A DNA stretch of 64,000 nt from positions 62,001-126,000 of the forward strand of contig JAANOX010000062.1 of NCBI GenBank assembly GCA_020184695.1, read 5' to 3'. The stretch comes from Histomonas meleagridis 2922-C6/04-290x. Taxonomy: Eukaryota > Protista > Parabasalia. The position numbers and the translations under genes are program-made. Below, one piece after another: positions 1 to 64,000 of this stretch (position 1 is the first letter of the stretch; every line of letters begins with the position of its first letter). The notes beneath the pieces are model-generated. The model ran no database searches and had not been told where the DNA came from. It worked only from the letters and a program-made list of their open reading frames with translations.

Positions 1-1
1 G

Positions 2-589
2 AAAATTTCATGTTCAGCATTTTCGACCAATGGAATGCGAATTGCAATTTGTTCGAACTATATCGACATATATAGCTTCGATTCGAGCAAATGGTGCTCT
101 GATCCTGCGATATCCATTGACATGAAACATCAAATTATTGCGATTGCTTGGCTAAATAGTGACACTTTATTAGCGATATCAACAGTTGTCGGGTTATTTG
201 TTGTCGACGTGTTGAATAATTTCATCATGCCAATCGAATTAGAGAAAGATTGGGGAGTAGTGACACATTTGAAAGTAGATCATAAGAATGGAATGTTAGT
301 GTTTTGCGCGAATGGCGGAGTCGCCGGAATTTGTGACATACGGAAAAATTTTGAGAAAATTTGTATATATAATTTGGGATGTGGAATAACTTCGATTTCT
401 TCAATCGATAATATATTCGTCATAAGTACTGATAATGGAAATGTTGTGATGTTTAACACATTAAAACCGAACGAAACTTCAACGCTGGAGGCGAAGTTTA
501 AAATTAATAATATTCAGATATTAAATGATAGAATATTGGCATGCGGAGATGCTAATAAAATTATAAGATGGATTGCTAATAGAATATAA
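2..589 (+). CDS. WD40/beta-propeller-like protein, 5' end outside the window
   Basis: Frame is open from base 2 (KISCSAFSTNG-MRIAICS...) to TAA at 587-589. It contains repeated beta-strand units ending in WD-like motifs (GICDI, VMFN, KIIRW). Confidence 0.55.
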   Translation, partial: KISCSAFSTNGMRIAICSNYIDIYSFDSSKWCSDPAISIDMKHQIIAIAWLNSDTLLAISTVVGLFVVDVLNNFIMPIELEKDWGVVTHLKVDHKNGMLVFCANGGVAGICDIRKNFEKICIYNLGCGITSISSIDNIFVISTDNGNVVMFNTLKPNETSTLEAKFKINNIQILNDRILACGDANKIIRWIANRI

Positions 590-619
590 ACAGTTTTTTA
601 TTTTGATTTTGGTTTTTAA

Positions 620-784
620 TTTGATATTATGAAATAATGGATTGTAAACAGCTTATTGCTTTAATTTCTTTTTTTGATATTTGATATTATGAAATGGATT
701 GTAAACAGTTTATTGCTTTAATTTCTTTTTTTGATATTTGATATTATGAAATAATGGATTGTAAACAGTTTATTGCTTTAATTT
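620..784. repeat. Tandem repeat, ~57-60 bp unit x3, with a degenerate partial unit upstream
   Basis: TTGATATTATGAAAT(AAT)GGATTGTAAACAG(C/T)TTATTGCTTTAATTT recurs at 621, 681 and 738. Confidence 0.9.
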
Positions 785-1616
785 TGGTTTTAAATCGATT
801 TTAATATCTTATGAAATATGGAATGATAATGAATCTCAAATTGTTTTAGCTTTGTTTAAATTTTTTTCAAATGAAGCTAACAATGGATATAATGTAATGT
901 TTAATGCTGAAAAAATGTTAAATTTTAAATATTTACAATGAACAAAAATGTACATAGACAAAAATTTTGAGCTTGTAAGCAGTTTTTGTGTTGATATCCA
1001 ATGAAATTTTTTTAAATGCATATTATACTGAACATTCTGGAAGCAAAAATTGACTCCATCATTTGTTTTTGACTAACAACTGATAGCAACTTTTTAACAT
1101 TTTGTAGGTTTTATTAAAATCGATCCTGGCAATTTTCAAAAATTTTTGTTTTTTCACATTAGCAATTTTCAGGGTTTTTTAACTAAGTCTGTTAGATATT
1201 TGAAGGACTTAAAGGCACTAAAATTTTTTCTTCGCGATAAGTCTTAACTAAAAATCAGAAATGACAGAACAATATCTCGTTCTGATAAATAATAACTACC
1301 TAATGTGTAAAATTCAACAAAAAAATTTTGGCGATAGCGAGCAAAATTATAACCGTAAAATCTATTCAATACAACTGATAAATGAATTCAAAATGTTAAA
1401 ATAGAAATATCTCGAAATTGTCTTGATGATTTCCAAAAATGCGAGAATTCTCAGGAAAAAAATCAAATGTAATGTTATATTTTATTAGTTAGTTATAAGG
1501 TCAAAATATCAATGACTGCTTTCTGTCGTCATAAAGAAGTAAACGGTTGAACTGTAATTCAAAAGTGCATTCGGCTGTCGTCACTTTTGATGACCGTTTG
1601 AATAAAACGGTGAATT

Positions 1617-2180
1617 TTGGCGATGGAATCTGATAATTCACAGAATATCCCCATGTTTTGGGATTTAATCAATGACGTTGACAAGGCTGCTTACTTGAAG
1701 ATTCAAAACACATTGGCCTCTTCCGCTTGTAAACATAGAAGACATCATTCCAAAGCTATTAACAACGATATTTTGCTGACAATAAAATCATTTATATTAA
1801 GAGGCGATGAAGATGATTGGAAAAGATCCCTTGTTTGTGGAATTGGTTGGATTAATGACTCAGTTGTTATCAATACAAGACAATTAAGAATTCTTATATC
1901 AAAGTGTAAGTCTTCAATTAATGCAATGTTCCAAAACAGTGGGTATGTGACAGTTTCAACAACAAATGAGTTTTCAAGCGCAATGTCACAATACTATCCA
2001 GCGATCAAAGATAACTTCTCTGAAATAAGGAAGTGGACAGTTAGGTGCCTCAAAGATCATACTGCAGATAATCATCCTGTAGATAACACTGGAACTGGAA
2101 ATTTAGGCGAATATATTCCAGATGTAAATCAAGTTTCAGAAGAAAAAACACCATCGCCTCAACAAGAAGAAACACAGTAA
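1617..2180 (+). CDS. Initiator-binding domain (IBD, IBP39-family) transcription factor
   Basis: Parabasalid IBD motifs are present: FWDLINDVDKAAYLKIQ, FILRGDEDDWKRSLVCGIGW and INTRQLRILISKCKSSINAMFQNSGY. Confidence 0.85.
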   Translation: MAMESDNSQNIPMFWDLINDVDKAAYLKIQNTLASSACKHRRHHSKAINNDILLTIKSFILRGDEDDWKRSLVCGIGWINDSVVINTRQLRILISKCKSSINAMFQNSGYVTVSTTNEFSSAMSQYYPAIKDNFSEIRKWTVRCLKDHTADNHPVDNTGTGNLGEYIPDVNQVSEEKTPSPQQEETQ

Positions 2181-2326
2181 TTGAGGAATATTCTTTTTAA
2201 AAATATTTTAAAATGAACTTCTTTTTTTTTGGCTAAAAAATCCCATATTGAGTTAATTATGTTTTATTATCAGTTTTTCTCGATTTGAGTTTTTATTTCC
2301 TTTAACGATTTGGGATTTTATTATAA

Positions 2327-2782
2327 TTAAGTCATGTCACTAATTAACTTAACTATTTCATCATTACCTTTTTTATTTGCTAACATAAGTGATGTTTGAA
2401 ATAATTTAAATGTTTCCCAAATATTATTTTGGAACATTATATTGTTAAAATAAATATTATCTTCAGCATCAATATCAATTCCATCTTGTTCAAGAAGTAA
2501 TTCGACTATTTCTGTATGACCTTTTGAAGATGCTAAGATAAGAGCTGTTCTAAATAATTTAAATAATTTCCAAATATTATTTTGAAATATCATGTAAAAC
2601 ATATTAATATTATCTGTGGCATTAATATCAATATCTTCTTGCTCAAGAAGTAATTCGATTACTTCTGGATTATCATATGCAGGTATTAAATAATTTAAAT
2701 ATTAAATACATCTAGCTTTAATATCAATTCCATTCTGTTCAATAAGTAATTTAACTATTTCTATATGACCATTTAAAGATGG
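2327..2782 (-). pseudogene. Ankyrin-repeat gene remnant (about 4 repeats) with AT-rich in-phase inserts
   Basis: The minus strand reads NGHIEIVKLLIEQNGIDI..., PEVIELLLEQEDIDINATD, TALILASSKGHTEIVELLLEQDGIDIDAED and TSLMLANKKGNDEIVKLI. There is one internal TAA and no clear start. Confidence 0.75.
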
Positions 2783-3276
2783 TCAATCATAAACACCAAA
2801 AAATATGACTAAATATTAAAACTTTAAATAAAACAATAAAAAATTTATATCATTAATATTCATCCCTCCTTTCATATTGGGGTTGTCGGTTTTTAAATCA
2901 TGCTTTGGCAACATTATTACTAGTTGTAATGAAAAATAATAGTGAGCTGCTTCAGAATGGCTTTATGATGTCAATCTTTTTTTAACATTAAAATCGAACA
3001 TAATCAGAATATATTTTCAACATATTGTATGATTTAGAGTGAATATATATAATTATTTGGAAAAGAATGAAATTTCTGAACATAACTAATCTAACAAATT
3101 ATACCCACTTTCCATAATTACAAAATGAAGTTAAAATTATATATTTTCCTTTTACAACATTTTTTGATGAAAAACAAAATTATCTAGAATTAAAGTTTAT
3201 TAAAATTTTTGAAAATCAAAGCATCTTCATCACCTTTTACATAGTAACAAAAAACAATTCGTAAAACTAATTTATT

Positions 3277-6201
3277 TCAAAGTGTTTCGTATCCCAACTC
3301 TTCCTTATCTTCGCTTTTAATCTTACTATATTTGTTCATTCTCTTCCTCACAACAAACACATATATAACAACAACAACGCCAATGATAAGCAGTCCTCCA
3401 ACTGTTATTTTAATCGCCAATCCGATTTTGCTATTGTTTCCTGAAGTTTCGTCACTTTTTATCTTAACGTCCACCGAAAGACATTGGCCTGTTCCTCTTT
3501 GGATGCATTTCCAACTATAAATGTCTCGTTGGACAAATGCTCGTTCTACAAATGCATTACATTGGAAATCTGAGCCGCCACAAATTATTTCAGCCCATTG
3601 TGATTTTGATGAATTTGATGATAGTGAAAGAGTTGTAATTTCATCATCATGGAAGTTACTAATGCATGGAGTTAAGTCATAGTTCATTTCCATTGTAACA
3701 GATTTAATTAATGTTCCTGGTGAATCTAAATAACTTTTTCCTTTCATCATTAAAGAACTAACGGTTGCATCGTTGACTACAAGTGATGCCTCATTCGAAA
3801 CATTTACTGAGTCAATCACTAATTCTCCATAAATTTTTATATCTCCTTTCACATCAATCTTTGGAATTCTGAGGTTTACACGATTGCTGACCGTTAACAT
3901 ATTCAATGATAATTCATCGTATGGAAAAGTGTCGATGATTTGAAGCTCATTCAAATTTGAATCGAAGTAAACCGTTTTGTCTGAAATTTCGTCTGAAAAA
4001 GTTATCGGAACGACGGTTGAAAAATGATCGTTAATCAAAATTGATTCATCTTTGATGTTCTGAATGATTAAAGCCGGAACATGAACAATAGACCAATTTC
4101 CAGAAACACTTATTTCATTAACATTAACTACATTTAATGCAGAATAAGATGTAGTTGATTGTGCAATATCGATTTGAAGTGAAGAATAATGTGTACCATC
4201 AATAGTTATTTTGTTTTGAAGAGAATTCGAAAGTTTTTTTGTGTTTCCAAATTCCCATTGACCATTTTCGAAACGAATTATATTTGCATTCTCTTGTGGG
4301 TACAAAGTTATTACAGAGTTTGTTGCATTTTCAAAGTTAAAAGATGAAAGTGAATCAAATGTTGCTTCAATTTTGCTGAAACTTGTTGCAGAAAGAGATT
4401 TCGAAATTGTTGTGCTGATTAATGTTATAGTATGTGTAACGCCACGAATAGACGGCGAAGCATCAATAACATTTATGGATAAATCGGATGATTCGAAATA
4501 TCGCGGAAAGTTTCCAATGTTTTGGACGTGAATTTGTAACGTTTCGGTGGTAGGAACGCCAATAAACTTCATTGAAACAATCTTGTTTTGGTTCTCAATG
4601 TCGATTGCTGTGGTGGAATTAATGGGTTCTTCGATTATGAACGTGACATCTTTGGTAACATCTCTTATTTGCGATTGCCAATTGTTAATTCCAAACTCTC
4701 CGTCATAGTTAGGATATGATACTATTAAAGAAACATATGAAAGATCTGCACTGTGTTCAAAGTAAACATGATTTTGCCCATCAAATGATAATGATATGTC
4801 ATAACTTGAAATTGTATGATCTTCATAAAGATCAAAGGTTCCTTCCTTAAGGACCTCGGTTTGGGAGTAAATGAGTTTCTTGTCTGATTCTGAAAATGTT
4901 GTTACTTGATTAAAATCAAAATCATTAAAATCGTTATAGAATTTAAAACCATAAAGTAAAGTCTTCGTACCAACGTACTCTTGTGCATTAATTGTGTAAG
5001 CTGCAATAAGTGAGTAACTATCTTCAATTGGAATAATTATTCCTTCAAAACCATTGCCAACATTAAACTTTGTAAGAGTAAGATCGCCTGAAAGTTGTAT
5101 TATTTCGTCAATTGTTGTAGTACCTTCATCAACAATTACGAATGATTTTGTTGGTTCATCACATGAGCTTCGGAGCACTTTTGCATTTAAATTCTTTACA
5201 TGTATCGTTGAACTTCCTCCAGTCAAATTTGTGACAAAAAGTGACGAGGGAAGTAAAACATTTTGGTTTTCTCCAACAATGATTTCGCCAATTGTTGGAC
5301 TGTAAGAACTTATAGATATCTTTGATGATGATGTGGATTCGGAAGGGAGATCATTGAATGAGAAAAGATAATTTGGACAACTATTTTCAAAACTTGCGAC
5401 AAGATGGTCCATGTAAAGCTTTATTGGAGTGAGCGTATCTAAAGTTGTTGATGTAACATCAAGAGATTGTGAATAAATCTGAATATCACTTTCTTGACTT
5501 TGAAGTAAATTAATGTCAGTAATGGATAATTTTGTATCTCCATCAACGTTATTGAAATATAATTGGAAAGGACATTGGTTGACAAAAGAAAATGATAATG
5601 TTGAATCTTGATTTTGTATTTTAAGTTGTGTTTTTGTAAAATTAAGATTAAAAGAATCTTTGTCAACATTGATTGAAATATAGTTCTTGTAAAATGAGGT
5701 CATTTGAATTTCTTGGGTTGATTTTAATTCTGAAGTTAATGAAAGATTAGAAGTTGAGATGGAACTGAAAGAATCCAAATAAGAACCATCTGTGCAAAGG
5801 CTATTCGCATTAAGAGAAATTTTCTTTGTTGGCTTTGAATTAATCAGAGTCAATGACTTAGCGTTCATGTTATCTGTTTCACCTTGTTCTCCCATCACAG
5901 TGAAATTTAATGAGTCAAATGTATAATGAATTGTTTCTTTCATTTTGATCTTTAATAAGGAATTTGAACTTTTACCGACAAATTCTAAATTGATACATTT
6001 ATCCACGTTATCTGTATTAACATTTGCTGGTAAATTAGGCGAACTTATAATGTAAATTCGATAATTACTGAAACCTTCTTGTTCCTTAAATTTAGTCCAA
6101 TCACTTATTGTTTCAATATCTTCTGGACATACACCTTCTGATGTTTTGAAACATACTTCATAAAATGAACAATTAATAAAGCTTAGTAGAAACAAAAACA
6201 T
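3277..6201 (-). CDS. Large type I membrane (surface) protein of unknown function
   Basis: Likely start is MFLFLLSFINC (ATG at 6201, signal-like). A Ser/Thr/Ile-rich ectodomain is followed by one TM helix (LAIKITVGGLLIIGVVVVIYVFVV), the basic stop-transfer RKR, and a C-terminal YETL (Yxx-hydrophobic). Confidence 0.75.
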   Translation of the reverse strand: MFLFLLSFINCSFYEVCFKTSEGVCPEDIETISDWTKFKEQEGFSNYRIYIISSPNLPANVNTDNVDKCINLEFVGKSSNSLLKIKMKETIHYTFDSLNFTVMGEQGETDNMNAKSLTLINSKPTKKISLNANSLCTDGSYLDSFSSISTSNLSLTSELKSTQEIQMTSFYKNYISINVDKDSFNLNFTKTQLKIQNQDSTLSFSFVNQCPFQLYFNNVDGDTKLSITDINLLQSQESDIQIYSQSLDVTSTTLDTLTPIKLYMDHLVASFENSCPNYLFSFNDLPSESTSSSKISISSYSPTIGEIIVGENQNVLLPSSLFVTNLTGGSSTIHVKNLNAKVLRSSCDEPTKSFVIVDEGTTTIDEIIQLSGDLTLTKFNVGNGFEGIIIPIEDSYSLIAAYTINAQEYVGTKTLLYGFKFYNDFNDFDFNQVTTFSESDKKLIYSQTEVLKEGTFDLYEDHTISSYDISLSFDGQNHVYFEHSADLSYVSLIVSYPNYDGEFGINNWQSQIRDVTKDVTFIIEEPINSTTAIDIENQNKIVSMKFIGVPTTETLQIHVQNIGNFPRYFESSDLSINVIDASPSIRGVTHTITLISTTISKSLSATSFSKIEATFDSLSSFNFENATNSVITLYPQENANIIRFENGQWEFGNTKKLSNSLQNKITIDGTHYSSLQIDIAQSTTSYSALNVVNVNEISVSGNWSIVHVPALIIQNIKDESILINDHFSTVVPITFSDEISDKTVYFDSNLNELQIIDTFPYDELSLNMLTVSNRVNLRIPKIDVKGDIKIYGELVIDSVNVSNEASLVVNDATVSSLMMKGKSYLDSPGTLIKSVTMEMNYDLTPCISNFHDDEITTLSLSSNSSKSQWAEIICGGSDFQCNAFVERAFVQRDIYSWKCIQRGTGQCLSVDVKIKSDETSGNNSKIGLAIKITVGGLLIIGVVVVIYVFVVRKRMNKYSKIKSEDKEELGYETL

Positions 6202-6513
6202 CTTATTAAATAGTATGTTGAAAAAAAGTGTCAATCTTCTTGTTACTAACAAATGAAACCTTCATAATAAACAATGTTAATAAATAAATGATTTTAATGC
6301 TTTTTTGTCCATACTGGTCTGTTACTTTATTTCTAGATGAGAGAAATAAAAACATTTGGCCAACGAATTATTTGTATGAAGTTAAAATAGTATCAACTTT
6401 ATTAAGGGGGTGAGGGGAAAGATTATAAAATTATAAAAAAAAATAATGAAATAACACTTTAAATATACAAACTTTCTTTTTTTTGAACCTAAAGTCACAG
6501 GAACGTTAAAAAG

Positions 6514-7887
6514 ATGTCAACATACAAGGGAAAGCTCATCGATTTTGAACTAAGCAAAGTTTTAGACGACAATACACAGATAGAGCCTTTAGCCCCACAA
6601 ATGGATATTGATGGCTTTTATGAATTTTTAAAAAATAAGATTATGAATTTCATTGACGGGTTCAATTCTAATGATCATGATAAAATAGGGGAATCGTTAA
6701 GTGATATTCCTGATATCAAGTTGTATGGGAATTTTATGATAAGAAATTTAATTATTCAAAATTCTGTTATTCCAAATCTCATACAAATTATTATGAGCAA
6801 CGAAATTCCTGAAATCGTTTCATTGGCATTCCATTTTATTGATGTTTTAGCAAAATATTCGACAAATATCACAAATATTCTCAAAGATTTAAATTTTATA
6901 CAATTAATCCTTCCAATATTTCCTTCGTTTCCTCTCAACGCTCAACAACAATTCGTGACTATATTTTACTATATTATTTTTGATTATAAAAATGTTTTTG
7001 ATTATCCATACCTTGATTTCATTATCAATAATTTTTCTGTGGCACCAATTCAATTTGCTTCCATTCTTCTATTTGCTATTCGCAATAAATTTGATTTTGC
7101 TGATAATTTTTTCATCCCTTTAATCGCAATAATTCTTGATAACGCTGACCTAAGAGCTCAAAGCAATTATTTTCTCCTTCTTTTTTATTATGTTTTCAAT
7201 TTATATCCTTCTCCAACCAATTTCATAATTGATGCAAACAATCAAAAATACCTTGTCAAGCTTATTCTTTGGCTTCAAGCCCAATTTTCCATAAATGATG
7301 AAACCACTAGGATTATTTCAATATCCATTTTTCATATTGTTCTTCTTCGAATTGACACTAAAGCCGCAAAACAACTGTGGATCAACTTTGGTCAACCTTC
7401 TTTACTTACTAAAATACTCAGTAACGAAGAATCACCTCAATTGCAAAGTGAAATACTTTCATTCATACGTGATTTTTGCAGGCAAAGCCTTGATTTCATA
7501 TACATATTTAACGATGCTCATATTTTCGATGCTATTCTTGAGAATAAAAATATGTCATTTTCAACCAAAATTTTAGCCAGTGAAATCTTTGTAATAATTA
7601 TTAATTCAGGTGTACAATTAGTGCCACTTTTGTGTAAATCTATCAAAATCATACTCGATCTTCTTGAAAGTGATCAAATGGATGTAAAAACTGAAATTAT
7701 TAAAGCTTTAATTGATCTTTGGGGAAAAATGAACTCAATAAACTTAGGAAATCTTTTCATCGAAGAATTTGAAAAAAATGATGGACCCAATATAGTGGCC
7801 GAAAGTGAAGTTGATGAAGAGCTAATAACACATTTATTTTCTTTATTAGCTCCTCCACCAGAAGAATACGATATGTATCCCATGTAA
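6514..7887 (+). CDS. ARM/HEAT-repeat-like hypothetical protein
   Basis: Intact 457-aa ORF with an amphipathic helical-repeat pattern (e.g. NSVIPNLIQII, AHIFDAIL). The family is inferred from the pattern only. Confidence 0.55.
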   Translation: MSTYKGKLIDFELSKVLDDNTQIEPLAPQMDIDGFYEFLKNKIMNFIDGFNSNDHDKIGESLSDIPDIKLYGNFMIRNLIIQNSVIPNLIQIIMSNEIPEIVSLAFHFIDVLAKYSTNITNILKDLNFIQLILPIFPSFPLNAQQQFVTIFYYIIFDYKNVFDYPYLDFIINNFSVAPIQFASILLFAIRNKFDFADNFFIPLIAIILDNADLRAQSNYFLLLFYYVFNLYPSPTNFIIDANNQKYLVKLILWLQAQFSINDETTRIISISIFHIVLLRIDTKAAKQLWINFGQPSLLTKILSNEESPQLQSEILSFIRDFCRQSLDFIYIFNDAHIFDAILENKNMSFSTKILASEIFVIIINSGVQLVPLLCKSIKIILDLLESDQMDVKTEIIKALIDLWGKMNSINLGNLFIEEFEKNDGPNIVAESEVDEELITHLFSLLAPPPEEYDMYPM

Positions 7888-8124
7888 TCTCATAAATTGA
7901 ATTATTGCAAGAATTTTGTAATTATAGATTAAACTTTTATAGTTTTAATAAAGCGTTGTTTTTTGTCAATCTAAAGATTTTTGGTAATTAAAGATTTTTG
8001 TTGTTTTTAATTTTTTTTCGTACGATAAATTTTCAATATATAAACGGTTTTTTTTCAATTGAAATACGTTTTTTTAATTTAAAAAGAGAAAAGCAAAATT
8101 TATTTATTATAAAACATGTTTCAC

Positions 8125-8691
8125 TCATAATATGTTTTTTTCTATTCCCTTACTCGTTTCTGGACTTGCTTGTGCTTCACTTTTAATGCTTGTCTTGTTT
8201 CGATACTGAATGTTTTCTTGTTCATCATTTTGCCAAATAATAGGAAGTGGTTCTGATGATATGTCATTGGCTGTAGTTAAGTCATTGTCATCATCCATCA
8301 AATATTTATATGAATCTGAGTCTGAATAAGAAGAATTTGAATCTGACTTTTTGAAATCTTTTGTTGGTTCAGTCATGTCTGTCCTCATATCCAAAACACG
8401 CGCCATTTCGCGTGCAATTGATTGTCGTTCTGGTGGGAGGATAGGACCAAACTTATCAACTTGACTGACAATTTTACATTCAATAACATCATCTTTATGA
8501 ACACCTTGACTTTGCAATGTCATTGAAGGTGTTAATACTTCTCCATTGTGAAACAAATATACCTTTTCGTTGTTAAAACATGAAAATTGTAAAAGATTTG
8601 ATAAGTCAGCAGCCGTAGCAGAATACCTTGTTACTACTGGTAAAATTGCGCCGGGTAGCCATTGAATTCTGACCTTTAATTCGTCGCTCAT
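8125..8691 (-). CDS. Ubiquitin-like domain protein with acidic/Ser-rich tail
   Basis: The N-terminal ~75 aa fit a Ubl fold (VYLFHNGEVLTPSMTLQSQGVHKDDVIEC). Confidence 0.6.
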   Translation of the reverse strand: MSDELKVRIQWLPGAILPVVTRYSATAADLSNLLQFSCFNNEKVYLFHNGEVLTPSMTLQSQGVHKDDVIECKIVSQVDKFGPILPPERQSIAREMARVLDMRTDMTEPTKDFKKSDSNSSYSDSDSYKYLMDDDNDLTTANDISSEPLPIIWQNDEQENIQYRNKTSIKSEAQASPETSKGIEKNIL

Positions 8692-9835
8692 AGCTTCTTT
8701 TTTGGGGATTTAAGATTCTGGAATGCTTCTATCAAAAAGTTATCACATTCCGGGGATTTAATTCAATTTTGTGTTGTGTAAAGCACTATCGATAGTGAAA
8801 ATCAACGTGGGACACATCGGTTAATATTATCAAAACTGGCGGTTGATTTTATTGGTCGCTGTTGTCAATATTGCCAAAGTTCAGAAAAAATAAAAATGTT
8901 GAACGTTTTCGTCAATGGCAAAAATTTTGTGAACATGTTCTCTTCATTGAGAATAAAAATTTACTTCTCATAAAAAGCAATTTGTATTTTAAGTCTTTAT
9001 TATGTTTAAAGACATTTTTTTGCAATCCTATGGGTCTAAAATTTTAATGTACGATTTGTTTCGGGGAATTTCTTTTTTATGAAAAACATTTTATAGAATA
9101 TTATATTGAAATGTCATAGTAAGTTGGTTCGTGAAAATTCTTTCCTAATTATAATTTCTTTCGAATAAATTTGAAATTACAGAAAAACATTCATGATGTA
9201 AACTTATTTGATTTGCTTCAGGGTTTGATATATTATAACTAAATTCCATATAAGATTACATAAAGTAAAAAATTTTGAAGTAAACATTTTGTTTTGCATC
9301 AAATATTATGATAAGAATAAATATATTAATTTTTTTAAAAAAAATTGTAAATTTACATATCAGGCTTGTCTTAAAAATATGATTTCAGGGTATATTTATG
9401 ACCAAAGCTATCGTGTAAATATCTTAAAAAGTCAATAACGCGACTTGAATCGAAATTAATCGTCCTTTCTATCAGCAGATTATTATTTTATTTTTTATTA
9501 TACTTTATTTAATTTTAAATAAGTAATAACTCATAAGCTTCAAAGGTATGTAAACTGTAGTGATCAACATTTATGATCAAAATCTACTTAGGTAAACTTA
9601 AACGTTGTCATATTAACTTTTATCTTGAAATCTATTACATTATTTTATATTCTACGCAATCTTAATATCACCAAGAGGATAAATTTTATTAATATCTTTT
9701 TAAAAAATGTGAATGAAATGTGCAGTTTTAGAGTTTTTATCATGTCCTTTTTGTGAACAATTTCTCCGAAATAACGATATAATTATTTGTGACAAATTTG
9801 TATCTAATTTTAACACAAATAACGGTTATTTTCAT

Positions 9836-11170
9836 ATGAGCGAGCAAGTTGTCAAAAAAGGGTACCTCTCCAAGCAAAGCGGAATAATAAAAAGCTGGAA
9901 GAAGAACTACTTTGTCATCAAGGACAATCGTCTTTATTATTACACCAAACAAGATGGCAAAGAGAAAGGTTCTTTTGATATTCAACAAGCTCAAGTGGGT
10001 TCAATTCATCCTGACAAGAAGCATTTCACCTTCAAAGTTGATTTCCCAGGTATTCGTTCCTTTTTATTAGCTGCGAATTCCAAATCAGAAGCTGAAGAAT
10101 GGATCAATGCAATGAAATCAGGCTCAAAGCCACAAGCAAAAACATCACCTGCACCTCAACAAAAGAAAGTTTCCATTGATGACTTTGATTTTATCCGTGT
10201 AATTGGTCGAGGCACATCAGGAAAAGTCCAATTAGTCCGATGCAAGTTCGACAACCAATTATATGCCATGAAATCCATGAGCAAGCGTCTTTTAGCCGAG
10301 TATGAGCAAGTCCAGCAAACCCTTAAAGAGAAAGAAGTCTTATTGAAAGCCAAACATCCATTTTTAGTCTGTGCCCATTACACCTTCCAAACAGAGACCA
10401 AGATCTTCATGATTCTCGACTATGTACCTGGAGGTGAATTATTTAATCGTCTCAAAGAAGAAGGCAAATTTAATGAATCACGTGCCAAACTATACGCAGC
10501 CGAGATCCTCTTAGGGTTAGGGCATCTCCATTCCTTAGGGATCTTATACCGCGACTTAAAACCTGAGAATGTTCTGGTCGATGCCAAAGGTCACATCAAA
10601 ATCACAGACTTTGGGTTAGTTAAGACTAACATGAACTCCAAAGACGCGACCACAACAACTTTTTGTGGCACAGCCGAATATTTAGCGCCGGAAATGCTCC
10701 AACAACAGCCGTACACTAAGACAGTCGACTGGTGGTGTTTCGGGGTATTGTTGTATGAAATGATCACTGGTTTGCCACCTTTCTTCGACGAGAACACGAA
10801 CAGGTTATACCGATCGATCTTATATAACCCTGTTAATTACCCACAGTTTGTTTCCGAGAACGCGAAAGATTTGATCGAGAAGTTGTTATGTAAAGACCCG
10901 AATAAAAGAATCGGAGCAATCGACGACGTAAACGAAATTAAGCGTCACCCGTTCTTCGGCGATTTGGACTTCGATAAGGTCTACAATAAGCAGTATAAGC
11001 CCGAGTGGATACCGCAGATTAAGTCCGAAACAGATACGTCAAACTTCGAGCCAGAGTACACAAGAGAAGAGGCAATGGTGTCGCTCGAGGATGAGTCGCT
11101 GATCGATAATACAACGCAAAGTGCTTTCGTTAACTTTACTTGTCAACAGGATAACGCGTTCGATTATTGA
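9836..11170 (+). CDS. PH-domain AGC-family Ser/Thr kinase (PKB/Akt-like)
   Basis: PH domain (KKGYLSKQSGIIKSWKKNYFVI...EAEEWINAM); kinase motifs GRGTSG, YAMK, YRDLKPEN, DFG and TFCGTAEYLAPE; hydrophobic motif FVNFT. Likely ATG at 9836. Confidence 0.92.
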   Translation: MSEQVVKKGYLSKQSGIIKSWKKNYFVIKDNRLYYYTKQDGKEKGSFDIQQAQVGSIHPDKKHFTFKVDFPGIRSFLLAANSKSEAEEWINAMKSGSKPQAKTSPAPQQKKVSIDDFDFIRVIGRGTSGKVQLVRCKFDNQLYAMKSMSKRLLAEYEQVQQTLKEKEVLLKAKHPFLVCAHYTFQTETKIFMILDYVPGGELFNRLKEEGKFNESRAKLYAAEILLGLGHLHSLGILYRDLKPENVLVDAKGHIKITDFGLVKTNMNSKDATTTTFCGTAEYLAPEMLQQQPYTKTVDWWCFGVLLYEMITGLPPFFDENTNRLYRSILYNPVNYPQFVSENAKDLIEKLLCKDPNKRIGAIDDVNEIKRHPFFGDLDFDKVYNKQYKPEWIPQIKSETDTSNFEPEYTREEAMVSLEDESLIDNTTQSAFVNFTCQQDNAFDY

Positions 11171-12233
11171 GAATATTATTATTGTTAATGCGCATTTGAC
11201 AATAAATCAAAAATTTTTTATTTATTTTGTTGTGAACGAAAATGATTTTATTTTCATATTTATGATTTAAATAATTTGTAATAGTAATTACTCGTTTTGA
11301 AATTGGGTTTTCTGCTTTTGTGTTCATTAAATGCCGCTATAAAGTAATTTTTGGATAACGTGATTTTTATTGAAAAATTCTTTGAATATGGCTTGTGTAA
11401 TGGGGTGCTCCATATTGGCCGTTTATTTCTTCAAAACACTCTATCCCAAAATGCGCTTGATAATGAATTGATTTGCAGAGTGTTCTTCAATTAAAGGCTT
11501 TCTCGTTTGTCTATATTCAAAAGTTTTTATGGTGAACATCTATTATATCACACACATTTTAGAAATCTCTAAGAACTGATTTTACATTTTCCTTTTCTCA
11601 AACAGTAATTTACACTTTAAAAATTTCATGTTTATCATCGATTCATGAAGTTCGAACATTGCAAAATATTACATTCAATTTTTGAATTTTCATTAAATGA
11701 TCAAAATCTTATTTATTTTAATCGATCATATTCATGAATATAAATAAGCTTTCATTTATTTTTGGTCTACAAAATATTTATTAACTCTAATCATTATATT
11801 AAAAACTTATGCATTCATTCCATTATAATGTTATATTGTCTTTTCATTTTAACTTTGTTACCAATCAAGTTCATCAACATAAGGACTGACAGAAGTGTTT
11901 CGAACTTTGAAGAAATTCAAATTTTATTTCATAAGATTTTCCTTCAAAAAAACATTAGCAAAATCCGGAGAAACAAACTTGAACACAACCCAAAAAAAAA
12001 TATTTACGAACATTAAAAGAATATTCATTGTATTATTTAAAAGTGTCTTTAAATCATAATGCCTTGATTGGTTTCTTGTTATCATTACGTATTAAAGATG
12101 AAAGATTTTATAGTCGAATTGAAAAACTTTGTTAAGGCAACAAACTTTTTATTGTTTAACCGTGAAATTTTTAACTTTTGTGTTGGCCGATGTGTATTTA
12201 GCGAAGGCCTTCCAATATATTTATTCTTGAAGC

Positions 12234-14114
12234 ATGAAAATCCTTCAACTGTTGCTCATTTCGAAAGTAATTAAGCAATTTAGAACCGGGATAATGCTTA
12301 GTACACCATTTTTTACCCACAAAGAAATATTATATATCCACAAGAACTCAAACGTTGAAAAATTAGCTCAGACCCACATTGCAGATGAAACAGTTTTTGA
12401 AATTTTGTTCAAAAAATCCAATATATTTAGTAATAATTTGACAAACCTCCAAAGTACTTTATTTCAAAATTACGTGATCAACGGCAAATATACATCAATA
12501 TTACACCATGCTTTTGATACCAAACCAAATTTTTCAGCATCAGATTTTACAATTACTCAAAAGAAAGTCTTCGAAACAACCACATTTGTTGATGGTAACA
12601 CACCTATTCATACTACTTGCGAATATTACCCGAATACATCCTTAATACACCTGAAATTTTTCTGTTTTTCTTTGATGAAATCCTACGAAACAGCAGAACT
12701 CGAATTCAATGCTTTACTTCATTCAACCACGGTTTTTTCAATATTGTTTCTAGCGGTTTGTATCAAACCCATTCAGAAAAAATTGAAAACAGTTGTTCAG
12801 AAAACCCATTCGACCAAATATCCATTGAAAATAAATGAAAACAACAAAATTCGAAATGTTTTTATTTTTATTTTTGCGTTATTTTTTACGAATTCTTTCC
12901 AAATATTTGATTTTAATAATTTAACACTTTCAATTATTACTTCAAGTGAATTTGAATTTATTAATAATTATAAAAATGTAACGAAATATATTTTTGTTAG
13001 CGAAGACATATATGAAATTCCAAGTAATTTATTTACAGACTGGTCATCTGTTGTTTATGTTAATTTTGGTAACTCGGTATCAAATATTGAAAGTTATGTG
13101 TTTATGTCATGTTTTAATTTAGAAACGATTATTTTTGGAGAAAATGTTACAGCAATTGGTGGTGGAGCATTTTCATTGTGTTCATCAATCAAAAACATTA
13201 CAATTCCAAACTCAGTTACATCGATTGGAAATTATGCATTTGCATTATGTTCTAATTTAACGACATTAACACTTGGATACGGAATAAGAGAAATTGGAGG
13301 TTCAGCATTTGGAAATTGTTATCAACTTCAATGCATTTATTATTATGGAAATTTATCTCCAGAAATTGGTTTGAATGCATTTTATAATGTAACAGTGAAA
13401 GTTATCACATATTCGACATACGAAAATGAAACATTTGGAAATTTATTTGTTGCTAAAGAATATACTGAAGGGGTTTGCAAGCCAATTCTCACGCATTCAT
13501 TCACTAAGTCAAACACATTTTCTAAATCAGAAACATTAACATATTCGCACACATTTCATCAATCAGAAACATTCACTAAGTCAAACAAATTTTACCAATC
13601 AGAAATATTAACAAAGTCACATCCAAATGATTTAACATTATCTTTTTCTTATACATTAACAATTACATTATCGATTACGCATTCATTCACTATTTATGAA
13701 GCACAAACAAAATCATTTTCATTGTATATAAATAATTCGGTATTTTCTTATATTGAAACGATGTTCATTTATTACAATTACACAGTTATTGTCTATACGA
13801 CATATTATAATTATTACTCGAATTTCTTTACTTATATAAATATGAATGAAAACCAAACTAATGATAATAATACAACAACAATTATTATTATTGTCATTTG
13901 TGTTGTTGTTGTAGTTATTATCATAATAACGTTACTTATAGTGTTATTAATTAGAGTTCGAAGTAAAACTTCAGAAGATAAAGAGAATGAAAATGAAAAT
14001 GTAATCGAAAAAGAAACTATAAACACATTTGCAACAGGAATTTCTATTACAAATGTGGAGGAAGATCCTTTCGCAGAAGATTTTAAGGAAGAAAAATTTA
14101 TTGAACAAATATAA
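12234..14114 (+). CDS. BspA-like (TpLRR) surface protein with long N-terminal leader, S/T-F stalk and TM helix
   Basis: LRR units such as CSSIKNITIPNSVTSIGNYAFAL, stalk repeats (SNTFSKSET), a TM helix (IIIIVICVVVVVIIIITLLIVLLI) and the tail EEDPFAEDF. Confidence 0.85.
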   Translation: MKILQLLLISKVIKQFRTGIMLSTPFFTHKEILYIHKNSNVEKLAQTHIADETVFEILFKKSNIFSNNLTNLQSTLFQNYVINGKYTSILHHAFDTKPNFSASDFTITQKKVFETTTFVDGNTPIHTTCEYYPNTSLIHLKFFCFSLMKSYETAELEFNALLHSTTVFSILFLAVCIKPIQKKLKTVVQKTHSTKYPLKINENNKIRNVFIFIFALFFTNSFQIFDFNNLTLSIITSSEFEFINNYKNVTKYIFVSEDIYEIPSNLFTDWSSVVYVNFGNSVSNIESYVFMSCFNLETIIFGENVTAIGGGAFSLCSSIKNITIPNSVTSIGNYAFALCSNLTTLTLGYGIREIGGSAFGNCYQLQCIYYYGNLSPEIGLNAFYNVTVKVITYSTYENETFGNLFVAKEYTEGVCKPILTHSFTKSNTFSKSETLTYSHTFHQSETFTKSNKFYQSEILTKSHPNDLTLSFSYTLTITLSITHSFTIYEAQTKSFSLYINNSVFSYIETMFIYYNYTVIVYTTYYNYYSNFFTYINMNENQTNDNNTTTIIIIVICVVVVVIIIITLLIVLLIRVRSKTSEDKENENENVIEKETINTFATGISITNVEEDPFAEDFKEEKFIEQI

Positions 14115-14541
14115 TCATTTAAATAAAGATAATATTTGCAAGTAGTTTTTGTATTATGTTCTTTATTTTGCATAATTAGTCAAAATTAAAAAATTGAAAT
14201 TAATTATAACATTATACATTGATCTCATAATGAATACCAGTAAGTGATGTCCACTTTGTTAAATTTAAGTGAAATCTTTGATCTCCCAATTTTAAAATTT
14301 TTGATTACAAAACCATCCTTTTTATAAAATCTTTTTAAATACAGCTTCATTATATAATAATAAGTAAGATTAACACTATTAATAAAAATTAAAATTACCA
14401 AATTTTTTAATCGTTTGCAGACCATTTTTCTACAGTAATTTTCTGAAAAAAAACAGAATAATTATTTACACGCCATTTTTTGAATTCTATATGATCGTTA
14501 TAATCAAAAAGTTCTTTAACGTTTTTAACATCAGACTGTGC

Positions 14542-15531
14542 ATGGGGGATGAAAACGACCTCCAACATATGGATCCTCGTGAGTTCCAGGGCAAAACATA
14601 TATGATCGAAGATGAAGAGCAATTTGTTCCTGAATTCAGCAAATGGAATCATGTTTGTTCTTGTTGTTGTGGAAAATGCAATATGGTATATTTCCCCGCA
14701 ATAAAACGATATTTCTGCAACCAATGGGAGTGCAATCCATTATATCCTTGTATAGTTACAATATTTATATCGGTTTCATTTGCCTTTGCTTTATGGGGAA
14801 TAATCGATTTTTATACAGGTGGGGCAATGATAGCCATGATTACTGTTACCTCATTTGTATATGTTGTTTGGATATTTGCTTATTATGAAGCTGTATGTTC
14901 ATCACCAGGATATTTACCATTTTATTGGGCGGTTGATAAACGTCAAGAATACACATTAGAACAACAATGGGATGGAGTAGTTACAAATCAGAAGCAATTT
15001 GATTTTGCAGCTTACAATGGTCGACCAGAAAGAGGAAGTTTTAGCGTCCAAGCTCGTCGTCTTGTTCTGAAAGCCGACCACATCTGCAAATGGATTTCCA
15101 ACTGGGTTGGACTTAAGAACTATCGATATTTTTTCACAATGGTCATATGGATGTTATTATATTTCATCATGTTTTTTGCGGATTTCATAGCAGTTATGGT
15201 CAAAATGCATAACTGGCAAACGCGCGCCAGTGTTATTGGCCTTATTATATGCGCTGCTCCAGCATTAGGTTTTAGTGGATTTGCAATAGTTATCTTTCGT
15301 CGACATGTTCGTTACCTATGTCGTAACACAACAACACTCCAACAGTTTAAGGTGAAGAAACTGAAAGATAAGCATAATTATTATGATCTTGGATGTTGTC
15401 GAAACATTGTCGAAGTAATGGGACCTGCGAAATATTGCCCGATTTGGTTCTGTCCAATACCATATCATAGAGAATGGAATGGATTTACATGGGAAAAGAA
15501 TGCAGAACCTAAAGATGATGATGAAGCATAA
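14542..15531 (+). CDS. DHHC-family palmitoyl acyltransferase, DHIC variant
   Basis: Four TM segments and SPGYLP...RPER...DHICKWISNWVGLKNYRYF, plus a TTxE-like motif (NTTTLQQF). Likely ATG at 14542. Confidence 0.85.
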   Translation: MGDENDLQHMDPREFQGKTYMIEDEEQFVPEFSKWNHVCSCCCGKCNMVYFPAIKRYFCNQWECNPLYPCIVTIFISVSFAFALWGIIDFYTGGAMIAMITVTSFVYVVWIFAYYEAVCSSPGYLPFYWAVDKRQEYTLEQQWDGVVTNQKQFDFAAYNGRPERGSFSVQARRLVLKADHICKWISNWVGLKNYRYFFTMVIWMLLYFIMFFADFIAVMVKMHNWQTRASVIGLIICAAPALGFSGFAIVIFRRHVRYLCRNTTTLQQFKVKKLKDKHNYYDLGCCRNIVEVMGPAKYCPIWFCPIPYHREWNGFTWEKNAEPKDDDEA

Positions 15532-16529
15532 ATGATATATTAATTTCATAAACTTTATAGTCGAATAATAGTTACAGAATTGGTTATATATTAATAAAAA
15601 TTTTTAATGTTATATTACGAAACATAAAATTAGAATTAGAATTTTCATGCTTGGTGAATATGACTTTTTCATATAATTTCGATCGTAGTTCACACAATTT
15701 TGTTAACCATCGTTTCTATCGTGCTTTTAAAGGTTTAAAGCCAAAAAATATTCACAAAGAAAAACCATAAGAAAAAAATCTATATATATATAAAACATTT
15801 TGATGATCACATCTGTAAGATCCCCTTGGAAAACGAATATTATCTAAGATTGCAAACAATTGAAATTAAACAATAAATATATTAATTGAGTAAAAAGAAA
15901 ATAGGCCAAAATAGTAGAGATGAAGCCGTGAAAATTTCTTTATAAGTAATATATACGAAATGAAAGTTAATAAATTTCAAATCAATTTGTATTATAAGAA
16001 CATATCAGCTAAGTGTTTTACAAGCACTATGCTCTGTTGATCATGGTAAATGAAACATGGTATTATTCGATAACATATTATATATATTTATTCATAAGAT
16101 ACATATTGAAATGCTATATCGACTAAAAGTGAATAACTGTTGGTGATTACTTATAATAAAACATATTGATATAAGTCCTGGAGAACAGAGTCACAACAAG
16201 AAAGAAAACGATATCTTGTTCAGGAACAATTGAAAGCAAGCCGAATAAATCATTATCAAAAAAAAAAGGTTAATCACAAAATTGTGAGACATGATCGATT
16301 TCTACTGAAATTTTACGTATGTACACAAACAGTTGTTTTTTTCTGAAAATTTCGAAGTTTTCCACAGAAAAGTTTCTTTCAAATCGGTTTTATGCAACAT
16401 TGCGTAAACATGAATTCACAAGTAAACGGCCACTTAGCGTAAAATGGATGATGAAAAATCATTAATATCGGATAAACACTGGAAAAGAAACCATACTTTA
16501 ATAGAAAAAAATACCTTAAGGTAATTAGT

Positions 16530-16817
16530 TTATTCACCATTTAATTCTCTTGCGTCTTGACAGATAACGCATGGTGCGCAGAAGCAAGTAATGAGACAAT
16601 CTGCGCAGTTATCGTTTGTATCCTTTCCCTTCTTGCTTAAAACACCCTTTCTGATCCAGTAAGGAGCAATTGGTTCAATGCAATGACAAATTGTGCAATC
16701 TTCACTTCTAATTTTTGAATGGTTTTCACCATTAAGGCATGCTGCGCAGAAGCAACCATAAAGGCAAATCTTAATGTCCTTGAAGCATCCGAATGTACCA
16801 CCGCTGTAGTCTTGCAT
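16530..16817 (-). CDS. PLAC8 (Cys-rich, DUF614) family protein
   Basis: GTFGCFKDIKICLYGCFCAAC and DCLITCFCAPCVICQDAREL. The ATG at 16817 is preceded by Inr-like TCATT. Confidence 0.85.
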   Translation of the reverse strand: MQDYSGGTFGCFKDIKICLYGCFCAACLNGENHSKIRSEDCTICHCIEPIAPYWIRKGVLSKKGKDTNDNCADCLITCFCAPCVICQDARELNGE

Positions 16818-17591
16818 AAGAAAAAAATGATTTTTTAAAAAGTAGCGGTTTCGATTCAATTGACAATGCTTTTGGCCTTGTTATTGAAAAACTTATTGTC
16901 AAAATTTGAATGCTAACCTCTGAAAGGGTTCTTTTGCCAACACGACGTTTAGTGGATTTCTTCACAATTTTTGAACTAAACACCTCAACCATAGCGGTTA
17001 ATTTGATAGCAAACGTCTAAACGGTTTTAATCGTTTTGCTAAAAATAATTGTTTAACACCAACAAAAATAAAAAAGGTGTTTCAAAAACAGTCCAATCAA
17101 TTTTAACAAAATAAATAACAAATCTTTTAAGTAACATTGATCAAATTTTATGCAAATGTTTTTATTCAAATTCTATTCTAATTAAGCATAAAAATATTTA
17201 TTTTTTGCAAATATTCTGTTTATCATACTCAAAATAATTATTAAATCATTTACAATATCATTAATAGGCTTTTTCTGCTTTCTTTTTTTGAAGTTTTATG
17301 AATTAGATCTATAATCATTTGATAAAGCAAGTTTTAACCCAAAAGCATAAGTTTTAAGAGTTGTTATTTATTGATTGAACATGATTATCTATTAGGTACA
17401 ACTTTTCTGAATAAAAATAAGAAAAGTTTTGCTATATAAAGGCATTTGTATGATTGTAAGATATTAACATGATTAATTCAAATCAAAAATAAAGTAATGA
17501 CCAACTGCAAAATTATAAAAAAACTTCAATTAATTATCTTTCGTAATGTTATAAATGGGATTTGATGAAAATAATAAAAACGTTAAAGCCT

Positions 17592-18900
17592 TCATAATAT
17601 CTCACCATATGCAGGGGCAGGATGGTTATTCATTGGATTTTTTGGAGATTTGGTGATAATGTAGAATAATCCAATATATGAATATCAAAATTTTGTATTA
17701 TTAAACACGAATATTTGATTAAAAGAATATAACAAATATATTTTCAATATTAGAAAAGGAAGAACTCAAAGCAGTCAATGTAAATGAATTCGATAAAATT
17801 GTTCTACAAGCAATTGTCTTCGATATTAAATATGTATAATATATTGAATGTGTAATTGTTAACAATACGTATTGTAATGAACTAGTAAATGTATTTGATT
17901 TGGTACAGGAATTCGGTTTCGCAAATGTATTCGATAAATTAAATGTATCTGATTTAGAAAATGTATTTGATACGTGGTTGTAAAATTAATGTAAACGGTT
18001 GTATTGAATACGAAATTTTACAACGTCTGCCAAAAATCATTTCTTTGAAATTTTTTCGAACGATCATTTTTACCATAAAATGTCTATCGTCCTCTATCGT
18101 AAATAACGTATTTTTTCGGGGTATGGTTCAGCATAGCCGATTTAGTATATGTATTTGATTTAGTAAATGTATTTGATTGTGTAAACGCTTGAGTTTGCAA
18201 CGGAAGACATCAAGCAATTGTTATGCATTGAAGACTTTCACATCCAGGAAATGAGAACTTCCAATGCTTGTAACTGATGATGGAATTATAAAATTTGTTA
18301 GTACTAAACAGTATTGAAATGCCATATTATCAATTGTTATTGATTTCAAATTTCTACAATTATATAACATTGAATATGGAATGAAAGTAACTAAATTTGG
18401 AATTGCAATAGTTATTAATGATTTGCACGATTGAAATACACCAATTCCAATAGTATTTACATTCATACCAATGATTATTGTATAATAATGTAATTTCCAA
18501 TCACTTTTACATTATTACCAATTGTTACTCTTTCCAAACTATAACAAGAAGCAAATACATATTGTCCAATCAGAGTAACACTATCGCCAATTTCAGCTGA
18601 AACCAATGAGCTCCACAAATAAAACGCATTAGATCCAATAACTTCAATACCACTGATTTTGACATATGATGCATCATATTTATATTTGTTTCGTCCATCA
18701 TATTCGTACGATGTAGTTATTGTAAGTATACCTGAATCAAATATTTCAAATGATTCTGTGAAAAAGAAAATTAACAAAAGAGCTTTGTGAATTTTTTTTT
18801 CACTACGAGAAATAATTTAGTCACGTAAAACATAGAAAAAAATATTATGAGTAATAAAATTATCTTGCTTAAAATGATTTTTGCAAAAATAATAGGGGTA
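17592..18900 (-). pseudogene. BspA-like surface protein pseudogene
   Basis: Frameshifted fragments 18475-18777 and 18221-18466 carry TpLRR motifs (VTLIGQYVFASCYSLERVTIG). SNTF stalk repeats lie at 17880-17970 and 18140-18180, followed by a degenerate TM/tail. Confidence 0.75.
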
Positions 18901-18949
18901 ATACCAAAAAGAAAGATTCTTTGTTTGAAAATACATTATTTAAACGTTT

Positions 18950-19800
18950 TTAATGATGAAGAATTAAAAGAGAATAAAATTTATAAATCATTTCTCAAAA
19001 AATTCGAAAACTTAAAAAACATAAATGGAATCTTAATAAGAAATTAATTAAAGAAGGGATTAATCCAAATGAACTATCAAAAATAATTCGAAATGATGAA
19101 ATATAAAAAACTTCAAGAATTATCATCACAAAGTAATTTTGATCTTAATCAAACAATTGAAACATCTCTTTATGAAAAATGTTCATTTATTAATAAAGAA
19201 AATTTTAGATTAATTGATTATGCAGCATTTTTTTCTTCAGTTAAATGTTTTAAATATTGACTTATCAATGGTGCTAATATCCATAACACAATTAAATATG
19301 CAATTGAAGGTGGAAGTGAAGAAATCATTCATTTATGTGAACAAAATAATACAACCTTTTATTGAACATATGAAACAGCAATTAAATTTCATCGAAATGA
19401 TATTTATTATTATCTTTATGTCAATAAAATAGGAAAAATTCATAAGAAGAATTAGGTATTAAATAAATTTTATTTCATAACTGTGAAATTTTATCATGTT
19501 TACAAAAAGAAGGAATGAAAATTTGTGATTGACTTATTATTACTTCAATTGAAACATGTAATTTATATTTTACTCAATATTTGATTGAACAACATTATGT
19601 AATTGATGCAACAAGAATTTCAACAATTCCATGTATAAAAAACTTTTTAATTATCTTATTACAATGTTGTATTATTTGTTATAATAAATGAATGATTTCT
19701 TCTTATTTGATACAGGGTATTTAAACACTAAGATTTGCAGCTGGAAAATGTAACATAAAAATAAATTGTTTATTCCTTGAACAAATAGAAAATTAAATGA
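18950..19800 (+). pseudogene. DUF3447/ankyrin-associated gene remnant
   Basis: Broken frames read LIDYAAFFSSVKCF, GANIHNTIKYAIEGGSEEIIHLCEQ and AIKFHRNDIYYYL, typical of the parabasalid DUF3447 family. Many stops and frameshifts. Confidence 0.6.
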
Positions 19801-21362
19801 GATTTAAAATTTAAATTTTCAACTTTATTATTTATATAAAAGAAAACATAGAAAATTTGTATCAATTTTTTGAACGAATATTTTCTTTATTTTTTGAGTT
19901 TGAACCTGATTTATCTGTAGATGATAATAACCGCTAATATTTTCTCACACATTTTTTTTTTTTTGCATGAGCTCAGTTTTTAATGAATTCATTATAAAAT
20001 ATTTTATAAACTCATTTGTATCTAAGTAAAAAGTCTGGCTCCAGCCACTTTAAAATATTTTTAGTTTTGACTTGTGACGGAGCATTAAAATTACGTTTTT
20101 TACATCGGTACCGAAAGCACTTATTTGGGGTAAAGCTTTACCATCAATCATAGATAATTAGTTTAAAATTTGAAAATTATCCTAACAAAAAGACTGAACT
20201 CAGAAAAAACCAAACACAAAAATCCTTTTCAGTCAATTGACATTAAAAAATTATCAGAAAAATGAAAAAAGTTTCAACCAATTTTAAAAAATGTTGAAGA
20301 CATGAGGCTGTTCCCGATAGTGATCGAGAAACAAAGGTGTCTTCAAAATGATGTTGCAACCCTCGTATGAATACAAAGAAGGCTTTGCATCAAGGGTGGG
20401 AAGCATTTGGAGGGCCACGTTCGTTCAATTTTTGATAATGTCTGTTCGAAAATTGCTCTGCAATTAACACCATTAGTTATTTAGTTGATTTATAAAAATG
20501 TTAAATAAATCATGAAGTACAAACAAATTACAAACTTAGAAATGAAATGTTCTTGGGATATTATACCAAATTTGTAAATTTACATCATCACACAATTTTT
20601 TTTAAATCATCGTACCATAGCACATGAAGGAAAATATTCACAAGCTTCAAATATTTTTAGATTTTAAAGGAGGTGCATTTTTTTTAAATTTACCAACAAT
20701 TTTCATCTTGTCACTTTTTGAATCAAGTTTGATAATAACCGTTTTTTCTTGGGTATGAATTCCAGAATTTCCTTTTTTTGAACCAACCAAATGTAATTTT
20801 TATTAAAAAATTAAAATGAAAGAATCCCTATTCTCATCAATGAAAAACAATAAATGTCTCCACTTAAATAAAGATTGTGCAGTCCAAAACAAAGTTTTTG
20901 TAATTGATAAAAACCGCTATCCAACACACTTTTGTTTCAAAAAGTTGTTTCACTTTTCAGAATCTTTTTTACGCATTCAAATTTCTGAATGATTTATTGA
21001 ATAAAACGCTTTTGTTTGCTTCGGGTTGCAAACAAGAATTTTATCTTCTCTTCAATATTTCCTGCTAATTAATATACAAAAATAACAGTAACTTATATTT
21101 GTGGAAATAAAAAATTAATTAAATCTTCAGATGAAGAACAATTTTGAAAAAGATTTTTCATAAAAATCATCTTTATAGCTAAATATGTGATCTTTTTTTA
21201 TAACGAGTTTGTTTCATGTCGATATCATTTCTATATTGCTATTCTAAACAGGAGATTTGCCCATTTAACCACAAAAATAATCGCTAGCGAGTTCAGAAAA
21301 AGCTTCATTTTTTCAATCGTTTATAAATCAGAGACGTTTTAAAATTTCAATTTTTTTTGCAA

Positions 21363-22043
21363 ATGCAAAAAAATCTTCATTCTCGCTGCCATTCATTAAT
21401 TTACAAAGCCTCTGGAAGCAGCTGTCCCAACTCACATAAGAGGAGAACTCTTCGCCATTGTAAATCTACAAATCTATATCCAAAGGCTGAACCAATTCAA
21501 GTGATAAAAGTCAATGAACTGGCTGACGTAATAAAGGGAGTATCTTCTCATGATTATGATCTGATTTCAATCATTGATTCTCGCTATGATTACGAATATA
21601 GATATGGACGAATAATTGGGTCAACTCATATCAAAACTCGTAATGGACTCACAAGCTTATTCAAAAGGAACTCAAACAAGTCAACATTCTATGTTTTTTA
21701 TTCTGATCATACAATGGTACGATGCAAAATCATGTGTTCTCTCATGAAAAAGATTGCTGACTCTACGAAAGAAAAGAACAGGTTTGCCGGTTGTGCTGTT
21801 TTGGAAGGGGGGTTTGAAAAATTTTATGATAATTATCCTGAATTATGTCTCGGCACTTACATTTCACCTATAAACCAAAAATATGTTTCTAACACCAAAG
21901 CAGGGAAATGTTTGGCATTTTTCAGAAGAGAATTTCTTGTACCTTATTCCGATAATCATATTAAAGTTGAACCAACCAATCAGAATAAAAGCCATGAACT
22001 GGAGGAGATTCTAGAGTTGCTCCAAAAAAAGATACTGAAATAA
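21363..22043 (+). CDS. Cdc25-like rhodanese-fold protein, catalytic Cys replaced by Ser
   Basis: IIDSRYDYEYRYGRI (CH2A-like), VFYSDHTMVR aligning to VFHCE(x4)R, and VLEGGFEKFY..YPELC. Confidence 0.78.
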   Translation: MQKNLHSRCHSLIYKASGSSCPNSHKRRTLRHCKSTNLYPKAEPIQVIKVNELADVIKGVSSHDYDLISIIDSRYDYEYRYGRIIGSTHIKTRNGLTSLFKRNSNKSTFYVFYSDHTMVRCKIMCSLMKKIADSTKEKNRFAGCAVLEGGFEKFYDNYPELCLGTYISPINQKYVSNTKAGKCLAFFRREFLVPYSDNHIKVEPTNQNKSHELEEILELLQKKILK

Positions 22044-22276
22044 AAATCTTGTTATAGATTTTTTTTCTCAATAATATATCTTTTGGTCATAGCTATAAAT
22101 GAATTATTTTTGCAAAGTTTCACCAAAGCCTAAACAAATAAAACTCGAAACTAGAACTGATTTTGATGAAAAAATCATTTTTTTTTCATGTTTCTGTTTT
22201 CTATCGTTCTCAACCGAAACCATGAAATTATTGAATGGTTTATGTTTCTATAAATCGGTCAGGTTGATACAAAAAA

Positions 22277-23866
22277 ATGATCGCTCAAGACACTAACATC
22301 AATCTCTGTCTTATTACAGACGAAGGCGTAACCAAAAAAGGTCTTCTTAAAATGCAACACAACAATGGGAATGTTTCACTTAGTTTTTATCCCGAGTATT
22401 CACCCGATCCTTCACGTCCCAAAGCTCAAAAACGTATTGCTCAGATTCCTGATTATGTTCATCAACTCAGTGATTTTACAATGATTGAAATGGACAGCAA
22501 AGATCGTTTAATAGTAACACTTTCTGGATCAAGATCACATTGTGTTTTATATTTCACCCGCGACAATGATATATATCATTTCCTCAAGTATATTTCAGGG
22601 AAAGTACGCCTTAAAAACTCTGATTGCAACCCCTGCGTGTACTTGTTGGAACCATTGGACTCAACCCAAAACACAAAAGTGACGCCATTCAATTCTACTT
22701 CTTTACCGCAGTCATCGCCGCATGCCAGCAAAGCTCCAAGTCGTGTTTCTCTTCAGAAAATCAAATGTGACGGACTCGAATTTACAACTGATGAGAACAT
22801 AACTAAAATGAGCGCAGAAGAATATCGAGCATTATTCGATCAAGATGGTAGAATCATTGACAAAGAGCAATTCCCAGCGATATTTTACAATAAGGACATA
22901 GATTTAGAGGTCGCAGGCGATTTATGGAAATTATTATTAAATAGAGGAAGTCAAGATTCAGAATGCTCTAATGTATCAGACGACAAATGCGCACATCTTT
23001 CAGATGCAGAAAAGACATATGAAGAAAGAAGGAAACAAGATGAAGATAATAAGAAGAAATATCAAGCGGTGAAAGAACAATGGGAAACAACGACAATTCG
23101 ACAGTGGCGGAATTATCCCAAATCCCAACAAAAGACTGAGAACCTTCGTTCTCTTGTCGAACTTCTCGAAGATGATCTTGTCAAGAACCAAAATCTTTTT
23201 TCACATTTTAACCATCCGATGTGTGTCCAAAAGATTGCGTTTAATATCCTTTTGACCTTATCCATCTACAATTGGGACAATGCATATTATACTGAAGGTC
23301 TCATCACTTTTCTTTCACCATTTTTGGACTCATTCATCAAAGATGCCGACTGTGATCATGTTACCAAGCATAACGGCGAAGTTGTGCCAATCATTGATGT
23401 CGAATCTGAAATTTTCTGGTGCTTCACTAAGTTCTATGAACATAATAACCTGAACGACTTAGTTCGATCTTCACAGCCTATGATGAAACCACTTCTAATA
23501 GCCATTGGATATATATTAGCCGAAAACTTTCCCGATTTGTTACAATTGCTTAATCAAAAACACGCGTTTTCTTTGGACTTTTTACGAAACGATATCTCGA
23601 AATGGTTCACAACTTGTTTTAGAGATAGCGATATTCGTCGATTGTGGGTTTCGATTTTGTCATTTTCTTCTTCTTTCCAATTCTTCCAATGTTTTGTTGT
23701 GTCATTGTTATTTTCACTTGCGCCGAATTTCGTCGAAATTAACCCTTTGAACGGCGACGAGTTTGTGAAAAGATTCCACACATTAAAGACAAAAGTGTCA
23801 CTCAATTTGCTGCTCAAAAATACTGAGCAACTGATAAAGAAATTACATAGTAAACAACAACATTGA
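22277..23866 (+). CDS. Rab-GAP TBC-domain protein (TBC1D15/17-like architecture), degenerate catalytic fingers
   Basis: YQAVKEQWET, LEDDLVK (IxxDxxR site), NILLTLSIYN..YYTEG (YxQG site), FWCF and KWFTTCF...RLW. Confidence 0.75.
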   Translation: MIAQDTNINLCLITDEGVTKKGLLKMQHNNGNVSLSFYPEYSPDPSRPKAQKRIAQIPDYVHQLSDFTMIEMDSKDRLIVTLSGSRSHCVLYFTRDNDIYHFLKYISGKVRLKNSDCNPCVYLLEPLDSTQNTKVTPFNSTSLPQSSPHASKAPSRVSLQKIKCDGLEFTTDENITKMSAEEYRALFDQDGRIIDKEQFPAIFYNKDIDLEVAGDLWKLLLNRGSQDSECSNVSDDKCAHLSDAEKTYEERRKQDEDNKKKYQAVKEQWETTTIRQWRNYPKSQQKTENLRSLVELLEDDLVKNQNLFSHFNHPMCVQKIAFNILLTLSIYNWDNAYYTEGLITFLSPFLDSFIKDADCDHVTKHNGEVVPIIDVESEIFWCFTKFYEHNNLNDLVRSSQPMMKPLLIAIGYILAENFPDLLQLLNQKHAFSLDFLRNDISKWFTTCFRDSDIRRLWVSILSFSSSFQFFQCFVVSLLFSLAPNFVEINPLNGDEFVKRFHTLKTKVSLNLLLKNTEQLIKKLHSKQQH

Positions 23867-24013
23867 GAAAAGGAAGGAAATAACAATGGGAAATGCGTTT
23901 TGGCTATGCTTCATAAATAATATTTTAATTAAATTTGTTTTTTGTTTTGTGTTAAAAAAGTTTCCAAATTTTTGTAAGATGATAATGATGTTAATCGTTG
24001 ACAAGACTGCTTT

Positions 24014-24274
24014 AAAAACGAAGTAATAAGTGTTAGAATCATTAGAGGTGTGGAAGAAATTGAATCATTGCTCATTAGTTTCATTGACAATATCATTATC
24101 AGAATAAAAATAGATTTGCATACCATGTAAAACACTAATAAAAACGAAGTATTAAGTGTTAGAATCATTTGAGGTGTTTAAAAAATTGAATCTGGTACTC
24201 ATTGGTTTCATTGGCAATATCATTATAAGAATAAAAATAGATATGCACATTATGTAAAACACTAATAAAAACGA
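24014..24274. repeat. Tandem duplication, ~126-127 bp unit x2
   Basis: AAAAACGAA starts at 24014, 24140 and 24267, and the two units align along their length with scattered substitutions. Confidence 0.88.
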
Positions 24275-24317
24275 ATTTGTTATTTACAAAAATTTTGTTT
24301 TCTTATCATCAAAATCT

Positions 24318-24327
24318 GGGGCACCCC
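24318..24327. promoter_or_regulatory. GGGGCACCCC candidate core-promoter element
   Basis: Exact 10-mer ending 62 nt before the ATG at 24390; the element recurs before other genes. Confidence 0.5.
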
Positions 24328-24389
24328 ATTATATTTGTTCGGACACATTGCAATGTATCCTTCGTATTCAAATTAGTTTCTAATTTGTA

Positions 24390-25478
24390 ATGCATTCTCA
24401 TGCTGCGAAGCGTGCTGAAGAAGAAGACAAATCAGAGAAACAAAAAAATTCAGTGTCCGTAATTCCTCCCCTTCCGAATAATTCAAAACATATTTCAGAA
24501 GCTATAAACCAACTTCAAAAATTTTGTGCGGCAATAGATCCAAATGGAAGAGATGCGCTAATGAAGGAAATTATACAACAAATTTTACATGCAAAATATA
24601 TGAATTCACTTGATCATATTAAGCCCAATTCAAATTCCAGCTACATATCACGTTATTGTACAGAGTTTACTGAAGTGGAAACACTTAGTGTAAAACCATC
24701 AGTGAAAGTTGTTTCAGCTCTTCATAAAATTGATCAATGTCTTTATGCTATCAAGCAATACCGTCGCCCAGTTCAGTCTCTTGATCCTGAGTCTTTAATG
24801 AGCGAGGCGCAACTGATCATAAACCTTGTTCATCCGAACATCATTCGATATTACACATCATGGATCGAATTCAGTATTGCTAACAATCATAACACCATTG
24901 AGTTTGGTACCAAAAACAAAAAGCCTACACCCAACATAGATTTCATATTTTATATCCAAATGGAATTATGTCAAAAAGAAAACATACTTGAACATTGCAG
25001 AAAGGTTGGAATCAGCTTCTCTGAAAAGCTTTCGCTTGCTTGCCGTGTTGCTGAGGGCCTTGCATACCTCCACAGCACTGGAATTGTGCACAATAACTTA
25101 AAACCGTCGAGCATTCTTATCGGCGTTGACGGCCAACCCAAAATTACGGGCTTCAAGAAGCACAAAAATGTATTTAGACAACATAATTGTGTGTACGCTC
25201 CACCAGAATTGCATAAAATCGATAAAAAAGCAGACGTTTATGCACTTGGAGTGATATTGTTCCAACTTTTTGGAAAATTTAAGTCTAAAGAAGAGGAAAA
25301 AGAAGCCATTGAAAAGCTGAGGTGCCAACGGACATTGCATGAATCATTCGGAGTAGTTCCAAACGAAATTTCGCAATTGATTTTGGTTATGACAGAAATA
25401 ACCGACGATAAACGTCCCCCCGCCGATAAAGTTGTAGAAACTCTAAGTGCAGTTGAACAAGCCGAAAATAATAAATAA
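24390..25478 (+). CDS. eIF2-alpha kinase (PEK/GCN2-like) family pseudokinase
   Basis: YAIKQY, LVHPNIIRYYTSWIE + insert + FYIQMELC and GLAYLHSTGIVH. HRD reads HNN and DFG reads TGF. Confidence 0.8.
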   Translation: MHSHAAKRAEEEDKSEKQKNSVSVIPPLPNNSKHISEAINQLQKFCAAIDPNGRDALMKEIIQQILHAKYMNSLDHIKPNSNSSYISRYCTEFTEVETLSVKPSVKVVSALHKIDQCLYAIKQYRRPVQSLDPESLMSEAQLIINLVHPNIIRYYTSWIEFSIANNHNTIEFGTKNKKPTPNIDFIFYIQMELCQKENILEHCRKVGISFSEKLSLACRVAEGLAYLHSTGIVHNNLKPSSILIGVDGQPKITGFKKHKNVFRQHNCVYAPPELHKIDKKADVYALGVILFQLFGKFKSKEEEKEAIEKLRCQRTLHESFGVVPNEISQLILVMTEITDDKRPPADKVVETLSAVEQAENNK

Positions 25479-25953
25479 CTGTTAGCAAATTCTCTTTTTG
25501 TTTCATAGTGCTTTAAGAAATAAAGTGATTCATCTTAAAATAATTTAAACAAATATATCGTGGAAAATATTCATTATTATAAATCATATTAACAAAATAA
25601 TTTTTACATAAATTCCTCATTATAAATTTAAATAATTTTCATCAAAATTAAAGAAAATGAAGAAATATTGAATTTTTTATGTTATTTGTAAAATATCAAT
25701 TTTTCCAAATGACAAAACAATTTAATACATCTAATGCATTAAAATTTTATTGAAAAAATTGGTGATTTGCATCAATTAGAGAAATATTTAATAAATTTTG
25801 TTATTTTGATATCCATATTGCACCAAATCACCAATTCTTTGGTATTTTACGTTTTTGTTAAATGCAAATTCGTTAATTTCCACAAAGAAAACGATACCTA
25901 TCAAAAACTTTGTTCTAAAAACATAAGTAATTTTTGCTGCCTTTAATCTAATA

Positions 25954-27282
25954 CTATACTATAGTTTCAAAATCATCGAAATCGGAGTCAAAGCCGTTAT
26001 CGAAGTCGTCGTTATCCTTATATTCTTCGAATCCCATTTGGTACCTTAGCAACGCGCCTATGCCGCCGAGTCCCTTCACGAACTGTGCGCCTTCTGAAGA
26101 TTTGTTGGTTACGAATTCCAACTTCACGCCCTTCGACTTATGGTTTTCGGCCATCCAATCCGTAAGTAACACTTTGTCGACAAGTTGCTGATGAGCTTCA
26201 TCTTTCAAGTGCTCGTTCTTCTCGAGCTGATATTCGGAGAAATACTGAATGATTTCATTACCTTCAGCGTCATGTAATGTGCAACGATATTCCTTTAATT
26301 CATCCCAAAGAATGATTGTTTCAATTGCGCCTGCTTCGAATGCTAACATTGTTTCACGTACACCAAATGCACATGCTCCACCTGTAGAAATACTTTCGAA
26401 TAACTTATTAAGTAATTCTTGTTCACGAACTAAACGGACATCTTTCATTAAGTCAGCGGCCATTTTAATGGTTTGATTAAAGCCATCTTCACCACCATAA
26501 CAAATATCATAAATACCCAAAATGATGTTACGTAAACGAGGATCTAAGATATCGGATTGACTAAGCTGGTTCTTAAAATCTGCAGCGCCCGATAGGATCA
26601 AACCGGTGACGATAGGTTCGGCCGTTTGGGGGTCGATGAAAACCGTCGTGGCGGTTTCGGCTACTTTACGCACATAGTTATGACGTGCTTCGACTCGGAG
26701 ACGTGCGAAACGGATAGATGACTGACCACCTTTGGAGTGTTTCTTGGGAAGATCAACACTGAATCTATGTAAGATGGTACGGGAATCTCCTGCAACCATA
26801 CCATAAAGGCATCCTTGACCATCCATAATGATAAAGCCGAACTTTTCGTTGGTCTCTAAAAGTTCGTATAATGGTTCAACATGGAAACGACGGTCACAAA
26901 TGTAAAGTGATTGATGTAATGGACGAACTGGCTCGAAATCCATCATGAGCTTCTTCTCTTTGCCTTCGTCATCAATTATGGTACCACAGAATAAACAAAG
27001 GCCATTTGGAGGTGTGGTTTGATACTGTCCAAGTTTTTGAATGGATGAAGTAATGGCAGCTTCAACGGATTGACGATTTACACGGTTCTTGATGTTGGAG
27101 GCTGTGCCAAGTTCATCGGTTAATTTTTGACGCATTCTATAGACTTGGTCATGAGGTGGGATAAGGATTGTAACCATTGAAGTTCCATCACCGCGTGCAT
27201 CACGAAGGAAGTTGATCGTTTTCTTGAGCTTGAACATTTCGATTGGATCGATTTCTGCTTCTTTCCTTGCTTTTGGAGGCAT
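25954..27282 (-). CDS. eRF1: Eukaryotic peptide chain release factor 1
   Basis: GTS, TASNIKN (NIKS loop), YICDRRF (YxCxxxF), GGQS and GGIGALLRY. Likely ATG at 27282 (MPPKARK). Confidence 0.97.
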   Translation of the reverse strand: MPPKARKEAEIDPIEMFKLKKTINFLRDARGDGTSMVTILIPPHDQVYRMRQKLTDELGTASNIKNRVNRQSVEAAITSSIQKLGQYQTTPPNGLCLFCGTIIDDEGKEKKLMMDFEPVRPLHQSLYICDRRFHVEPLYELLETNEKFGFIIMDGQGCLYGMVAGDSRTILHRFSVDLPKKHSKGGQSSIRFARLRVEARHNYVRKVAETATTVFIDPQTAEPIVTGLILSGAADFKNQLSQSDILDPRLRNIILGIYDICYGGEDGFNQTIKMAADLMKDVRLVREQELLNKLFESISTGGACAFGVRETMLAFEAGAIETIILWDELKEYRCTLHDAEGNEIIQYFSEYQLEKNEHLKDEAHQQLVDKVLLTDWMAENHKSKGVKLEFVTNKSSEGAQFVKGLGGIGALLRYQMGFEEYKDNDDFDNGFDSDFDDFETIV

Positions 27283-28163
27283 CTTAAAAGTGGGCCTGTG
27301 GTTGGGCCGACTTTTGTGAGCCGATAGCAAAAGTGTCGTATATGACTCAATAAATTTTATCTCATGTTTAAACACAAAACTGTTCTTAGAGTAGTAACGC
27401 AATAGCACAAAAATGTTCTTGAAACATATGTTAGTGTACATTTACTGCTATTTTTGTTTTTGCTGTTTAATGTGACTTGAGATTTCAAAAAGATTAGAAA
27501 AATGAATATATTTTTAAGTATCAATTAGATCTAATCAAGAAAAAACACTTTTTTTCGGAAATATTTTTATAGCCTTATAGTCATACTTTTAGTTTTAGAT
27601 AAAAAAAAAACTATTGTTCAGGAGAATTATTGACCATTTCCTGTTCCCACTTCTTTATATAAGAATAGATAGAAAAATAACTATCGATACAACATTAAAT
27701 CAACCGAAATACGTATTTTCTGGGCGTTCTCTCCGATAAGGTTATGTGTAACTTTTTCAATTAGCTAATTCTGAGGAAAATCGTTTTGTCAAAACATTAT
27801 GATTTCAGACTGTCAGAAATGTTTTTTCAATTGAAATAGTCCAAATTTGGACTCCTTTATAAAGGAGAATCTGAAACTCGATTCCAAAAAAGCATGCTAA
27901 CTTTTAGAAGTCGATGATAGTTTTATAAAGCTAAAAGTTTGTCTTTTCAGACGTACGCAAATGTGCTATTAAGTTTTCAGGTTGGGAAAAATTTTAGAAC
28001 GATGTGATAAGAGGTAAAAGACATATTTATGTAAATGGTTTAAAGACAATCCAATAGTACAAATGGGTTTGATCGAAAATGTATTTCATGGCAGATTATC
28101 AAGTGAATGCATCCAGTGGAACCTTCTTATAGATTTATCATTGGAATCGTTCGAAAATGGTTT

Positions 28164-28173
28164 GGGGCACCCC
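28164..28173. promoter_or_regulatory. GGGGCACCCC candidate core-promoter element
   Basis: Exact 10-mer ending 10 nt before the in-frame ATG at 28184. Confidence 0.45.
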
Positions 28174-28183
28174 AACACTTATC

Positions 28184-28438
28184 ATGAAACACAACAACTT
28201 TCACAAACTAACAAAAGAGCAAATTGACAAAATTTCAGGGTTATTGGAACAGATACCAATCGAAAAGCAATTAAATGGCCAGTTTCTTTCATCTTCAGAA
28301 AATAAAGTTGATTTAATCATTAGCAAAAATCTAGAAAAAGAATCTCCAACAACTGAAGCATCACACATGACAGAAAGTCAAGGTAAAGCCAAAACAAACC
28401 AAGACCTTGATTCTTGGCTTGATGGTCTCATCGGATAA
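28184..28438 (+). CDS. Small hypothetical protein ending DLDSWLDGLIG
   Basis: Protein-like composition and a motif-like acidic/Trp C-terminus. The start was chosen because the GGGGCACCCC element precedes ATG 28184. Confidence 0.45.
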   Translation: MKHNNFHKLTKEQIDKISGLLEQIPIEKQLNGQFLSSSENKVDLIISKNLEKESPTTEASHMTESQGKAKTNQDLDSWLDGLIG

Positions 28439-28745
28439 TTTCAGTTGTTAATATTCTCCTCAATAAATTTGTGTTAACCTATAATCTTCTTGCTTCATTT
28501 ACTTTTTTGGGTATTTAATTTTCAAAAAGATTTCATATTTATTTTTAATATTTCTGGTACTGACTCATAGTCTTATTGAAACTGAAAAATAATTATTAAA
28601 AATGAGCAAAACACATTTTTTTTTTTTGATTTATAATTTCATTTTTCGCCAATATATTAAAATGAGCGATAGCATTTTTTCAATAGCAAAAATCGGTTTC
28701 TGTATTCAAAACGCGCACTTTTCATTTACATAGCACATGCTTTAT

Positions 28746-29885
28746 TTATACACGTTTCCCACAAAGTGCTTCTCGAACACCTTTGTGTGCAACTTTCAAT
28801 GTTCCATTATCAGACAAGTACAAGTGTCCGGACTTTAGCAAATTCACAATTGGCATCAAATCGCCTTTTTCTTGGACTCTCATTGTTCCATTCATGTAAC
28901 AAAGTTTCGCAAGAACACTCGGAACATCGCCTGTAAGCATCTTCCGCAGGTGCGTCTTGACTGCGCTCTGTTGTGCCTCAACAGATTCATCAATGCCGAT
29001 GCCAACTTTGAGATCTTCAAAAACGCGTTCGATTGTTCCGCCATGACCACCAAAGCGCTCGAGAACTTTGCGCATTTCGATGGAGCTGAATGCGCGTGTT
29101 GAAACAATCCAATCGTGAGTTGGATCGCGAAGTTCGCGCATCTCATACAATATGACATATGAAGGAAGAGTTGGCTGAGTAAGGCGAAATGAAGAGTCTC
29201 GAACTTCGCAGACAATGGGGACATTATCGTTGTAGAGAAGACGGCGCCCAATCCGAGAGAGTGCCGTTTGATATAAAATTGGAGCAATGGATTTGAGTGT
29301 TTCAAGGCCGTGAATGAAGATAACAGCGTTGAGTTTGCCATAGAGTAACTCTAGAGTATCAAAGAAGCTAACAATTGAATATGGATTGATGAGAGAATTA
29401 TCAAGATCTTTGGCTAAAGCAGCATAGATGGTACTAAGTGCTGGATCAAGGGCCTCTATTTCAAGTTGACTATTTGGTGGAAATAGTTCAGATGCAGATC
29501 GAATTCTTGAATATGATACAAAAGAATAAGCTGAGGTTAAACCATTGTATATAGCAGATTTAAATAACTCAACAACATCGTATGGGGTACGAGCTGTTGT
29601 GGCATCAACATTAATGACAAATTGCTTGTTTTTGATCATAAAATCAGCTGCAATATTCATTGCTCTGGATTTTCCACATTGATATGGGCCAGTAAGAAGA
29701 AGAACGCCACGTGTTGGGTATGTCTGTAAATACTTTGAAAGTGTTTGATTTAAATCATAATTCCAAACATATGGAAGTCTTCCATTATAACGCACAAATG
29801 TCCTCTTCATAGTAATTATCAAATATACAAAAACTGCAAGTAAGATAACTGCAAATGAAATGACAAGGTTTCTTGGTACTTTCAT
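28746..29885 (-). CDS. N-terminally membrane-anchored P-loop ATPase-like protein
   Basis: TM helix LVISFAVILLAVFVYLII; Walker A GPYQCGKS; Walker B position reads VIFIHG (degenerate). Confidence 0.68.
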   Translation of the reverse strand: MKVPRNLVISFAVILLAVFVYLIITMKRTFVRYNGRLPYVWNYDLNQTLSKYLQTYPTRGVLLLTGPYQCGKSRAMNIAADFMIKNKQFVINVDATTARTPYDVVELFKSAIYNGLTSAYSFVSYSRIRSASELFPPNSQLEIEALDPALSTIYAALAKDLDNSLINPYSIVSFFDTLELLYGKLNAVIFIHGLETLKSIAPILYQTALSRIGRRLLYNDNVPIVCEVRDSSFRLTQPTLPSYVILYEMRELRDPTHDWIVSTRAFSSIEMRKVLERFGGHGGTIERVFEDLKVGIGIDESVEAQQSAVKTHLRKMLTGDVPSVLAKLCYMNGTMRVQEKGDLMPIVNLLKSGHLYLSDNGTLKVAHKGVREALCGKRV

Positions 29886-30750
29886 TAGAAATTACCTTAA
29901 ATCAGCAAACGTTTTCCTAAGAGGTTTAATTCAAATTTTGATATTGAAAACCTCATAGAAAATATTGAAATAAACTGGATTTCTTCTTTGTTAAAGTTCA
30001 ACTCAAAACGATAGAAATGTAAAACATTCAATTATTGGGGAAATGTAAAGTTTAGAAATAATCAATGGTTCTAGTGAAAGGATGTAAATCAGATAATTAA
30101 TTTTAATGAAATTTTATTCGACTTCAAAAAGTCATATAAATTTGTTCCGCCTTGTATGGGAGATGATAATTGTATTTGATTTTATCATATAAGACATGCA
30201 TATTTTTGCATCAAGCGAAAAAAGTTCAGGCATGCGAAAAAGTCAAGCTATTCAAGAATTATATCTAATAAACATCATAAATCATCGTTCGATATCACTT
30301 TTTGAGGAGTATTCGATCTTGATTCTCATCAGCGAAGGCACTAGATATGTAATCACATGTGAACCACTTTTTCCTGAAAGCATTTTAATAAATGTTTGGT
30401 CGTTGCAATTATTGGAATTAATTACGTTTTTAGCTGTAAATTAATTTCATCGATATAACATTATAATGAAAAATAAAATATAACCATTTTGATTAATAAT
30501 TACTAATACATATATAAGTACAATCGACTCATCATAAATATATATTGATTTTCACAAAATATTTTCATTTTTTTTTATAAATTTTGAATACTATCGTTCA
30601 GAATGACCATTCAAAATAATTTTGAATGCAGATTGTCACTTTTGAATCAGGGAGTATTAATAAATATTTATCAGAACAATTCGGTAAAACCGTATATTCA
30701 AAATTTCTGACCATTAAAATATGCCGCTTTAAGTGTTTAATTCATTTATC

Positions 30751-32205
30751 ATGAGTTCAACAAATTATCCAGACGAAGACAATACAAACAACTATAATCT
30801 TCTAACTGGAATAAGGAGATATGAAGCAAGAGATGACAACTTATCATTTTCTGATGATTCAATACAAAAGAAAATTGATTCACTTGAAGAAATTAAACAG
30901 GAAACACTGGCGAAACTTCAACTAGATGAATGCATTGAAGCAATAACGATCGAACCTGACAAAATTTGTAACCAATTAATTCAAGAACTTGAGATGAAAT
31001 TTTCAACTGAATTCCAAACCACAGAAGCTTACGAACAAATTAGAGAAAAAATTGAGAGTGTGATAACAGCCAAATGTGAGGAATTTACAGAAATTATAGA
31101 TAAAATAAAATTTAGGCAACTTCAATATTACAAAGGAAAAATTATTACTGTTATCAATAAGTGTGAACCTAAGATTATGGAAAAACTTGGTAAAAGCAAA
31201 CAAATTAAAATATCTGAAATCCTTAATTTTGATGAATATAAGAAATTAGAAAAATTATGTTCCAGAATTGTTGATAATGTTAACCTAAGTAGTTCAATTT
31301 ACTCAGATATAAAACCCCAAATCAATGATTTTAAAACAAAACAATTTCAAAAATTATCAGAAAATATAAAAAATTCTGCTCGAATAGTTAAAGAGAAAAA
31401 CATTCGAAATAATTTAAAATCTAAAGCTAAAGAAATCATAAAATCAGAAATAAGAAATCTTGAAACTAATATTATGAATAAATCAATTTCACAAATATAT
31501 GAATACACTATAGGAGAAGTAAGTAAACTTATTATAGAAACGTGTAAGCCAAAGCTTTGGCAGCAAATACAAGAACAAGGCACTAATTATAGTTCTGTTT
31601 TAAATCAATTTGAAAATGAAATTTTCTCCGAAGTTATAAATAAATATTATGATAATATCAGAAGTACATTATATAAAGTAAAAAGCATTGCAATTGAAAA
31701 TATTATTAATTTACTTCAAGACAAAATTAACAATGATATTCAGGAAATAGAAAAAGATATTTATAACAATGATAATGTTCAAAGTTTTAATAAAATTTAT
31801 CAAATTGTTTCAAATAAAGCAAAAACAATTCATAATGAATGCATCCTATTAATAAGCAGTAAAATCGAAGAAAATAATGAAAGTTTAAGAGTTCAAATCA
31901 TTGCAAAATATCAAGAAATCACTGCTTTAAAGGATTTCATTCGATTGACCTTAGCTGCATCAAAAGAAGATACTCATTCACAAAGGAAAATTTTGAAAAA
32001 AATTATTGACGCTTTCATTGAAAAAGAAGTTGAACAACAAAAATCAAAAGTTAAAAATAATCCTAAATTAGCAGATGATGTATTTCATCGAATTAAGCAA
32101 AAATGTGAAAACAGAATTAATTTTATAGATTTCACAGACAAATCCCTTAAAAGTGAAATTAATAATTATCTTAATGATAATTTAAATACTAAAAAACAAA
32201 TTTAA
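30751..32205 (+). CDS. Hypothetical helical/coiled-coil protein
   Basis: Intact K/E/I/N-rich ORF. The ATG at 30751 is preceded by Inr-like TTCATTT. No family recognised. Confidence 0.55.
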   Translation: MSSTNYPDEDNTNNYNLLTGIRRYEARDDNLSFSDDSIQKKIDSLEEIKQETLAKLQLDECIEAITIEPDKICNQLIQELEMKFSTEFQTTEAYEQIREKIESVITAKCEEFTEIIDKIKFRQLQYYKGKIITVINKCEPKIMEKLGKSKQIKISEILNFDEYKKLEKLCSRIVDNVNLSSSIYSDIKPQINDFKTKQFQKLSENIKNSARIVKEKNIRNNLKSKAKEIIKSEIRNLETNIMNKSISQIYEYTIGEVSKLIIETCKPKLWQQIQEQGTNYSSVLNQFENEIFSEVINKYYDNIRSTLYKVKSIAIENIINLLQDKINNDIQEIEKDIYNNDNVQSFNKIYQIVSNKAKTIHNECILLISSKIEENNESLRVQIIAKYQEITALKDFIRLTLAASKEDTHSQRKILKKIIDAFIEKEVEQQKSKVKNNPKLADDVFHRIKQKCENRINFIDFTDKSLKSEINNYLNDNLNTKKQI

Positions 32206-32410
32206 AAGATGAAGCTACGAAATATATTGATAAAGAAGAATCACATTTACCCACATTTTCATCGGTGAGTCACGAAGAAGTGTGGAAAATGTTATCAGCC
32301 ATGAGGAAGGCATGGATTTCTGAGCATTCAAAAAGTGTGAATTGAACATATATTAAAATAAATTATTTATGTAATTCTGTTGTTTATTGATTCCAAGAGA
32401 GCACATAAAT

Positions 32411-34270
32411 TTATTTGTTCATTTTCCGATGTTCTTCTTTCATTTGCATTTTAACTAGTTCATAGTAATATCCTTTTTTCTTGATCAAAGAAGAATGTGT
32501 ACCTTTTTCTCTGATTTCTCCTGAATCAAATACATAAATAATATTTGCATTCTGAATTGTGCTTAATCGATGAGCGACAACAACAGATGTTCGATTTTTC
32601 ATGACTTTATTTAGAGCTAATTGAACCTTTTTTTCGCTTTCTGCATCAAGAGCAGATGTTGCTTCATCAGTTAATAAAATAACAGGATCTCTAATCAACG
32701 CGCGTGCAATTGCAATTCTTTGTCTTTGACCACCACTAACAGAATCACCTTTTTCTCCAACAAAATAATTAAATTTACCTTCTAATTTTTCAATAAAGTT
32801 TAAAGCATTTGATTTTTTAGCTGCTTTTATAACCATTTCTTTTGTTGCATCTCTTTTGCCATATTTAATATTATCTTCAACAGATAATTGAAATAGTATT
32901 GGCTCTTGTGATACAAGACTAATTTTTTGATGAAGCCAATGTGGATCAAGTGTTTTAATATCTTTTCCATCAAGTAAAATTTTACCATCTGTAGCATCAT
33001 AAAATCTTTCTAAGAGTTGAATACAAGTCGATTTTCCTGATCCTGAATGACCTACAAGAGCTCCCATTTCTCCAGGTTTAATTTCAAATGAAACATTTTT
33101 TAATACATAAACATCACGAGATGGATATTTAAATGAAACATCCTTGAATTCAATGTGTCCTTTAAAGTTTTCAATTATATCACCTCCATCAAACGGAATA
33201 GATGGTTCTTGATCTAAAATAGCAAAAAGAAGCATTCCTGAAATTAATGCACGGTCTTCTTCTTGGAAAAGCATTTGAAACATTATAATTCCCATAAAAC
33301 CAAAAAATATGAAACCGAAAAGTGATATTAAATCACTTGATATAATTTCTCCTTTGTCAACTAATTGAGCACCATAATACATATTACCAATAACAACGAC
33401 CCAAACACTTAAATCAATCAAAGTATTCAAACAAAACAGGAAAAATCCTGATTTTTGATCTTCTTTAACAGCCATTTTTGTTGCATCCATGAATCTTTTG
33501 CATTCTGATTCTTCATGATTAAATCCACGAACTGTTCGAATTGATGATAATGTCTCATCTGCAATAGTATTTGATATTCCAGTGGACATATAAAGAAGAT
33601 TATAATGCTGACCCATTAACATACCAAAAACAATGATTAGACTTTTAAAATTATAAAATATGGTAATGTACATGTTGCAATTAATGCAATTTTCCAACAA
33701 TAAAAGTATGAAAGAATAATTCCCAACAAAAATTGCCCTATATATTGAAGTTCTTTTCCTTTTGTTTGTCCAAATGTAGCTTGAACAAATTCGGTTTCTT
33801 GACCAAGCAATGTTAACATATCACCAATAGAACTTTGATCAAAGAACGAAATATCACTCTTCATAATTTTTTCAAATACATTTGATTTCAAATTATTCGT
33901 AAATTCTGAACCAACTTTCGGCCATAAAAATTCATCAAGAAATTTACAAATCCCTGTAATTATTGCAATGATTGTTAAATAAAGCGCATTGTTTTTGATT
34001 TCATTATAATCATAAATTTGAGATGATTCAAAATCACTAATAACTTTAATTATCCTTCCAACAAATAAAAATGTTATAATAGGGATCGCACCAACAACAA
34101 GTGAAGGAATTATTCCAAGTAATGCTGGGATATTTAAATAACATTTTATATAATCTAACTCTTGTCCCAAAAAGTTGTTTCACATCAAAATCACTTGGTC
34201 CGCCTTGTTGATTTGCATCTATGTTTGACTCTTCTGTGGGCCTTTGATGTTGAGAATCTTCAAAGTCCAT
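32411..34270 (-). pseudogene. ABC-B half transporter (TMD-NBD), split by two frameshifts
   Basis: Three pieces: 34270-~34120, 33637-34170 and 32411-33700. The NBD has GHSGSGKST, SGGQRQRIAIARAL, DEATSALD and AHRLST. The breaks could be decay or assembly error. Confidence 0.85.
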
Positions 34271-34416
34271 TAAAATGTGATGTGATCTGAACAAGGCCCA
34301 ACATTTCTGTGGAACGACTATTGAATATTTCAATGTAAATTTTTGATTGGTCGTCAAATTTCAATCAAAAACTCTATTAAGTATTGAAAATATAAGCTTA
34401 TAACTTTCTTCATGAA

Positions 34417-34439
34417 AAATTGTGTGAGAAATTGTGTGA
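34417..34439. promoter_or_regulatory. Tandem AAATTGTGTGA x2 in the bidirectional ABC promoter
   Basis: Direct repeat at 34417-34427 and 34429-34439, between divergent ATGs at 34270 and 34470. Confidence 0.4.
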
Positions 34440-34469
34440 AAATTTTTGGAATTTACACATCACTATTAT

Positions 34470-36223
34470 ATGGAAAAACCATTGGAAGGAAATCAGAACA
34501 GTAGAAAAGGAGGAGAATACTTCAAAATTATGAGCTATGTTAAAAACAAATGGGCAGTTGTATTGACAATTATTCTTCATTTTATTGTTGGAGCATTACC
34601 AGTTATTATGACAATTTTACTCGGAGATATGGTTAATGTTTTTTCTAGTGAAAATTTTTTTGATGATTTCATTCCTGTAGTTTTAAATATGATATATTAT
34701 GTTATTGGAATGTTTTTAGCATCAGTTATTTCATATGCAATTAGAATTTGGTGCAACTCAACATTTCCGAGAGATTTAAGAGAAAGAATTTATTGTAATT
34801 TGGTTGAACAAGGAATTGATTTCTTTGATCGAACTCCTACAGGTGTTCTCATTGGAAGATTATCTCAAGAAATTACAATGATGCAGGAAACTTATTATCA
34901 AAAATTACTTAATTCTGTTCAAAAAACTGGTGAATCCATTGCAGGAATAATTGTTGCTTTTATAAAATGTTGGAGGCTTGCTCTTCCTGGTGGAATAGTT
35001 ATTTTGTTATGTCTTATAATTTATATTATAGGTGATAAAATAATTGAAAACATTTGGTTTAAGTATAATGAATGTTTATCAGCAGCAAATAATAAAGCAG
35101 AAGAAGCAATTACATCATTTAGAACATAAAATCATTCGATAATGAGCTTTACGAAGCAGCAAATTATAAAAAGCAATTAGATACTGTTGATAATGTATGT
35201 TTGAAAACAAGTCTTACTCAAGGAACAAAAGATGGAATTATATACATACTTTCAAATTTAATGGTTGCAGCTATTTGTTATTATGGTGGAGATTTAGCAA
35301 TTCACAAGCCATATTATGGGTACCATAGCGGTGATGTTTTTATTGTTTTCTTTTCAATGATTATGGCTGTTGATGGTTTAACACAAGCAATATCAATTTC
35401 TAATGATATGAACAAATCAGCAGTATCAGCTCAAAAAATCATTGAACTTATTGAGATGAAACCTGAAGTTGATCGTAAAGAAGGTGGAGAACTTAAAAAT
35501 GTTAAAGGAAAAATTGAATTTCGAAATGTTTATTTCAAATATCAAAACTCAGAAAAATATGCTGTTCAAAATCTTAGTTTTGTAATTAATCCAGGGCAAA
35601 CAGTTGCATTTGGTGAAAGTGGATGTGGTAAATCGACAACACTTCAATTACTTCAACGATTTTACGAAATTGAAAGTGGACAAATATTGATTGATGATCA
35701 AGATATATCTAAAATATCAGCTGTTAATCTTCGATCTTATATTTCAGCTGTTCCTCAAACACCTGTACTTTTTTCAACTTCAATTTTAGATAACATCCAA
35801 TATTCAAAAGAATATGCAAATATGGACGAGGTTATTAAAGCAGCTCAAATTGGTAATGCACATGATTTCATAACACAATTACCAGATGGTTATCAATCAA
35901 TTGTTCACCAAACGAGTTTAAGTGGTGGACAAAAACAAAGAATTTGTATATCAAGAGCAATTTTAGCTAATTCGCCAATATTATTGTTGGATGAAGCTAC
36001 ATCTGCACTTGATACTGAAAGTGAAAGATTAATACATGATTCTCTTGAAAAGTTTAGAAAGGATAGAACAGTGATTTTGGTAGCTCATAGATTAGCAACA
36101 GTTATGAATGCAGACAAAATTTTACTCTTTAAAGATGGACAAGTAATTGAAGAAGGAACACATCAAGAACTAATGGCAAGAAATGGTTTTTATGCTAACC
36201 TTGTCAAATACCAACTTCAATAA
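34470..36223 (+). pseudogene. ABC-B half transporter (TMD-NBD), one frameshift and one codon deletion
   Basis: A 1-nt loss near 35126 (SFRT* should read SFRTIKSF). The Walker A region VAFGESGCGKST lacks the usual V. LSGGQKQR, DEATSALD and AHRLAT are present. Confidence 0.85.
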
Positions 36224-36468
36224 ACATAATGCATCACAATTCTTAAGTTACTTTATTAATCTACTATAATATTAATTTGTATTTTAAAGATAAAATTTTA
36301 ACAAGGAAAAATTGTTAACCTGAGAATAAAATTTTGTTAGGTGCTTTTTATTAGCTTATTAGTATTGATGGTAATTAAGTAAAAAAAAAATATGGGTTTA
36401 TTTTTTCAAATAAGGGATTTCATGATGAAAATAGATATGTGTAACCGTTAATGTCCGTTAAAAATACG

Positions 36469-36478
36469 CGGGCACCCC
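36469..36478. promoter_or_regulatory. CGGGCACCCC candidate core-promoter element
   Basis: 9/10 match to GGGGCACCCC, ending 36 nt before ATG 36515. Confidence 0.45.
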
Positions 36479-36514
36479 TTTTATGAGGGTATTTAAACGA
36501 TTTTTATTTCATAA

Positions 36515-36808
36515 ATGCCACCAAAAAAATCAGATACAAAGCTAAAGTCTTCTGCCAAATATAAGGAAATCCCAAAAGAAGGAAAGAAAAGCCAGAAGGA
36601 AGCAGCTGACACAAATAAATCAGAAAAATCAGAAAAAATTCTTTCACTCGAAGAATGCATATCAAAAAGAAACGAACTGGAAAGTAAACTACATAGGATG
36701 AAAAAACAAGATACGATTTTATACATAATTATCTTGATTATAATTCTTGGTTTCTTCCTTTGGAAATACATTATAACCAATGAAATCCTTCATAAACTAG
36801 AAAATTAG
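36515..36808 (+). CDS. Small tail-anchored membrane protein
   Basis: Lys-rich N-terminus, a short coiled coil and a C-terminal TM (ILYIIILIIILGFFLW). Inr-like TCATA lies just upstream. Confidence 0.6.
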   Translation: MPPKKSDTKLKSSAKYKEIPKEGKKSQKEAADTNKSEKSEKILSLEECISKRNELESKLHRMKKQDTILYIIILIIILGFFLWKYIITNEILHKLEN

Positions 36809-36973
36809 TTGTTATGAAAAATATTGTCAAAATAAACATTTCTCACATTTAAACAAATAATTTTTATTAAAATGTATTTTATTTATATGTACTCAAAACA
36901 CTGATACATTAGAAGTATTTTTGTGATATGAGATAAAACATGAAAATATTTTATTTAGTAAAAAAAGAAATAT

Positions 36974-37453
36974 TTAGAACATTGATGTTTTGTGCATTGC
37001 AGCCACAAATTCATCGTAAGAAATTAAGCCATCATTGTTTTTATCAGCTTCCATTAAAATGTCTTTAAGTTCTTCGTCGGTTAATTGTTCTCCTAATTCG
37101 TTACTTATTCTTTTTAGATCTTCAAAACAAATCCCATTAGCATTATCTCCACAAAAAAGATGAAATGCATGTTGAATTTCTTCCTCGGGATCGTTTTCAT
37201 TCTTTTTTGTAAGCATTTTCAGAAAAGTCTGAAAATTTATTGCTTCTAAATCTTCTTCACCTAAATCTTGTATCATATGCAAAATTTCTTTTTTGGTTGG
37301 TTCAAAGCCAAGAGATCTTAACGCAATTCTAATATCTTCAATAGAAATTACTCCATCTTTATCAAAATCCAATTGTTTAAATGTTTCTTCAATTTCAACT
37401 CTTTGCTCATCTGTTATTTCGTCTTTTTCTTTGTTTCTACCTGTTTTGGTCAA
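36974..37453 (-). CDS. CETN: Centrin/caltractin (EF-hand protein)
   Basis: EIEETFKQLDFDKDGVIS, ALRSLGFEP and LGEQLTDEELKDILMEADKNNDGLISYDEF. The only plausible start is TTG. Confidence 0.85.
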   Translation of the reverse strand: MTKTGRNKEKDEITDEQRVEIEETFKQLDFDKDGVISIEDIRIALRSLGFEPTKKEILHMIQDLGEEDLEAINFQTFLKMLTKKNENDPEEEIQHAFHLFCGDNANGICFEDLKRISNELGEQLTDEELKDILMEADKNNDGLISYDEFVAAMHKTSMF

Positions 37454-37534
37454 AATTATTTTCTTTTTTAGAACGTTAATTATGATGTATATTATTCATT
37501 ATTCATTAACTATATCATTTTTTCATTAATGTCT

Positions 37535-37607
37535 GCTTTGGTAGCTCAATCGGCAGAGCGCAGGTCTCATAATCCTGAGGTCGTGGGTTCGAGCCCCATC
37601 CAAAGCA
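37535..37607 (+). tRNA. tRNA-Met(CAT), elongator type
   Basis: 73-nt cloverleaf: acceptor GCTTTGG/CCAAAGC, D-stem GCTC/GAGC, anticodon arm CAGGT-CTCATAA-TCCTG (T31:T39 as in eukaryotic elongator Met), T-arm GTGGG-TTCGAGC-CCCAT, discriminator A. Confidence 0.96.
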
Positions 37608-37637
37608 AAATGGATCATTTTTTGTTTTTTTCCCCTG
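37591..37637 (+). repeat. Left copy of the 47-bp target duplication (tRNA 3' end + trailer)
   Basis: Matches 42457-42503: the first 20 nt are identical and there are 5 mismatches in the next 27 nt. Confidence 0.93.
37618..37631 (+). terminator. RNA polymerase III oligo-dT terminator
   Basis: T6-G-T7 starting 10 nt after the tRNA 3' end. Confidence 0.8.
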
Positions 37638-37657
37638 AAAATGCAGCTACGTGCTAG

Positions 37658-40600
37658 CAGGAAGGAAACAGAAGTCCTCAGCCAGGAGGATACGAATTTT
37701 TACATCCACGAGATCGATTATCATCTAATGATTCAGAAGATCTTTTGACTTTACCTACCCCAGTTGACTCTACTCCTTCTCCCGCACATTCTACACCCTT
37801 AGGAGCTTCGATATCTCCAAAACTTAGCCCCGAAGCTTTGGAAGAAGACATCATCTACGCCGCTGATAAAACCGCTTTTGACCATCTCAAAAACCTTCCA
37901 AATGTGAGACTATTCAAAGGACTTTTTCTTAGAAAACCGGAAATTTCTGACCCTGATCTTATAAATTCTGAAGATTCCGATGATTCCTCTGAATTTTCTT
38001 TTGAGGAGACGGATAGCAGCGAGATTCAGCCACAAAACGATCAATTTTCAGAATCTACAGATAAATTTCTTAGAAATCCAGAAGACGACGACGATGAAAA
38101 CCCGATTCAATTTAATGTTAACATTCAGACAGTCGATAAAGTCAATGAACAAGAAGATATTTCAAATAAAGTTATTAACAAGCTCAAAACAATCACAGAT
38201 ACCAAACAACTTAAAGAATACATTGATACGCTCAACCAATCTAATTCAGCTTATGATTCTGAGGAACTGGTTCCCACAACCTTATATTTATTGTTGTAAA
38301 TATCATAACTGCAATTATGGAACCAACCATCACCAACAAATTGATTCACATTTATTCAATACTCATCAAGAACAATATCAAAAACACAATTGTCTATCAT
38401 CAGAAATCATTGGATATTTATTAGAAAAAGATACTGAGTGGTATGAATATGATCATACAAATAATACTTATAACAAATTAGGACAAATAAATATTTGTTT
38501 AATAAATAACTGTAATTATGTTACAACCAAAACAGGATCTGCATATGATCACTATAAAAAGCAACATAAAACCTACCTCAAATGGCGGAAAGATGCAGGC
38601 CCTTTTTGGGGGTTAATTATGAGTTATGTTAAAGAAAATACTACATTACCTACAATTTATGAATTATTAAGACCTAGAGATTGTTTTAAATGTACAATAT
38701 GTGGAACAATAGTTAGTTCAGTCCAAGCTATGAGACTTCATAATTCCCAAACTCATATCAATTCAAGACAAACAATAAGAGGTTCTAGACCAAATAATAT
38801 CCAAGAAATTCAAATAATCAATGGTTCACTACTAAAAGAAATTGAAATCGCAAATAGCCAAAATTATAAAGATTCAGAAGATAGCTCTATTGAAAAACAA
38901 CAAAGTGAATCTTCTTCAGATAATGAGCATATAACTATAAATCAAGAAGAGACTAAAGACATAACAGAAACTAGTCAACAAGAATCAGAAACTCAAGAAG
39001 TCGAAGAATTGCATCCATTAAACATCGAAACTCAAAACAGGGAAGAATCTAATTCATCAGTAATTGAAGAAGAAAAACAACTAAATCATAATGCCAAAAA
39101 CACAGTTAAAATGTTAAACAATAACCAACTTCAATTTTATAATGACAAATGTAACAAATGGAGAAATAAATATCGAAATCAAAACGTTAGTTTCAAAAGA
39201 TTAAACAAAGCACAGCGAAAATCTATTCAGCCGAAAATCAATGAATTATTTAAAAATATTATTATCAAAGAAGCTAAATTCTTATTAGACAAAGATAACA
39301 TTACATGGAACATTATGGATGGATTTTTAATTAAAACAACACATAGAATTCAAAAGCTATTAACAAATACATTCCCCAATCTCAATCAAATAAATATTAA
39401 ATTCGATGAGAAACAAATCATAAGAAAAGAAAAACTATACTTATATCAAAATAAAATTATTGAAATCGATAAAATTATTGATTACATTTATAAAATTATA
39501 GATATTATTAATGCACATCAAGAAGATTTAAACAATAACCAAAACGCATTAAATGCTATTGCTAATATTAAAGAAGGTTTAATCAAATCATTAAGTAAAT
39601 TTAGTGAAGATGATTTAAAAAACATATTTAATATTCGATCAGTTGAAGATATAGATAATTTAATTAATGAAGACGAAGAACATCGTGAAGAAAGATTTAA
39701 ATGGATTAGAACAATACTTAGAAATTATATTGATAAATTAAACCCAAATGATATAAAAGGAAGTGAAAAACTACGTAAATTTTATGATGAAGATCCTAAA
39801 AGATGTATCCGATGGAAACTTTTAGCCAATACAACACCTTCATGTAATATACCAATCGAACAACTTGAAAAACATTTTAATAATGAATGGGCTAATAAAA
39901 GAACATATTATAGAAGATGATACATGGTATCTACCTAAACTTTTATCTAATGAAGACAACAAATTTATTATTGATTATATTACAGATGAAAAGAATATCA
40001 TTAATACAATTAAAATTAAAGACAATTTATCTGCATGTGGTCCAGATGGAATTCCTAATTCTGTTTGGAAAAGTAATCCAAAAATACAGCAATTTTTATT
40101 ATCTCTAATTATTAAAAACATTATTAAATTTCAAAAAATACCAGAACAATGGAAACAATCCAAAACTATTTTAATATCTTTAACAATAATATAATCGAAA
40201 TTATTCATTCTATGTATCAAAATATTTCCACAAACATTGTTATCAATGGAATCAAATCAAATGATATTAGAATAAGAAGAGGAGTTAGACAAGGATGCCC
40301 TCTATCACCCCTTTTATTTAATCTTTGTCTCGAACCTCTAATTAGAAAGATTAATGAAGAACGAAAAGGAACAGATATCTATATTCAAGAATTAAATGAT
40401 AATATTAACATGGGAATCCAAGTATATGCAGATGATGTAATGTTAATTTCAGATGAACGAGAAAAAATGGAAGAATTAATTAATACTACAACAAAATATT
40501 GTAATTATGCTAAAATTCAATTAGCACCACAAAAATGCCAATCATTTTCATACATTTTAGATGGTAATCGTAGAATTCCTTTACAAGAACCTTTGATTAT

Positions 40601-42410
40601 AAATAATGTCCCAATCCAAAATAATGATGTTTTAGCTAATATTCAATATCTAGGTTCAGCAATTTCAGTTACTAAAAGACAACGTATGAAATTCGCAGAT
40701 CGAACTATTAATGAAGTTATAAGGAAAATCGAATTAATTGGTGAATCAAAACTAAGATTAAATCAAAAATTAGATGCTCTTAAACGATTTATAATTCCAC
40801 AATTAGATTTTATTATGATAAATGGACAAATTAGTCTTACAAAACTTAAACACTTAGATCAAATAATTCGAAACTTAATTAATAATCATATCAAAAGCAA
40901 TAGTACACCTAAACATTTCTTTTATTGTAATTGGAAAGATGGAGGACTTGGAATTCCTTCTCTTAAAGAAAGATATCTCTATTTACAAATTAAAACTTAT
41001 TTATCTTTATTTTACTCGAAAAATGAAACAGTTAAACACTTCATACAACAAATGGCAGAAGATGAAATTAATTTTAGAAGAATAATTATCTCAGAAGTTC
41101 CTCAAAGATTTAACAATATCACTGAATATGAAAACCAAATAGCACAAGAATCAGAGAATAAAACTAATAATTTATTCATTCGAGCAATCGATGCATCACG
41201 TAAATTAAATATAGGTATCAACTTTAATAATAACTCTCTTTCCATGAAGAATCTTGATAATGATGAAATTATTGAATGTAACTCGATCAATAATTTTTAA
41301 CAGATCGTTAATTACGTTACTTCAAAAACGTCATCTTAATAAACTTCAAGAATTTAAACTTCATGGTCACTCTTTTTTTACTCTTGAAAACTCTAAATAC
41401 TCTAACTCTTTTTTCGGTACCTATACAAGAAAAACTTCAGATAGTATTCAACGTTTTTGTATCAATGCAAGATGTAATAACTTACCTACTAAGGAAATTT
41501 TAAGTAAAAGAATCCAAATACGTCCAAAAATTTGCCCATATTGTAGAAACCAAAACGAGATTGAATCACTGAAACATATTCTAAATCATTGTGTTCCTCA
41601 ATACTCCAAATATACTCGAAGACACAATGATGTTGGTGAAATTATTATTAAATCTATCGAAAAATCAAATAAATCTAAATTTATTTTCCATAGATCACAA
41701 GAAGTTAAAAATTAATGACTTTCATTTTACCTGATAGATCTAAAAAGACTTAAACCAGACATATGGTATTTGGATGACAAAACAGGTAATCTTAATATAA
41801 TCGAAATAACTATACCTTATGGTGAAATCTCGAACATTAACACATTCCCAGACGAAGAGATTTCCAACTCACTAAATTATAGTCGTTACATTAAAAAAAT
41901 AAGAAAATATGAAACTTTGATTCAAGATATTAATGACACTAAAAAAATTAAAGTTAAATACTATATCATTGTTATTTCATCTATCGGAGCAATACCATTT
42001 CGAAACTTATTCGGATATCTTAAAAATTATGTAATAATAATGAAATCATTACTTCAGAAACATGTAAAAGATGCAGTGAATGTACATTAATTCATTCTAT
42101 GAAAATTTTCTGGAATGCTATCAACCCACAACCAAGGAATCGTAACGTGAATGAAGGTAGAGGCGTCCAGACCGATGAAAGTGAAGGCGAAGAATCATTA
42201 ACATCAACAGAAATTGAAGACAGTATCGAAGAAGAAAGCTTTCAAGGAGAAATCCCGAATAACCAAACAGACGTGGAAGAAGAAGAGAAATCAGAAGAGG
42301 TACATCAAGAAATAAGCCAACCGAAAAGTCCCAGAAAACGAAGAAGGAAAAGAAGTCGAAGAAAACATAGTAATCTCGTTCCTGCGGAAGGAAGAGTTGC
42401 TAACGAATAG
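37658..42410 (+). pseudogene. Retrotransposon polyprotein (3x C2H2, reverse transcriptase, CCHC, restriction-like endonuclease), broken
   Basis: Fingers CKYHNC..H..H, CLINNC..H..H and CTIC..H..H. RT motifs ACGPDGI, WKQSKTILI, GVRQGCPLSPLLFNL, YADD, YLG and GGLGIP. CPYC..ESLKHILNHC, RRHNDV and RLKPDIW..IIEITIPY follow. There are at least six frame breaks. Confidence 0.9.
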
Positions 42411-42440
42411 AAGAAAACATAATAACCTCGAAGGATCATA

Positions 42441-42456
42441 TAAATAAATAAATAAA
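42441..42456 (+). repeat. (TAAA)4 retrotransposon 3' tail
   Basis: TAAATAAATAAATAAA directly abuts GAGCCCCATCC. Confidence 0.9.
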
Positions 42457-42503
42457 GAGCCCCATCCAAAGCAAAAACGATTACTTTTTGTTTTTTTCTC
42501 CTG
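42457..42503 (+). repeat. Right copy of the 47-bp target duplication (orphan tRNA-Met 3' fragment + trailer)
   Basis: GAGCCCCATCCAAAGCA equals tRNA positions 57-73, followed by a T5-G-T7 trailer. Confidence 0.93.
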
Positions 42504-42793
42504 TGAGTCTCTGCCAATTATCATCAAAATTTTATCAAGATCTTTCGAAATTAACCAAACCAATAGACTCTGCTCCCCCATTAAATTAAATTTGAAAATA
42601 ATTTTTTTATGCTTCAAAAAATATAAACGTATCTTTAAGAATTATCCTGAGATCCTCCGCTTTTTAGTTGAAAAGGAAAAATATACATTTTTAATAACAT
42701 TAATTCATTAAAGTATCTAACTATTTCGATATGATTTTGTAGCTGATATTATACCAAGATAATTTTTTTTCTATTCTTCATATAAAAAAAAAT

Positions 42794-43753
42794 TCATTTT
42801 TTCTCAATTTTTGGAAGAGGCTTTTGATGTTTTCTCTCATTCCATCCCATTAATGCGGCCAATTTTGTAGCCCAGCTTCCAACTGACTTTTCCATCATTA
42901 TTGTATTATATGGATATGGAGAAATCGACACAACAAGTTTCTCTCCAATTTGAAATGGCCTATGCCCAAGTCCATCAAATGTTACCCACGCACGTTGGCT
43001 TGTTTGATGTCCCGCCTTTTTTGATGCGAGCGATATCGTTAATTCGGCATGTCGCGGGAATAATATTGGACGCGCAGAAAGCGATTGCGCACAAACTGGA
43101 GTCAGCATAAAAACGGGAAGGAGAGGATGAACTAATGCGCCACCGGCACTTTTGTTATATGCTGTAGAACCAGTAGCAGTAGCAATGATAACACCATCTC
43201 CAATGATTTCTGAAAAACAAAAGCCGCATGATGAGCATTTAATTGTTAAAGATCCGGATAACGAATCACGATAAAGTGCTAAATCATTAAGAACATGGTA
43301 AGTTTCAACACCCTTAAGACTGTGATATTCAATAAGTAAACGACAACGTGGTAAAACATAACAATTGCCTCGAATTACTTGTGGAATAACATCTCGATAT
43401 GCTGAAAATTGGATGTCAGAAATAAATCCTTGACGACGTGTCGTAAGAGGAAGAATGGGAGGAGTCTTTTTGTCTTGGAACAAAGTGGATATTTTAAGAT
43501 TGAGACCATCAGTTCCTACTAAAATAAGAAAATCTGCTGACTTATATTCACCTACTTCTACACGAAGGCCATTGCTTTCAAGGTATTTGATAAGAGAATC
43601 AATTTGGTCTGATTCTAAATTTTCAAGACGATCTTGAACATATAAATGAACTGAACTTGGTTCATGCTCCCAATCTAAGTTTTTGATTTCTATTATTCTA
43701 TGGATAAATGAAGATTCTTCCCATTCTTTCTCTAATTTTGGGTTTTGCTTCAT
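42794..43753 (-). CDS. NADK: ATP-NAD kinase
   Basis: VGTDG (GGDG site), VLND (NE/D site) and GDGVIIATATGSTAYNKSAGG. Confidence 0.9.
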   Translation of the reverse strand: MKQNPKLEKEWEESSFIHRIIEIKNLDWEHEPSSVHLYVQDRLENLESDQIDSLIKYLESNGLRVEVGEYKSADFLILVGTDGLNLKISTLFQDKKTPPILPLTTRRQGFISDIQFSAYRDVIPQVIRGNCYVLPRCRLLIEYHSLKGVETYHVLNDLALYRDSLSGSLTIKCSSCGFCFSEIIGDGVIIATATGSTAYNKSAGGALVHPLLPVFMLTPVCAQSLSARPILFPRHAELTISLASKKAGHQTSQRAWVTFDGLGHRPFQIGEKLVVSISPYPYNTIMMEKSVGSWATKLAALMGWNERKHQKPLPKIEKK

Positions 43754-43992
43754 TTTAAAGACATTAAATTTTGAATGTATTCAATTTTTGTAAAATTTAT
43801 GCATTTTTAAATTGGATTTTTTGCGTTTTGTTTTTCGAAAATATCTTGAAATAGTTTTATGAAAATAAAAAAGTTAATAATAAGAAGGGAACTTCTTTCG
43901 GGAAATCAAAAACTTTTTAATTTTTATTGGAGAATACAATAACTTGATGAAAATTCAAAAGTAAATTTATTTTTAACATACTTTATTGTCAA

Positions 43993-44433
43993 TTATTGTT
44001 GAGGAGCTTGGACAGTTGCAGCAATTTCATTGATCCGAGATAAAGCAGAAGGTGATTCAATCATTGAAAATGGTGTGTAGAAAGGGTCAAGAATTGCATC
44101 AAAGAGCACATCCTTGATTTTTTCACAAACTGACTTCATGAAGTTATCTTGAAGATTGACAACATGAAAAGTAAGAACAATGATTTTATATCCTAATCCT
44201 GCTTTGTATCCCCAAATTTGAAATCTTTCAGAAGTTTGAATATTTCCAAGGTATCTATCTGAAAGCTTTGGTATCTTTCTTTGAGTTGGTTGATCAAAAA
44301 AATCAAGAGAACAAAACAATAATGAATCAATTTCATGTTCTTGCTTTTCCTCACATTTCTTTTCAATTAAGAGAGGGTTTCCATCAGGTCCAATAATTGC
44401 GACACAAGCAACTTGCATGTTTTGGGAATACAT
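43993..44433 (-). CDS. TRAPPC2L: TRAPP complex subunit 2-like (sedlin family)
   Basis: VACVAIIGPDGNPL, YLG..FQIWGY...KIIVL and DAILDPFY fit the sedlin/longin pattern. Confidence 0.78.
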   Translation of the reverse strand: MYSQNMQVACVAIIGPDGNPLLIEKKCEEKQEHEIDSLLFCSLDFFDQPTQRKIPKLSDRYLGNIQTSERFQIWGYKAGLGYKIIVLTFHVVNLQDNFMKSVCEKIKDVLFDAILDPFYTPFSMIESPSALSRINEIAATVQAPQQ

Positions 44434-44487
44434 TTCCCCAAAATATTCAATTAACCGCTTTTTACATAAAAAGTGTATAATTAGAAC

Positions 44488-44937
44488 ATGCGTTCAAACT
44501 CACAGAGAGATTATTACTATGATTCAAGATATGATTTTAAACAAGATAATCAAAGGCTTGTTGAAAGAGCAGAGAGTCAAGATCATTTTCATGGACATTC
44601 TCGTTATGATTCATATGATGATCGAAGAAGTAACGAAAGATACTCAGGACACACAAGTCAAAATTATCCTTCAAGGCCATTAAATAACCGATATTCAGAT
44701 AGCCAGTATAATTATAACCAAAGAGAAAGAACATTTGAACAACCAAGCTCACGAGAGAGAAGTCATATGGAGCGTTCGAGTTCTCGTGAACGAATTTCAA
44801 TGGATTCGACAACAAGAAGGAGTCCTTTAATAGATGAAAAAAATATATGTGAGATCATTCAAGAAGAATATCTACATAATCCACCAATAGAGATTAATGC
44901 AGCTCCATATTTTTCTTATCCAACTACATGGGACTGA
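44488..44937 (+). CDS. Arg/Ser/Tyr-rich low-complexity protein
   Basis: 149-aa ORF with RE/RS dipeptides (SSRERSHMERSSSRER). Confidence 0.5.
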   Translation: MRSNSQRDYYYDSRYDFKQDNQRLVERAESQDHFHGHSRYDSYDDRRSNERYSGHTSQNYPSRPLNNRYSDSQYNYNQRERTFEQPSSRERSHMERSSSRERISMDSTTRRSPLIDEKNICEIIQEEYLHNPPIEINAAPYFSYPTTWD

Positions 44938-44974
44938 ATTTATGTAAACATGATTTATTTTTGAAATGCTGTTT

Positions 44975-44984
44975 GGGGTGCCCT
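44975..44984. promoter_or_regulatory. GGGGTGCCCT candidate core-promoter element
   Basis: 9/10 match to the reverse orientation, ending 20 nt before the DOA1 ATG. Confidence 0.45.
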
Positions 44985-45004
44985 GAAAATAGGCATAATT
45001 AAAA

Positions 45005-47170
45005 ATGGAAAAATTTGCGTATATTCTATCTTCAATTACACCTGTAGCTGACTCTGAACTTAGAGCAGTAACGAAAGTAACATATGATGGGAAAGAATAT
45101 TGGGCATGTGGAGATCGAAGCAATTATCTTCATATCTTCCAAAAATCGGACACAGGAAATGATTTTGAATGTTTAAATTCATTTCGTGCTCACAATGGTT
45201 GGATTTCATCCATAGCACAAATTGAACCATGTCAATGGTTTTCAGATGGTGCATTAATCACAGGTGGACATGATAATAAAGTTAAAGTATGGGATCTTAA
45301 AACTCTTGTTACACCAACAACATCATTAATTCAACCAATTTGCACACTTTCACATGATGCACAAGTATGTTTTGTTTCCACAACACCAAATCACCTAATT
45401 ATTTCATGTAGTTGGGATTCTACATGTCATGTTTGGTCCTCTCCATATACATGTATTACGTTAACACATGAACAATATGCGATTTGGAGTGCAACATCAA
45501 TTCCTAACGGTTACATCACATTAGGCGCCGATAGAACGATACGTGTTTGGGATCTTAACGGCCGCCTGATTAATCGTCTAAATAATGTCCATTCTGATGT
45601 CCCACGTGCATGTCTTTATATTCCATCACGTAACATACTAGTGACAGCAGCAAATGATGGCACAATTAAAGAATGGCAATTAGATGGAACCAATTTAACC
45701 ATGGATTATACCATCACAGTTACGGACAAATTTTTATATTCACTTACACTTATTGATGATGAGACATATTTAACGACTAGTGAAGATCGTTGTGCATATA
45801 TTGTATCAGGTGATCTTAAGAAAGTTGTTGAAGCAATTCCATTACCAGACTCCGTTTGGTCTGCCACTGTATTATCTAATAACGACATAATTATTGCATG
45901 TGCTGATGGTTTTGTTCGTACATTTACAACGTCACAAGAACGTCGTTGTAACTTATCAACAGAAGAAACATATATTACACAACTTGAAGGATTAACATTT
46001 TCTAATCCCGAATTTGAACGTATTAATATTTTAGATTTACCAGATGTTAATAGTTTAACAACTGAATCATGTGTTCCAGGACAAGCGATATTAGCACGTG
46101 ATGGGGATAAAATGGTCATATATACATGGAGCACAGGCTATCAGCGATGGCTTAAAATAGGCACCGCTGTTAAACAAGAAGGTACATCACGTAACAAAGT
46201 CTTTGATGAGAATGGTAAACAATGGGACTATTGTTTCGATGTACAAATGGAAGATGGCCGTGTTTTCCCATTATATTTAAATTATGATACAAATCCTTAT
46301 ACTGCAGCATATGAATTTATGGCGCGTCATGATTTAGATCGAACTTATTTAAATCAAATTGTACAATTCATTGAAGATCAACGTAAATCGACTGTTATCG
46401 AAACAACGACGACAACGAATGAAAAGAATTCGATATTTCCAATGACTATTTTAAACATTTATAGTGAAATTTCGATTGCGCCAATTATTCGTAAATTAAA
46501 ATCATTAAATAATCATAGCCAATATATCGTTAAAGAAGAAGAATTTAATTTGTTGGAACAAAACGTAGTTACGACTGAAATGTTTAAAGTTATATATAAC
46601 GTTGTTAAGTCATGGCCACCAAATGATTCATGGCCGATTTTGGATATATTAAGAGCACGAATTACAATCGATGGATGTAAAGATATAATATTTCCAATTG
46701 AACTTGTCGATTTAATTAATTATTTCTCTTCTTTACCCGATTTAACAGAAAATTGCGTTTTGATGTTAATGAGAATCATCGCAAATATGTTCAAAAGTTA
46801 TTCACAAGAAGCGTTGAATTTAATTAATATCAAAAATGTGATTAATAAATATTTGATATATTTGGAGCAATTTACAAAAAGAACTCAAATCGCTTATGCA
46901 ATGGCTATGTTAAATTATTCGGAGTTTTTAAGTAACGCACAAAATGACGCAAAGGATTTGATGAATATGGTAATTTCTGCACTGGAAATGAAGTTGGATA
47001 ACGACGCAATCTATAGACTGATTTATGCCGCCGGAAATTGCTGCGTGTTCTCAAATGAGGCACTGAACGTGTTAAGACTAAGGCCTGATTTGATAGATAA
47101 TTTAATGGGAAGACAAATTAATGAACAACTGAAAGCTGCACTAAAAGAATTAATCGATCTCATTCAATAA
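45005..47170 (+). CDS. DOA1: Phospholipase A2-activating protein / Doa1-Ufd3 (WD40-PFU-PUL)
   Basis: WD40 repeats, a PFU domain (WDYCFDVQMEDG...NPYTAAYEF...YLNQIVQFI) and a PUL domain (WPPNDSWPILDILR). Confidence 0.9.
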   Translation: MEKFAYILSSITPVADSELRAVTKVTYDGKEYWACGDRSNYLHIFQKSDTGNDFECLNSFRAHNGWISSIAQIEPCQWFSDGALITGGHDNKVKVWDLKTLVTPTTSLIQPICTLSHDAQVCFVSTTPNHLIISCSWDSTCHVWSSPYTCITLTHEQYAIWSATSIPNGYITLGADRTIRVWDLNGRLINRLNNVHSDVPRACLYIPSRNILVTAANDGTIKEWQLDGTNLTMDYTITVTDKFLYSLTLIDDETYLTTSEDRCAYIVSGDLKKVVEAIPLPDSVWSATVLSNNDIIIACADGFVRTFTTSQERRCNLSTEETYITQLEGLTFSNPEFERINILDLPDVNSLTTESCVPGQAILARDGDKMVIYTWSTGYQRWLKIGTAVKQEGTSRNKVFDENGKQWDYCFDVQMEDGRVFPLYLNYDTNPYTAAYEFMARHDLDRTYLNQIVQFIEDQRKSTVIETTTTTNEKNSIFPMTILNIYSEISIAPIIRKLKSLNNHSQYIVKEEEFNLLEQNVVTTEMFKVIYNVVKSWPPNDSWPILDILRARITIDGCKDIIFPIELVDLINYFSSLPDLTENCVLMLMRIIANMFKSYSQEALNLINIKNVINKYLIYLEQFTKRTQIAYAMAMLNYSEFLSNAQNDAKDLMNMVISALEMKLDNDAIYRLIYAAGNCCVFSNEALNVLRLRPDLIDNLMGRQINEQLKAALKELIDLIQ

Positions 47171-47789
47171 ATAAAAAGTGAAAATTAAATTTTTTTCATA
47201 AAAGTTTATACAACGCATTATTCAACATGTAGAAAATTCTTGTTTACATATTTTGAAATAACTTTTCATCTAATAGATTATTAATGCTGTTCAACAAAAG
47301 AATTTTCACATTTGAAATTTTTATCTAAAATTTAAAGAACATCCAAATAACATCAATCCCTGTTATTTCGCTTAACTCACAGTGAGTTAACTTTTATTTT
47401 CATGTGAATTTATTAGAAATCTCAGTCCAAAGCATTTCAACAACAGATTTAAATGATTGTATTATTAGTTATTTGATAATAAACATTATATTTACACATT
47501 TTATATTCATGAAATCTTCGGAAAGTTTAATGTTTTGGATGTAATGCTATCTTTTCTCCACTAACAACAATATTGGTATTAACATGAATTACGAAAAAGT
47601 TTAAAGAAATTATAAATATATTTATTGGTATTTTTCAAATAAAAATATAGTATCAAAATTCAAATTTTCAAAAGCTCAAAATAAATAGTGATTATAATCA
47701 ATAATTATTAACTCATTTTCAGCTACATTTAAATGTTATCTTAAATAATTTTAATTTTTACATAAAAATTATTTTAAATTTTTATTTAC

Positions 47790-48947
47790 TTAAAACACAG
47801 AATGCCATACTTTTGGTGAGACATCGTTTGGAGTTTTTGCTACGTAAGCAACATCATCTGTATAATGTATTTCGAAATCGACGCACAATGTGCCTCCTCT
47901 TGGTGATTTCAACAATTCGTCCCATTTCTTCATTACAATTTGGTCCACGAATTTATTACCCCATAAACATAAATCAGTTACAGAAGAATTTGATGGTAAA
48001 TTATTTGCAAATTCGATAATTCCGACTCCGTTAATTCCGTTACTTGAAACATCAATTTTTCGTAAAGTTTTATTTGTTTTTAACATTTCAGCAAATGCTT
48101 TTGCTCCTTTATCACCAATTTTATTATTAGAAATATCTAAAACTTCTAAAGAATTATTGAATTTTAATGAATTTGCTAATTGTTCTGCACCAACACTTGA
48201 AATTCTATTTCCGCGAAGTCGAAGATTTGTCAAGATTGAATTAACTTGTAAAAAATTAGAAATTAATAACGCAGAATCATCGCTAAGTTTCGCTCGCGCG
48301 ATACTTAGTTCTGTTAATGAATCATTTGTACACAATGACAAAAATAATCGTTTGGCAGCACTATCTCCATCAATACGATTATGAGGATTATCGACATGTA
48401 TACACTTTAGTCGATGAATTTCGCCGATTAAAGCCCCTAAATATGTTAATGAATTTTGTGATATTCCTGTATCTGATAAATCAAGATATGTTATATTACG
48501 GTTGACACGTAGAGAAGAAATAATATCCATACACCCTTCATCACCTATGTCATTTTGCGCAAATGAGATTTGGATTAATGACCGACTTTGAACCAACGCA
48601 TCTTGAAGAGATTTAATTCCATTAGACGTAATTAAATTGGCTGAAAAATCAATTTGCTTAATGGAATCGGATTGAAGCAAGAGTTGAGAAACTCCTGGAA
48701 GAATCGCATCTGTAAGATTATTTCGTGGAACTCGAATAATGTTAACACAAACTTTCTTTAGCGTATCAAGAATTATCATAAAATCATTGTCTGTAAGTTT
48801 ATCATACATAATCCCTCCATCAATTACGACATCTAATGTTGAACGCCCACGGGTAATACATTTTTCAATTTCATTTAAAAATTCTTTTCTTGGTTCAATA
48901 TTTGCTTCTTTGCATTTCTGAACGTATTCATCCAGAAGCTCTTCCAT
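47790..48947 (-). CDS. RNI-like leucine-rich repeat protein, LRRC34-like
   Basis: Repeats such as LRLRGNRISSVGAEQLANSL and LDISNNKIGDKGAKAFA, and the C-terminal LWGNKF. Confidence 0.75.
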   Translation of the reverse strand: MEELLDEYVQKCKEANIEPRKEFLNEIEKCITRGRSTLDVVIDGGIMYDKLTDNDFMIILDTLKKVCVNIIRVPRNNLTDAILPGVSQLLLQSDSIKQIDFSANLITSNGIKSLQDALVQSRSLIQISFAQNDIGDEGCMDIISSLRVNRNITYLDLSDTGISQNSLTYLGALIGEIHRLKCIHVDNPHNRIDGDSAAKRLFLSLCTNDSLTELSIARAKLSDDSALLISNFLQVNSILTNLRLRGNRISSVGAEQLANSLKFNNSLEVLDISNNKIGDKGAKAFAEMLKTNKTLRKIDVSSNGINGVGIIEFANNLPSNSSVTDLCLWGNKFVDQIVMKKWDELLKSPRGGTLCVDFEIHYTDDVAYVAKTPNDVSPKVWHSVF

Positions 48948-49581
48948 TTGAAGTAACGTACAAACAAATTATATACTTTACATTATTTCATATCACTAAA
49001 GACACTATAGGCTTATAAAATAAAAATATCTTTTTAGGATAATATGTTTTTGTTTTTTTATTCCATGAAATATAAAGCTCGTATTATGGCTATTATATAT
49101 AAAAAATATTAAATCGAATATATCAATATTTTTATATTAAAAAATTGTTTCTAAAATTAATTTCTTCTGGTGAACATCCTTAAAATCGGTACTTAAATAT
49201 AAATGGAAGTCTCGTCTACACCTTGTTAATTCGTTAAAATCCACAAATCATCAGGCGCATGTTCTAAATTTTTTACCGGTTAGTATAAACTGTAACAATT
49301 GTTTCAATAATATTTTACTATCTTTTGATATAATTTCTATAAAAGTGATTATCCGATTTAAATTCTCTATGTCTTATTGGAGGATGTGATAATCAATAAG
49401 TTCATACCATATGGATCTAATAACAAATAATGGAAACATTATTTTATATCGAAATCCCCAAACGATTATTGATTCTGCTCCAATTACATCTTCAAATTAA
49501 ACACAAAAGATGCTACAACGAAACTGTACTTTTGAAAAATTTTACACGTAAAACATAAATTTAACAAAACACAATTTCTAT

Positions 49582-52500
49582 TTATTTATTTGGCATAATT
49601 CTTCCCACAGTCAAAACCGGTATTGATATGTTATACTCGACGACTCTGAACTCCCATAGCACTTCCACTGTTTTCACTGACGTCGGCAAATATGAGAACG
49701 ACATTTTATATCTTTTTCCGCTTGACATGAGCACGTTTGGCGTCAGGCATTCGATTGGACTATTTTTTGGGTTTGATTTCATTATCCAAACGATTTGATA
49801 AGGGGAAGCAGTCGGATTAATAATTTCGAATTTTTTAAAAGTTTTTATACCAATTGCACCTGAAAACATTTCGATAACTTTAATATTCTCTGGTAATTGA
49901 TAGTTATAATCGGGATGTCTTCTCTTTAAGTAATCGGACATCTGCAGATTGAAATGACACAAAGGTCTTCGTGAGAATGCAATGACATTAATCGTTGGCG
50001 GGTCCATAACTTGTAGAAATGGAATTTGCATGATAACTTTCGCTTTAAAGTCGTCGACTTCTAATGGCGAAAAACTAATTTTGAATACACAAGTTTGTTG
50101 TGGGTTAATATAACCTGTTGTCGGTAATACTGAAAATGGGATTTCATTAATTTGTTGTGAATAATTCGTTCGTAAACTAATGAAGTCTTTGATGACCCAT
50201 GAATAATCAAATCGTATCATTGACGTGTTGGTGATTTTAACCTCGACAAATCGCGTCTGGTACATCATAGTTGGCGCAAATGATATTTCGGTGGTGTCAA
50301 TTGAATATCGAATTAAATCGGAAATGGCATTAACTTTAAGAATTAATTCTCGTGGTTTAAGACCATCAATGAGATGATATGGTGGCTCTGGTTTAACATC
50401 AACGATTTTAATGGTTTCATTTCCATTGGTTTGTGATGTTGGAATTGGAGAAACGTTCAAATGCGTTGTGCTGTTTTTGACAACTTTACTTGCGCCGCGT
50501 TGAAGTCTTTTGTTCGAAGGTTTTGTAGTATGTATCATATTGTCTTCTTGTGGAGGAAGCATCTGTTGAAGCATTGAAGTCTTGGTGACAAATTTGACAA
50601 TCTTCATCGAATCATCCCAATCAGGAGAATTCGGATATTCATACTCAATTGGCGCCCATTGACATGGAATCTTAAGGCCATTGTATTTGACTGGTTTATC
50701 CGTGATGAAATTCACTTTGATCTCTTTTGATTCTTGTGGATGAATATGTCCAACTTGTGGAGAAAATGTAAACTCGTGTTGGCTTTGCCATGAAAAACGA
50801 ATCGTATTTTGACTGACGTTCTTCATTATGAATGTTTGTTGTTGTTGACGTCCAATTACATTATCTTTAAAATCTAATGAACCTTCATCTTCTGATAAGC
50901 CTTCAAGAATAAAGTCCTCACTAAATCCTTCGCCAATAAACGAAAAACTTAAGTTTGCTTTAGGATTTTCTGCAACTGATATCATTAAATCATATTGTCC
51001 TTTCCTAGGTTTTGTTGGTGAAAATATAACAGAAAGGTTTAAAATACGACCTGGATCAATTGTAATTTCTTTTTCAGGTGAAGAAATTTCTTCTAGTTGG
51101 AAATCAGGAGCACTTTTTTCAGTAATTTCAACAACAGTTGGAATCAAACCGTTATTTTTCAATGCTATCGTTTTCTCTTTTGTGAACCCAATTAACGTTC
51201 TCCCCATATTAAAAATCACCGGTGAAGTCTTCAATTGCTTTGAGTCTAATGAAATACAAGTTAATTGAGGTAATGTACCAGTGCCTTCTATTAGGAACTT
51301 TAAGTTTTTAGTAGAAGGATTAGTACCACCTCTAACTATAGCTTCAAAAGAAACAATAAACTTATCACAAAATATTGGAGTGAAAGTTAATTTCACACTT
51401 TTTGATGAATTTGCAGGAATTTCTATTGTTTTCGAACTAAGTTCTAATTGTTGAAGACCTTTTAAATATTTAGGTTTAGCATTCATGTTAATGTCGACAA
51501 TACAATTTATAGGGAAAGGATTAATCAAATAAATATCAATAGATTTTTGATGTTGTAAAGTCAAAGGTTGAAAGTGAAGAGTAAATTCGTCTTCAAGGAA
51601 TGCAGTATGATCAGACTTTTGTAAATCATAACGTAAACATAAATGTGTACCTTTAAAAATATTTTCGAAGTCATTATTTTTAATTCCAGGGATGAAAGAT
51701 TCCGCAGTTAATTGAAATGGAATACCATTTTGTTGAATTAATTTTGGGTTACAATCAGTGAAAGAAAAATAGATACAAGAATTATATTTCCCAGGAGTAA
51801 AGGAACTAAATTCGAAGTCAATAGTTACTGTTTGATTCCGTTCAACAGTACCTGAACAAGGTGCCAAAATAAAGTTCCCAACTGCGACGGTTTTGTCGGT
51901 GAATTTCCTTGTTTTAAGTTTTGTCATTTGTTTATTTTGTTGAGATTTTTTACCTTTAATACTATTATTTGTCACACTTAATTCATCATCTTCTTTCGGT
52001 ACTGTAATTTCATAGTTAAATGGGAATATTCCATTATTTTTTAATGTGATTTGTTTATTTTTTGTTGAGTTTACAGCTAAAGGACCAAAGTCTAATTGTT
52101 CAGCAGGGTTTAAAATGAACGAACTATAAAATGTTTCGACTGAAAAAGGAATTGAAAGTTCGCCAATTTTAGTTTTAGTTAATTCATCGAATATATATAA
52201 TGTTATAGCTTTTTGTAATTTGTATTTCATTAATTTATTTGGACAAATATTAAACAAAATTTGTGTTGATTTACCACCATTAATAATTCCTTCGATTGGA
52301 TTAATTTTAAAGAATGATCTTTTACTTTTAGGTTTTATTTCGATTTTAAAGTTCGATGGATATTTTCCTTTGTTTAATAAGTTACATTGTATTGTTTTTT
52401 CTTGATTAACTTTTAATTGTCCAAATTGTAAATGATCATTTCCACGCGGGAATTGGAAATCAAATGAAACATCAAAAGATTCCGCAAAAATCGGAAAACT

Positions 52501-55500
52501 TTTTGTAGAAAAAACTTTTGATTCTGTTATATCGAAAACTTCGAGTTGAATATTTTTTTTGATAGTAATAGTTTTCATTGAACAATATTTAATTTCGACA
52601 ATAAAACTTTCATTTGGTTCAATGATACCTTCGATTGCATTAATATTAAAATAATCGGCTAAACTTTGAGTGTTCTTTAAATGCCAATACGCTGATAATT
52701 TTCCCATTATTATATAATTCGAGTTTTTAATACTCGAAATTGTTTTATTAAAAGTTTACCGAAATCGAATTCATTTATCGAAGTTTCAATAATTGGAACA
52801 CAACCTTCCGCCAAAACATTAAATATTAATGGCTCCGGATTATCTTTTATCAATATTATCATTTGATTTTTATATATTTCAGCGTTTAAAGGATTAATAC
52901 CAAATATAATTTCACCTTTTTCATTTGGATTTATTGTTAATTGTGGAGTTTCAATGAGAAATGAAGTTTTAGGTATTAAAAATGTCGATGTAATATCAAT
53001 TGGAAATGTCGAAACATTTGTTAAATATATTGAAGTTTTATATTGTAAATTTTTTGGTTTTTCTTTACATATTAATAATGAGCCGAAATAAAATTCATTT
53101 GTTTTTAATTACATAAGTAAATTTCGATTTAGGATCAAATTTACGTATTTTATTTGGAAATATGTTTTGTATATTTCGATCTATTTCAGGATATGAACAT
53201 TTAGCAAAAACATTTAATTTAAATATTTCCGATTTTGCATTAATTATCGAAAATAAAATTGTATCTTTATAACTTCCAATGTTTTGACCAAAGAATTTAA
53301 TTTTGTAATTGTTTCGATGAATTAGAATCAATTTTTCCAACGCGGAGTTCTTCGATTTATTTCATAATCATTAATATTTAATTCTTTAATAAGACTATTT
53401 CTTCTTGTTGACTTCGATGATCTTCTACCAACTGTATGTGAATCAGGTCTTAATGATTTATTATTTTGTTGAGGGAATTCGAATATTTCATCACTAATAA
53501 TTGTGAAATATTTTGGCATTGTAATTAATGTATTAATTTTTTTAGGTTTTTCATTAACAAATATTTTCGATGTGGAAATAAAATCATCAAATGATTTCTC
53601 TTTAATTTGTGATTGTTTTGGGATATAATTTATAATAATATTTTTGATTTGTTCTAATGTTAATGTTGATACGTCAATTAAAATTGTATTTTTATTTTGT
53701 TTTATAAATTCATTTAGTTTTGTCTAATTTCTTTTTATTATTATTAATATTTTTATTCGATTTTTGATTATGACGTTGAGTTGAACGACTCGATTTCTTG
53801 TTAATATTATTATCATGTTCAAATGCTTGTTGAAGTAATTTATTTCGTACATTTTGTCGTTTCTCATCAACAATATTCTTTTCTTCTTCATTAAGGTTTT
53901 CATATTGTGATTCAGTCATATTAAAAAGATTTTCTTTTTCTTGATGTTGTTCAATTCTTTTTTGTTTTCTTATTAACGATTTTTGTTTTTCTTCACGTTC
54001 TATTAATACATCTTCATTAATATTTAACGTGATTTGAAATATATAATGTCCATCAAGAGAATTTATTATATAATTTAAAATGATTTCTAAAGATGTTAAG
54101 TTTTGATGTTGTATTATATAAAATGGATTTTTTTGTAATTCGATTTCAATATTTTTTTGTTTTTGACAATGAGTAATAAATTGTTGTGTAGTATTTTGTT
54201 CTTGTAATATATTCGATAATCCATCAATTATAAAACCATTAACATAATCTTTTTGATTAATTAAATCTGAAAATATTTTTATATATTCATCTGAATTAAT
54301 TTCATTTTTATCAATTAAATCTTTAAATATTTCTTTTAAGTTAATAATTGGAATATTTAAATATTCCGAAATAATTTTTGCAATTGTACTTTTACCACTT
54401 ATAGGTGGACCATTAATTATAATACAAATAGAAACATTCGAAATTAAATTATTATTTGTAATTAATTTTTCATTTTCATTTTCATTTTTGTTATTAATTA
54501 ATTTTTTGGATTCAATATAATCGATTAAACGTTGCATATCATATTGTAATGCCATAACTTCAATTGGATAATTTGTTGGATTAATAATTTTGAAATTAGT
54601 TGTATATGATTCAGAATAAGCATTTATTGGAGGAATAATAATTTCATTTGGTTCGAAAGTTATACGTAATTGTATACCTGTACCTTGTAATGTTAAATAT
54701 ATTGGTTGATTATTATATTTTATATTTATAGGAAATTGCATTGAATATAATTTTTCTGTTTTTGGTGTAAAAATTATTTCAATTACTTCAGTAGAAAATG
54801 GTAATAATATTCCTGTAGAAGGATTTGCAATAAAAATTTGTTGTGATTTTGTTGTGTTAATATTTCGTTGTATTAAATTAGTATATTGTGCATCAGAAAA
54901 TGAGAATTCACAATTTATTGGATTTAAATTTTTGATTTGTAATGTAATTAATTTCGATTGTCCAATAATTACATTACCAAAATCGAAATGTAAATTCGAA
55001 AAATGTAAAATTGGCATTTCTAAAACAGATTTTAAGTTAATAATTGTATATAAATCATTATTAAATATAATTGGAATTTCTAATTCGACTTCACCTATAA
55101 TTTCTTTATTATGTTTTAATGTATCAAACATTATTGTGATTTGTAATTCAGTATCAAATGGTACATTTTCAAATGATGTTGGCTCGATAATAAAACCAGT
55201 ACCAATTAAATTATTTGTATTAATTTCAAATGAAATTGGAAAATTTGATTTTGATTTCATAATAAAAGTTTTCGATTCATTTTGTCCAAAAATAATTTTT
55301 CCCATATTAATTTCATATCTATTTGTTATAATATATGGTAATTCATTAATAGTTTTACCTAAAATTCGTTTTTTAAATCCGAGACTTTTATCATTAATAA
55401 ATTTTGTTACTAATTTGTTTTCAATTGAATTTAATATTTCTTCATTAATATTATTATTATTTTCATTATTTTCATTATATATTTTTAATAATGGATCATT

Positions 55501-58500
55501 TGTTGATCGTGGAAGATTAATATATAATTGTGGTATAAAACAATTTACATTAATATCTATTCGTACGTCATCATAATGACCAATTTGTATAATGAATGAA
55601 CCATTAAATTTATTAGGTAAACCACATAAAACATTAACATTTAATATAAATGTTTCTTGTATTTGTATTATACCTTCCATAGGTTCTATAGTTAATTTTT
55701 GGAATTTGTTATTTTTCGGTATTTTAATTTTAAATGAAATTGATATATCACTTAAATTTTGTATTGTAACTTTTTGGTTTAAATTATCAATGAAATTCCT
55801 TGAGCCAAATTCGATATGTAATGGATCTATTTTATATTTAATAGAAGCAGATCCTCCATTTAAATGTATAACATATTCAGGTCCGCCTTTAACATGACAT
55901 ATTGCTGTAGCATTAAATTCCGCACTTTTACCATTTAAATCACTTAATGCAAAGAAACTAAAATGTATAACTTCATTTTGATTAGGTTCTAATGTCGTTC
56001 TAATTGGATAAATATTAAATATTTTGGTTATGTCATAATTTTTATGTGATGGTAATAATTCCCAATAAAAATCAGCTTTTAATTCACTAATGTTTTTGAT
56101 TTCAATTCCTTTTGTTTGTTCTGTGTTGATTAACATATTACCAAAGTTTATGTCACCTGAAGGATTAAATAATAAATTCGGAAATATTATAATTCCTTTT
56201 AAATTGAGAAAATATTTTTGACTATGATTCGGAAATGAAATTAATAATTTTTGATTTATTGTTTCTGAGATAAAATCTGTTTTAAATGATGGATCAAATT
56301 TGATTGTTAAAGATTTCTTTTCATTAGATTCAAATGAAAGATTCGTTTGTGATATTATAAATGGTAAATTACAATCGATTTTAATTGACATTGAAATCGG
56401 TGTTTTATTTGTAATAGAAATTGTTTTTTCGATTTGTTTTAATAATGATTTCGTTGGAGATATTGAATTTGAAGAATTTTCTTCTTCTAACTCAATGTTA
56501 TGTAAATGTTTAAATTCTATTTGTTGCTCTGAGAATATAAAATTCGGTTTAATGATTTTACCTTTAAATAATGGTTCGAATAATGTAATTCTTTTATTAT
56601 GATTTGTTGTATAACATTGAGATTTAATTGAGAAATTTGTTGGTAAATTACATTTAATGGAAAATGTAAATTCGACTGAACTTTGTGGCATTATAACTTG
56701 TTGTTCAGGGATAACATTAAATATTAAATTCGTATTAACGCCATCATCAATTTTAGGTTTGGATTGTATCCATCTTAAAATTTGTTTTTTATTTCCTTTG
56801 TTATTAAATGTGACTTTTTTGGTTACTAATGTTTCATTTAAAATATAACCAAAATCAATTTCTGTTAAATCAATCGATGATATTATTGGTGATCCAATTC
56901 CAATTGCAATAATTGGTATCGTTATTAATCGTAAATATTGAAATTGTAATAATAAATTTCCTTTAAATTTTGATGAATCATTTAGAAATGCTTCGATTTG
57001 AAATGTTATTGTTTCATTTTCTTTAATTGTTCCATTATTAATAGGTAATGAAAAACAATTATGTTTCGTTTGTTGGATTTCCGCTGTAAAATTTGCTGAT
57101 ATTTTAGAATTATTTGTAATAGTAATTTCAATTATTTGTTTCGTTAATACTTTAACTGTTCCAAAATTAATTTCATTTTGTGAAATTATGATTTCTGGTC
57201 CAATACAGATCCCTTTAATGAAAAATGGAAGAAATTCTTTTTCATTTCCAATGATTTTAATGTGTTGTGATATCAGAAATGTTCCAAGTTTTAAATTAAT
57301 AATTCGAATTTTAATGTTTGATATAGAATTTGCTTTTATAATACCATTCGGTGTTTCATTGATAATTTGACTTTGTGTTGTGATTTCATTTGGTGAAATA
57401 ATTTCATATTTAGCTGGAAATTCTGTATCATTAACAAGTTGAAATGTTGTTTCATACGGATAATTTATAAAAATATTCCCTAAATCAATAGTGGAATTTC
57501 TAATTGTAATATTCGGACAAATACAATTCGCCATAATTGGAATTTCAGTCAAATTTTTCCCATATTTAAAAATATCAAAACTTAACATTAAATTATATCT
57601 TTGAATCATATTTGGAATAAATTCAATTGTAACAATTTGTTTGGAATATTTGTTAATAAATCCTTTACTATTGTTAATTTTAAATTCGCGTTGTGAAAAC
57701 GTTTCGTTTTGTTTCAAATGAAATAAATAATCAAATGATATTTCAGATTTGTTCTCAACTTCAACTTCAAATGTATATAAAAAGCCATAACTAAATGTTC
57801 CAAAAATAATTTCTTTCGGTTGAATATTAAATGTTGGTCCAATAACTTTCCCAAAAAATGTAATTTTCGGTTCATTATCGATAACTCCTTTGATAAATAT
57901 TCGAAATATTTCATTAAATTGAACTACTGCATTAGCAATAAATTTGATTCGAATATCATTTGAATTACCTGGCGCAATGATACCACGCGATGGCGTGAAT
58001 TCAAAAATTAATCCATTGTTCAATGTTTGTGTTTCAATGTTAAAATCAACATCAATTTTCCCAACATTTTCAAGTTTAACTGTATATTCTAAAATACTAT
58101 CAAGGAAAACATGTCCAATATTAATAGATTGAAGATTAAGAATCGCTTCTGGTGGTAAACCATAACCAATTAACGGTAAAATAATCCTTCCTCCCGTTTC
58201 TTTAACATATAAATAAGAAATATCTTTATGTGGTCCTGCAATATTCGGTCGAAAATTAATGGTGATTTCAAGGATTCGTTTTGGCCAAACTTCAAAATTC
58301 GTTGTTTCGAAAAAAAATATTTCTGAATTGAATAAAAGAAGATGTGAATATGAATCTCTTTGATTTGCACTCAAAACATCTGTTTCTTCAATAATTTTAT
58401 TTTCTTCATTTTCGTTTGGAAATTTTCGCCATTCAAAATGAAGGATTTGTTTTGTGTCATTAATAATTTTCACTGTATATGATGTTGTGGTTGATACATA

Positions 58501-58548
58501 TGTTTTTGGAAAATATATTGATGTTGGTTCGATTCTGATTTCATTCAT
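49582..58548 (-). pseudogene. HYDIN: Hydin-like protein (ASH domains + adenylate-kinase-like insert), interrupted in one ~1 kb segment
   Basis: Tandem ASH/PapD-like units (IDFGYIL, IHFGSR, FDFGNV), P-loop GPPISGKST, and an intact C-terminal ORF 49582-52707. The segment 52700-53720 continues Hydin sequence across several frames. Likely ATG at 58548. Confidence 0.8.
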
Positions 58549-58566
58549 GAAATAACGTTTTTTAAT

Positions 58567-58576
58567 GAGGTGCCCC
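58567..58576. promoter_or_regulatory. GAGGTGCCCC candidate core-promoter element
   Basis: 9/10 match, 18 nt upstream of the Hydin ATG (58548, minus strand). Confidence 0.45.
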
Positions 58577-58726
58577 AATAAATAACAAATAAAAAATTTA
58601 ATATTAATATTTCAGTTCAAGACATTTCTCTTTAAGAAAAAGAGATACACAAATAACACAAAAATATCAAAGCACATTAAAAATTTGTATTTAAAAAATT
58701 ATTGCCATTTCATTTTTATTCATGAA

Positions 58727-60639
58727 TCAGATGGCAAATTTGTTATCTTCTTGAAAATCAGTTGCAAATGGATCTTCTTCAATATCCGCAATGTTCATTA
58801 CTGCGGAATATGTACTATCTTTTCCATTTTGCTCATCAGAACTTTTCGTAGTTTCATATGAAAAATTTTTATTTTTGTTCTTTATTTTAATGATAACAAT
58901 TATAAGTATCAAAATAATTATAATTATTACAACTGCAATACAAATAGATGTGATAATTGTTATATTATTTTTTTATTCGAATTTGATTCTGACGAATATA
59001 AAATGGTATAAAAATTGGAATAATAACGAATGTAAATTGAATATGTAATAACTTCATAATCATAATAAATAATTAATGTTGGAATGTAAATAATATCTGT
59101 ACCTTTGAATGAATATAAAAATGAATTCGTAATTGATGAAAATATTGTAACAGTTTGCGATAATAATATAGAAAATGTTAATGAAAATGTTTTTGTAATA
59201 TTTATATGATTAAAAAATGTATTTGATTGTGAAAATGAATTTGAACGAGTAAATGTATTCGAACTAGAAAATGTATTTGAGTTAGAGAATGAATTTGATT
59301 GTGAATATGTATTCGAATTCGAGAATGTATTTGATAATGTAAATGAATTTGAATCAGTAAATGTATTTGAGAATGTAAATGAATTTGATTGTGTGAAAAT
59401 ATTTGACATTGTAAATGTATTAGAGAATGAATTTGATTGTGAAAATGAATTTGATTCACTAAATGTATTTGATAATGTAAATGTTTGTGTAGGCCATGGA
59501 GGACATCCTATTTCTGTTGGATCATTTAAAATACTGAAATATTCACCAAATGTATCATCGTTATATTCATTTGTTGTGATAACATATGTAAAAGGATCAA
59601 ATGATTTCGCATAAACAATAGGACTTGAATCCCCATAATAATAAACACATGAAAGATGACAGCAATAAAATGCATAATTACAAATTTCATTGACATTTCC
59701 TTTAAATTCAATAAAATTTAAATTAGTACATACATAAAATGCAGAATCACCAATTTTGTGTACATTTCCTCCAAATACAATCGAAATTAAATTTGTACAA
59801 TAATAAAATGCAGAATCACCAATTTTGTGTACATTTCCTCCAAATACAATCGAAATTAAATTAGTACAATAATAAAATGCAGAATCACCAATTTCATTGA
59901 CATTTCCTTCAAATACAATCGAACTTAAATTAGTACAATAATAAAATGCAGAATCACCAATTTCATTGACATTTCCTTCAAATACAATCGAACTTAAATT
60001 AGTGCAATAAAAAAATGCATGATCACCAATTTCATTCACATTTTCTTTAAATAAAATATTATTTAAATTAGTGCAATGATAAAATGCATAATCACCAATT
60101 TCATATACATTTCCTTGAAATAAAATAAAATGTAAATTATTGCATAGTTGAAATGCGTCTTCAGCGATTGAACAATTTAAAGTATCAATCGTTAAATAAT
60201 ATAATGTTTCACAAAAAGAAAAAGCAGAATTTGGAATATAGTTAACAGTACCATGAATCAAAACTGAATATAAATCAAGAGTTTTATCAATATTGTTCAT
60301 TTGTTCTTCAGAGTTTACTATAAATGTAAATGGAGGTACCATAAACTCTTGGAATGTATGAACAAAAAATATTGCAAATATAAACAAATTGTTTTGGTTT
60401 TCTTTATAAAAAATCATTTTAACAAAAAAGATTGTTAATAAAATCATTAATATCAGGAAATTATTAAGATTAATAATATTATCTTTAAGATCATCAAGAA
60501 AAGTGTAATCATATGATTTTTGAAAAACAATATTCTGTTTGATGTAAAATGTTTCATCAGAAGAGTCAATAAATGATTGTGAACATGAAGAAACAATGAA
60601 ATAAGTTGAGAATAGATAAAATATAAGATGAAAATACAT
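58727..60639 (-). CDS. BspA-like surface protein, frameshifted just before the TM helix
   Basis: TpLRR units and an SNTF stalk. The main ORF stops at 58960; the TM and EEDPFATDF tail lie in another frame (58727-58960). Confidence 0.82.
59720..60035 (-). repeat. Near-perfect 69-bp (23-aa) LRR tandem units
   Basis: CTNLSSIVFEGNVNEIGDSAFYY x2 and CTNLISIVFGGNVHKIGDSAFY x2, nearly identical at DNA level. Confidence 0.9.
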
Positions 60640-60806
60640 GAATGAAACCAAAGTGAAGTTGATTTACTTCACTCGACGATAAAATTTTCAAATAAAATTA
60701 TATGAATTCGAACAATCTTTCATTTGAATTTTGATGAATTATTCAGAAATGTTTCGACTGTGAAGTTGTTACTTCCTTTGGGAAGTAAATCATTTGAATT
60801 AGTTTC

Positions 60807-61620
60807 GTTCAAAAATTAATTTCATGTTGTAAAATTATGATTTATGGTACAATACATATCCATTTAATAAATAATGGAAGAAATTATTTTTCATTTCCAA
60901 TGATTTTAATGTGTTGCGATATTAGAAATGTTCCAAGTTTTAAATTAATAATTCGAATTTTAATGTTTGATATAGAATTTGCTTTTATAATACCATTCGG
61001 TGTTTCATTGATAATTTGATTTTGTGTTGTGATTTCATTTGGTGAAATAATTTCATATTTAGCTGGAAATTCTGTATCATTAACATGTTGATTCGAATCC
61101 TAAAATTAAACCATTGTTCAATGTTCGTGTTTCAATGTTAAAGTCAACATCAATTTTCCCAACATTTTCAAGTTTAACTGTATATTCTAAAATACTATCA
61201 AGAAAAACATGTCCAATATTAATAGATTGAAGATTAAGAATCGCTTCTGGTGGTAAACCATAACCAATTAATGGTAAAATAATCCTTCCTCCCGTTTCTT
61301 TAATGTATAAATAAGAAATATCTTTATGTGGTCCTGCAATATTCGGTCGAAAATTAATGGTGGTTTCAAGGATTCGTTTTGGCCAAACTTCAAAATTCGT
61401 TGTTTCAAAAAAAAATATTTCTGAATTGAATAAAAGAAGATGTGAATATGAATCTCTTTGATTTGCACTTAAAACATCTGTTTCTTCAATAATTTTATTT
61501 TTCTTTGTTTAGTTGTAATTTTTACATTGATGATAAGCATATTAAGATGATGATTATGATTGGATTCTATTTCATAAAATAACGTTTTTTAAACGGGCTG
61601 CCCCAATTAAATATCAAATA
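60807..61620 (-). pseudogene. Duplicated, internally deleted Hydin 5' fragment
   Basis: 60807-61090 aligns to 57158-57440, 61100-61500 aligns to 58004-58408, and 61550-61620 aligns to the Hydin start region. Confidence 0.9.
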
Positions 61621-61743
61621 GAAAAATTTTTACAAAGAACAGAAACTCAGAAATATATTTACTGTTTTTATAGTGAACATATTTCATGTCCCTCATTTTG
61701 TTAATGCATAAAAAATTCCGCTTATCAATTTTTACTAAATTAT

Positions 61744-64000
61744 TTAGAGAACCAATTTGTTATCTTCTTTAAAGTCTATCGCAAATGGATCTTCTTCAAT
61801 TTTTGTTAAATTCATGACTGCTGCATATGTACCTGTGTTATCTTTTCCATTTTGCTCATCAGAACTTTTCGTAGTTTCATATGAAACATTTTTATTTTTG
61901 TTCTTTATTTTAATGATAACAATTATAAGTATCAAAATAATTATAATTATTACAACTGCAATACAAATAGATGTGATAATTGTTATATTATTTTTATTCG
62001 AATTTGATTCTGACGAATATAAAATGGTATAAAAATTGGAATAATAACGAATGTAAATTGAATATGTAATAACTTCATAATCATAATAAATAATTAATGT
62101 TGGAATGTAAATAATATCTGTACCTTTGAATGAATATAAAAATGAATTCGTAATTGATGAAAATATTGTAACAGTTTGCGTAAAAGTTAATGTCAATGTA
62201 ATTGAAACACTTAAATTAGTTAAAAGTGTGTTAGATTTAGAGAATGTGTTTGATTGTGAATATATATTCGATTGTGAATATGTGTTTGAATGTGAGAATG
62301 TATTTGATTGCGAAAATGATTGCGTTGGCCATGGATCACATCCTTCAATTGTTGTTTCTTTATTAACATCTAAATTTCCAAATTTAGTTTCATTATATTC
62401 ATCCGATGTCATGACAATAGGGATTGGAATTAAATGCATTTGATCCAACTGTAGGACTTGTTGTTCCATAATAATAAATACAGTGAAGAATACTACATTC
62501 AGAAAATGCACATTCACAAATTTCATTTACATTTTCTTTAATATAAATCGTACTTAAGTTAATACATTGATAAAATGCATATGAACAAATTTTTTGTTAT
62601 AGAATTTGGAATTTCAAATATTTTATATTCTTTCCCAATAGGAAAACAAAGAATTTCCGTTTTATTTTTTTATTATAAAGAATTCCTTTTTCATCATTAT
62701 AATAATTTATATTATACTTAGAAACGTTTATAAAGTGAAGTTTCGTACATCCTGCAAATATATTATTTTCACTTATTATTGTAACTGATTTCGGTATCGT
62801 AATGCTTGTTAATGAATAGCATGATTGAAATGAAAAACTTCCTATTTCCTTAACACCTTCTTCAATAATAACTGTAGCTAAATTAGAACATTGATAAAAT
62901 GCAGAAGCACCAATTGTTTCAATTGTCCCTGGAATTGTAATATATATTAATGAAGTACATTGATAAAATGCATATTTTTCAAGTATATTTATATCTTTTG
63001 ATATTGTAATTGTTTCACTTTCTTTTCCTTGTGGATAAATAATAATTTGCGTATGATTTTTATTATAAAGAATTCCATCATTTTCATAATTAGAATAATT
63101 CGTATTATTTTCTAATACTTTTATAAATTGAAGACTTGTGCATCCAGAAAATACATTTTCACCAATTAATGTAATTGAATTCGGAATTGTAATATTTATT
63201 AATGATGTACAGCCATAAAAATGCATTGGCGCCAATTTCTTTTAATACCTTCTTCAAGAGTTATATTTATTAATGACGTACATGCACGAAATACACTTTC
63301 ACCAATAGTTATAACTGAACATGGAATTATAATACTTTTTTTAATGAAGAACAGTCATAAAATACATTGTTTTTTTAATTTCTTCAACTCCTTCTGCAAT
63401 ACTTACATTTATTAATGATGAACATGATCGAAATACATTTTTCACTAATAGATGTAACTAATTTTGGAATTATAATACTTATTAATGATGAACAGCCATA
63501 AAATGATGAAGATTCAATTATTGTAACTAAATCAGGAATATTAATAGTCTTTAATGAAGTACATGATCGGAATAAATTATAACTAATCGTTGTAACTAAA
63601 TTTGGGATCGTTATATATTGTAATGATTCACATGATTGAAATGCTGATGTACCAATCGATTTAACGGAATTTGGAACTATAATTTTCATTAATTTAGGAC
63701 ATTGATTAAATGCATAATCACCAATTAATGTAGTTTCTGCTTGAATTGTTACATTTTGTAATAAAGGATATGATGAAAAATGTTCATTTGGAATAGTGGT
63801 AGTTCCACTGTAAATTATAATGTATTTTATTTCATCTTTATATTGATCAACTTCATCCATTTCATTTTTACTGCTTATTGTATATGTACTTGTTCCTGAA
63901 TCAAAAGTTTGAAATGCGTGTATGAAAAATATTGTAAATAAAAATAAAGTTTTTTTGTTTTTTATGTCGCTTTTTCGATAAATGTTTTCTTTATTAAAAT
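61744..64000 (-). pseudogene. BspA-like surface protein, fragmented, 5' end beyond the window
   Basis: Pieces 63384->64000, 62597-63235 and 61744-62526, with TpLRR units, stalk, TM and an EEDPFAIDF tail. Confidence 0.82.

Follow-up and report, generated by a model that had tools for sequence, protein, structure and literature searches.

R2 retrotransposons target the 28S rDNA and inactivate the unit that they enter, with two nicks that are nearly opposite and leave no long duplication; target-primed reverse transcription (TPRT) starts at a fixed bottom-strand nick, and the element is co-transcribed with rRNA and released by a ribozyme. Other non-LTR elements with a restriction-like endonuclease (RLE) have been described at small RNA genes. 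The closest to the locus described here is NeSL-1_TV of Trichomonas vaginalis (Repbase), a parabasalid RLE-type element that is placed near the NeSL clade and reported to be tRNA-Pro-specific (Kojima and Jurka 2015, PMC4640811). The same account gives LIN15_SM and LIN25_SM of Schmidtea mediterranea (R5/LIN lineage) as RLE non-LTR elements whose targets are the genes for tRNA-Arg and tRNA-Glu, respectively, and the NeSL-related Utopia as specific for the U2 snRNA gene, a small multicopy RNA gene at which it has a precise 3′ boundary. According to this source, reptile Utopia families make 20-bp duplications, so staggered top-strand cuts exist in the group, and the Ulp1 protease domain of NeSL-1 and Utopia-1_TSP is not universal in the NeSL clade. 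Dictyostelium TRE5 and TRE3 and yeast Ty3 also use tRNA genes as safe landing places, but Pol III factors guide them beside the genes and there is no fixed base inside (see also PMC3706591). Dada DNA transposons do insert sequence-specifically within tRNA or snRNA genes, on occasion in tandem (PMC3706591), but their duplications measure 6–7 bp and they split the target gene.

Here we analyze a 64-kb stretch of the genome of the poultry parasite Histomonas meleagridis (the window), an organism reported to have almost no retroelements (PMC8529796). The sequence of the locus matches contig JAANOX010000062.1 of assembly GCA_020184695.1 with 100% identity. Our interpretation, to which we assign a probability of about 0.8, is that TPRT placed an R2-like element in a tRNA-Met gene, both reading in the same direction, with a staggered cut that duplicated the target.

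Structure of the element

The features of the locus are listed in Table 1. ARAGORN calls a single tRNA in the window, tRNA-Met(CAT), at 37534–37608, and the Rfam model RF00005 gives a full-length match to 37535–37607 (68.2 bits, model positions 1–71). Apart from this gene the neighbors of the element are protein-coding (centrin-like, NAD kinase), and no rRNA match is found in the flanks (Pfam, Rfam), so this is not a 28S rDNA insertion of the R2 clade proper. We note that the overlapping Histomonas meleagridis gene model is faulty and reads through the tRNA gene.

Table 1. Features of the tRNA-Met locus and its inserted element (window positions)
Feature	Position	Strand	Basis and remarks
tRNA-Met(CAT), elongator-type, intact	37535..37607	+	ARAGORN; Rfam RF00005; rebuilt or retained upstream of the insertion
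47-bp repeat, 5′ copy	37591..37637	+	tRNA positions 57–73, then a 30-nt trailer that includes the Pol III terminator T6-G-T7
Non-LTR retrotransposon body	37638..42456	+	4819 bp, 28.5% GC; no LTRs, no other internal repeats
N-terminal region, acidic, Ser/Pro-rich	37641..38296	+	ATG 4 nt after the repeat; three-frame map
Three C2H2 zinc-finger motifs	38295–38366, 38496–38567, 38691–38756	+	Regex on translation, C-x2/4-C-x12-H-x4-H
Reverse transcriptase, broken	39913..41297	+	Pfam RVT_1, E 2.6e-19, profile positions 95–202 only
CCHC zinc knuckle (CPYC...H....C), then RHN motif	41533..41634 (CCHC 41533–41592; RHN at 41617)	+	Alignments A2 and A3
Restriction-like endonuclease	41719..42087	+	KPD, E-x-T, K..KY and SSxGA kept; alignment A3; R2 profile match
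C-terminal tail, acidic then basic, separate frame	42099..42410	+	No family match
(TAAA)4, 3′ end of the element	42441..42456	+	Sequence; adjoins the 3′ repeat copy
47-bp repeat, 3′ copy	42457..42503	+	Orphan tRNA-Met fragment, positions 57–73 (42457–42473), plus native trailer (42474–42503)

Judged by its sequence, the element is an RLE-bearing, R2-like non-LTR retrotransposon. It has N-terminal zinc fingers, lacks LTRs and terminal inverted repeats, ends 3′ in a simple repeat, and is colinear with full-length relatives across 38229 to 42024. There is no second copy within the window, and the only match in a blastn self-comparison is the 47-bp flank. The zinc-finger region (38295..38756) aligns with residues 643–1150 of a relative (P0015); a Pfam search of this region gave no zinc-finger match, and the C2H2 fingers are presumed to form the DNA-binding part. 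The reverse transcriptase (RT) is of the non-LTR type, with landmarks QGCPLSP at 40290 and YADD at 40425, and with 94 HMMER matches at E ≤ 1e-30 (best 1e-69).

Downstream of the RT, a CCHC knuckle is followed by a PD-(D/E)xK restriction-like endonuclease, whose motifs KPD, IIEITIPYG, K..KY and SSIGA lie at 41752–41991. The four CCHC residues and the R and H of the RHN motif are invariant in alignment A2 (11 sequences) and at least 90% conserved in A3 (25 rows); more broadly, each of the CCHC, RH(N/D), PD, E, K..KY and SSxGA columns shows either no variation in A2 or conservation of at least 90% in A3, and the window pieces retain them all. A CCHC+RLE profile built from 23 relatives matches the solved R2 proteins 9nl3 and 9dou with an E value of 4e-19, aligned via KPD, (D/E)vtv and K..KY, and the best solved homologs of P0015 are likewise R2 proteins (E 1e-38), ahead of LINE-1 ORF2p. 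R2 structures (9nl3, 9dou, 8gh6, 8ibw) are the best structural-database relatives of both the RT and the CCHC+RLE segment, and R2 has the same domain order with N-terminal zinc fingers.

There are also differences from the known systems. In contrast to R2, the target is a tRNA gene, and no ribozyme (HDV-like or other) or structured RNA was found in the element, the tRNA being the sole Rfam match. A cysteine protease of the Ulp1 type, upstream of the RT in NeSL-1 and Utopia-1_TSP, is not seen here, as Pfam gives no protease match in the window pieces; the protease carried by one relative, P0009, is of another type, UCH (PF00443, E 2e-22). The TRE elements have an AP-type endonuclease and insert at a distance from the tRNA gene, whereas the Histomonas element has an RLE and lies inside the gene.

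The Histomonas copy is dead. The three-frame map places five frame switches at about 38290, 39910, 40180, 41290 and 42050, and an in-frame TAA is present at 41713–41715, between the CCHC part and the endonuclease. The RT is split between two frames, its N-terminal part running to 40176 and its remainder starting at 40209, with about 115 residues (motifs 1–3) deleted between them; the same gap appears in tblastn comparisons with each of four relatives. The long N-terminal frame (37658–38296) contains no ATG, which is attributable either to a frameshift just after the ATG, a probable sixth frame change, or to a 5′ truncation. The copy is also apparently solitary; among the called Histomonas proteins, queries with the RT and N-terminal pieces matched only gene models of the same locus. 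An empty allele was sought, and the one other contig compared that has the neighboring NAD kinase gene is 100% identical over 21 kb.

Insertion site and flanking repeats

At the 3′ end of the element the (TAAA)4 repeat adjoins tRNA sequence directly, and the junction reads TTC^GAGC, in the T-loop/B-box between tRNA positions 56 and 57. The 17-mer corresponding to tRNA positions 57–73 occurs exactly twice, at 37591 and 42457, with a chance expectation of 0.01. The tRNA segment is only part of a longer direct repeat of 47 bp, identified by blastn self-comparison and by ungapped comparison, of which 42 positions are identical. All five mismatches fall within the 30-nt tRNA trailer, the 17 tRNA bases being free of them, and the similarity between the flanks ends exactly at the ends of the element. 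As the repeat spans the tRNA 3′ end and the trailer with its Pol III T-run, a complete tRNA gene is rebuilt upstream.

An earlier note on this DNA, made from the sequence only, had described an intact tRNA-Met(CAT) gene followed by about 4.8 kb with three C2H2 fingers, RT, CCHC and RLE, and these agree with the ARAGORN and Rfam results for the tRNA and with the regex, Pfam RVT_1 and R2 profile matches for the element. The junction that it proposed, with (TAAA)4 joined to tRNA positions 57–73 at TTC^GAGC, is likewise borne out by the sequence and by the exact pair of 17-mers; its repeat of tRNA positions 57–73 stands, but the extent is 47 bp including the trailer and Pol III T-run, and not 17 bp. 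The decay of the copy and the 47-bp duplication went unremarked there.

Related elements at tRNA genes

Three intact relatives on metagenome contigs share the anatomy of the Histomonas element, at a tRNA-Ile, a tRNA-Arg and a third tRNA, with junctions in the T-loop and with repeats of 36, 19 and ~48 bp, respectively. The junctions are at 56/57 in the window (Met), 59/60 in L085/L086 (Ile), 59/60 in L089 (Arg) and 57/58 in L092, and all are in the same orientation. In L085 and L086, tRNA-Ile(GAT) is followed by 50 nt and then an ATG; after the 3′ junction come tRNA positions 60–73 and the trailer, with a second, diverged element further downstream. The L086 3′ copy matches the 5′ copy exactly over 36 nt from the nick and diverges abruptly thereafter, and L085 has one mismatch to the 5′ copy, at acceptor position 68. 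In L089 the ATG is 9 nt past tRNA-Arg(ACG), and in L092 the tRNA is followed by two 6.6-kb units that are 99.9% identical, the only substitutions being a 4-nt block ~48 nt downstream of the nick, where the 5′ junction is expected. The upstream tRNAs of these relatives are full-length Rfam matches in three of three cases. Six further loci (L087, L088, L090, L084, L091 and L002) end in 13–18 nt tRNA-3′-like fragments followed by a T-run. The tandem arrays are known from short-read metagenome assemblies, and that of L091, with an 8.4-kb period that is 100% identical, may be an assembly loop. In a Tritrichomonas foetus locus (L003) the contig stops inside the RT, with the junction out of view.

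All four families with a readable 5′ flank (4/4) have an intact tRNA immediately upstream, the 3′ end of which recurs as a fragment at the 3′ junction, and in all of them the element joins the tRNA gene within the T-loop and in the same orientation. There are no tRNAs at 80 distant RT loci (23–38% identity), a control set that came from a metagenome-contig scan with generic patterns from an RT alignment. In the RT tree (an internal tree with unnamed outgroups) the clade has SH-aLRT support of 99%, and the members with tRNA junctions are spread throughout it; it numbers at least 37 protein clusters (90% identity), and some of these have ~200 member sequences. The shared anatomy of the three intact relatives, together with the six tRNA-3′-like ends, indicates that tRNA T-loop targeting is a property of the clade. 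Its position departs from that of the flatworm LIN15_SM, in which the tRNA is joined at its 5′ half, and not in the T-loop, at the 3′ junctions (PMC4640811, supplementary alignment), and compared with the U2-targeting Utopia, the tRNA-clade duplications reach 47–48 bp and include the terminator of the gene.

Proposed mechanism and alternatives

A simple scheme for the insertion is that the element protein would recognize the T-arm/B-box DNA and nick the bottom strand opposite tRNA positions 56/57, with cDNA primed from the (UAAA)n end of the RNA. The top strand would be cut 47 bp further downstream, past the Pol III terminator, and fill-in would duplicate the tRNA 3′ end and trailer. Upstream of the element this would give a whole tRNA gene, with A box, B box and T-run, and downstream of it a 17-nt orphan piece of the tRNA. 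We infer the order of the nicks, their positions (read from the junctions), the DNA recognition and the promoter. With the target rebuilt it could be hit again, which would explain the head-to-tail stacks in the relatives. The open reading frame begins only a few bases from the 5′ junction, and transcription therefore probably begins in the duplicated flank; it is probably by Pol II, since 33 runs of at least four T occur on the sense strand of the body. Given these runs and the T6/T7 terminator upstream, Pol III read-through is an unlikely source of full-length RNA.

The repeat could instead have arrived as a 5′ leader on the element RNA (donor tRNA positions 57–73 plus trailer) and been joined by homology, with no staggered-nick duplication. 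On this model, which follows a proposal for R2 5′ junctions, the RNA begins inside the tRNA gene of the donor and the cDNA end anneals to the cut tRNA gene. It would account for the confinement of the mismatches to the trailer and for a coding region that, with only one in-frame stop in about 1550 codons, appears younger than the ~10% divergence suggests; also, open reading frames begin 3–50 nt past the trailer, so transcripts must start in the flank. The pattern of mismatches and stops does fit a simple aged duplication less well than an RNA-borne leader, although the numbers are small, and with random placement the probability of no mismatch in 17 nt is ~0.15. The relatives point the other way, as the L086 copies are identical over the first 36 nt past the nick before diverging abruptly, the substitutions between the L092 units lie ~48 nt from the nick and not at it, and repeat length varies by family (19, 36, 47 and ~48 nt) as an enzyme-specific stagger predicts. 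We consider a leader origin unlikely, and favor duplication by a staggered cut.

How much of the tRNA is recognized bears on whether tRNA-Met is the specific target. All that the four proven targets share in sequence is GGTTCRA and the T-stem, and at least five different tRNAs are used across the clade, as might be expected if the B-box/T-arm of all tRNA genes were recognized and Met were merely the gene hit here. However, the distantly related P0048 and P0190 share the same 14-nt tRNA fragment, and each of the published tRNA-specific RLE families keeps to a single tRNA species (PMC4640811), neither case being from the Histomonas family. Generic recognition seems to us doubtful, if somewhat less so than a leader origin; the description of a tRNA-Met-targeting family in the earlier note rests on one dead copy. 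That note had also allowed that the tRNA hit could be chance. Only one copy is known in the Histomonas genome, as would follow from chance landing of a non-specific element or from two tandem tRNA-Met genes joined by insertion and deletion. Both are very improbable, because four independent families of the clade have an upstream tRNA, the same orientation, a T-loop junction and a matching 3′ fragment, against 0 of 80 at the distant RT loci, and because the flank similarity stops exactly at the ends of the element. An element that carries a whole tRNA gene as its head is rejected, as no more than 14–16 nt of tRNA lie between the tandem units of L085 and of L092.

Novelty and significance

The earlier note knew of no tRNA-targeting family in parabasalids, and its claim of novelty is overstated, since the tRNA-Pro-specific NeSL-1_TV precedes it; the two elements, compared here by the published description of NeSL-1_TV alone, differ in target (Pro versus Met). 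Its citation of YURE as an element of tRNA-Arg is also at odds with the same source, where YURE is described as weakly preferring U2-derived satellites (PMC4640811). An element of this kind has already been reported once in Trichomonas, and it is the target-regenerating duplication that may be undescribed. We did not find the clade characterized in the literature searched, and suggest tentatively, at somewhat less than even odds, that the Histomonas relic is the first member from a named genome of a large T-loop-cutting clade in which a 19–49 bp stagger rebuilds tRNA genes that can be targeted again, with head-to-tail pile-up.

For Histomonas alone this is a modest finding of one dead element. 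The broader interest is in a design principle not reported for R2, in which a long staggered cut restores the target gene together with its terminator; such restoration would make insertion nearly cost-free for the host and would let one site be reused. R2-type site-specific RLE elements are under development for RNA-templated gene insertion, and new, short and universally conserved targets are of practical interest. If the proposed scheme is correct and the zinc fingers choose the tRNA species, the clade would be a source of RNA-templated integrases that are harmless by design, each with a different small conserved target.

An inactive retrotransposon in a tRNA-Met gene

A single tRNA gene is present in the 64-kb window, the intact tRNA-Met(CAT) of the earlier note, and there is no further Rfam match between 37000 and 43000. 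Also as that note described, the (TAAA)4 end of the element abuts a second copy of tRNA positions 57–73 (17 bases; chance expectation in the window with ≤2 mismatches, 0.01). It had missed that this repeat extends to 47 bp through the trailer, whose 30 bases beyond the tRNA end include a Pol III terminator (T6-G-T7). Upstream of the element there is thus a complete tRNA gene, with its two internal promoter boxes and the terminator, and downstream an orphan 17-nt tRNA fragment and the same trailer. The element ATG is three bases past the 5′ repeat copy, and a NAD kinase gene is adjacent to the locus. This kinase is encoded on contig JAANOX010000062.1 (GCA_020184695.1), which matches the window without a difference over 20,960 bases.

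The proposed coding content (three C2H2 fingers, RT, CCHC knuckle and PD-(D/E)xK-type endonuclease) is borne out by patterns, Pfam (RVT_1, E 2.6e-19), alignments and a profile match to R2. The endonuclease region contains the motifs KPD, IIEITIPYG, K..KY and SSIGA. In a 25-row alignment of this C-terminal region the CCHC, RHN and endonuclease motif positions are at least 90% conserved (23 relatives), and the CCHC residues, like the R-H of RHN, do not vary in a smaller, 11-sequence alignment. The profile of the larger alignment matches the CCHC and restriction-like endonuclease (RLE) part of R2 among solved proteins (9nl3, 9dou; E 4e-19), and the best solved homologues of the RT of a full-length relative are R2 proteins (E 1e-38), ahead of LINE-1 ORF2p. 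Compared with the related protein P0015, the Histomonas element is ~440 residues shorter in its N-terminal part, and it has no protease domain. By eye, its acidic N-terminal part and acidic/basic C-terminal tail look G+C-richer than the AT-rich core.

The Histomonas copy is dead, its decay having escaped the earlier note. Five reading-frame switches were mapped, and, as the long frame of the N-terminal region contains no ATG, we infer a sixth directly behind the ATG; there is one in-frame TAA. A ~115-residue gap, the same against four of four different full-length relatives, removes RT motifs 1–3. The assembly is of nanopore reads and the single-base frame changes could in part be errors, but the ~115-residue deletion cannot.

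The deposited model GPJ56_002667 runs from an ATG at 37529 across the tRNA-Met gene into the N-terminal region of the element and is an annotation artefact; the sister assembly has a 107-residue model (GO595_009495) over part of this region. The neighboring EF-hand ORF has no ATG at its start, the first in-frame start being TTG; its start may have been called wrongly, or a short 5′ exon may precede it. At the right end of the window GC content falls, AT skew is negative, and there are long minus-strand ORFs.

Features of the window and of contig loci carrying relatives
Locus	Position	Strand	Feature	Basis or remark
Window	36974-37453	-	Centrin/calmodulin-like EF-hand ORF	Ends 80 nt from tRNA gene
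Window	37529-38299	+	GPJ56_002667, "hypothetical protein"	231 residues
Window	37535-37607		tRNA-Met(CAT)	ARAGORN; full-length Rfam match, 68.2 bits
Window	37591-37637, 42457-42503		47-bp direct repeat	42 positions identical
Window	37638-42456		Three C2H2 patterns, RT, CCHC knuckle and RHN motif, endonuclease motifs	Between two tRNA-fragment copies; pattern match and Pfam
Window	37640-38050		Acidic N-terminal part	
Window	40176-40209		Site of RT gap	
Window	41713		In-frame TAA	
Window	42100-42410		Acidic/basic C-terminal tail	
Window	42441-42456		(TAAA)4	
Window	42457-42473		tRNA positions 57-73	
Window	52000-64000		GC 0.21-0.25	
Window	53710-58578	-	ORF, 1622 aa	
L085/L086			Intact tRNA-Ile(GAT), 50 nt, ATG of 2003-residue ORF	3′ junction to positions 60-73 and trailer
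L089			tRNA-Arg(ACG), 9 nt, ATG of 2038-residue ORF	3′ junction to positions 60-73 and TTTTT; 19-nt repeat
L092			One tRNA, two 6.6-kb units	Each joined to positions 58-73 and trailer
L002	26-7615		P0009	2529 residues
L084	700-713		CCACACGGGAGGAG	Joined to P0048 or P0190
L091	6966, 8147		CCACACGGGAGGAG	Joined to P0048 or P0190
L091	6966-8146, 15367-16547		1.18-kb non-coding stretch	
L087	6278-7492	-	DDE_1 transposase gene	

Related elements rebuild their tRNA targets

Protein searches found no paralogue in Histomonas, where the family looks solitary; the N-terminal piece matches only gene models of its own locus, and the best RT relatives are 35–42% identical. The H. meleagridis genome paper reports only 23–32 fragments of retroelements (~0.01% of the genome) by RepeatMasker with a Trichomonas library (PMC8529796). 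Among 1.84 billion representative proteins there are 94 matches at E≤1e-30, the top matches being mostly proteins of 1700–2600 residues from metagenome assemblies; a fragment from Tritrichomonas foetus (OHT15269.1) is also among them. When P0015 is the query, the close relatives appear at E≤1e-98, followed after a clear gap by R2-like proteins of sponge and arthropods (E≥1e-60), and this clade has 99% SH-aLRT support in the RT tree.

The 5′ flank can be read in three more families, which all share the anatomy seen in the window, with full-length Rfam matches for their tRNAs. The L085/L086 element ends in ...AATAAACAA at its tRNA junction; the first 36 nt after this junction are identical to the 5′ copy in L086, one acceptor-stem position differs in L085, and next in tandem comes another element, diverged and in fragments. 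The L092 units end in ...CACTTAA or ...CACTTTA and are 99.9% identical, the only gap between them lying in a T-run; ARAGORN calls their tRNA Arg-TCT, and we read it as Tyr-GTA with a short intron. Six loci with no 5′ flank (L002, L084, L087, L088, L090, L091) end in 13–18 nt ahead of a T-run; we read these nucleotides as a putative T-loop remainder, T-stem, acceptor strand and discriminator. As a control, no tRNA genes were found at 80 loci of more distant metagenome RTs. Members with tRNA junctions are spread throughout the clade, its deepest branch included, and T-loop targeting is thus most simply ancestral to it.

Several other features of these loci were noted. The identical fragment CCACACGGGAGGAG, in our reading the 3′ terminus of a tRNA of Asp/Glu type, is joined to the distantly related P0048 and P0190 in different samples. 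The non-coding stretch in L091 ends in ...AATAAACGTTCAAT, has the same 14-nt tRNA fragment on both sides and no similarity to the neighboring 7-kb element, and perhaps travels as a non-autonomous passenger at this site. Because the contig repeats with a period of 8.4 kb at 100% identity, the repetition could be a loop made in assembly. The transposase gene in L087 is ~500 nt downstream of the tRNA-like 3′ junction.

Proposed insertion mechanism

These features agree with target-primed reverse transcription of the kind described for R2. In the T-loop, a nick in the bottom strand would set the 3′ junction, between positions 56 and 57 in the window, 57 and 58 in L092, and 59 and 60 in L085 and L089, and a later top-strand cut downstream would create the duplication (47 bp in the window, ~48 in L092, 36 in L085 and 19 in L089). 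Alternatively, the repeat could be a leader carried in by the element RNA. We retain this model, although we consider it unlikely, because two features of the window are less clean for a staggered cut: all five repeat mismatches are in the trailer while the 17 tRNA bases match throughout, and there is a single in-frame stop over about 1550 codons. Against an RNA-borne leader, the identity in L086 ends abruptly after 36 nt, the only four substitutions between the L092 units cluster in one block ~48 nt past the nick, and repeat length is family-specific; on these three observations we favor a true staggered cut.

Since each insertion would rebuild the tRNA gene, that gene would stay open to further insertion, and repeat insertion at one gene is possible. 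Re-insertion into a rebuilt target predicts the L085 arrangement, in which an intact, presumably younger element adjoins the tRNA and a decayed one is farther off. With a terminator upstream and 33 internal runs of T4 or longer, the element is unlikely to be transcribed through by Pol III, and the near absence of a 5′ UTR suggests that transcription starts within the duplicated flank.

Relationship to known elements

Contrary to the earlier note, a parabasalid element of the tRNA-specific RLE type was already on record: NeSL-1_TV of Trichomonas vaginalis was reported to be tRNA-Pro-specific (Kojima and Jurka 2015, PMC4640811); a later paper places it in the NeSL clade. In planarians, LIN15_SM is specific for tRNA-Arg and LIN25_SM for tRNA-Glu, and YURE, which had been cited as a tRNA-Arg element, has a weak preference for U2-derived satellites and no more (PMC4640811). 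Ahead of its RT, P0009 combines C2H2 fingers with a protease domain of the ubiquitin C-terminal hydrolase type (PF00443, E 2e-22), which differs from the Ulp1 protease described for NeSL-1. Further full-text literature searches found no description of T-loop elements that rebuild their target. The Histomonas finding is thus a real but dead, single-copy element of an already known type, and the part worth pursuing is the comparative result, a large clade, for the most part unnamed, whose members rebuild the tRNA gene they target.
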